DNA of 64,000 nucleotides from Escherichia coli (GTDB taxonomy: Bacteria > Pseudomonadota > Gammaproteobacteria > Enterobacterales > Enterobacteriaceae), in assembly GCF_009931435.1 (NCBI RefSeq), contig NZ_CP043414.1, one strand, 5' to 3'. Shown piece by piece: positions 1 to 64,000 of this stretch. Position 1 is the stretch's first letter, and each line of letters opens with the position of its first letter. A program made the translations under genes and the position numbers. The notes beneath the pieces are model-generated. The model did not search any database. It was not told the DNA's origin and was given only the letters and a program-made list of their open reading frames with translations.

Positions 1-1820
1 CTGATGTAGAAAGCATCACCAAAACTGTTGGTTCCTTCGATAAGTGTTCCGGAAGTCGTGGAAGCAATTAATGCGCCGCCGGATTGTTGCTCAACATGCT
101 TAGCCTCACCACCGTCCTGAACCTCCAGAACGCCACCATTATTAAGTCTGGTGGTATCTGTTTTAGCCTCCTTCTGGACAATCAGCTTACCGCCAGCATC
201 AACGGTAGTATTTTTCGCCGTGGTTTTAGCCACTACCGTCAGTTCGCCGGTATTTTCCAGCACAACATAATTAGCCTCCCCTCCGGTAATAGTGAAGTGA
301 GAGAGCTTGTTGTATCCTTCAATATCAGTCCCTGCGCCCGTGTTGGCAACTAAAGCACTGCCCGTCTCCTGGTTAACCCCATGTGCGATACCACCGGTAT
401 AGACAATCAGCGAGCCTCCGGCGCTAATATTGCTGCCAGTTGCCGTACCATCTTTCTCAACAACCTGCCGGCTCCCGGAGGAGATATTTGTCGTGTCAGC
501 TTTCCCGCCGCTCTTGATATTTTGTGTTCCGCTGTTGATATTGGTTCCCGTGGCAATACCATGATTATTTATATTCTGTGTGCCACCATTAATTATGGTA
601 TTTGTCGCGTTTCCGGCTACGTCCATGGTTCCGCCGATATCTATTCGGGTCGCATCAGCTTTAGCATTCGCTAAAACTGACATTGTTCCTTTATCTTTAA
701 TAATTGTCTTGTTTGCCGAACCATATACGTCTAAATGACCACCGTTTTCCAGCAACACATTGTCTGCCACGTTATTGTGAATAGAGAATGCCCCTTCACT
801 ATTCGTACCGCTCACCGTCGACCTGTCAGTCATTGCTTTTAAAGCCGCGCCATCGTGCTGGGTAACATTCGTTGCCGTGCCCTCTCTAACATCAAGCACG
901 CCACCGGAATATATTTCAATAACATTCGAGGTGCTCCTGCTATCAACAATTTGCGTCCCACCAGAATAGATCGTGGTAGTGTGCGCCGTTGACGTGTTTT
1001 GCAGCGTCTGCATTCCTCCATTTTTAATGGTGGTTATTTGTGCAGTGCTTGAATCAACATCCTGTCGACCACCATCTATTGTGGTGTCCAGCGCATGGCT
1101 CTTAATTGTTCTTTGGTCACCTCCATTTTTAATGATAGTGTTTTCTACAATACTCGAATCTACATACTGTCGGCCCCCATCTATTGTTGTGTTCGTTGCC
1201 AGACTTCCTTGTGTGATGTTTTGAGAACCAGATGTATTTATCGTCGTACCGTCAACATGCCCCTGAGCTGTTACTGTTTGTTTACCACCATCAATGACAG
1301 TCCCGTTTGCTCTCCCTCCTTCGACGTATGAATTACCATTCTTAATTATCGTGCCATTGCTGTTACCATCCTTATAAATGTACTGATTGCCACCCTCGAT
1401 TAACGTGCCATTGCTGGTACCACCGTTATAAACTTGCTGATTGCCACTCGCGATTATCGTACCGCTAGAATTCCCACCATTATAAATTACCTGTGTACCC
1501 CCATGAAGGATTGTATTATTAGCTTGCCCCTGATAATTGTTATGGTTTGCTACATCTTGTTGTCCACCCATTTCAATAATACTTCCATTAGACACCCCAC
1601 CAAATACAGTCTGGTGGCCGTGATTAATGATATGAGTATCATTAGTTGTCCCCCGTTCATCTACTATTTGCTCGCCATCCACAGTTTCACCATTTACGAT
1701 ACCAGTAACGATTGATGTGAAAGCAGCCTCTCCAGGCTGGGCATATATCAAGGCAGATATCAATAAGGAAAGTACTGAACGGCGAAAATAATAGCGACTG
1801 GTCCTGTTCATAAATTTCAT
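1..1820 (-). CDS. AIDA-I/YcgV-type autotransporter adhesin; signal peptide plus passenger repeats. Only the 5' part is present because the ORF runs off the left edge.
   Basis: I translated the minus strand from the ATG at 1820: MKFMNRTSRYYFRRSVLSLLISALIYAQPGEAAFTS... About 600 codons follow with no stop, down to base 3 (...SGTLIEGTNSFGDAFYI). The repeats are about 19-20 aa of the form GG.Q.V..GG.A..T.I, typical of beta-helical passenger domains. The ORF is missing from the ORF track because no stop lies inside the window. Its position next to ymgG corresponds to the K-12 ycgI pseudogene locus. Confidence 0.85.
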   Translation of the reverse strand, partial: MKFMNRTSRYYFRRSVLSLLISALIYAQPGEAAFTSIVTGIVNGETVDGEQIVDERGTTNDTHIINHGHQTVFGGVSNGSIIEMGGQQDVANHNNYQGQANNTILHGGTQVIYNGGNSSGTIIASGNQQVYNGGTSNGTLIEGGNQYIYKDGNSNGTIIKNGNSYVEGGRANGTVIDGGKQTVTAQGHVDGTTINTSGSQNITQGSLATNTTIDGGRQYVDSSIVENTIIKNGGDQRTIKSHALDTTIDGGRQDVDSSTAQITTIKNGGMQTLQNTSTAHTTTIYSGGTQIVDSRSTSNVIEIYSGGVLDVREGTATNVTQHDGAALKAMTDRSTVSGTNSEGAFSIHNNVADNVLLENGGHLDVYGSANKTIIKDKGTMSVLANAKADATRIDIGGTMDVAGNATNTIINGGTQNINNHGIATGTNINSGTQNIKSGGKADTTNISSGSRQVVEKDGTATGSNISAGGSLIVYTGGIAHGVNQETGSALVANTGAGTDIEGYNKLSHFTITGGEANYVVLENTGELTVVAKTTAKNTTVDAGGKLIVQKEAKTDTTRLNNGGVLEVQDGGEAKHVEQQSGGALIASTTSGTLIEGTNSFGDAFYI

Positions 1821-2414
1821 CCTCTGAAAAGTGAATACTGAGTAGCGGGTAAGCGACCTTAGCTCTGCTGCAACATCGGCCCACAGGCACCAGACCAGGG
1901 GATTCATCCTTAAGAGACAGCGCAAGTGTATTGTGTTCACCGCTCATCAAAGACATCATGATGAAATGATGATATTCCGCATAAGAAAGAGGCATTTTTA
2001 GACGCATCGCGCTGAAGTGTGGTTGAATAAAAATTAATCTTTTCAGATAAGACTGTCGTACGCTTATTCTGCGAAAATAAGGCCGTCGGCAAAGTAAAAT
2101 GACTCACATAATTGTTTCTGATGAATATCTTCTACTCACATGAATATTACACAATAATATTGATGCATCAGATTATCTTACCTTTACAACATCACGTTAA
2201 CAGCCAATGACACTTCTTGAATAAAAATATTGTCAATCAAAGAGTTATTTTTTATTTAAGATTATTCTCATTCAAGTAAAAGACATAATTCCTATCATCA
2301 CAGCCACGCTCATTTTGAATTATCTGAATAATAGCGAGCGTTCTTTAGTTAAGCAGGTCTTAATTGAAGACGAAATTATTGTGTGTGCAACTTACTTAAT
2401 ACCGGACATCTAAG

Positions 2415-2759
2415 TTGAAGAAAAAAATACTCGCCTTCGGGCTTATCTCAGCATTGCTCTGCTCCGCGCCAGCCATGGCGGATATGAATCGCACCACAAA
2501 AGGTGCACTACTTGGTGCAGGCGTTGGTTTACTTACTGGCAATGGCGTTAATGGCGTACTGAAAGGTGCAGCTGTTGGCGCTGGCGTTGGTGCAGTAACA
2601 GAAAAAGGCCGCGACGGCAAAAATGCGCGCAAAGGTGCAAAAGTGGGTGCCGCCGTTGGTGCTGTCACTGGCGTTCTGACCGGCAATGGCCTTGAAGGGG
2701 CGATTAAAGGTGCCGTAATTGGCGGTACGGGTGGTGCAATTCTGGGTAAAATGAAATAA
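2415..2759 (+). CDS. ymgG: YmgG, a glycine-zipper small secreted/membrane protein
   Basis: 114-aa ORF with a TTG start. Signal peptide [22 protein letters not shown], followed by Gly/Ala-rich GxxxG-type repeats. Matches remembered E. coli YmgG. Confidence 0.9.
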
Positions 2760-2768
2760 GGAATGATG

Positions 2769-3098
2769 ATGAAAAAATTTGCTTTACTGGCGGGTCTGTT
2801 TGTTTTCGCACCAATGACCTGGGCGCAGGACTACAATATTAAGAACGGTTTGCCGTCAGAAACCTATATTACTTGCGCAGAAGCCAACGAAATGGCAAAA
2901 ACTGACAGCGCACAAGTTGCAGAAATTGTTGCGGTAATGGGTAATGCCAGCGTTGCCAGCCGTGATTTAAAAATTGAGCAATCTCCGGAACTGAGCGCCA
3001 AAGTGGTAGAAAAACTGAACCAGGTTTGCGCTAAAGACCCGCAAATGCTGTTGATCACGGCAATTGATGACACCATGCGTGCTATCGGCAAAAAATAA
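2769..3098 (+). CDS. ymgD: YmgD periplasmic protein
   Basis: ORF 2763-3098. Signal peptide ending APMTWA/QD. Matches remembered YmgD (109 aa from the third Met). The start could also be 2763 or 2766. Confidence 0.88.
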   Translation: MKKFALLAGLFVFAPMTWAQDYNIKNGLPSETYITCAEANEMAKTDSAQVAEIVAVMGNASVASRDLKIEQSPELSAKVVEKLNQVCAKDPQMLLITAIDDTMRAIGKK

Positions 3099-3111
3099 TA
3101 TTTCGTCTGTT

Positions 3112-3136
3112 ACCGCGTCGATTGATTCGACGCGGT
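3112..3136 (+). terminator. Stem-loop downstream of ymgD
   Basis: accgcgtcga-ttgat-tcgacgcggt forms a perfect 10-bp stem 14 nt after the ymgD stop. The downstream T-tract is weak. Confidence 0.5.
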
Positions 3137-3273
3137 GGTTGTATATAGTTCTACAATGAAACATCACACCCGCCAATACGCCCTCACAACAACAAGCAAA
3201 GCAATTTAATCGGCATTAAACCACAAATACAACAATACTTATTACTATATAGCGGCTATAGCATAAAGAAAGA

Positions 3274-3492
3274 TTAGTGCTGATCCCTGTGGCTAACGAG
3301 TTTTTCCCTTACTCGATTAACCAGATTGATCGCCAGCCAAACAAGGGCATTCAGCAAATTTATCGTCACAAGCACTTCTCCAAGCCCAGTACTGGGTTTT
3401 GCGATAAGGATGACCAGCAAGGTGATCAGCATAAATGCAATGGAAAAGATGATATAGAGAGTGAAATAATCCAGATTATTACTATTGTTCAT
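3274..3492 (-). CDS. ymgF: YmgF small inner-membrane protein
   Basis: The ORF track gives 84 aa. Remembered YmgF is the 72 aa starting MNNSNNLDYFTLYIIFSIAF... (ATG at 3492). Two hydrophobic helices. Confidence 0.85.
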   Translation of the reverse strand: MNNSNNLDYFTLYIIFSIAFMLITLLVILIAKPSTGLGEVLVTINLLNALVWLAINLVNRVREKLVSHRDQH

Positions 3493-3623
3493 GCTACTAA
3501 TGGCAATCCTGTCAAAACTTTCAAACAATTATAGCAAACAAAATAATGAACAATAGTAACAAGACGCAACGAGCTAATTAGCTGTCTATAATTACACCGC
3601 ACCATGGTCTTAATGATCAATTT

Positions 3624-5147
3624 TTACTCAATCATAACCTTCACCTTCGGTTTAGAAAGGATAATTTTAACCAGGTCGATGTAGGTTACCGGTTTATAGA
3701 AATAATAACCCTGCTGAAATGTGATGTTGTTTTGATTCAGATAATCAAGTTGTTCTTTTGTTTCGACACCTTCAGCGACGATACTGATCGAAAGTTTACG
3801 AGCCAGATCCAGTACACAATCCAGAATCCTGGTTGATTCCGGGTCTGCATTGACACGACCAACAAAACTGTGATCAATTTTAATATAATCAATATGCAGA
3901 TCATGCAGATAAGAAAGCCCTGAATAGCCAGTACCAAAATCATCCAGTGCGATGACAAAACCATTTTCATGCAGAATGTTCAACCGCTGAACCAGACTTT
4001 CATCAACATTTAATGATTCACGCTCGGTCACTTCCAGAACGAGGTTTAAATCGCGGCGGGTAAAACTGTCACGGAAAATTAAGCACTCGTCGACAAACGT
4101 CGGCGAAATAATATGCGAGGCACTAAAATTAATTCCGATATGAAAACCTTCCGGCAATTTACTCGCGATAGCGTTCATCTGTGTGACAACCTGATTCATC
4201 AGACTTTGTGTAAGCGGAACAATTAATCCAGATTTTTCAGCAAGTGGAATAAATGCCGCGGGTGAGATATATTTGCCGTGAGGTTGTTTCCAGCGGGCTA
4301 ATACCTCAACTCCCCGCAATGTACCTTCCCGACCATTTACCACAGGTTGGTAAAAAGGGACAATCTCACCATTACTTATTGCCCGTCGCAGGACCTCTTC
4401 AGGCGTTGCGCTTTTATTAAAATACTTATCAAGCAGGTAGGCTGCGGCGCAGGCAATTAACAGAATGAATATCAAAACCCCTACGCCATTATCGATAAGT
4501 CTGTAGAAGCTAAAGAATGGTGGTGGGTTAAAGATAATAGTGAAATGATATCTTGTGGAGTGAACCTTCTCAGTATAAGGATAGTGTCCATTAAGCGTCA
4601 TCACGTCACCGGTAGGTCCAATAATGTCATCCGCTACGCGTAATGCATACCTTACCCCTTTCAAGGGCACATTAAGCGCTCCACGAATATGCTGATCACT
4701 TATCGTGACCAAAATACGCGTGTCTGCAAATTGGCTCTGATAGAGCAGGATAGGCAATCTATTGACGGTGTCGATTGCCGGAGCCAACAATAAATTACTG
4801 TCAGGGAAAGCAGGAATACGAGACAGCAGGACTCGATTCCCCGGCAAGGATGTACACCAGACCATTCCGCGTTTGAGAATGATGATTGTGCGCAAGTGAG
4901 GTTTCAGAGCTGCTTCGGTGCCAAGCTGATATTGCTCCTCGAGGTCGCATTCCTTCCCGGCAATGTTAACCGCCGCTTGAGTCGCCTGTGACGCTTCTTC
5001 AAGTATGTGATTGATATTGTTGACAGCATATCTCGCTCCCGCCATATATGCTGCTTTTGCGGAATACCAGAGCTGGATATTCAAAATAGCGACACCGGTT
5101 ATAAACAAGCATATCGCAACGAGGATGGGTATGAGTGTATTGCGCAT
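3624..5147 (-). CDS. pdeG: c-di-GMP phosphodiesterase PdeG (YcgG); membrane sensor domain plus EAL domain
   Basis: 507 aa. N-terminal TM helix, periplasmic region, second TM helix, then a C-terminal EAL domain (EVLARW, LEVTERE, DDFGTGYSGLSYL, VAEGVET). Confidence 0.92.
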   Translation of the reverse strand: MRNTLIPILVAICLFITGVAILNIQLWYSAKAAYMAGARYAVNNINHILEEASQATQAAVNIAGKECDLEEQYQLGTEAALKPHLRTIIILKRGMVWCTSLPGNRVLLSRIPAFPDSNLLLAPAIDTVNRLPILLYQSQFADTRILVTISDQHIRGALNVPLKGVRYALRVADDIIGPTGDVMTLNGHYPYTEKVHSTRYHFTIIFNPPPFFSFYRLIDNGVGVLIFILLIACAAAYLLDKYFNKSATPEEVLRRAISNGEIVPFYQPVVNGREGTLRGVEVLARWKQPHGKYISPAAFIPLAEKSGLIVPLTQSLMNQVVTQMNAIASKLPEGFHIGINFSASHIISPTFVDECLIFRDSFTRRDLNLVLEVTERESLNVDESLVQRLNILHENGFVIALDDFGTGYSGLSYLHDLHIDYIKIDHSFVGRVNADPESTRILDCVLDLARKLSISIVAEGVETKEQLDYLNQNNITFQQGYYFYKPVTYIDLVKIILSKPKVKVMIE

Positions 5148-5342
5148 TCGCTTGTCCCGGACTAAGGATTTTAATACATGAAAATGACGTTCATTCGCTC
5201 GTGCTGGCGTCTAAAGAGAGCATGGTAGAGAGCATAAGAAATATCCACGCCGAAGATAAAATTTTCTCCATCGTCATCTAACCTATTAATTATTGTGCTT
5301 AATGTGGGTAAAATTAAGCAAATCTGGCAGGATGTCAGACGT

Positions 5343-5374
5343 CAAGAATGGAGAACAATAGTTCTCCATTCTTG
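5343..5374. other. Perfect 14-bp stem-loop between the ymgC stop and the pdeG start
   Basis: caagaatggagaac-aata-gttctccattcttg. Only TTT follows on the + strand, and there is no U-run on the minus strand. Confidence 0.5.
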
Positions 5375-5480
5375 TTTAACCCCTGATATTCCGGATATAT
5401 TAAGAAACATAACGACTTAAATTATTACTTTGCACCAGCATATGATACAGCTGATGGTAATTTTAAAACCTTACTCAGTT

Positions 5481-5729
5481 CTAAGAGAGCACGGATTCCC
5501 TGTCATTAATAATGACATCCGTTAGTGTTGTCTTATGCAATTCAATGTACTGCAAAATTTGCAGGTAGAGATCAGAAAGAATCACACTCGTTTCATCTTT
5601 TAAACGCAAGCGTAAAGCCTGATCAAGAATATGACTATTAACATACCCATGCGCCATGAACACCTCCCTCTCGAGATTTTTAAATAAAGCACATTGAAAA
5701 ATAAATCTCTCGGGAATTGAATTATTCAT
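5481..5729 (-). CDS. ymgC: YmgC
   Basis: 82-aa ORF, the last gene of the ycgZ-ymgA-ariR-ymgC cluster. Sequence and position match remembered YmgC. Confidence 0.85.
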   Translation of the reverse strand: MNNSIPERFIFQCALFKNLEREVFMAHGYVNSHILDQALRLRLKDETSVILSDLYLQILQYIELHKTTLTDVIINDRESVLS

Positions 5730-5849
5730 GTCAGCCTCGTAAAAATATCAATCCAATAGAATTATGCTGTGTATAGTCTAAGCGACAGACAAAAATAAGA
5801 TGAATGAGTTTTCTATAAACTTATGCTAGTTATACTAAACAATAAAAAG

Positions 5850-6116
5850 TCACATATCATCAGCTGTGTATCGCAACACGATTTCCAGTGTTTTTCTAAT
5901 CACATCAGCTTTGAGAATATCACTTGTTGTTTCCAGAGAGTGTATCAGACTTAAGATAATATTTTTATTATTAACATTATCGCCTGAAAGCATTAAATTG
6001 GTCACAGCCTGCCCTAACACAGCTGACTCTTCTTCTAACAAATTACCCGAACTGCGAAAGTAGCTTGATAACGCTTTATCAGTTATTGCATTATGAATTG
6101 TAGTATCTTCAAGCAT
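5850..6116 (-). CDS. ariR: AriR (YmgB), a regulator connector for biofilm and acid resistance
   Basis: 88 aa, [62 protein letters not shown]..., matching remembered AriR. Confidence 0.92.
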
Positions 6117-6144
6117 GGTAACCTCTCATCTTACTTATGAAATT

Positions 6145-6417
6145 TTAATGTATTCTGTTTATTTTCTTACCATTGAACATACTTTTATTGTCAGCTATCG
6201 CTGTTCTTCTGTTTGGCCCTCCTGTATCACTGTTGCTAAAATCACGAATTATGCTGTCAATTAAATCTCGTCGGAAAGCATTTTCCTCAGCCGATTTCAT
6301 TACGAGTAATTGCTTAATAAGAGTCTGCAACGAAAAATTTATCTTCATGCGTAATATCTGGAGCACCGCCTGGCCAGTAATTTCATGTTTTATACTTTCA
6401 TTATCAGATGTCTTCAT
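6145..6417 (-). CDS. ymgA: YmgA connector protein
   Basis: 90-aa ORF between ycgZ and ariR. Sequence and synteny match YmgA. Confidence 0.88.
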   Translation of the reverse strand: MKTSDNESIKHEITGQAVLQILRMKINFSLQTLIKQLLVMKSAEENAFRRDLIDSIIRDFSNSDTGGPNRRTAIADNKSMFNGKKINRIH

Positions 6418-6459
6418 AACGACTTCATAGTTAATCTGTCAAATAATCAGGCTGTCACA

Positions 6460-6696
6460 TTATTCAAAAAGCAACCCAATTAGTGAATTGTAGTGTTTCT
6501 GTTCCTCTTCCCCTGTCGCTTGCTCCAGTCGACAAAGAAGTTTGGTACAAAGCGACTTTCGACTCAGATTACGTCCATCTTTCAAAATTTCAGTCACAAT
6601 TTCCCCGAGGGTTTCCTGCTGAGTAGGCAAGTTAGCTTTTGCAAAGTAACGAGTAATTGCCCCCGCAGAATCTGAAATCACTGAATTTTGCTGCAT
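6460..6696 (-). CDS. ycgZ: YcgZ connector protein
   Basis: 78-aa ORF, first gene of the operon, divergent from bluF. Confidence 0.88.
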   Translation of the reverse strand: MQQNSVISDSAGAITRYFAKANLPTQQETLGEIVTEILKDGRNLSRKSLCTKLLCRLEQATGEEEQKHYNSLIGLLFE

Positions 6697-6751
6697 GCTA
6701 CGCCTCTATTAAAAATGTTAAACGTTGTTAAGTGCAGTAACAATAGCAAAC

Positions 6752-6771
6752 TTGTACGAAATATGTGTACA
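6752..6771. promoter_or_regulatory. Candidate BluR (MerR-type) operator in the ycgZ promoter region
   Basis: TTGTACg-N8-TGTACA lies about 55-75 nt upstream of the ycgZ start on the minus strand. The same TGTACA core recurs upstream of bluR and ycgX. Confidence 0.4.
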
Positions 6772-7009
6772 GAATGATAAATTATTTTTTTGCAATTAGT
6801 GCTAACACCTATAAAACAATGAGATACGTAAAAATTATTTGCATCATTTGACTGACAACCTATACAAGATTCCAAACGAACTCATCTTCAACTTTTTCCA
6901 CCTTTTATAAATGTAAAGAAACAGTTATGTTTTGGTATTAAAAGAAAGACACAAGCAGATATGTCTGTTACCGTCTTACTCTCGCCTCGCCCATTACCCT
7001 GGATTGTTA

Positions 7010-8221
7010 ATGCTTACCACCCTTATTTATCGTAGCCATATACGTGACGACGAACCTGTCAAAAAAATCGAAGAAATGGTTTCGATAGCAAATCGCAGGA
7101 ACATGCAGTCTGACGTAACAGGGATCTTACTGTTTAATGGTTCTCATTTTTTCCAGCTTCTGGAAGGTCCGGAAGAACAGGTTCAACTGATATATCGGGC
7201 CATATGCCAGGATCCACGGCATTATAATATTGTTGAACTGTTGTGCGATTACGCGCCTGCTCGCCGTTTTGGCAAAGCAGGAATGGAATTATTTGATTTA
7301 CGCCTGCACGAGCGAGATGACGTTTTACAGGCCGTATTCGACAAGGGTACATCAAAATTTCAGCTAACTTATGATGACAGAGCGCTACAATTTTTTCGTA
7401 CTTTTGTCCTTGCAACCGAACAAGCAACCTATTTCGAGATCCCTGCCGAAGACTCCTGGCTTTTTATCGCTGACGGTTCTGATAAAGAACTTGATTCCTG
7501 TACCCTTTCACCAACTATAAACGACCACTTTGCCTTTCATCCTATTGTCGATCCCTTATCGCGGCGAATAATCGCTTTTGAAGCCATTGTGCAAAAAAAT
7601 GAAGATAGCCCATCAGCTATAGCGGTTGGGCAGCGTAAAGACGGGGAAATCTACAAAGCGGATCTCAAAAGTAAGGCACTTGCATTCGCGATGGCACACG
7701 CACTTGAGCTCGGTGATAAAATGATTTCAATCAATCTATTACCTATGACCCTGGTTAACGAGCCTGACGCGGTCTCTTTTTTACTTGATGAAATAAAGGC
7801 CAATGGTTTGGTGCCTGAACAAATTATCGTGGAATTTACTGAAAGTGAGGTCATATCTCGGTTTGATGAATTTGCCGATGCTGTTAAATCACTTAAGGCT
7901 ACCGGTATGAGTGTAGCAATTGACCATTTTGGCACAGGTTTTGCTGGTTTGTTACTCCTGTCACGCTTCCAGCCTGACAGAATTAAAATCAGTCAGGAAT
8001 TGATTACCAATGTTCATAAAAGCGGGCCTCGGCAGGCAATTATTCAGGCGATCATAAAATGCTGTACATCACTTGAAATTCAAGTCTCTGCGATGGGTGT
8101 GGCAACACCAGAAGAGTGGATGTGGCTTGAATCTGCAGGAATTGAGATGTTTCAGGGAGATCTGTTTGCCAAAGCTAAATTGAATGGTATCCCTTCAGTT
8201 GCGTGGCCGGAGAAAAAATAA
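7010..8221 (+). CDS. bluF: BluF (YcgF), a blue-light sensor with a BLUF domain plus a degenerate EAL domain
   Basis: N-terminus MLTTLIYRSHIRDDEP...FNGSHFFQLLEGPEEQV (BLUF), with an EAL-like C-terminus (EFTESEV, DHFGTGFAGL). 403 aa from the ATG at 7010. I judge the ORF-track TTG at 6932 to be an upstream extension. Confidence 0.92.
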   Translation: MLTTLIYRSHIRDDEPVKKIEEMVSIANRRNMQSDVTGILLFNGSHFFQLLEGPEEQVQLIYRAICQDPRHYNIVELLCDYAPARRFGKAGMELFDLRLHERDDVLQAVFDKGTSKFQLTYDDRALQFFRTFVLATEQATYFEIPAEDSWLFIADGSDKELDSCTLSPTINDHFAFHPIVDPLSRRIIAFEAIVQKNEDSPSAIAVGQRKDGEIYKADLKSKALAFAMAHALELGDKMISINLLPMTLVNEPDAVSFLLDEIKANGLVPEQIIVEFTESEVISRFDEFADAVKSLKATGMSVAIDHFGTGFAGLLLLSRFQPDRIKISQELITNVHKSGPRQAIIQAIIKCCTSLEIQVSAMGVATPEEWMWLESAGIEMFQGDLFAKAKLNGIPSVAWPEKK

Positions 8222-8340
8222 TTTTCAGCACATTATTTCACATGATTTCTGGAAATCATCGTGAAAATGAATACGTTATGTTTTAATTTAATCCACATTA
8301 AAAATAATGTTTTATCCAATTTAGCTGAAATCTTATTTAT

Positions 8341-8374
8341 ACTTTGTACAATTTTAGCGTATATTGTACAAAGT
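8341..8374. promoter_or_regulatory. Perfect 12-bp inverted repeat upstream of bluR; candidate MerR-type operator
   Basis: actttgtacaat (8341-8352) and attgtacaaagt (8363-8374) are exact reverse complements separated by 10 bp. A third TGTACA lies at 8387-8392. The repeat sits 52-85 nt upstream of the bluR GTG. Confidence 0.55.
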
Positions 8375-8425
8375 ATTATTGGGTCGTGTACAGGCGACGG
8401 AGATTTATGAGCGCAAGGAGGAATT

Positions 8426-9157
8426 GTGGCTTATTACAGCATTGGTGATGTTGCTGAACGTTGCGGGATTAATCCTGTCACTCTCCGGGCCTGGCAACGC
8501 CGCTACGGTTTGTTAAAACCACAGCGCAGTGAAGGCGGACACCGACTCTTTGATGAAGAAGACATACAACGCATCGAAGAGATCAAGCGTTGGATAAGTA
8601 ATGGCGTCCCTGTAGGCAAAGTTAAAGCATTACTGGAAACCACCAGCCAGGATACGGAAGATGACTGGAGCCGCCTGCAAGAAGAGATGATGTCAATTCT
8701 TCGTATGGCTAATCCTGCCAAACTACGCGCGAGAATTATTTCACTGGGTCGAGAGTACCCGGTAGATCAATTGATTAATCATGTTTACCTTCCTGTTCGT
8801 CAGCGTCTCGTGCTTGATCACAACACCTCCCGCATTATGAGCAGTATATTTGACGGCGCATTAATTGAATACGCAGCAGCCTCACTTTTCGAAATGCGCC
8901 GTAAGCCCGGTAAAGAAGCCATTCTAATGGCGTGGAATGTTGAAGAGAGAGCACGATTGTGGCTGGAAGCATGGCGTTTATCATTGTCAGGATGGCATAT
9001 TTCTGTCCTTGCTGATCCCATTGAATCGCCGCGCCCGGAACTGTTCCCGACGCAAACATTGATTGTCTGGACAGGCATGGCACCAACGAGAAGGCAAAAC
9101 GAACTTTTACAACACTGGGGTGAGCAAGGTTATAACGTCATCTTTCATGCCCCCTAA
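8426..9157 (+). CDS. bluR: BluR (YcgE), a MerR-family repressor
   Basis: 243 aa with a GTG start. Mer[43 protein letters not shown]. Confidence 0.92.
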
Positions 9158-9378
9158 TTTCACCTTTATCCCGCCCCTTAGACAGAATCTTATAATCTGA
9201 ACCCACAACAGCGTTTGTACCGGAGCTGATCCGTTGCAAAATGCTCACCGGGAGAATTCAGGTAACCCCCCCTTTCACACTTTGTACATATCACAGCCAA
9301 AGGACAGACCAGCTTGAAGTGAGAAAACCGATCGTGCACACTACGCACTCTCACAACTAACAAAAGGTTATTATCCTG

Positions 9379-9783
9379 ATGGATCAGGTCGTTGTTTTTC
9401 AAAAGATGTTTGAAAAAGTGAGAAAAGAGCAAAACTTTTCCTGGTTTTATTCAGAGTTAAAACATCACCGTATTGTGCATTACATTTATTATCTGGCTAC
9501 GGATAACATCAGAATTATTACTCACGATGAAACAGTTTTGTTATTAAGAGGAAACCGTAGCCTGTTAAAAGTCAGTACAACCAAAAACCCAGGAAAAATT
9601 AAAGAGGCGGCATTGCTTCATATTTCTGGGAACTCTACATTTTGGGAGTATTGTACAACACTGGCAAGTGCTGGCGTTTTCCGCTGGGTAACCGATGTTA
9701 ATAACAACAAACGCGGCTACTACGCTATTGATAATACGCTGTTGTATGTTGAAGATGTGGAAAATAACAAGCCATTAATCTAG
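9379..9783 (+). CDS. ycgX: YcgX (DUF1398-type protein)
   Basis: 134 aa, MDQVVVFQKMFEKVRKEQNFSWFYSELKHHRI..., matching remembered YcgX. Confidence 0.85.
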   Translation: MDQVVVFQKMFEKVRKEQNFSWFYSELKHHRIVHYIYYLATDNIRIITHDETVLLLRGNRSLLKVSTTKNPGKIKEAALLHISGNSTFWEYCTTLASAGVFRWVTDVNNNKRGYYAIDNTLLYVEDVENNKPLI

Positions 9784-9947
9784 CAAAATTTTAACACATC
9801 AGAGATCTATCATAATTCAGTAAAATAACAAAATATTATCAGGAACGAGTTAACGCTGCTCATAACAGTCAAACCGATACTATAAAACCCAATAATTGAA
9901 ACCTTTTCATCATGTCAGTAAGATAGTCATCCTTATGATCTTTATAT

Positions 9948-9972
9948 AAAAAAGCCAACCATGGTGGTTGGC
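9948..9972 (-). terminator. Orphan intrinsic terminator on the minus strand
   Basis: gccaacca-tgg-tggttggc forms a perfect 8-bp stem. On the minus strand six U follow immediately (A-run 9948-9953 on the + strand). No minus-strand gene lies upstream for more than 1.7 kb. Confidence 0.55.
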
Positions 9973-10177
9973 AAAGTGGCACAAACCAGCATAAAAGCTA
10001 TGCTTTGTTTAAAAACCTTCTTTAAATTAAATATATATCGTCCTGACTAAACAGAACTAAAACGGAATGAATTATTTAATCATGTTACTAAATTTGATTT
10101 TGTTTAGCCTCTGTTGAGATCCCTTGTTTTAAATTTCATTTGGATAAAATTCTTAATTAAATCCTTGGGAGTCAATT

Positions 10178-10438
10178 ATGTCTATGCAAAGTCAAGGAAT
10201 GAACTTTGAAATGAACCTATACGCATATTTGAATAAATATGATAGTCGGCTTTCAGAAGAAAAACTTGCAATTGATAAGGCAGTTAGAGATTTATATCTT
10301 TGCAACGAACGCGTGGATAACAAGAGAATTATACTGAAATTGCTCTCATTTTTATCATCTGCTGATGACATTGTTGAAAAAGATATTATCAGGAATGCTT
10401 TGGAAGTGGTGCTTCTTTTTACATTAGACGATATTTAA
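10178..10438 (+). CDS. AriR/YmgB-family paralog (small connector-like protein)
   Basis: 86-aa ORF with GGGAG 6 nt upstream of the ATG. The C-terminal two thirds align by eye with AriR: RVDNKRIILKLLSFLSSADDIVEKDIIRNALEVVLLFTLDDI against [42 protein letters not shown]. Confidence 0.75.
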   Translation: MSMQSQGMNFEMNLYAYLNKYDSRLSEEKLAIDKAVRDLYLCNERVDNKRIILKLLSFLSSADDIVEKDIIRNALEVVLLFTLDDI

Positions 10439-10686
10439 GTCATCTCAGGAGTTTTAATACACGAAGAGTGCCCGGATACTAGCGATTATATTCATATTTA
10501 ATTATGAGTGCGGGGAAAGAGATTATGCATTGGCATATTTCTCTAACGTCCGCGATAGAAAAACAACTTTAAATATAAATAAAGAACAAACCACCTTTGC
10601 ATTCAACCTCATCTGAGCTGACTATAGTACAAATTATATTGATATTCTTTATCAACATCATTGGAACAGAAGAATAAGGCGAAGAA

Positions 10687-11010
10687 ATGAAGTGTATAGT
10701 AATTGATACTGTAATACAACCTTCGTGTGGTATATATTTTTCAGTCATATGGAGCGATATAAAAATGATCATTTGGTATCGTTCAAATATCTTTCTCCCA
10801 CCTGGCAGCATATTTACAGTTATTAAGTCAGGTATTATACTCGAGGATAAAGAATATCCGATCAGTATTTTTAACGTGGCGCTATTCAACAAAAATTTAT
10901 GGAATTTAATCAAAAATAGTCAAGAGTGTCCTACAGAATCAAACAAAATTACGAATAAATGCCTGCATAAGCATTGCATTATGCAAATATGTCCACATGG
11001 TCTCAAGTAA
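10687..11010 (+). CDS. iraM: IraM (YcgW), an anti-adaptor that stabilises RpoS
   Basis: 107 aa, [22 protein letters not shown]...[21 protein letters not shown], a close match to remembered IraM. Confidence 0.88.
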
Positions 11011-11061
11011 TGGGGGTTATTTAACCTTCCCTATATGCTATAGATAAATCTACCAAAAACT

Positions 11062-11079
11062 GCCCCTTCGTAGAGGGGC
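11062..11079. terminator. Bidirectional-looking hairpin after iraM
   Basis: gcccct-tcgtag-aggggc. On the + strand a T-rich stretch follows a few nt later. On the minus strand AGTTTTT follows. Confidence 0.5.
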
Positions 11080-11744
11080 TCTATGATTTTGTTTTATTTG
11101 AAGGCATGGTGCTGAATGTATTCGTTGAATCCAGATTCAACACCTGAAGCTGCACTTAACCCATAATACTTGTTTCTGGTTCCTCTACCGAGTGGTCAAA
11201 CAATGATATGTATGTGACGTCAGAGTTTATTTTTTTAGTGTTTAATGCTATTAATTTAACGTAGTTACCTATCTTTTTTCTACCTTCTGAACTAACCTTA
11301 GGTTTCAACGTATCCGGCAGGAGGGGCTATCCCCAATCTTAAATTTTGCTTCCCGATTTGCTCAAGCCAAAGTTTTAATTTTACAACCTATAAACCTGAG
11401 TTAAATCAACCTCATGGTGCTGTCTGTTCCCGCTGTGGAACAAGACTCACTGCAACATCTTGCATTCCTAAACTTCGCAGAAGGCGATGGGCAAAAACTG
11501 TACTGTAATGTTATTTCGATGTCTCTTATGGTAAATAGGAGGCGTCGAGGCTAAGTGAGTAGCCTGCTTGCTTCTCAAGCCTGGATACTATCAGCATTCA
11601 CGTCAGATGAAATGATGATATTTCGCGTAAGAAAGAGGCATTTTTTTATCAACTTCACATCGGAGATGGTAATAATCCTATGGGTCCAGTCCATATGAGG
11701 GGGTCAACATACTATAAAATTCACAATCATAAATTAACTATATA

Positions 11745-13202
11745 TCAAGAACGCCAAAAAAATCCTGAAAATAGTATAATAACAGGGTAAATTTCAAGTC
11801 GACCAAGAATCATAGCAATACACATGAGATATTTTGCAATATCATTAAGAACACCGAATGAGGATGCGGTAGCCCCAAAACCCAGCCCCATATTATTAAT
11901 GCATGCAGCGACTGTCGCAAATGATGTAAGGAAATCATATCCCATACCGTTTAGCACCAGTATAAAAAACACTGTAAAGAAAGTATAAAGAAAAAAGAAA
12001 CTCCATACAGACCTCATTACGCGGTCTGTAACAATCTTCCCTCCTACATTTACACTAAGCAATGCTCTGGGATGAGAAAGCTGATTTATTTCGTGTTTAC
12101 TTTGTTTAAAAAGTATAAGAAATCTAAGTGATTTAATTCCGCCGCACGTTGAGCCTATACATCCCCCAAAAAAACTTGACAGCAGCAAAAAAACTATCGT
12201 ATGTGTGGGCCAGTTTGAATAATCCTGCGTAGCTAAACCATTATCAGTGAGCATGGAGCTAGCAAGAAAAAACGAATGAACAACACTTCCAGTTAAGTCA
12301 TACATACCTATATGCCAGACCTGGAAAGAGGTAACAATGATAACACCTGAAGCTATTAACAAAAAGAAACGAAGTTCAACATCTCTGAGTAAGGGTTTTA
12401 TTGTTTTCCTGCTTATAACAACATACCAAAGAGTGAAGTTGAAAGCCGATAACAGAGAAAAAGAGCCCGCCACCAGTTCAATCAAATAATTATTGAAATA
12501 ACCGATACTCTCACTATGAGTTGAAAAACCGCCAAGAGAAACTGTAGAAAGTCCATGACAAATAGCATCAAACAACGGCATTCCTGCAAGTCGATAACAA
12601 ACAATACAAGCAATGCCTAATAAAGAATAAGTTATCCAAAGTGTCCGCGACGTATCAGCCAGGCGTGGAGTCAGTTTGTCATCCTTAAATGGTCCTGGCA
12701 TTTCTGACTGATAAAGTTTTGCACCACCAATACCCAATAATGGCAACACAGCAACTGCCAGAACAATAACCCCTAAACCGCCTATAAAATTTAATTGTGA
12801 CCGGTAGAACAAATATGCCCGAGATAATGAACTGACATCATCAATTACTGTTGCTCCTGTTGTTGTTATTCCGGAAACCCCTTCAAACAGCGCGTCAGCA
12901 AACGTTAAATTAAGCTCTGAATCAATCCATAATGGAAATGCGCTAATAATAGAAAATAAAATCCAAAACATTACAATTATAATAAACCCATCACGGGTGC
13001 GTAATTGAATGCCAGATTTTTTAGTGGTATACCACGCTCCGCCACCAATACAAAAAAATATAACAAAAGTAATAAAAAAAACGAACAAGCTTTTTTCTTT
13101 ATAAAACAATGCTACAACCATTGGTGGTAACATTGAAAGACTATAGAGCCAGACCAAGAACCCACACATATGAGTTACAACTCTTACATGAGATGTATTC
13201 AT
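11745..13202 (-). CDS. trkG: TrkH/TrkG-family K+ uptake channel subunit
   Basis: Polytopic membrane protein. 485 aa from MNTSHVRVVTHMCGFLVWLYSL..., which I remember as nearly identical to K-12 TrkG. The ORF track adds 6 codons, to 13220. The gene is visibly AT-rich compared with its neighbours. Confidence 0.85.
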   Translation of the reverse strand: MNTSHVRVVTHMCGFLVWLYSLSMLPPMVVALFYKEKSLFVFFITFVIFFCIGGGAWYTTKKSGIQLRTRDGFIIIVMFWILFSIISAFPLWIDSELNLTFADALFEGVSGITTTGATVIDDVSSLSRAYLFYRSQLNFIGGLGVIVLAVAVLPLLGIGGAKLYQSEMPGPFKDDKLTPRLADTSRTLWITYSLLGIACIVCYRLAGMPLFDAICHGLSTVSLGGFSTHSESIGYFNNYLIELVAGSFSLLSAFNFTLWYVVISRKTIKPLLRDVELRFFLLIASGVIIVTSFQVWHIGMYDLTGSVVHSFFLASSMLTDNGLATQDYSNWPTHTIVFLLLSSFFGGCIGSTCGGIKSLRFLILFKQSKHEINQLSHPRALLSVNVGGKIVTDRVMRSVWSFFFLYTFFTVFFILVLNGMGYDFLTSFATVAACINNMGLGFGATASSFGVLNDIAKYLMCIAMILGRLEIYPVIILFSGFFWRS

Positions 13203-13452
13203 ATCCAAATGTTCTTTCAATTATAACCACCTTACTGCAATGTCATGATTATACTGTATAAATTTTAACTCTTCTTAGATCTTACTTCACTGGTCCTTAT
13301 GAAACAATCAGCAAAATGAATCTTATTATAACACTGTTCGGTTATGTATTGTTGAGCCTTCCCGCTGGGCCTGCATCATTACAAGTCGCTCCCTATGGGG
13401 CTTTGTCGAATAAATAATTTTTCGGTAAGTGTCCCCTGAGCAGGTTGTATCT

Positions 13453-15977
<2,525 letters not shown>

Positions 15978-16113
15978 GGGACGAGCCGTGTTGGCAGATG
16001 ATGTGTGGTCTGATCCTTAAACTCAGTAAAAGTACGATTTATTCAAAAAAGCCCCTCCACTATGATTTCGATTTAAGGGGCTGATGATTATGTAACGCGA
16101 ATTTACCGGATCC

Positions 16114-17499
<1,386 letters not shown>

Positions 17500-17811
17500 T
17501 CAGGGGGGTTGATATTCCGGATCGTGCCGTGTTTGCCCACGGCTCCCCCTGGAGAGCTGCAGACCTGTTTATTTAACTCGCACAGCGCCGGGGCCTGTCA
17601 GTAAACAGGGAGCATAACCGTCGTGCCATTAAACGCCAGACGGGAGATCATTATTATTTTATTAATACAGATCCGTTGCATTCCGGTCTTTACCGCAGTT
17701 TAAAAGAAAAGAGAATAGGGACTTAGGCAGTAGAGCAGTCATTGGACAGACCACACTACCCCAAACTAGCAGGGGAGTTTTGATAAAATTTTAATAACCG
17801 TTAGCAGGCTA

Positions 17812-17844
17812 ACAAAAAAACAACGGGCGTGTTATACGCCCGTT
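17812..17844 (-). terminator. icd intrinsic terminator
   Basis: On the minus strand, aacgggcg-tataaca-cgcccgtt is followed by GTTTTTTT, starting 24 nt after the icd stop. Confidence 0.8.
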
Positions 17845-17867
17845 TCAATATTTAACACATGTAGTGA

Positions 17868-19118
17868 TTACATATTCTTGATGATCGCGTCACCAAACTC
17901 TGAACATTTCAGCAGTTTAGCGCCTTCCATCAGACGTTCGAAGTCATAGGTTACGGTCTTGGCATTGATTGCGCCTTCCATACCTTTAACAATCAGGTCA
18001 GCCGCTTCAGTCCAACCCATATGGCGCAGCATCATCTCAGCGGAGAGGATGATAGAGCCTGGGTTAACTTTGTCCTGACCAGCATACTTCGGCGCAGTAC
18101 CGTGGGTGGCTTCAAACAGCGCGCATTCGTCACCGATGTTTGCGCCTGGGGCGATACCGATACCGCCAACCTGCGCTGCCAGAGCATCAGAAATGTAGTC
18201 ACCGTTGAGGTTCATACAGGCGATAACGTCGTATTCAGCCGGACGCAGCAGGATCTGTTGCAGGAATGCGTCAGCAATCACGTCTTTAATAACGATCTCT
18301 TTGCCGGTGTTCGGGTTTTTGACTTTCAGCCACGGCCCGCCGTCGATCAGTTCACCGCCAAACTCTTCACGCGCCAGCTGGTAACCCCAGTCTTTAAACG
18401 CGCCTTCGGTGAACTTCATGATGTTGCCTTTGTGCACCAGGGTCACAGAGTCACGGTCGTTAGCAATTGCGTATTCGATCGCGGCACGAACCAGACGTTT
18501 GGTGCCTTCTTCCGAACACGGCTTGATACCGATACCGCAATGTTCCGGGAAGCGAATTTTCTTCACGCCCATCTCTTCACGCAGGAATTTAATCACTTTC
18601 TCAGCGTCGGCAGAATCAGCTTTCCATTCGATACCCGCATAAATGTCTTCCGAGTTTTCACGGAAGATAACCATATCGGTCAGTTCAGGATGTTTAACCG
18701 GGCTTGGGGTGCCCTGATAGTAACGTACCGGACGCAGGCAGATGTAGAGATCCAGTTCCTGACGCAGAGCTACGTTGAGAGAACGAATACCGCCGCCAAC
18801 CGGAGTGGTCAGAGGGCCTTTAATGGCAACGCGATATTCACGAATCAGATCAAGGGTTTCAGCAGGCAGCCAGACGTCCTGACCATAAACCTGTGTGGAT
18901 TTTTCACCGGTGTAAATTTCCATCCAGGAGATTTTACGCTCGCCTTTATAGGCTTTCTCGACTGCAGCGTCGACCACTTTCAGCATGGCTGGGGTTACAT
19001 CTACACCGATTCCATCACCTTCAATGTAAGGGATAATCGGATTTTCAGGAACGTTGAGTTTGCCGTTTTGCAGGGTGATCTTCTTGCCTTGTGCCGGAAC
19101 AACTACTTTACTTTCCAT
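17868..19118 (-). CDS. icd: Isocitrate dehydrogenase (NADP)
   Basis: 416 aa, [40 protein letters not shown]... Identical to remembered K-12 Icd except near the C-terminus (E398 and K414 here). Confidence 0.97.
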
Positions 19119-19289
19119 TCACCTCTCCTTCGAGCGCTACTGGTTTGCTCGTCTGCCACCACGTTGCATATGCGTTTGCGTCCTGCGATACGGATGCGTT
19201 AGAGCAATTTTTTGTTAATGATTTGTAATTAGCTTGTCAATACTACCCTATTGTTTGCCGTCATGAAAGATGCGCGTTATTAGGCTATA

Positions 19290-19943
19290 ATGCGGCACTT
19301 CATAATCTCTGAAAATACCATGCAAAAAACTTCTTTTAGAAATCACCAGGTTAAGCGATTCAGCTCGCAACGTTCTACCAGGCGAAAACCTGAAAACCAG
19401 CCCACGCGTGTGATCCTGTTCAATAAACCCTACGATGTTCTTCCGCAGTTCACCGATGAAGCCGGACGCAAAACATTAAAAGAATTCATCCCGATTCAGG
19501 GGGTGTATGCGGCAGGTCGTCTCGACCGCGACAGCGAAGGGTTACTGGTGCTGACCAATAACGGCGCTTTGCAGGCGCGTTTAACCCAGCCGGGTAAACG
19601 TACCGGGAAAATCTATTATGTACAGGTAGAAGGTATTCCCACGGAAGACGCCCTTGAAGCGTTGCGCAATGGCGTAACCTTAAATGATGGCCCTACCCTG
19701 CCCGCAGGTGCGGAGATGGTTGAGGAGCCGGAATGGTTATGGCCCCGTAATCCGCCAATTCGTGAACGAAAAAGTATTCCCACCAGCTGGCTTAAGATCA
19801 CCTTATATGAAGGACGTAATCGCCAGGTGCGCCGCATGACCGCCCATGTTGGTTTCCCCACGCTGCGACTGATTCGCTATGCGATGGGGGATTACTCTTT
19901 GGATAATCTTGCCAATGGCGAATGGCGAGACGCGACAGATTAA
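19290..19943 (+). CDS. rluE: 23S rRNA pseudouridine synthase RluE
   Basis: 217 aa with the catalytic motif [19 protein letters not shown]. Synteny with icd and nudJ. Confidence 0.93.
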
Positions 19944-19952
19944 GGATGCAAA

Positions 19953-21574
<1,622 letters not shown>

Positions 21575-21609
21575 TTATTGTCTTTAATTACAACAAGGAA
21601 GCAGTGAAC

Positions 21610-22251
21610 GTGGCAAAGAATTACTATGACATCACCCTCGCCCTGGCCGGAATTTGTCAGTCGGCACGCCTGGTGCAACAACTCGCTCACCAGGGGCATT
21701 GTGATGCCGATGCGCTACACGTCTCACTCAACAGTATTATTGATATGAACCCCAGCTCGACGCTGGCGGTTTTTGGCGGTAGCGAAGCCAACCTGCGCGT
21801 CGGGCTGGAAACCTTGCTCGGCGTGCTCAACGCCAGCAGTCGCCAGGGCTTAAACGCTGAGTTAACCCGCTACACCCTTAGCCTGATGGTGCTTGAGCGC
21901 AAACTCTCCTCAGCGAAAGGCGCGCTCGACACTCTGGGCAACCGGATCAACGGCCTGCAACGACAGCTCGAACACTTCGATTTACAGTCCGAAACGCTGA
22001 TGAGCGCGATGGCCGCCATCTATGTTGATGTTATCAGCCCGCTAGGCCCGCGCATTCAGGTCACCGGTTCCCCTGCTGTACTGCAAAGCCCACAGGTGCA
22101 GGCGAAAGTCCGCGCCACCCTGCTGGCAGGCATTCGCGCCGCCGTGCTCTGGCACCAGGTCGGCGGCGGACGTCTACAACTGATGTTTTCTCGTAATCGC
22201 CTGACCACTCAGGCAAAACAAATTCTTGCTCATTTAACCCCGGAGTTGTGA
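21610..22251 (+). CDS. hflD: HflD (lysogenization regulator)
   Basis: 213 aa from the GTG at 21610 ([21 protein letters not shown]...). Confidence 0.9.
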
Positions 22252-23625
<1,374 letters not shown>

Positions 23626-23716
23626 GCCTCAAATCAGTGCCGGATGGCGATGCTGTCCGGCCTGCTTATTAAGATTATCCGCTTTTTATTTTTTCACTTT
23701 ACCTCCCCTCCCCGCT

Positions 23717-23733
23717 GGTTTATTTAATGTTTA
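23717..23733 (+). promoter_or_regulatory. PhoP box upstream of phoPQ
   Basis: GGTTTA-TTTAA-TGTTTA is an exact direct-repeat PhoP box ((T/G)GTTTA-N5-(T/G)GTTTA). It lies about 60-75 nt upstream of the phoP ATG. Confidence 0.8.
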
Positions 23734-23793
23734 CCCCCATAACGACATAATCGCGTTACACTATTTTAATAATTAAAACAGGGAGAATGAAAA

Positions 23794-24465
23794 ATGCGCG
23801 TACTGGTTGTTGAAGACAATGCGTTGTTACGTCACCATCTTAAAGTTCAGATTCAGGATGCTGGTCATCAGGTCGATGACGCAGAAGATGCCAAAGAAGC
23901 CGATTATTATCTCAATGAGCATTTACCGGATATTGCGATTGTCGATCTCGGTTTGCCTGACGAGGACGGTCTGTCACTGATTCGCCGCTGGCGTAGCAAT
24001 GATGTTTCACTGCCGATTCTGGTATTAACCGCCCGTGAAAGCTGGCAGGACAAAGTCGAAGTATTAAGTGCTGGCGCTGATGATTACGTGACTAAACCGT
24101 TTCATATTGAAGAGGTGATGGCGCGAATGCAGGCATTAATGCGGCGTAATAGCGGTCTGGCTTCACAGGTCATTTCGCTACCACCGTTTCAGGTTGATCT
24201 CTCCCGCCGTGAATTATCTATTAATGACGAAGTGATCAAACTGACCGCGTTCGAATACACCATTATGGAAACGTTGATACGCAATAATGGCAAAGTGGTC
24301 AGCAAAGATTCGTTAATGCTACAACTCTACCCGGATGCGGAGCTGCGGGAAAGCCATACCATTGATGTACTGATGGGACGTCTGCGCAAAAAAATTCAGG
24401 CACAATATCCGCAAGAAGTGATTACCACCGTTCGCGGCCAGGGCTATCTGTTCGAATTGCGCTGA
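23794..24465 (+). CDS. phoP: Response regulator PhoP
   Basis: 223 aa. Receiver domain (MRVLVVEDN...[11 protein letters not shown]) plus an OmpR-type winged helix. Confidence 0.97.
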
Positions 24466-25925
24466 TGAAAAAATTACTGCGTCTTTTTTTCCCGCTCTCG
24501 CTGCGGGTACGTTTTCTGTTAGCAACGGCAGCAGTAGTATTGGTGCTTTCGCTTGCCTACGGAATGGTTGCGCTGATCGGTTATAGCGTCAGTTTCGATA
24601 AAACCACGTTTCGGCTGTTACGTGGCGAGAGCAATCTGTTCTATACCCTTGCGAAGTGGGAAAATAATAAATTGCATGTCGAGTTACCCGAAAATATCGA
24701 CAAGCAAAGCCCCACCATGACGCTAATTTATGATGAGAACGGGCAGCTTTTATGGGCGCAACGTGACGTGCCCTGGCTGATGAAAATGATCCAGCCTGAC
24801 TGGCTGAAATCGAATGGTTTTCATGAAATTGAAGCGGATGTTAACGACACCAGCCTGTTACTGAGTGGAGATCATTCAATACAGCAACAGTTGCAGGAAG
24901 TGCGGGAAGATGATGACGACGCGGAGATGACCCACTCGGTGGCGGTAAACGTCTACCCGGCAACATCGCGGATGCCAAAGTTAACCATTGTGGTGGTGGA
25001 TACCATTCCGGTGGAGCTAAAAAGTTCCTATATGGTCTGGAGCTGGTTTATCTATGTGCTCTCAGCCAATCTGCTGTTAGTGATCCCGCTGCTGTGGGTC
25101 GCCGCCTGGTGGAGTTTACGCCCCATCGAAGCCCTGGCAAAAGAAGTCCGCGAACTGGAAGAACATAACCGCGAATTGCTCAATCCAGCCACAACGCGAG
25201 AACTGACCAGTCTGGTACGAAACCTGAACCGACTGTTAAAAAGTGAACGCGAACGTTACGACAAATATCGTACGACGCTCACCGACCTGACCCATAGTCT
25301 GAAAACGCCACTGGCGGTGCTGCAAAGTACGCTGCGTTCTCTGCGTAGTGAGAAGATGAGCGTCAGTGATGCTGAGCCGGTGATGCTGGAGCAAATCAGC
25401 CGCATTTCACAGCAAATTGGCTACTACCTGCATCGTGCCAGTATGCGCGGTGGGACATTGCTTAGCCGCGAGCTGCATCCGGTCGCCCCTCTGTTGGACA
25501 ATCTCACCTCGGCGCTGAACAAAGTGTATCAACGCAAAGGGGTCAATATCTCTCTCGATATTTCACCAGAGATCAGCTTTGTTGGTGAGCAGAACGATTT
25601 TGTCGAGGTGATGGGCAACGTGCTGGATAACGCCTGTAAATATTGCCTCGAGTTTGTCGAAATTTCTGCAAGGCAAACCGACGAGCATCTCTATATTGTG
25701 GTCGAGGATGATGGCCCCGGTATTCCATTAAGCAAGCGAGAGGTCATTTTCGACCGTGGTCAACGGGTTGATACTTTACGCCCTGGGCAAGGTGTAGGGC
25801 TGGCGGTAGCCCGCGAAATCACCGAGCAGTATGAGGGTAAAATCGTCGCCGGAGAGAGCATGCTGGGCGGTGCGCGGATGGAGGTGATTTTTGGCCGCCA
25901 GCATTCTGCGCCGAAAGATGAATAA
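24465..25925 (+). CDS. phoQ: Sensor kinase PhoQ
   Basis: 486 aa. Two TM helices, an acidic periplasmic patch (EDDDDAEM), the H-box [12 protein letters not shown] and an ATPase domain. ATGA overlap with phoP. Confidence 0.97.
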
Positions 25926-26000
25926 ATATGTCCATACTTCACGCATTACGTTAAGCATCCGTTATAATCGGTTGCAGATACCAGCCTGTGGATGCTTAAC

Positions 26001-27122
26001 ATGGAATACCAACTCACTCTTAACTGGCCCGATTTTCTTGAACGTCACTGGCAGAAACGCCCGGTGGTGTTAAAACGCGGCTTTAATAATTTTATTGACC
26101 CGATCTCTCCAGACGAGTTGGCGGGTCTGGCGATGGAAAGCGAAGTCGACAGTCGACTGGTCAGTCACCAGGATGGCAAATGGCAGGTCAGCCACGGCCC
26201 GTTCGAAAGCTACGATCATCTCGGTGAAACCAACTGGTCGTTACTGGTACAGGCAGTGAACCACTGGCATGAGCCGAGCGCCTCGCTGATGCGGCCGTTC
26301 CGTGAACTGCCGGACTGGCGTATTGATGACCTGATGATCTCTTTTTCCGTACCTGGCGGCGGCGTCGGCCCACATCTCGATCAGTACGACGTGTTTATCA
26401 TTCAGGGTACCGGACGTCGTCGCTGGCGAGTGGGCGAAAAGCTGCAAATGAAACAGCACTGCCCGCACCCGGATCTGTTACAGGTCGATCCGTTCGAAGC
26501 CATCATTGATGAAGAACTGGAGCCAGGCGATATTCTTTATATTCCGCCAGGATTCCCCCATGAAGGCTACGCGCTGGAAAATGCGATGAACTATTCCGTG
26601 GGTTTTCGCGCGCCAAATACGCGGGAACTGATTAGCGGATTTGCCGATTATGTGCTGCAACGTGAACTGGGCGGCAACTACTACAGCGATCCTGATGTTC
26701 CACCTCGCGCTCATCCTGCGGACGTTCTGCCGCAAGAGATGGATAAACTGCGTGAGATGATGCTCGAATTGATCAACCAGCCGGAACACTTTAAGCAATG
26801 GTTTGGCGAGTTTATATCCCAGTCACGTCATGAACTGGATATCGCGCCGCCAGAGCCGCCTTATCAGCCGGATGAAATCTACGATGCGCTGAAACAAGGT
26901 GATGTGCTGGTGCGTCTGGGTGGTCTGCGCGTATTGCGCATTGGCGACGACGTGTATGCCAATGGTGAGAAGATCGATTCCCCGCACCGTCCGGCACTGG
27001 ATGCGCTCGCCAGCAACATTGCGCTGACCGCGGAGAATTTTGGCGATGCGCTGGAAGATCCGTCATTCCTCGCGATGCTCGCGGCGCTGGTCAATAGCGG
27101 GTATTGGTTCTTCGAAGGGTAA
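26001..27122 (+). CDS. roxA: Ribosomal protein uL16 arginine hydroxylase RoxA (YcfD)
   Basis: 373 aa from MEYQLTLNWPDFLERHWQKRP. JmjC/cupin motif GVGPHLDQYDVFIIQ. Confidence 0.92.
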   Translation: MEYQLTLNWPDFLERHWQKRPVVLKRGFNNFIDPISPDELAGLAMESEVDSRLVSHQDGKWQVSHGPFESYDHLGETNWSLLVQAVNHWHEPSASLMRPFRELPDWRIDDLMISFSVPGGGVGPHLDQYDVFIIQGTGRRRWRVGEKLQMKQHCPHPDLLQVDPFEAIIDEELEPGDILYIPPGFPHEGYALENAMNYSVGFRAPNTRELISGFADYVLQRELGGNYYSDPDVPPRAHPADVLPQEMDKLREMMLELINQPEHFKQWFGEFISQSRHELDIAPPEPPYQPDEIYDALKQGDVLVRLGGLRVLRIGDDVYANGEKIDSPHRPALDALASNIALTAENFGDALEDPSFLAMLAALVNSGYWFFEG

Positions 27123-27137
27123 GTTTGAAGTTAAGCT

Positions 27138-27168
27138 GGATGCGGCATCACATGCCGCATCCCTTTTC
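27138..27168 (+). terminator. roxA terminator hairpin
   Basis: ggatgcggcat-cac-atgccgcatcc is followed by CTTTTC. It lies between the convergent roxA and pepT. Confidence 0.7.
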
Positions 27169-27169
27169 G

Positions 27170-28396
27170 CTACTTCCGTTGCGCCGTTAACTCGGCAATA
27201 CGGACGATCACCTGCACCGCTTTTTCCATACCTTCCAGAGTCACAAATTCATGCTTACCATGGTAGTTGTAACCGCCAGTGAACAGGTTCGGACACGGTA
27301 ATCCCATAAACGACAACTGCGCGCCGTCGGTACCACCGCGGATCGGTTTCAGTTCCGGCTCAATATCGCAGTCACGCATCGCCTGCTGAGCGATATCGAG
27401 AATATGCGGATGCTCAACCACTTTCTCGCGCATATTGTAGTAACTGTCTTCAATCACCAGTTCAATGTAGCAATCAGGATGTAACCCTTTGCCCACTTTT
27501 TTGGCGATCTCCATCATTTTACGTTTACGCGCTTCAAACTGTTTACGGTCGAAATCACGAATGATGTAGTGCATATCGGCCCGTTCAACGGTGCCTTTCA
27601 TGCTCGCCAGGTGATAGAAACCTTCATAGCCTTCTGTCATTTCCGGGCTTTCATTTGCCGGAACTTCCGCATGAATACGTGCCGCCAGCGAAAGCGCATT
27701 TACCATCACTCCTTTCGCCGTGCCCGGGTGAACATTGTTACCGACAATTTTGATATTGACCGACGCGGCGTTGAAGTTTTCAAACTCCAGTTCGCCTACG
27801 CCACCACCATCAACGGTGTAAGCCCAGCGGGCATCGAAGGCGTCAACATCAAAATGTTTCGCCCCTTTGCCCACTTCTTCATCCGGGGTAAAGGCGACAC
27901 GAATATCACCATGCGGAATGTTTTTTTGTTGTAATACCGCCAGCGCGGTCATGATTTCTGCAATACCAGCTTTATCATCGGCACCTAACAAGGTTTTACC
28001 ATCGGTGGTAATCAGCGTCTGACCCAGTAGCTGATGCAGCACCGGGAACATAACCGGTGATAAAACTTCATCGCCGATACCCAGCGCAATATCGCCACCG
28101 CGATAGTTTTCAACGATTTGCGGATTCACATTTTTGCCGCTGCAATCCGGTGAGGTATCCACATGAGAAATAAAGCCAATCGCGGGGATATCGCCAGGGA
28201 CGTTAGCCGGTAACGTCGCCATCAACGTGCCCTTCTCACTTAAGGTCACATTGATAAGCCCCATCTCTTCGAGCTGCTCTTTCAGCAGATGCAATAACTT
28301 CCATTGGCCTTCCGTGCTGGGAACCTGTCTCACCCCGGCTTTTGATTGGGTATCCAGAGACACGTAGTTCAAAAATCGCTCAAGTAGTTTATCCAT
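27170..28396 (-). CDS. pepT: Peptidase T (tripeptidase)
   Basis: 408 aa from [20 protein letters not shown]20 peptidase motifs (HVDTSPD, GADDKAG). Confidence 0.95.
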
Positions 28397-28645
28397 GTAG
28401 TCACCCTCACTTTTTGTGACAACATTATTAAGAAGCAAGAAAAGACAAATATTGCGTCAGGTCACTTTTAGCCCTGCAAGCGGGAATATTTATCAGCATT
28501 ACCTTAATGAATATAAAGCTAAGCCAGTAATTCACAACAAAGATTGGCGATTCAAGCGGTTTGCCGTAGAATTACCGCCCTCATTAAGAGTCACCAAGGT
28601 GGTTAACCACAAACCCCGCATCGGTAAGCCATCCGTTGCGTTTAC

Positions 28646-29782
28646 ATGGGACAGAGTAAAAAATTGAATAAACAATCGAGTTCGCTTTCACCGCTGGTGC
28701 AATTGGCGGGAATTCGCAAATGCTTTGATGGTAAAGAGGTCATTCCCCAGCTTGATCTCACTATTAATAATGGCGAGTTCCTCACGCTGCTTGGCCCTTC
28801 TGGCTGCGGTAAAACAACCGTTCTTCGCCTGATTGCCGGTCTGGAAACTGTTGATTCCGGACGCATCATGCTGGATAACGAGGACATCACCCATGTTCCG
28901 GCGGAAAACCGCTATGTGAACACTGTTTTCCAAAGCTACGCACTTTTCCCCCACATGACCGTGTTCGAAAATGTGGCCTTTGGGTTGCGCATGCAAAAAA
29001 CCCCCGCTGCTGAAATTACGCCCCGCGTGATGGAAGCCCTGCGGATGGTGCAGCTGGAAACCTTCGCTCAACGTAAACCGCATCAGCTTTCTGGTGGTCA
29101 ACAGCAACGCGTCGCCATTGCTCGCGCGGTGGTTAACAAGCCTCGTCTGTTGTTGCTGGATGAGTCGCTCTCAGCGCTGGATTACAAACTGCGTAAACAG
29201 ATGCAGAACGAGCTGAAAGCGCTACAGCGTAAGCTTGGCATTACATTCGTCTTCGTGACTCACGACCAGGAAGAAGCACTCACCATGTCGGACAGGATTG
29301 TGGTGATGCGCGATGGTCGCATTGAGCAAGACGGCACGCCGCGTGAAATCTACGAAGAGCCGAAAAACCTGTTTGTTGCTGGGTTTATCGGTGAAATCAA
29401 TATGTTTAATGCCACGGTCATCGAACGTCTCGACGAGCAGCGCGTACGCGCCAACGTTGAAGGCCGCGAGTGTAATATCTACGTTAACTTCGGCGTTGAA
29501 CCGGGGCAAAAACTGCATGTTCTGCTGCGCCCGGAAGACTTACGTGTTGAAGAGATTAACGACGACAACCACGCTGAAGGGCTGATTGGTTACGTTCGCG
29601 AGCGTAACTACAAAGGCATGACGCTGGAGTCGGTTGTTGAACTGGAAAATGGCAAGATGGTGATGGTCAGCGAATTCTTCAATGAAGACGATCCTGACTT
29701 TGACCACTCTCTCGACCAAAAAATGGCCATTAATTGGGTAGAAAGCTGGGAGGTCGTACTGGCTGATGAAGAACACAAGTAA
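28646..29782 (+). CDS. potA: Spermidine/putrescine ABC transporter ATPase PotA
   Basis: 378 aa. Walker [10 protein letters not shown], signature [14 protein letters not shown], Walker B LLLLDE. Confidence 0.97.
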
Positions 29783-30623
29783 GTTCCAGAATGTAGTGAT
29801 TGTCACTATTGTCGGTTGGCTTGTGTTGTTTGTCTTTCTGCCCAACCTGATGATCATTGGCACCAGCTTTTTGACCCGCGACGACGCCAGTTTCGTCAAA
29901 ATGGTCTTTACGCTGGATAACTACACGCGTCTGCTCGATCCGCTTTATTTTGAAGTGCTATTGCACTCGCTGAATATGGCGCTGATCGCCACCCTCGCCT
30001 GCCTGGTGCTGGGCTATCCTTTTGCCTGGTTTCTGGCGAAGCTGCCACACAAGGTGCGTCCGCTGCTGCTGTTTCTGCTGATTGTTCCGTTCTGGACCAA
30101 CTCATTGATTCGTATCTATGGGCTGAAAATTTTCCTCAGTACCAAAGGCTATCTCAACGAGTTTTTGCTCTGGTTGGGTATTATCGATACACCAATTCGC
30201 ATTATGTTCACACCCAGTGCGGTGATTATCGGTCTGGTTTACATTCTGCTGCCGTTTATGGTGATGCCGCTGTACTCCAGTATCGAAAAACTGGATAAGC
30301 CGTTGCTGGAGGCGGCGCGCGATCTCGGTGCCAGCAAGTTGCAGACCTTTATCCGCATCATTATCCCACTGACGATGCCGGGAATTATTGCCGGATGTCT
30401 GCTGGTGATGCTGCCAGCGATGGGCCTGTTCTACGTGTCTGACCTGATGGGCGGTGCGAAAAACCTGCTGATTGGTAACGTCATCAAGGTCCAGTTCCTC
30501 AATATTCGTGACTGGCCGTTTGGTGCTGCCACCAGCATTACGCTGACTATCGTAATGGGCCTGATGTTGCTGGTTTACTGGCGCGCTTCTCGTTTGCTGA
30601 ATAAGAAGGTGGAACTCGAATGA
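29766..30623 (+). CDS. potB: Spermidine/putrescine ABC permease PotB
   Basis: Polytopic permease overlapping the potA end. The start is uncertain: 285 aa from 29766, or a shorter form starting near IVTIVGWLV. Confidence 0.9.
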
Positions 30624-31414
30624 TCGGTCGACTGCTTCGCGGCGGTTTTATGACCGCTATCTACGCGTACCTGTATATCCCAATCATTATTTTGATTGTG
30701 AACTCTTTCAACAGCTCGCGCTTTGGCATCAACTGGCAGGGTTTTACCACCAAATGGTATAGCCTGCTGATGAACAACGACAGTCTGTTGCAGGCAGCTC
30801 AGCATTCACTGACGATGGCGGTGTTTTCGGCGACGTTTGCTACGCTTATCGGTTCACTGACGGCAGTTGCGTTGTACCGTTATCGCTTTCGTGGTAAGCC
30901 GTTCGTTAGCGGAATGCTGTTTGTGGTGATGATGTCACCAGATATCGTAATGGCGATTTCGCTGCTGGTGCTGTTTATGCTGCTGGGTATTCAGCTTGGC
31001 TTCTGGTCGCTGCTGTTCTCGCATATCACCTTTTGCCTGCCGTTTGTGGTGGTGACGGTGTATTCGCGCCTGAAAGGTTTTGATGTGCGAATGCTGGAAG
31101 CGGCGAAAGATCTCGGTGCCAGCGAATTTACCATTCTGCGAAAAATCATTCTGCCACTGGCAATGCCAGCGGTAGCGGCGGGCTGGGTGTTAAGCTTTAC
31201 CCTGTCGATGGACGACGTGGTGGTTTCTTCGTTTGTCACCGGGCCGAGTTATGAAATTCTGCCGTTAAAAATTTATTCGATGGTCAAAGTCGGCGTATCG
31301 CCGGAAGTTAACGCGCTGGCAACCATATTACTGGTGCTGTCGCTGGTGATGGTAATTGCCAGCCAGCTTATTGCTCGTGATAAAACGAAAGGTAACACAG
31401 GGGACGTTAAATGA
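30620..31414 (+). CDS. potC: Spermidine/putrescine ABC permease PotC
   Basis: 264 aa. ATGA overlap with potB. EAA-type loop EAAKDLGAS. Confidence 0.95.
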   Translation: MIGRLLRGGFMTAIYAYLYIPIIILIVNSFNSSRFGINWQGFTTKWYSLLMNNDSLLQAAQHSLTMAVFSATFATLIGSLTAVALYRYRFRGKPFVSGMLFVVMMSPDIVMAISLLVLFMLLGIQLGFWSLLFSHITFCLPFVVVTVYSRLKGFDVRMLEAAKDLGASEFTILRKIILPLAMPAVAAGWVLSFTLSMDDVVVSSFVTGPSYEILPLKIYSMVKVGVSPEVNALATILLVLSLVMVIASQLIARDKTKGNTGDVK

Positions 31415-32457
31415 AAAAATGGTCACGCCACCTGCTCGCGGCGGGTGCTCTGGCACTGGGCATGAGCGCCGCTCACGCCGATGACAACAACACGCTGTAT
31501 TTCTACAACTGGACCGAGTACGTGCCGCCAGGACTGCTTGAACAGTTCACCAAAGAAACAGGTATTAAGGTTATCTATTCGACTTACGAGTCGAACGAAA
31601 CCATGTACGCGAAGCTGAAAACGTACAAAGACGGTGCCTATGACCTGGTGGTTCCTTCAACCTATTACGTCGATAAAATGCGTAAAGAAGGGATGATCCA
31701 GAAGATCGACAAGTCGAAGTTAAGCAATTTCAGCAACCTCGATCCAGACATGCTCAACAAGCCGTTTGACCCGAATAACGACTATTCCATTCCGTATATC
31801 TGGGGTGCGACGGCGATTGGCGTTAACGGTGATGCGGTGGATCCGAAATCTGTCACCAGCTGGGCCGATCTGTGGAAACCTGAGTACAAAGGCAGCCTGC
31901 TGCTGACCGACGATGCCCGTGAAGTGTTCCAGATGGCGCTGCGTAAGCTGGGCTACTCCGGTAACACCACCGATCCGAAAGAGATTGAAGCTGCATACAA
32001 CGAGCTGAAAAAACTGATGCCAAACGTCGCGGCGTTTAACTCCGATAACCCAGCTAACCCGTATATGGAAGGCGAAGTTAACCTCGGCATGATCTGGAAC
32101 GGTTCTGCTTTCGTTGCACGCCAGGCGGGTACGCCAATTGACGTGGTGTGGCCGAAAGAAGGCGGCATTTTCTGGATGGACAGTCTGGCAATTCCGGCAA
32201 ATGCCAAAAACAAAGAAGGCGCGCTGAAATTGATTAACTTCCTGCTGCGCCCGGATGTGGCAAAACAGGTTGCTGAAACTATCGGTTATCCAACGCCAAA
32301 CCTCGCCGCGCGTAAGCTGTTAAGCCCGGAAATAGCGAACGATAAAACGCTCTACCCGGATGCTGAAACCATTAAAAATGGCGAATGGCAGAATGACGTT
32401 GGCGCAGCCAGCAGCATTTATGAAGAGTATTATCAGAAGCTGAAAGCAGGACGTTAA
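31411..32457 (+). CDS. potD: Spermidine/putrescine periplasmic binding protein PotD
   Basis: 348 aa. Signal peptide MKKWSRHLLAAGALALGMSAAHA. Confidence 0.96.
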   Translation: MKKWSRHLLAAGALALGMSAAHADDNNTLYFYNWTEYVPPGLLEQFTKETGIKVIYSTYESNETMYAKLKTYKDGAYDLVVPSTYYVDKMRKEGMIQKIDKSKLSNFSNLDPDMLNKPFDPNNDYSIPYIWGATAIGVNGDAVDPKSVTSWADLWKPEYKGSLLLTDDAREVFQMALRKLGYSGNTTDPKEIEAAYNELKKLMPNVAAFNSDNPANPYMEGEVNLGMIWNGSAFVARQAGTPIDVVWPKEGGIFWMDSLAIPANAKNKEGALKLINFLLRPDVAKQVAETIGYPTPNLAARKLLSPEIANDKTLYPDAETIKNGEWQNDVGAASSIYEEYYQKLKAGR

Positions 32458-32465
32458 TTCAGCAA

Positions 32466-32495
32466 GCGGGCGGTGGTATTACCGCCCGTTTTTTA
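32466..32495 (+). terminator. potABCD terminator
   Basis: gcgggcgg-tggtatta-ccgcccg is followed by TTTTTT. Confidence 0.85.
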
Positions 32496-32559
32496 TTTAG
32501 CAAGGATGTGGCTAATGTTGCTGTTATGGACGAGTAAACGCTAAAAGAGGCAGTAAATA

Positions 32560-32657
32560 TGCCAGATGCGGCGTCAACGCCTTCTCTGGTCTACGACACC
32601 CGGAAATTCAATTCATTGCGCCCCATCGCAGGCCTGATAAGCGTAGCGCATCAGGCC
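32560..32657. repeat. REP/BIME elements
   Basis: gccagatgcggcgtcaacgccttctctggtctac and aggcctgataagcgtagcgcatcaggcc are classic REP palindromes. Confidence 0.85.
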
Positions 32658-32669
32658 ATTACTCCTGAT

Positions 32670-33491
32670 TTATAATCCTTTCAGCAATTTCTCAACAAAC
32701 TCTGGTACCACCTGGCTTGCCGGGCCGTAATATTTCTCGGCAAATTCATTACCGACCTGACTCGGTTCAAGATTGAGTTCGACAGTGTGCGCACCATGCA
32801 GTTTCGCTTCGTGAACAAACCCAGCCGCCGGATAAACATGCCCTGATGTACCAATGGCAATGAAAATATCGGCCATCGACAACGCCATATAAATTTCATC
32901 CATGCCGAGTGGCATTTCGCCAAACCAAACGACGTGCGGGCGCAAGGGTGCCGGGAACTGGCAACAATGGCATTTATCGTCTGACGTAACGTCTCCGGTC
33001 CAGTCGAGAATCTGACCACTTTGCGAACAACGTACTTTCAGCAATTCCCCATGCATATGAATCACATTGGTATTACCTGCGCGTTCGTGCAGATTGTCGA
33101 TATTCTGCGTCACCAGCAAAAAGCGATCGCCGAGAGCATCTTGCAGTTTAGCCAGCGCAAGATGCGCGGCGTTAGGCTGAATTTCTGGCTGCTGCAGCTG
33201 TCGACGGCGGGCGTTATAAAACGCTTGTACCAGTTCAGGATCGCGATCGAAACCTTCCGGCGTTGCCACATCTTCAACCCGATGTTCTTCCCACAGGCCA
33301 TCTGCGGCGCGAAAGGTACGAATACCTGATTCCGCAGAAATACCTGCCCCAGTCAGTACGAGTACTCTTGGTTTTTCCATTGCTTCCGGCACCACTTTAT
33401 CTCTGAAAAAAATACGCTGACGCAAACGCTCGCGCAGGCGGCGTTTATTTTTACGAAAACGACTTAACCGATGACCCCGACGCGACAGCAT
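32670..33491 (-). CDS. cobB: NAD-dependent protein deacylase CobB (sirtuin), long isoform
   Basis: 273 aa. [19 protein letters not shown]... N-terminal extension, [13 protein letters not shown], and a Zn ribbon CSQSG...CHCC. It ends ...EKLLKGL*, whereas I remember K-12 continuing with KAGSIA. Confidence 0.93.
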
Positions 33492-33506
33492 AGCAACCTC
33501 TGTTGT

Positions 33507-34418
33507 TTACTCGGTTAGATGTAGGAAAGCCGCACCACGCATTCCTCCCGCATCACCGTGGCGCGCGCGTTCAATGCGCGGAACACGAGCTACAGGTAAG
33601 AGATGACGAGGCAGCCTGTCCGCCAGTTGCGTTGTGATTGCCGGGAAATTCGATAAGCCACCACCAATGACGACCAGGTCAGGGTCAACAATGGTCAGGA
33701 TATTTCCCAGACAAACCGCTAATAAATCCAGATAACGCTCAACGTGCGCCCTTGCCTGCTCATCGCCTTGATCATAAAGCGCAATAATTTCGGGAGCCTG
33801 CAACGGTTGATGATAATAGTGTTGATACAGCCACGCAAAACCGCGACCAGACAGATAATTTTCAATGCAGCCATGCTGACCACAGCCGCAGCGGCGTAAC
33901 GGGAAATCCAGCCCCATCATGGTTAACGCATCAACCGGCAGACGCATATGGCCAAACTCGCCGGTAATATAGCTTTTACCGGTAATTGGTTTACCGTTGA
34001 AAATCAGCCCGCCGCCAACGCCGGTGCCGAGAATCAACCCCATCACCAGTGGATATTGAGTAAATTCATCATCCCAGGCTTCTGAAAGGGCAAAACAGTT
34101 GGCATCGTTATCAAGGCGGACATCGCGATCAAGACGTGCGCTCAGATCTGCACGCAGCGATTTACCGCTGGCAGCGGGGACATTGGCGGCATACAGCGTA
34201 CCATCTTCTGTTTCCGGCATTCCCGGAATACCGATGCCGACAGAACCTTTACAGCCAAAACGTTGGTCAGCTTCGGCTACCAGCTCGCACACTGCATCTA
34301 AAAATGCGTCATAGCTGTCACGCGGTGTCGGCACCCGCTTTTCCCACTGCAACTGCCGACCGCTATCAAACACGCCAAGCGCAATTTTTGTTCCACCAAT
34401 ATCAAACCCGTAATACAT
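33507..34418 (-). CDS. nagK: N-acetylglucosamine kinase NagK
   Basis: 303 aa from [19 protein letters not shown] zinc motif [10 protein letters not shown]. Confidence 0.94.
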
Positions 34419-34446
34419 TGCCGCTCCTTGTTTTAATGTACTGCCT

Positions 34447-37704
<3,258 letters not shown>

Positions 37705-37846
37705 CTAAATTGCCATGTTTTATCATCAATCTTGCCGCCTGATCTTAATCTGAAAAATCATCCAATACAGACAGATACCCATTACACCTCGGGTCATAAC
37801 CCGCAGGATCAACCGCATGTAAATTAAAAAAGAGCGTGTTGTCCTG

Positions 37847-38920
37847 ATGAAACAAAAAGAGCTATGGATTAACCAGATCAAAGGGTTATGTATTTGTCTT
37901 GTAGTGATTTATCACTCGGTCATTACCTTTTATCCGCATCTGACCACTTTTCAGCATCCGTTATCGGAAGTCCTGAGCAAATGCTGGATCTATTTCAATC
38001 TTTACCTTGCCCCCTTTCGTATGCCGGTTTTTTTCTTTATTTCTGGCTATTTGATTCGCCGCTATATCGATAGCGTGCCATGGGGAAATTGTCTCGATAA
38101 ACGCATCTGGAGCATCTTCTGGGTGCTGGCACTTTGGGGCGTAGTGCAGTGGCTGGCGATAAGTGCACTAAATCAGTGGCTGGCACCTGAGCGCAATTTA
38201 AGTAATGCCTCCAATGCCGCTTATGCCGATTCTACCGATGAGTTCCTGCACGGAATGATCACCGCCAGCACCAGCTTGTGGTATCTGTATGCTTTAATTG
38301 TCTATTTCGTGATATGTAAAATTTTTAACCGCCTGGCCCTGCCGTTATTTGTTCTGTTTGTACTGATGAGTGTGGCGGTTAATTTCGTACCCACACCGTG
38401 GTGGGGAATGAACAGTGTGATCCGCAATTTGCCTTATTACAGCCTTGGCGCATGGTTTGGCGCAACATTAATGACCTGTGTTAAAGAGGTGCCGTTGCGC
38501 CGCCATCTGCTGATGGCTTCTTTGCTGGCTGTTCTGGCGGTCGGTGCCTGGTTGTTTACTATCTCGCTGCTGTTGTCGCTGGTATCGATTGTGGTGATCA
38601 TGAAACTGTTTTATCAGTACGAGCAACGTTTCGGTATGCGCCCCACCAGCCTGCTGAATGTGATTGGCTCCAACACCATTGCTATCTACACCACCCATCG
38701 CATACTGGTAGAAATATTCAGCTTAAGCCTGATTCCGCAAATGAACGCGGCACGCTGGTCGCCGCAAGTCGAACTGACGCTCCTGCTGGTTTACCCCTTT
38801 GTCAGTTTGTTGATTTGTACTGTTGCGGGCTTGCTGGTAAGAAAACTTTCACAGCGCGCATTCAGCGATCTGTTGTTCTCCCCGCCTTCTCTGCCCGCTG
38901 CCGTCAGTTACTCCCGCTAA
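37847..38920 (+). CDS. ycfT: Inner-membrane acyltransferase-3 family protein YcfT
   Basis: 357 aa, polytopic. Synteny between lolC and mfd. Confidence 0.88.
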   Translation: MKQKELWINQIKGLCICLVVIYHSVITFYPHLTTFQHPLSEVLSKCWIYFNLYLAPFRMPVFFFISGYLIRRYIDSVPWGNCLDKRIWSIFWVLALWGVVQWLAISALNQWLAPERNLSNASNAAYADSTDEFLHGMITASTSLWYLYALIVYFVICKIFNRLALPLFVLFVLMSVAVNFVPTPWWGMNSVIRNLPYYSLGAWFGATLMTCVKEVPLRRHLLMASLLAVLAVGAWLFTISLLLSLVSIVVIMKLFYQYEQRFGMRPTSLLNVIGSNTIAIYTTHRILVEIFSLSLIPQMNAARWSPQVELTLLLVYPFVSLLICTVAGLLVRKLSQRAFSDLLFSPPSLPAAVSYSR

Positions 38921-39047
38921 GCCATCGCCCCAGCCGGGGCGATTCAATTTGCTAAACCATGTCGATTACGGATAATGAACAGCATTGCTTATCAGAGATA
39001 TGCCCCCATATGTTGAGGCATATCCTAACGAGAATCTGACAACCGTT

Positions 39048-42000
39048 ATGCCTGAACAATATCGTTATACGCTGCCCGTCAAAGCGGGTGAGCAGCGTCT
39101 GCTGGGCGAGTTAACTGGCGCTGCCTGCGCGACGCTGGTAGCGGAAATTGCCGAACGTCACGCCGGTCCGGTGGTACTTATTGCACCAGATATGCAAAAT
39201 GCCCTGCGTTTGCATGATGAAATCAGCCAGTTTACCGATCAGATGGTGATGAATCTGGCGGACTGGGAAACCCTTCCCTACGACAGTTTTTCGCCTCATC
39301 AGGACATTATCTCCTCACGCCTTTCCACTCTTTACCAGCTACCAACGATGCAGCGTGGCGTACTGATTGTTCCGGTGAATACGCTTATGCAGCGCGTTTG
39401 CCCGCACAGTTTCCTCCACGGCCACGCGCTGATGATGAAAAAAGGTCAGCGGTTATCTCGTGATGCCTTACGTACGCAACTGGACAGTGCCGGTTATCGC
39501 CATGTTGACCAGGTTATGGAGCACGGCGAATACGCCACGCGCGGCGCGTTGCTGGATCTTTTCCCGATGGGCAGCGACTTGCCTTATCGTCTTGATTTTT
39601 TTGATGATGAAATCGATAGCCTGCGCGTATTTGACGTTGACAGCCAGCGTACGCTGGAGGAAGTAGAAGCCATCAATCTGCTGCCCGCGCACGAATTTCC
39701 GACAGATAAAGCGGCAATTGAACTGTTCCGCAGCCAGTGGCGCGATACCTTCGAAGTGAAGCGCGACCCGGAACATATTTATCAGCAAGTGAGTAAAGGC
39801 ACATTACCTGCCGGGATCGAGTACTGGCAGCCGCTATTCTTCAGCGAACCGCTGCCGCCACTGTTCAGTTATTTCCCTGCCAATACGCTGTTGGTGAATA
39901 CTGGCGATCTGGAAAACAGTGCCGAACGTTTCCAGGCTGACACGCTGGCGCGTTTTGAAAATCGCGGCGTCGATCCGATGCGTCCACTGTTGCCACCACA
40001 ATCGCTCTGGCTGCGGGTAGACGAGCTCTTTTCAGAGCTAAAAAACTGGCCGCGTGTGCAGCTAAAAACTGAACATTTACCGACAAAAGCAGCGAATGCC
40101 AATTTAGGTTTCCAGAAGCTGCCAGACCTGGCCGTTCAGGCACAACAAAAAGCGCCGCTGGATGCGCTGCGTAAGTTCCTCGAGTCTTTCGACGGTCCGG
40201 TGGTGTTCTCGGTAGAAAGTGAAGGTCGCCGTGAAGCGCTGGGTGAACTGCTCGCGCGAATTAAAATTGCTCCTCAACGCATTATGCGTCTTGATGAAGC
40301 CAACGACCGTGGGCGTTATCTGATGATTGGCGCTGCCGAACATGGTTTTGTCGATACGGTACGTAATCTGGCGCTGATTTGCGAAAGCGATCTGCTCGGT
40401 GAACGCGTTGCCCGTCGTCGTCAGGATTCTCGCCGCGCCATCAACCCCGATACACTGATCCGTAACCTTGCGGAGCTGCATATTGGTCAGCCGGTGGTCC
40501 ATCTGGAGCACGGCGTCGGGCGCTATGCAGGAATGACCACGCTGGAAGCGGGCGGCATTACTGGCGAGTACCTGATGCTCACCTATGCCAACGACGCCAA
40601 ACTGTATGTTCCGGTGTCATCACTGCATCTGATTAGCCGTTACGCCGGTGGCGCGGAAGAAAACGCCCCGCTGCATAAACTTGGCGGTGATGCGTGGTCG
40701 CGGGCGCGGCAGAAAGCGGCGGAAAAAGTGCGTGATGTGGCGGCGGAATTGCTGGATATCTACGCGCAACGCGCCGCCAAAGAGGGCTTCGCGTTTAAAC
40801 ACGATCGTGAACAATATCAATTGTTCTGCGACAGCTTCCCGTTTGAAACCACGCCGGATCAGGCGCAAGCCATTAATGCAGTGCTTAGCGATATGTGTCA
40901 GCCGCTGGCGATGGATCGTCTGGTGTGCGGTGATGTTGGCTTTGGTAAAACTGAAGTCGCGATGCGCGCCGCGTTCCTGGCGGTAGATAACCACAAGCAG
41001 GTGGCGGTGCTGGTGCCTACCACCCTTCTCGCGCAGCAGCATTACGACAACTTCCGCGACCGTTTCGCCAACTGGCCGGTACGCATCGAAATGATCTCCC
41101 GTTTCCGCAGCGCCAAAGAGCAGACGCAAATCCTTGCGGAAGTGGCGGAAGGGAAAATCGATATTCTGATCGGTACGCACAAACTGCTGCAAAATGACGT
41201 CAAGTTTAAAGATTTAGGTCTGCTGATTGTCGATGAAGAACACCGCTTCGGGGTGCGTCATAAAGAGCGCATCAAAGCGATGCGGGCGAACGTGGATATT
41301 CTGACACTTACCGCAACGCCGATCCCACGTACGCTGAATATGGCAATGAGCGGAATGCGCGATCTGTCGATTATCGCTACGCCGCCTGCCCGTCGTCTGG
41401 CAGTTAAAACCTTTGTCCGTGAGTATGACAGTCTGGTGGTCCGGGAGGCGATCCTGCGTGAAATTTTGCGCGGGGGACAGGTTTATTATCTCTACAATGA
41501 TGTGGAAAACATCCAGAAAGCTGCCGAACGACTGGCGGAGCTGGTGCCAGAGGCGCGGATCGCCATCGGTCACGGGCAGATGCGCGAGCGCGAACTGGAA
41601 CGGGTGATGAATGATTTCCATCATCAACGTTTCAACGTGCTGGTTTGTACCACCATTATCGAAACCGGGATCGATATCCCGACTGCCAACACCATTATCA
41701 TCGAGCGGGCGGATCACTTCGGTCTGGCGCAGCTGCATCAGTTGCGCGGTCGCGTCGGACGTTCGCATCATCAGGCATATGCATGGCTGCTGACGCCGCA
41801 TCCAAAAGCGATGACTACCGATGCGCAAAAACGTCTTGAAGCGATTGCCTCGCTGGAAGATCTCGGTGCAGGTTTTGCGCTGGCAACGCACGATCTGGAG
41901 ATTCGCGGCGCGGGTGAACTGCTTGGCGAAGAACAAAGCGGCTCAATGGAAACTATCGGTTTCTCGCTGTATATGGAGTTGCTGGAAAACGCCGTCGATG

Positions 42001-42494
42001 CGCTGAAAGCCGGACGCGAGCCGTCGCTGGAAGATCTCACTAGCCAGCAAACGGAAGTCGAGCTGCGGATGCCGTCGCTATTACCAGATGATTTCATTCC
42101 TGACGTGAATACGCGTTTGTCGTTCTATAAACGTATTGCCAGCGCCAAAACGGAAAACGAACTGGAAGAGATCAAAGTCGAGCTTATCGATCGCTTCGGC
42201 CTGCTGCCGGATCCGGCGCGTACCCTGCTGGATATTGCCCGTCTGCGTCAGCAAGCGCAGAAACTGGGGATCAGGAAGCTGGAAGGTAATGAGAAAGGTG
42301 GGGTGATCGAATTTGCCGAGAAGAATCACGTTAATCCGGCCTGGTTGATTGGTTTGCTGCAAAAACAGCCACAGCATTACCGCCTTGATGGTCCGACGCG
42401 CCTGAAGTTTATTCAGGATTTGAGCGAGCGGAAAACGCGTATCGAATGGATTCGCCAGTTTATGCGTGAACTGGAAGAGAACGCGATCGCTTAA
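39048..42494 (+). CDS. mfd: Transcription-repair coupling factor Mfd
   Basis: 1148 aa from MPEQYRYTLPVKAGEQRLLGEL. Helicase motifs GDVGFGKTEVA and DEEHRFG. The ORF-track start at 38985 is an extension. Confidence 0.97.
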   Translation: MPEQYRYTLPVKAGEQRLLGELTGAACATLVAEIAERHAGPVVLIAPDMQNALRLHDEISQFTDQMVMNLADWETLPYDSFSPHQDIISSRLSTLYQLPTMQRGVLIVPVNTLMQRVCPHSFLHGHALMMKKGQRLSRDALRTQLDSAGYRHVDQVMEHGEYATRGALLDLFPMGSDLPYRLDFFDDEIDSLRVFDVDSQRTLEEVEAINLLPAHEFPTDKAAIELFRSQWRDTFEVKRDPEHIYQQVSKGTLPAGIEYWQPLFFSEPLPPLFSYFPANTLLVNTGDLENSAERFQADTLARFENRGVDPMRPLLPPQSLWLRVDELFSELKNWPRVQLKTEHLPTKAANANLGFQKLPDLAVQAQQKAPLDALRKFLESFDGPVVFSVESEGRREALGELLARIKIAPQRIMRLDEANDRGRYLMIGAAEHGFVDTVRNLALICESDLLGERVARRRQDSRRAINPDTLIRNLAELHIGQPVVHLEHGVGRYAGMTTLEAGGITGEYLMLTYANDAKLYVPVSSLHLISRYAGGAEENAPLHKLGGDAWSRARQKAAEKVRDVAAELLDIYAQRAAKEGFAFKHDREQYQLFCDSFPFETTPDQAQAINAVLSDMCQPLAMDRLVCGDVGFGKTEVAMRAAFLAVDNHKQVAVLVPTTLLAQQHYDNFRDRFANWPVRIEMISRFRSAKEQTQILAEVAEGKIDILIGTHKLLQNDVKFKDLGLLIVDEEHRFGVRHKERIKAMRANVDILTLTATPIPRTLNMAMSGMRDLSIIATPPARRLAVKTFVREYDSLVVREAILREILRGGQVYYLYNDVENIQKAAERLAELVPEARIAIGHGQMRERELERVMNDFHHQRFNVLVCTTIIETGIDIPTANTIIIERADHFGLAQLHQLRGRVGRSHHQAYAWLLTPHPKAMTTDAQKRLEAIASLEDLGAGFALATHDLEIRGAGELLGEEQSGSMETIGFSLYMELLENAVDALKAGREPSLEDLTSQQTEVELRMPSLLPDDFIPDVNTRLSFYKRIASAKTENELEEIKVELIDRFGLLPDPARTLLDIARLRQQAQKLGIRKLEGNEKGGVIEFAEKNHVNPAWLIGLLQKQPQHYRLDGPTRLKFIQDLSERKTRIEWIRQFMRELEENAIA

Positions 42495-42637
42495 TGGTAA
42501 ATCGGGGGCGTTTCTGCGCCCCCATATCCAACATTTACAAATTATTTGCACTTCCCTGCACTATCCGACACTGTCACCATCCATAATTCAGGCTTATCTG
42601 TTTATTACAATAACCTTATATTTATTATGGATTTTTG

Positions 42638-43600
42638 GTGATGATCAAAACGCGTTTTTCTCGCTGGCTAACGTTTTTTACGTTCGCCGCTGCCGTGGCG
42701 CTGGCGCTACCGGTAAAAGCCAACACCTGGCCGCTGCCGCCAGCAGGCAGTCGTCTGGTTGGCGAAAACAAATTTCATGTGGTGGAAAATGACGGTGGTT
42801 CTCTGGAAGCCATCGCCAAAAAATATAATGTCGGCTTTCTCGCTCTGTTACAGGCCAACCCCGGCGTTGATCCTTACGTGCCGCGCGCGGGTAGCGTGTT
42901 AACGATCCCGTTGCAAACCCTACTTCCAGATGCGCCGCGCGAAGGCATTGTGATCAATATTGCGGAACTGCGTCTCTATTACTACCCGCCGGGTAAAAAT
43001 TCGGTAACCGTGTATCCCATCGGCATTGGTCAGTTGGGTGGTGACACGCTGACACCGACAATGGTGACCACCGTTTCTGACAAGCGTGCAAACCCAACCT
43101 GGACGCCAACGGCAAACATTCGCGCGCGGTATAAGGCACAGGGAATTGAGTTGCCTGCGGTAGTTCCGGCTGGACCGGATAACCCAATGGGCCATCATGC
43201 GATTCGTCTGGCGGCCTATGGCGGTGTTTATTTGCTTCACGGTACGAACGCCGATTTCGGCATTGGCATGCGGGTAAGTTCTGGCTGTATTCGTCTGCGG
43301 GATGACGATATCAAAACACTCTTTAGCCAGGTCACCCCAGGTACCAAAGTGAATATCATCAACACCCCGATTAAAGTCTCTGCCGAACCAGACGGTGCGC
43401 GTCTGGTTGAAGTACATCAACCGCTGTCAGAGAAGATTGATGACGATCCGCAGCTGCTGCCAATTACACTGAATAGCGCAATGCAATCATTTAAAGATGC
43501 AGCGCAAACTGACGCTGAAGTGATGCAGCATGTGATGGATGTCCGTTCCGGGATGCCGGTGGATGTCCGCCGTCATCAAGTGAGCCCACAAACTTTGTAA
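42638..43600 (+). CDS. ldtC: L,D-transpeptidase LdtC (YcfS)
   Basis: 320 aa from a GTG (MMIKTRFSRWLTFF...). LysM domain plus the YkuD catalytic motif HGTNADFGIGMRVSSGCIRL. Confidence 0.93.
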   Translation: MMIKTRFSRWLTFFTFAAAVALALPVKANTWPLPPAGSRLVGENKFHVVENDGGSLEAIAKKYNVGFLALLQANPGVDPYVPRAGSVLTIPLQTLLPDAPREGIVINIAELRLYYYPPGKNSVTVYPIGIGQLGGDTLTPTMVTTVSDKRANPTWTPTANIRARYKAQGIELPAVVPAGPDNPMGHHAIRLAAYGGVYLLHGTNADFGIGMRVSSGCIRLRDDDIKTLFSQVTPGTKVNIINTPIKVSAEPDGARLVEVHQPLSEKIDDDPQLLPITLNSAMQSFKDAAQTDAEVMQHVMDVRSGMPVDVRRHQVSPQTL

Positions 43601-43608
43601 ATCCTGGA

Positions 43609-43642
43609 TAAAAAAATCCCCGCGACACGGCATGTCGCGGGG
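43609..43642 (-). terminator. bhsA terminator
   Basis: ccccgcgacatgccgtgtcgcgggg on the minus strand is followed by ATTTTTTT. Confidence 0.8.
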
Positions 43643-43682
43643 AAAAAAATCAGCAGTAGCAGGCATTAATGAGGGTTAATGC

Positions 43683-43940
43683 TTATTTATAAATTACTGC
43701 TGTTCCATGGAGGGTATTCGGACCGGTTACAGAAGTAATACGGAAAGATTTTGCGCCCATCTCATCCGCTTTTTGCGCCAGCTGCTCTTCCAGCGATCCC
43801 AGATTTGTCCCCGCGTTAGCACTGATAGTACCGACTTTTTGTTGGCCTTCTGGCGTTGACTGAACTTCGACAGCCGCAAAGCTGGCAAATGACATTGAGC
43901 TTAAAATCGCCGCAGCGATGAGGGTTTTTACGTTTTTCAT
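43683..43940 (-). CDS. bhsA: Multiple stress resistance protein BhsA (YcfR)
   Basis: 85 aa of the YhcN/BhsA family, MKNVKTLIAAAILSSMSFASFA signal peptide ...GTAVIYK. Confidence 0.94.
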   Translation of the reverse strand: MKNVKTLIAAAILSSMSFASFAAVEVQSTPEGQQKVGTISANAGTNLGSLEEQLAQKADEMGAKSFRITSVTGPNTLHGTAVIYK

Positions 43941-44180
43941 AATAGTGGCCTTATGCAGATGAATGACGTCGCAAGCAATTACTTAACGATCGATAACTAA
44001 ATGATAGATGTGATCTGGATCACATACAAGATATTTTTTATAACAATCATTAATTAATTTAAAAATCTTTAAATTTCAGTTAAATAGAAAGCAATTATTT
44101 TTATGGTTTGTGGACTGGTGAACGGAGGTGATTATTTTTATAATAACCTTTCATTCACAGTCACCAGGTACAACGGCATC

Positions 44181-44813
44181 ATGGCAACTGACTCAACACA
44201 ATGTGTAAAAAAAAGCCGTGGCCGCCCAAAAGTGTTCGACAGGGATGCCGCGCTTGATAAGGCCATGAAATTGTTCTGGCAGCACGGTTATGAAGCGACT
44301 TCTCTTGCGGACCTCGTCGAAGCGACCGGAGCCAAAGCGCCCACGCTATACGCGGAATTTACCAACAAAGAGGGGTTATTCCGCGCCGTACTCGACCGCT
44401 ATATCGATCGTTTTGCCGCTAAGCATGAAGCACAGCTGTTTTGTGAAGAGAAAAGCGTGGAGTCTGCGCTGGCTGACTATTTTGCTGCCATCGCCAACTG
44501 CTTTACCAGCAAAGACACCCCGGCTGGCTGCTTTATGATCAACAACTGCACCACCCTCTCCCCGGATTCCGGAGATATCGCCAATACGCTGAAATCACGC
44601 CATGCGATGCAAGAGCGCACTTTGCAGCAGTTTTTATGTCAACGACAAGCGCGCGGGGAAATCCCGACCCACTGTGATGTGACGCATCTGGCTGAATTCC
44701 TTAATTGTATTATTCAGGGGATGTCGATCAGCGCACGCGAAGGTGCATCGCTGGAAAAACTGATGCAGATTGCCCGAACGACTTTGCGTTTATGGCCCGA
44801 ACTGGTGAAATAA
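44181..44813 (+). CDS. comR: TetR-family copper-responsive repressor ComR (YcfQ)
   Basis: 210 aa from MATDSTQCVKKSRGRPKVFDRDAALDKAMKLFWQHGYEATSLADL (TetR HTH). Confidence 0.92.
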   Translation: MATDSTQCVKKSRGRPKVFDRDAALDKAMKLFWQHGYEATSLADLVEATGAKAPTLYAEFTNKEGLFRAVLDRYIDRFAAKHEAQLFCEEKSVESALADYFAAIANCFTSKDTPAGCFMINNCTTLSPDSGDIANTLKSRHAMQERTLQQFLCQRQARGEIPTHCDVTHLAEFLNCIIQGMSISAREGASLEKLMQIARTTLRLWPELVK

Positions 44814-44818
44814 GGCGC

Positions 44819-44853
44819 AAAAAAAAGCCCCTCAGCCTGAGCGAATGGGGGGC
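44819..44853 (-). terminator. ycfJ terminator
   Basis: Minus strand agcccc...ggggct is followed by TTTTTTTT. Confidence 0.65.
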
Positions 44854-44875
44854 TAAATTGCAGAATACAGCCTTG

Positions 44876-45415
44876 TTATACTTTGTTATTCAAAATCAGT
44901 TGCCCGTTGCCATCTAACGGGATCTGCGTACCCGGATCGCGGTCCATGCGGATTTTGCCCTGCTGATCGCCAATCTTATAGGTCACATCATAACCGAGCA
45001 TTTTTTCTGACTTGTCATACACCGTTTTACAACGCTGTTGCGTAGTCGTGTAAGTATCGCTTTCCTGGAGAGAGCCCTGGATCTGGTTACCGGCATAGCC
45101 ACCTCCCAGCGCCCCCACAACAGTGGCGACATCTTTACCGCGACCACCGCCAAACTGATGCCCTATCACGCCGCCAGCAACAGCGCCGAGCACCGACCCG
45201 GTAATGCGATTTTCATCCTGCACCGGTCGACGATGGGTCACTGTGACGTTGCGACACTCCTGACGCGGTGTTTTAACCGTTTCCTTGATTGGGGTTGCAG
45301 AAACAACCTGAGCGTATTGCGGGCCACGTTCAAACACGTTCAGACTGGCCACTGCCGCTACGCCCAACGCAGCTGCGACACCAATCCCCATACCCGCCAA
45401 CATTGATTTATTCAC
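44876..45415 (-). CDS. ycfJ: YcfJ (Rick_17kDa/glycine-zipper membrane protein)
   Basis: 179 aa from a GTG (VNKSMLAGMGIGVAAALGVAAV...). Gly-zipper GAVAGGVIGHQFGGGRG. Confidence 0.88.
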   Translation of the reverse strand: MNKSMLAGMGIGVAAALGVAAVASLNVFERGPQYAQVVSATPIKETVKTPRQECRNVTVTHRRPVQDENRITGSVLGAVAGGVIGHQFGGGRGKDVATVVGALGGGYAGNQIQGSLQESDTYTTTQQRCKTVYDKSEKMLGYDVTYKIGDQQGKIRMDRDPGTQIPLDGNGQLILNNKV

Positions 45416-45542
45416 GGGAACACCTCCTTCTTTGCTGTTATGCCAATCATGCAAGTGAAGGAGAAAAGCAGCTATCAGACAGAAGATGAAAAGCGCGGGA
45501 ATGGCTGGAAATACTTAGGGATTCGGAGGAGTCTGAAGGAAT

Positions 45543-45631
<89 letters not shown>

Positions 45632-45641
45632 TACAAGCCGA

Positions 45642-46946
45642 TTAATGCAACTTCAAACGTGGACGGATAACGCGGTTAATACTCCCCACCAGCATCATTA
45701 ATCCGGTTTTAAAGTAACCATGCAGCGCAATCTGATGCATTCTGTATAGCGAGATGTATACAAAGCGCGCAATTCGTCCTTCAATCATCATTGAGCCGCG
45801 CGTCAGGTTACCCATCAGGCTACCGACGGTGGAGAAGTTCGACAGCGATACCAGAGAACCGTGATCTTTATACTGATAATTTTTCAGCGGCTTACCGTTC
45901 ATCTGCGCCAGAATGTTGTTCATTGCGCAGGTTGCCATCTGGTGTGCGGCCTGCGCACGCGGCGGAACAAAGCCCCCTTCCGGACGCGGGCATGACGCGC
46001 AGTCGCCAATAGCGTATATGTCTGGATCGCGAGTGGTTTGCAGCGTCGGTTCCACCACCAGCTGGTTGATACGGTTGGTTTCAAGACCACCGATATCTTT
46101 CAGGAAGTCTGGCGCTTTGATCCCGGCTGCCCACACCATCAGATCAGCCTCAATATATTCACCATCTTTAGTGTGCAGGCCGCCTTCATCAGCACTGGTG
46201 ACCATGGTTTGCGTCAGCACGCGAACGCCAAGTTTCGTTAACTCATTATGGGCCGCAGCAGAGATACGTGGCGGTAATGCAGGCAAAATACGTTCGCCCG
46301 CTTCTACCAGTGTTACGTTCAGGGCTTCGTTGGTCAGGCCTTTGTAACCATAGCTGTGCAGTTGCTTGACCGCGTTGTGCAATTCTGCGGAGAGTTCTAC
46401 ACCCGTCGCGCCGCCGCCGACAATCGCAATGTTCACTTTACCATTCGCGCCCAGGTTGGCGGAGTATTTCAGGAACAGATTCAGCATCTCCTGATGGAAA
46501 CGACGCGCCTGATGCGGGTTATCGAGGAAAATGCAGTTCTCTTTGACTCCTGGCGTATTGAAATCGTTAGAGGTGCTGCCCAACGCCATTACCAGGGTGT
46601 CATAGGCGATTTTACGTTCCGGAACCAGCAGTTCACCTTTCTCGTCGCGCAGTTCTGCAATAGTGATTGTTTTCGCTTCACGATCGATATCAATGACGGA
46701 ACCCAGCTGGAACTGGAAACCATGATTGCGCGCATGGGCCAGATAGCTCAACGCATCGACGCCTTCATCAAGCGAGCCAGTCGCCACTTCGTGCAGCAGC
46801 GGTTTCCACAAGTGGCTGTGGTTACGATCGACCAGCGTAATTTTGGCTTTTTTCTTGCGTCCCAGCTTATGTCCCAGCTGTGTCGCCATTTCCAGCCCAC
46901 CAGCACCGCCGCCGACAATCACAATTTTTTTCAATGGCGTAGTCAA
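45642..46946 (-). CDS. ndh: NADH dehydrogenase II
   Basis: 434 aa from a TTG ([24 protein letters not shown]...). Two Rossmann GxGxxG motifs. Confidence 0.96.
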
Positions 46947-47208
46947 CGTGACCCCCTTAAATTTATTAACCAATTGTTAACTAATGGTTATTAATATAGC
47001 TCTTAATTAACAACAGGTTACAGCAATGAAAATGTTCTTCGTTATTGAGAATAACATGAATGGTGCATTGGTCATACCAAAATTGATGTTAATCAAGTTT
47101 TGTTGCTGAAAAGATAGGCTGATTTACCGGATGAGATCAAAAAATACAGCTTATTGTTTATTATTTAAACGAATTCAGGAGGGTGAGACGTATATGGAGG
47201 GCGTTTGG

Positions 47209-47342
47209 TAGGCCTGATAAGACGCGAGCGGCGTCGCATCAGGCACATTGCCAGTGTCGGATGCGGCGTGAACGCCCTATCCGACCTACAGAATTTACAG
47301 AATCTGGAACGCATCAGGTATCAGCAAGGTTACCTGATGCGA
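47209..47342. repeat. REP/BIME cluster (three REP units)
   Basis: taggcctgataagacgcgagcggcgtcgcatcaggca; tgtcggatgcggcgtgaacgccctatccgacctac; cgcatcaggtatcagcaaggttacctgatgcg. Confidence 0.85.
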
Positions 47343-47351
47343 CGAGGGCAT

Positions 47352-47894
47352 TTAACCGAGGGTTTTGAACGCTTTAATGCGCTGCAAATGCGGGGAGATA
47401 TTCTTGAATTTGTGCGTCTGCTCTTCGTCCCAGACAATCTCGTAATAATGATGCAACTCTTCAGATGTCCGCTGGCTGTTAAGCGCTTCATCGTTACGCG
47501 ACAAAATCACCAGACAGCGATCGCGATTCTTCTCGCGGAAGTTGGTCACACACTTAGTGGTAATATCGGCATACTCTTCCGGGCGATCAATCTTGCCTTC
47601 CATGTTCTCATAAGGGAACAAATTAGGATTGAAGATCACCTGGCGGATATCGCAAAGAAAACCAATTCGCTCCGCCCAGTATCCGCCCAGACCAACGCCG
47701 CATATCAGCGGACGCTCATCGACGTTTAGTTGCAGCATTTTGTCCACTTCTTTGAGCAGATGCTGCATATCATGTTTCGGATGCCGCGTACTGTAGCTTA
47801 TCAAGCGTACATCCGGGTCAATAAACTGCAATTGTAAGACTTTCTCGTGGTTACCCGGACTGTTAGAGTCAAAACCGTGTAAATAGATAATCAT
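47352..47894 (-). CDS. ycfP: YcfP (UPF0227 alpha/beta-hydrolase-like)
   Basis: 180 aa from [19 protein letters not shown]. Confidence 0.9.
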
Positions 47895-47916
47895 CGCTTC
47901 CTCACATAAGCCAGGG

Positions 47917-49757
<1,841 letters not shown>

Positions 49758-49777
<20 letters not shown>

Positions 49778-50399
49778 CTTTACCTGACCAGATAATTTCG
49801 CCCGTCTGCACCAGCATTAGCTGCATTTGTAGGGTCGGAGCGTTAACGTTGCCAGAGGCGCTGGAGTACAGCACGTAATGAGCACCGACGTTGCGGGCAA
49901 TGCCTATGGCTTTACTACGGGTGCCTAAACTGTCCTGCGGCGACAAACCTAACTGTTGCTTAGCCATCGACAGTTGCTGGGCGGAAACCAGGGTAAATTT
50001 ACCGTTATTAGCCAGCGCATTTCGCAGCGTTTCGGTCGCTTCTGCGGCATTCAGCGAACCGTTAGTACGGTTGTTGACGCTATCAACCAGCAGGACGCTA
50101 CCCGCAGTCACGCCGTCAGCCCCAAGCATCTTACTGACCATCGGCTGCATTGCGCCATTCCAGTCATAATGGCGAATATGCGGCGCAGGCGGTGCGGTTT
50201 GATCTTCATGCTCAATTGGCCCTGGCTGCTGCGGGATCGTCGGCACCGAGGGCACTGTGGGCACAGGCTGTTGTGGCTCGGCAGGTTGTTCCGGCGCTGG
50301 TTTCACTTCTTCTACCGGTGCAGGTTCACGTTGCCCCACACACCCGGCGAGAAACATCGCCAGCGCGGCAATCAAAGCGTAGCGACTCATTTTTATCAT
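49758..50399 (-). CDS. lpoB: Lipoprotein LpoB, activator of PBP1B
   Basis: 213 aa (214 from 50402). Lipobox FLAGC followed by a Pro-rich linker. Confidence 0.93.
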
Positions 50400-50412
50400 C
50401 AAGATTCACCCC

Positions 50413-50790
50413 TTACAAATATAGATAAAGTCTGACTTTGTGCGCCCCCAGAAAATTGGCGCTGCCGTATAGCGTTACCGCCGAATGTGCGGGAATGGTA
50501 ACGCTGCGTGGCGTTTCCAGAGGATGCATCTCAAGTCCTCTGGCGTCATACCAGTAAAAACGATAATGAACGGTAACGGGTTCTTGCCTTTCGTTATAAA
50601 GCGTTGAGGATGCTGAAGGTTGAATATCAGACGTTGAAAGGACGGGCTTTTCTGCACTGATGCCCGCAGCCAATAAAGATGACTCCATCACCAGCGATTG
50701 CTCATCATTCACCGGAATTTCCGGATGTGAACGACAGCCCACCAGCACTAACAACGCCAGAGACACCAGCCCAAAGCATCCTTTTCTCAT
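50413..50790 (-). CDS. ycfL: Lipoprotein YcfL
   Basis: 125 aa with the lipobox LLVLVGC. Confidence 0.9.
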   Translation of the reverse strand: MRKGCFGLVSLALLVLVGCRSHPEIPVNDEQSLVMESSLLAAGISAEKPVLSTSDIQPSASSTLYNERQEPVTVHYRFYWYDARGLEMHPLETPRSVTIPAHSAVTLYGSANFLGAHKVRLYLYL

Positions 50791-50792
50791 CG

Positions 50793-51152
50793 TTACAGAC
50801 CTTTATGCGCCAGCATTGGTCCCAGCGGACGGCCACCCAACAAGTGCATATGGATGTGATACACCTCTTGTCCGCCATGGCGATTGGTGTTCATGATCAG
50901 ACGATAGCCATCTTCGGCAATACCTTCTTGCTCAGCAATTTTTGCCGCTACGGTGATCATGCGTCCCAGCGCCTGCTCATGCTCAGCAGACACGTCGTTC
51001 ACAGTCGGAATGAGGATATTTGGAATGATCAGAATATGCGTTGGCGCTTGCGGCGAAATATCGCGAAACGCCGTTACCAGATCATCCTGGTAGACGATAT
51101 CGGAGGGGATCTCACGACGAATAATTTTGCTAAATATAGTTTCTTCTGCCAC
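50793..51152 (-). CDS. hinT: Purine nucleoside phosphoramidase HinT
   Basis: 119 aa from a GTG ([15 protein letters not shown]...). HIT motif HIHMHLL. Confidence 0.94.
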
Positions 51153-51485
51153 GACATTTTCCTTTTTCAAATAGCCATGCGTTGCGCCATGCTACGCCGC
51201 GCCATACTGCGAGTATAGAGTATGGTCGAGTTAAACCTGCTCTTTCAACCTTAACTCACGATTTCTTAAGCAAAAAATCGTTTTACTGCCGTATATATCG
51301 TCATTATTCCCATTTCTGCCTGCGAATTCGCTGAAAAGACATTCTCTGTTTGGTTTACACGCCAAATATGAATGCGTATATTTCTCATTTGCATTTACAT
51401 GCAAAATTATTCGCACACTATATATAACCGCTCATCATCCTCCTCCGGCATGAGCCTGACGACAACATAAACCAAGAGATTTCAA

Positions 51486-53675
51486 ATGCTTTCAACACAA
51501 TTTAACAGGGATAATCAACATCAAACCACCTCCAAACCGTCACTACTCGCCGGTTGCATAGCACTGGCACTCTTACCTTCCGCCGCTTTTGCTGCACCAG
51601 CCACTGAAGAAACGGTGATTGTTGAGGGTTCCGCCACTACTCCAGTTGATGACGAAAATGATTACAGCGTAACGTCTACCTCTGCGGGTACCAAAATGCA
51701 GATGACTCAACGTGATATTCCTCAGTCGGTCACTATTGTTAGTCAGCAGCGGATGGAAGATCAGCAGTTACAAACGCTGGGCGAAGTGATGGAAAACACG
51801 CTGGGGATCAGCAAAAGTCAGGCGGATTCCGATCGTGCTCTTTATTATTCCCGCGGATTCCAGATCGATAACTATATGGTTGATGGTATCCCCACCTATT
51901 TTGAATCGCGCTGGAATCTGGGCGACGCACTTTCTGATATGGCACTGTTTGAACGCGTAGAAGTAGTGCGTGGCGCGACAGGACTCATGACCGGTACGGG
52001 TAATCCATCTGCGGCAATTAATATGGTTCGAAAACACGCGACCAGTCGTGAATTTAAAGGCGATGTCTCGGCAGAATACGGTAGCTGGAACAAAGAACGG
52101 TATGTAGCGGATTTACAAAGTCCACTCACCGAAGATGGTAAAATCCGCGCGCGAATTGTCGGCGGCTACCAGAATAACGACTCATGGCTGGACCGCTACA
52201 ACAGTGAAAAGACCTTCTTCTCCGGCATTGTCGATGCTGATTTAGGCGATCTTACGACGCTTTCAGGCGGTTACGAATATCAGCGCATTGATGTTAATAG
52301 CCCAACCTGGGGCGGTTTACCGCGCTGGAATACTGATGGCAGCAGCAACAGTTACGATCGCGCACGCAGTACCGCACCTGACTGGGCGTACAACGATAAA
52401 GAGATCAACAAGGTCTTTATGACCCTGAAGCAGCGGTTTGCTGATACCTGGCAAGCGACACTGAATGCCACCCACTCCGAAGTCGAATTTGACAGCAAAA
52501 TGATGTATGTCGATGCCTATGTAAACAAAGCGGATGGTATGCTGGTTGGGCCATACAGTAATTATGGACCTGGCTTTGATTATGTCGGCGGCACCGGTTG
52601 GAACAGCGGCAAACGTAAAGTTGATGCGCTGGATTTGTTCGCTGACGGTAGTTATGAATTGTTTGGTCGTCAGCACAATCTCATGTTTGGTGGCAGTTAC
52701 AGCAAACAAAACAATCGTTACTTCAGTTCATGGGCCAACATCTTCCCGGATGAAATTGGCAGTTTCTACAACTTTAATGGCAATTTCCCACAAACCGACT
52801 GGTCACCACAGAGTCTGGCGCAGGACGATACCACACATATGAAATCGTTATATGCTGCCACTCGTGTCACCCTTGCCGATCCGCTGCATCTGATCCTTGG
52901 CGCACGTTATACCAACTGGCGGGTTGATACGCTGACTTACAGCATGGAGAAAAACCACACCACGCCTTATGCTGGTCTGGTGTTTGACATTAATGACAAC
53001 TGGTCGACCTACGCCAGCTATACCTCTATTTTCCAGCCGCAAAATGATCGTGACAGTTCAGGCAAATATCTGGCTCCAATCACCGGTAACAACTACGAGC
53101 TGGGTCTGAAATCGGACTGGATGAATAGCCGTCTGACCACCACGTTAGCCATCTTCCGTATTGAGCAGGATAATGTCGCTCAGTCCACCGGTACACCTAT
53201 CCCCGGCAGCAACGGCGAAACCGCCTATAAAGCGGTGGATGGGACAGTCAGTAAAGGTGTGGAATTTGAACTCAACGGCGCAATTACCGACAACTGGCAG
53301 CTGACGTTTGGCGCAACGCGCTATATTGCAGAAGATAACGAAGGAAACGCCGTTAATCCTAATCTGCCACGCACCACGGTTAAAATGTTCACCAGCTATC
53401 GGTTACCTGTCATGCCAGAGTTGACGGTCGGCGGTGGTGTTAACTGGCAAAATCGCGTGTATACCGACACCGTGACACCGTATGGCACCTTCCGCGCCGA
53501 GCAAGGTAGCTACGCGCTGGTGGATCTCTTCACCCGCTACCAGGTGACGAAAAACTTCTCGTTACAGGGGAACGTCAATAACCTGTTCGACAAAACCTAC
53601 GATACCAACGTGGAAGGTTCTATCGTCTACGGCGCACCGCGTAATTTCAGCATTACCGGCACGTATCAATTCTGA
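51486..53675 (+). CDS. fhuE: TonB-dependent ferric-coprogen/rhodotorulic acid receptor FhuE
   Basis: 729 aa with a signal peptide, TonB box (ETVIVEG), plug and beta-barrel. It ends ...TGTYQF. Confidence 0.96.
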   Translation: MLSTQFNRDNQHQTTSKPSLLAGCIALALLPSAAFAAPATEETVIVEGSATTPVDDENDYSVTSTSAGTKMQMTQRDIPQSVTIVSQQRMEDQQLQTLGEVMENTLGISKSQADSDRALYYSRGFQIDNYMVDGIPTYFESRWNLGDALSDMALFERVEVVRGATGLMTGTGNPSAAINMVRKHATSREFKGDVSAEYGSWNKERYVADLQSPLTEDGKIRARIVGGYQNNDSWLDRYNSEKTFFSGIVDADLGDLTTLSGGYEYQRIDVNSPTWGGLPRWNTDGSSNSYDRARSTAPDWAYNDKEINKVFMTLKQRFADTWQATLNATHSEVEFDSKMMYVDAYVNKADGMLVGPYSNYGPGFDYVGGTGWNSGKRKVDALDLFADGSYELFGRQHNLMFGGSYSKQNNRYFSSWANIFPDEIGSFYNFNGNFPQTDWSPQSLAQDDTTHMKSLYAATRVTLADPLHLILGARYTNWRVDTLTYSMEKNHTTPYAGLVFDINDNWSTYASYTSIFQPQNDRDSSGKYLAPITGNNYELGLKSDWMNSRLTTTLAIFRIEQDNVAQSTGTPIPGSNGETAYKAVDGTVSKGVEFELNGAITDNWQLTFGATRYIAEDNEGNAVNPNLPRTTVKMFTSYRLPVMPELTVGGGVNWQNRVYTDTVTPYGTFRAEQGSYALVDLFTRYQVTKNFSLQGNVNNLFDKTYDTNVEGSIVYGAPRNFSITGTYQF

Positions 53676-53684
53676 ATAACACCT

Positions 53685-53712
53685 GTAAAAAAGGCAGCCA
53701 TCTGGCTGCCTT
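53685..53712 (-). terminator. ptsG terminator (hairpin shared with the convergent fhuE)
   Basis: Minus strand aaggcagccagatggctgcctt is followed by TTTTT. Confidence 0.8.
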
Positions 53713-53734
53713 AGTCTCCCCAACGTCTTACGGA

Positions 53735-64000: not shown

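What the first reader, a model, noticed from the sequence alone, without database searches (positions are those of the whole stretch)
10178..10438. A fourth AriR/YmgB-family small protein between ycgX and iraM
Seen in sequence: an 86-aa ORF with a good Shine-Dalgarno sequence (GGGAG, 6-nt spacing). Its C-terminal 60 residues align by eye with AriR at roughly 40 percent identity (NK.IIL.L...L....DI...D.IR..LE.VL..T.DD). AriR, YmgA and YcgZ are encoded 4 kb to the left.

Established knowledge: these small proteins are connectors that feed the BluF/BluR signal into the Rcs phosphorelay. The adjacent IraM is a small anti-adaptor connecting PhoPQ to RpoS stability.

Inference: this is an additional connector gene placed directly upstream of iraM, possibly co-regulated with it. 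I do not recall an annotated gene here in K-12.
Basis: partly seen in the sequence, partly recalled or inferred. Interest (0 to 1): 0.5.

Follow-up and report, generated by a model that had tools for sequence, protein, structure and literature searches.

The report
Rare AriR-like gene upstream of iraM
This is a real, intact gene for a small AriR/YmgB-type regulatory protein that a few E. coli strains carry just upstream of iraM; most strains, including K-12, have deleted it and kept only its start region joined to iraM.

Summary
The 86-codon ORF at 10178-10438 (+) is real. It is a clear YmgB/AriR-family member: Pfam PF10798 at 51.6 bits (cutoff 22.3), 40% identity to AriR over 73 residues, and a model that superposes on PDB 2OXL at 0.7 Å. 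RefSeq already annotates it automatically in the strains that carry it, but I found no paper on it.

Only 29 of 5,426 complete E. coli genomes have it. They fall into two very divergent versions (74% protein identity, dS about 0.9, dN/dS 0.15), which shows purifying selection.

K-12 and at least 3,866 other genomes carry a 432-bp deletion. It removes codons 12-84 and the spacer, leaving a 22-codon remnant whose stop overlaps the iraM start.

A PhoP-box-like site lies 60 nt upstream of the ORF (TGTTTAGCCTCTGTTGA, then 12 nt, then TAAATT). It has the same geometry as the phoP promoter in this window. No terminator-like site separates the ORF from iraM.

Inference: an ancestral PhoP-driven two-gene unit, whose promoter became the K-12 iraM promoter. 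The protein's target (Rcs or SpoT) is untested. This is a new member of a known kind, of moderate interest.

The parts
10178..10438 (+). Coding sequence of the AriR/YmgB-family small protein ('ORF4'): 86 aa plus stop. The ATG shared by all versions of the gene is at 10184.
   Evidence: ORF list. Pfam PF10798 at 51.6 bits. 40% identity to AriR. PDB 2OXL at E=1.1e-10. Model against 2OXL: rmsd 0.7 Å, TM 0.96 normalised to the target. dN/dS 0.15 between the two versions.
10167..10171 (+). Shine-Dalgarno sequence GGGAG, 6 nt before ATG 10178
   Evidence: Read directly from the sequence.
10101..10117 (+). PhoP-box-like direct repeat TGTTTA-GCCTC-TGTTGA, placed where a -35 element would be
   Evidence: One mismatch to (T/G)GTTTA-N5-(T/G)GTTTA. 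The window holds 5 such sites against 1.1 expected. With the relaxed pattern, the only other hit is the box in the phoP promoter. Kept in hapB as TGTTTAATCTCTGTTGA and, weakened, in K-12 as TGTTTAACATCCATTGA. The block 10101-10130 is 87% identical between hapA and hapB, above its flanks.
10130..10135 (+). -10-like hexamer TAAATT, 12 nt after the box. The predicted transcription start is near 10142.
   Evidence: The phoP promoter in this window has the same 12-nt spacing between box and -10 (GGTTTATTTAATGTTTA, 12 nt, CATAAT). The hexamer is identical in hapA, hapB and K-12. The start site is inferred, not measured.
10048..10064 (-). Second, weaker PhoP-box-like site in inverted orientation (CGTTTTAGTTCTGTTTA)
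   Evidence: Two mismatches to the consensus, read from the sequence (output). The K-12 counterpart is at L002 5204-5220. This is weak evidence. A paper states that the K-12 iraM promoter has two PhoP sites but gives no coordinates (PMC13529223).
10439..10686 (+). 248-nt spacer between ORF4 and iraM, with no terminator-like or promoter-like site on the + strand
   Evidence: Promoter and terminator scan. Fold z-score -1.9, unremarkable. It is the least conserved part of the locus between hapA and hapB, at 47-70%.
10687..11010 (+). iraM, the anti-adaptor gene (107 aa), probably the second gene of the same transcript
   Evidence: NCBIfam NF007393 at 143.6 bits. RefSeq annotation.
11062..11079 (+). 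Terminator-like hairpin after iraM, the first one downstream of the ORF4 promoter on the + strand
   Evidence: Scan result.
10217..10653 (+). Segment missing from K-12-type genomes: ORF4 codons 12-84 (counted from the shared ATG at 10184) plus most of the spacer
   Evidence: Alignments of hapA, hapB and K-12. In hapB coordinates the gap is 432 bp (L005 5034-5465). The K-12 junction is colinear in at least 3,866 of 5,426 genomes.

Best explanation
ORF4 is a functional gene for a small helical protein of the YmgB/AriR family, and AriR is its nearest known relative. It is a rare accessory allele of the E. coli ycgX-iraM interval.

Most likely it is the first gene of a two-gene transcript, ORF4-iraM, started at a PhoP-activated promoter with a PhoP box at the -35 position. 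If so, conditions that activate PhoQ/PhoP (low Mg2+, mild acid, osmotic upshift) would produce two small protein regulators together. IraM blocks RssB and stabilises RpoS. The AriR-like protein would act by binding a partner, as AriR does when it activates the Rcs phosphorelay and switches SpoT towards ppGpp accumulation.

In the lineage leading to K-12 and most E. coli, a 432-bp deletion removed ORF4 codons 12-84 and the spacer. That placed iraM directly behind the ORF4 promoter, Shine-Dalgarno sequence and first 11 codons. These now form a 22-codon upstream ORF whose TGA overlaps the iraM ATG.

Shown here:
- the gene, its family and its predicted fold;
- purifying selection;
- its rarity;
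- the deletion and the remnant;
- the PhoP-box-like site and its geometry.

Inferred:
- PhoP control and co-transcription;
- the protein's partner.
For: Family:
- Pfam PF10798 at 51.6 bits, cutoff 22.3. HapB scores 58.3 bits.
- 40% identity to AriR over 73 aa.
- PDB 2OXL at E=1.1e-10.
- AlphaFold model with pLDDT 83; Foldseek against 2OXL gives rmsd 0.7 Å over 61 columns and target-normalised TM 0.96.

Real gene:
- Two versions differ by dS 0.90 but dN 0.13, giving dN/dS 0.15.
- The ORF is intact in all eight loci read.
- AriR Arg74, needed for SpoT binding (PMC10704370), aligns with invariant Arg72.

Distribution:
- 18 hapA plus 11 hapB genomes out of 5,426.
- Only E. coli entries appear in a 5.8-billion-protein search.
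- The family forms one cluster among 1.84 billion representatives.

Deletion:
- K-12 ycgX and iraM are 99.5% and 96.6% identical to hapB but 81-89% identical to hapA. Both hapA and hapB carry the full gene, so K-12 lost it.
- The junction is shared by at least 3,866 genomes.

Regulation:
- The PhoP-box-like site has the same 12-nt spacing to its -10 as the phoP promoter in this window, and it is conserved across the versions.
- No + strand terminator-like site occurs before 11062.
- K-12 iraM is strongly PhoP-dependent (PMC13529223; PMC5740661; PMC10948607). After the deletion, the only upstream DNA within about 35 nt of iraM is ORF4's own leader.
Against: - There are no expression data for any carrier strain. 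The transcription start, PhoP binding and read-through into iraM are all predicted.
- The papers that mapped the K-12 iraM promoter (Bougdour 2008, Battesti 2012) were not available. I therefore could not confirm that the box I name is the mapped PhoP site.
- In K-12 the second half-site is degenerate (CATTGA).
- The 248-nt spacer could hold a promoter or a Rho-dependent terminator that the simple scan cannot see.
- I first found the site with a pattern relaxed after looking at the sequence. The strict test still gives 1.1 chance sites per 64 kb.
- The protein is only 40% identical to AriR, so its partner may differ. The family's biochemical mechanism is itself unsettled.
Confidence: 0.6

Rival explanations
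1. ORF4 is a functional AriR-like gene but an independent transcription unit. It would be silenced by H-NS like other AT-rich acquired DNA and induced by something other than PhoP, while iraM in these strains has its own promoter in the 248-nt spacer. The PhoP-box-like site would be either coincidental or serve ORF4 only.
For: The region is AT-rich at 33% G+C, against about 50% in the nearby core genes. The spacer is long for an operon junction, at 248 nt. The scans only detect consensus sigma-70 promoters and intrinsic terminators. Literature titles found report H-NS repression of iraM in K-12.
Against: No promoter-like site lies in the spacer on the + strand, and no terminator-like site follows ORF4. 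The spacer is the least conserved part of the locus, whereas the box and -10 block upstream of ORF4 is conserved. In K-12 the PhoP-dependent iraM has lost all but about 32 nt of this spacer, so its PhoP control must come from DNA upstream of the ORF4 start.
Confidence: 0.25
2. ORF4 belongs to the BluF/BluR blue-light and cold module, like ycgZ-ymgA-ariR. BluR would repress it, and it would feed that signal into Rcs.
For: It lies 1 kb from bluR and 4 kb from ycgZ-ymgA-ariR, and it belongs to the same protein family as AriR.
Against: The motif footprinted for BluR (TGTAC...GTACA; PMC3509220) is present in the ycgZ promoter at 6753-6771. It is absent from the whole ycgX-ORF4 intergenic region. 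ORF4 is separated from the ymg operon by bluF, bluR and ycgX, and it faces away from that operon. The ycgX-iraM segment also has a different evolutionary history from bluR, with dS 0.5-0.9 against 0.05.
Confidence: 0.07
3. ORF4 is a decaying relic with no function. It would be intact in a few lineages merely because they have not yet lost it, as most E. coli have.
For: 99.5% of complete genomes lack it, so it is dispensable. A few truncated or frameshifted variants exist in the protein collection (P0017, P0021).
Against: dN/dS is 0.15 across a divergence of dS 0.9, the same range as the neighbouring genes iraM (0.17) and ycgX (0.10). 52 of 86 positions are invariant across ten variants, including the whole third helix. 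The start codon, stop codon and reading frame are kept in both versions.
Confidence: 0.05

Closest known systems
AriR (YmgB, b1166) of E. coli K-12; crystal structure PDB 2OXL
   Same: Same Pfam family (PF10798) and similar length (86 against 88 aa). 40% identity over the three-helix domain. The predicted fold superposes at 0.7 Å. The Arg that AriR needs to bind SpoT is conserved.
   Different: It is a separate gene at another position, between ycgX and iraM, and not in the ycgZ-ymgABC operon. It has no BluR motif upstream and a PhoP-box-like site instead. It is present in only about 0.5% of complete E. coli genomes. It is roughly equidistant from AriR-like proteins of many enterobacteria, at 55-59 bits, so it is not a recent copy of E. 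coli ariR.
YcgZ and YmgA, the other small proteins of the ycgZ-ymgABC operon
   Same: Small helical proteins in the same chromosomal neighbourhood. YcgZ reaches the Pfam YmgB cutoff only marginally, at 24.6 bits.
   Different: ORF4 shows no detectable pairwise similarity to YcgZ and only E=0.18 to YmgA. ORF4 is a much clearer YmgB-family member than either of them.
PhoP-activated small connector genes of E. coli: iraM itself, and by analogy SafA, MgrB and PmrD
   Same: A small protein encoded behind a PhoP-box-type promoter, likely to pass the PhoQ/PhoP state on to another regulatory system. It is physically linked to iraM.
   Different: PhoP control of ORF4 is predicted, not shown. The protein is unrelated in sequence to IraM, SafA, MgrB or PmrD.
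The K-12 iraM upstream region, with the small-protein genes ymgK and ymgL
   Same: It is homologous DNA. The K-12 sequence upstream of iraM aligns with the ORF4 promoter, Shine-Dalgarno sequence and first 11 codons. A ymgK homologue is also present in the window, with its ATG at 9961.
   Different: K-12 lacks 432 bp. It has only a 22-codon remnant, MQNQEINILMNHIKYRGIRHNK, which is not annotated in the K-12 record.

Membership tests
YmgB/AriR family (Pfam PF10798) | Match to the family profile above the curated gathering score, over the full domain | tested here: met
   51.6 bits against 22.3, E=8.7e-14, profile positions 2-59 of 59. HapB version: 58.3 bits.
YmgB/AriR family (Pfam PF10798) | Three-helix domain with the fold of the YmgB crystal structure (2OXL) | tested here: met
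   AlphaFold2 model with mean pLDDT 83, above 89 over residues 31-80. Foldseek against 2OXL_A: rmsd 0.7 Å over 61 columns, TM 0.96 normalised to the target, and the only PDB match with E<0.001. This is a prediction, not a solved structure.
YmgB/AriR family (Pfam PF10798) | Small protein of about 80-95 aa, with the domain at the C-terminus ending in (T/S)xDD(I/M/L) | tested here: met
   86 aa, ending in FTLDDI. AriR ends in YTADDM and other family representatives end in HTMDDI or YTNDDI.
YmgB/AriR family (Pfam PF10798) | Conserved surface arginine of helix 3 (AriR R74), required for SpoT binding | tested here: met
   AriR R74 aligns with ORF4 R72. R72 is invariant in ten ORF4 variants. The requirement comes from PMC10704370. 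Binding itself was not tested.
YmgB/AriR family (Pfam PF10798) | Homodimer formation; activation of the Rcs phosphorelay (mucoidy) or of SpoT-dependent ppGpp on overexpression | not testable with these tools
   This needs two-hybrid, reporter and nucleotide assays.
AriR orthologue (same gene as b1166) | Position in the ycgZ-ymgA-ariR-ymgC operon, and near-identity to AriR | tested here: not met
   The true ariR is present separately at 5850-6116 (minus strand) in the same window. ORF4 is only 40% identical to it and lies 4 kb away on the other strand. ORF4 is a paralogue, not an orthologue.
BluR regulon | BluR operator motif (TGTAC...GTACA) overlapping the promoter | tested here: not met
   Neither TGTAC nor GTACA occurs anywhere in 9784-10177. 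The motif pair is present in the ycgZ promoter at 6753-6771.
PhoP regulon (direct targets) | Direct repeat (T/G)GTTTA-N5-(T/G)GTTTA at or near the -35 position, about 12 nt upstream of a -10 hexamer | tested here: met
   TGTTTAGCCTCTGTTGA (1 mismatch), then 12 nt, then TAAATT. The phoP promoter in this window has the same geometry. This is sequence evidence only.
PhoP regulon (direct targets) | PhoP binding and PhoP-dependent transcription | not testable with these tools
   Published for K-12 iraM, whose upstream DNA is homologous. Never examined in a strain that carries ORF4.

The most novel reading that the evidence does not exclude
The well-studied PhoP-dependent promoter and leader of K-12 iraM would be a deletion scar. 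Ancestrally, PhoQ/PhoP drove a two-gene operon encoding two different small connectors: an AriR-like protein acting on Rcs and/or SpoT, and IraM acting on RssB/RpoS. Most E. coli then lost the first gene. What remains is a 22-codon upstream ORF with a strong Shine-Dalgarno sequence (GAGGGGGGGG), whose stop overlaps the iraM start and which may now set iraM translation by coupling. Rare carrier strains would then link Mg2+, acid and osmotic sensing to capsule, biofilm or ppGpp control in a way K-12 cannot.
Probability: 0.4. Interest if true: 0.55.

Novelty: new member of a known kind. Interest (0 to 1): 0.4.

Why it matters
IraM is a textbook link between PhoQ/PhoP and RpoS stability. AriR-type proteins are poorly understood small regulators of Rcs and SpoT.

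If the reading is right, three things follow:
- The K-12 iraM regulatory region gets an evolutionary origin, as the promoter and leader of a lost gene.
- An unannotated upstream ORF in K-12 is predicted to influence iraM translation.
- Natural strains are identified in which PhoP may also control an AriR-like protein. These offer a simple genetic handle on what this family does.

The gene is rare, small and dispensable. The impact is therefore on understanding regulatory evolution within E. coli rather than on a general principle.

Tried and rejected
Searches for the gene outside E. coli:
- A scan of one genome per bacterial species with ORF4 peptide patterns confirmed no relative.
- The same collection scanned with IraM gave six loci. 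The K-12-type loci (Shigella flexneri and E. coli) have the deletion. The E. albertii locus has an IraM homologue in another context, without ycgX, bluR or ORF4. No outgroup therefore helps to polarise the deletion, and polarity rests on the hapA/hapB/K-12 comparison.
- Phage records gave no match. Plasmid records gave only AriR-type genes below 40% identity. I rejected a mobile-element origin for lack of evidence.

Profile libraries:
- NCBIfam has no model for ORF4.
- Rfam found nothing near the locus.

Literature:
- Bougdour 2008, Battesti 2012 and Eguchi 2011 are not held.
- A full-text search for the K-12 box sequence found nothing relevant.
- No paper mentions an upstream ORF of iraM.

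Other checks:
- I looked for microhomology at the deletion junction in the alignment and saw no convincing repeat, so I make no claim about it.
- The precomputed PmrD family label for IraM was not reproduced with the local Pfam copy, so I did not use it.
- The BluR motif upstream of ORF4 is absent.

Full report
**Observation**

The window holds an ATG-initiated ORF at 10178..10438 on the + strand, encoding 86 aa plus a stop. GGGAG lies at 10167-10171, 6 nt upstream. The ORF lies between ycgX (9379-9783) and iraM (10687-11010). The genes ariR, ymgA and ycgZ are at 5850-6696 on the minus strand.

**Family**

- Pfam's YmgB/AriR model (PF10798) matches residues 28-85 over profile positions 2-59 of 59. 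The score is 51.6 bits against a gathering score of 22.3, E=8.7e-14.
- BLASTP against the window's own AriR gives 29/73 identities (40%), E=5e-17.
- YcgZ shows no detectable pairwise similarity, and YmgA only a chance-level one.
- The only solved structure found by sequence is YmgB, 2OXL (E=1.1e-10).
- An AlphaFold2 model has mean pLDDT 83, and above 89 across residues 31-80. It superposes on 2OXL_A at 0.7 Å over 61 columns, with TM 0.96 normalised to the target. No other PDB chain reaches E<0.001.
- AriR Arg74, whose substitution abolishes SpoT binding but not Rcs activation (PMC10704370), aligns with Arg72. Arg72 is invariant in all ORF4 variants.

Membership of the family is therefore established by sequence and predicted fold. 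Orthology to ariR is excluded, because the true ariR is present elsewhere in the same window.

**Existing annotation**

The window is 99.9% identical over this stretch to E. coli 2020CK-00188. There, RefSeq/PGAP annotates the ORF as 'biofilm development regulator YmgB/AriR family protein', WP_072004008.1. NCBIfam has no dedicated model. My literature searches found no paper about the gene.

**Distribution**

- A sensitive DNA search of 5,426 complete E. coli genomes finds the gene in 29.
- Of these, 18 carry the window's version (hapA, 96-100% identical). Eleven carry a second version (hapB, about 70% DNA identity, 84 aa, 74% protein identity).
- Both versions lie between ycgX and iraM.
- A search of 5.8 billion proteins returns only 19 clusters, and all the named ones are E. 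coli.
- In a library of 1.84 billion representatives, the gene forms a single full-length cluster. The next hits are AriR-like proteins of various enterobacteria at 55-59 bits, and E. coli AriR is no closer than the others. ORF4 is thus an old, distinct branch of the family rather than a recent copy of ariR.
- No relative was confirmed in one genome per bacterial species, in phages or on plasmids.

**Is it a working gene?**

- Between hapA and hapB, the 84 shared codons differ at dS 0.90 but dN 0.13, giving dN/dS 0.15. The neighbouring genes iraM and ycgX give 0.17 and 0.10.
- 52 of 86 positions are invariant in ten variants, including nearly all of helices 2 and 3.
- The frame, the conserved ATG and the stop are intact in all eight loci read.
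- One hapA strain has lost the first ATG (ATC) but keeps the second. The shared start is therefore 10184, and hapA may add two residues.
- A decaying relic is unlikely.

**What K-12 has instead**

K-12 annotates only the small-protein genes ymgL and ymgK between ycgX and iraM. Alignment shows the following:
- K-12 retains DNA homologous to the ORF4 upstream region, a Shine-Dalgarno-like G-run, and the first 11 codons (ATGCAAAATCAAGAAATAAACATCCTAATGAAC).
- It then lacks 432 bp relative to hapB (L005 5034-5465; window equivalent about 10217-10653).
- Alignment resumes 32 nt before the iraM ATG.
- The remnant reads MQNQEINILMNHIKYRGIRHNK*, and its TGA overlaps the iraM ATG.

K-12 ycgX and iraM are 99.5% and 96.6% identical to hapB, but only 89% and 81% identical to hapA. 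K-12-type and hapB therefore share a recent ancestor relative to hapA. Since both hapA and hapB hold the complete gene, the K-12 state is a deletion, not the ancestral state. The junction is colinear in at least 3,866 of 5,426 genomes, so the deletion is the majority allele. Other Escherichia species did not help. The E. albertii IraM homologue sits in a different context, without ORF4.

**Regulation (inference from sequence)**

- Sixty nt upstream of ATG 10178 lies TGTTTAGCCTCTGTTGA (10101-10117), one mismatch from the PhoP box (T/G)GTTTA-N5-(T/G)GTTTA.
- Allowing one mismatch, the window has 5 such sites against 1.1 expected.
- With the slightly relaxed pattern I first used, which I chose after seeing the site, the only other hit in 64 kb is the box in the phoP promoter at 23717-23733.
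- The geometry is the same at both sites. At phoP it is box, 12 nt, CATAAT. Here it is box, 12 nt, TAAATT (10130-10135).
- The box-spacer block is conserved between hapA and hapB, at 87% against 50-70% in the flanks. It persists in K-12 with a weakened second half-site, 147-163 nt upstream of iraM.
- A weaker inverted site lies about 50 nt further upstream.
- No promoter-like or terminator-like site lies on the + strand between ORF4 and iraM. The first terminator-like hairpin is after iraM, at 11062-11079.
- The spacer is the least conserved part of the locus, and its fold is unremarkable.
- K-12 iraM is among the most strongly PhoP-dependent genes, and its promoter is said to have two PhoP sites (PMC13529223). 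Only about 32 nt of the old spacer survive in K-12, so that control must reside in DNA that was originally the ORF4 promoter.
- The BluR operator motif from the ycgZ promoter (PMC3509220) is present at 6753-6771 and absent upstream of ORF4. A BluR link is not supported.

I could not obtain the papers that mapped the K-12 iraM promoter. The identity of my box with the mapped site is therefore unverified.

**Most likely mechanism**

PhoQ/PhoP activation transcribes ORF4 and iraM together. IraM stabilises RpoS. The AriR-like protein acts by protein-protein contact, with Rcs components and SpoT as the candidates by analogy.

My confidence by step:
- about 0.95 that this is a functional YmgB-family gene;
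- about 0.9 for the deletion history;
- about 0.55 for PhoP control and co-transcription;
- about 0.3 for any particular partner.

**Verdict**

The gene is a new, unstudied member of a known family, and it is already labelled automatically in RefSeq. The added value is the link to iraM: the K-12 iraM leader looks like the scar of this gene's loss. Interest is moderate.

Noticed in passing
window 9952-9981 (hairpin 9954-9972): The hairpin GCCAACCA-TGG-TGGTTGGC is followed by a T-run on the minus strand, which makes it terminator-like there. This 30-nt stretch is 97% identical between hapA and hapB although its flanks are about 70%. It overlaps the start of a ymgK homologue (ATG 9961, 29 codons here against 14 in K-12). 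K-12 does not keep the hairpin. Its role is unknown.
   Followed up: partly
window about 9790-9840, compared with L003 3485-4000: The window strain lacks about 436 bp between ycgX and the ORF4 upstream region. Other hapA strains, hapB and K-12 retain it, and in K-12 it holds the small-protein gene ymgL.
   Followed up: partly
window 8426-11010: There is a sharp change in divergence. bluR differs from K-12 at dS 0.04-0.06, whereas the adjacent ycgX, ORF4 and iraM differ at dS 0.5-0.9. This suggests an old recombination import or a long-maintained polymorphism with a breakpoint between bluR and ycgX. The whole 5.4-13.2 kb stretch has only 33-45% G+C.
   Followed up: partly
window 11745-13220 (minus strand) and beyond: trkG lies immediately downstream of iraM, followed by an IS5-family remnant and then icd. 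In K-12 the e14 prophage occupies this position and trkG is elsewhere.
   Followed up: no
K-12 genome 1,212,003-1,212,068, minus strand (L002 5004-5069): An unannotated 22-codon ORF (MQNQEINILMNHIKYRGIRHNK) follows a G-rich Shine-Dalgarno-like run. Its stop overlaps the iraM start codon (ATGA). It may couple translation to iraM.
   Followed up: partly
window 23717-23800: The phoP promoter box GGTTTATTTAATGTTTA, its -10 hexamer CATAAT and the phoP start (ATG 23794) lie in the same window, 13 kb from the ORF4/iraM locus.
   Followed up: yes
window 47211-47286 (minus strand): This is the only Rfam match in the window: naRNA4 (CssrE), 70.9 bits.
   Followed up: no
L005 5499-5822; window 10687-11010: The precomputed annotation lists Pfam PF11183 (PmrD) for IraM. 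The local Pfam copy gives no hit for IraM from hapA, hapB or K-12.
   Followed up: partly
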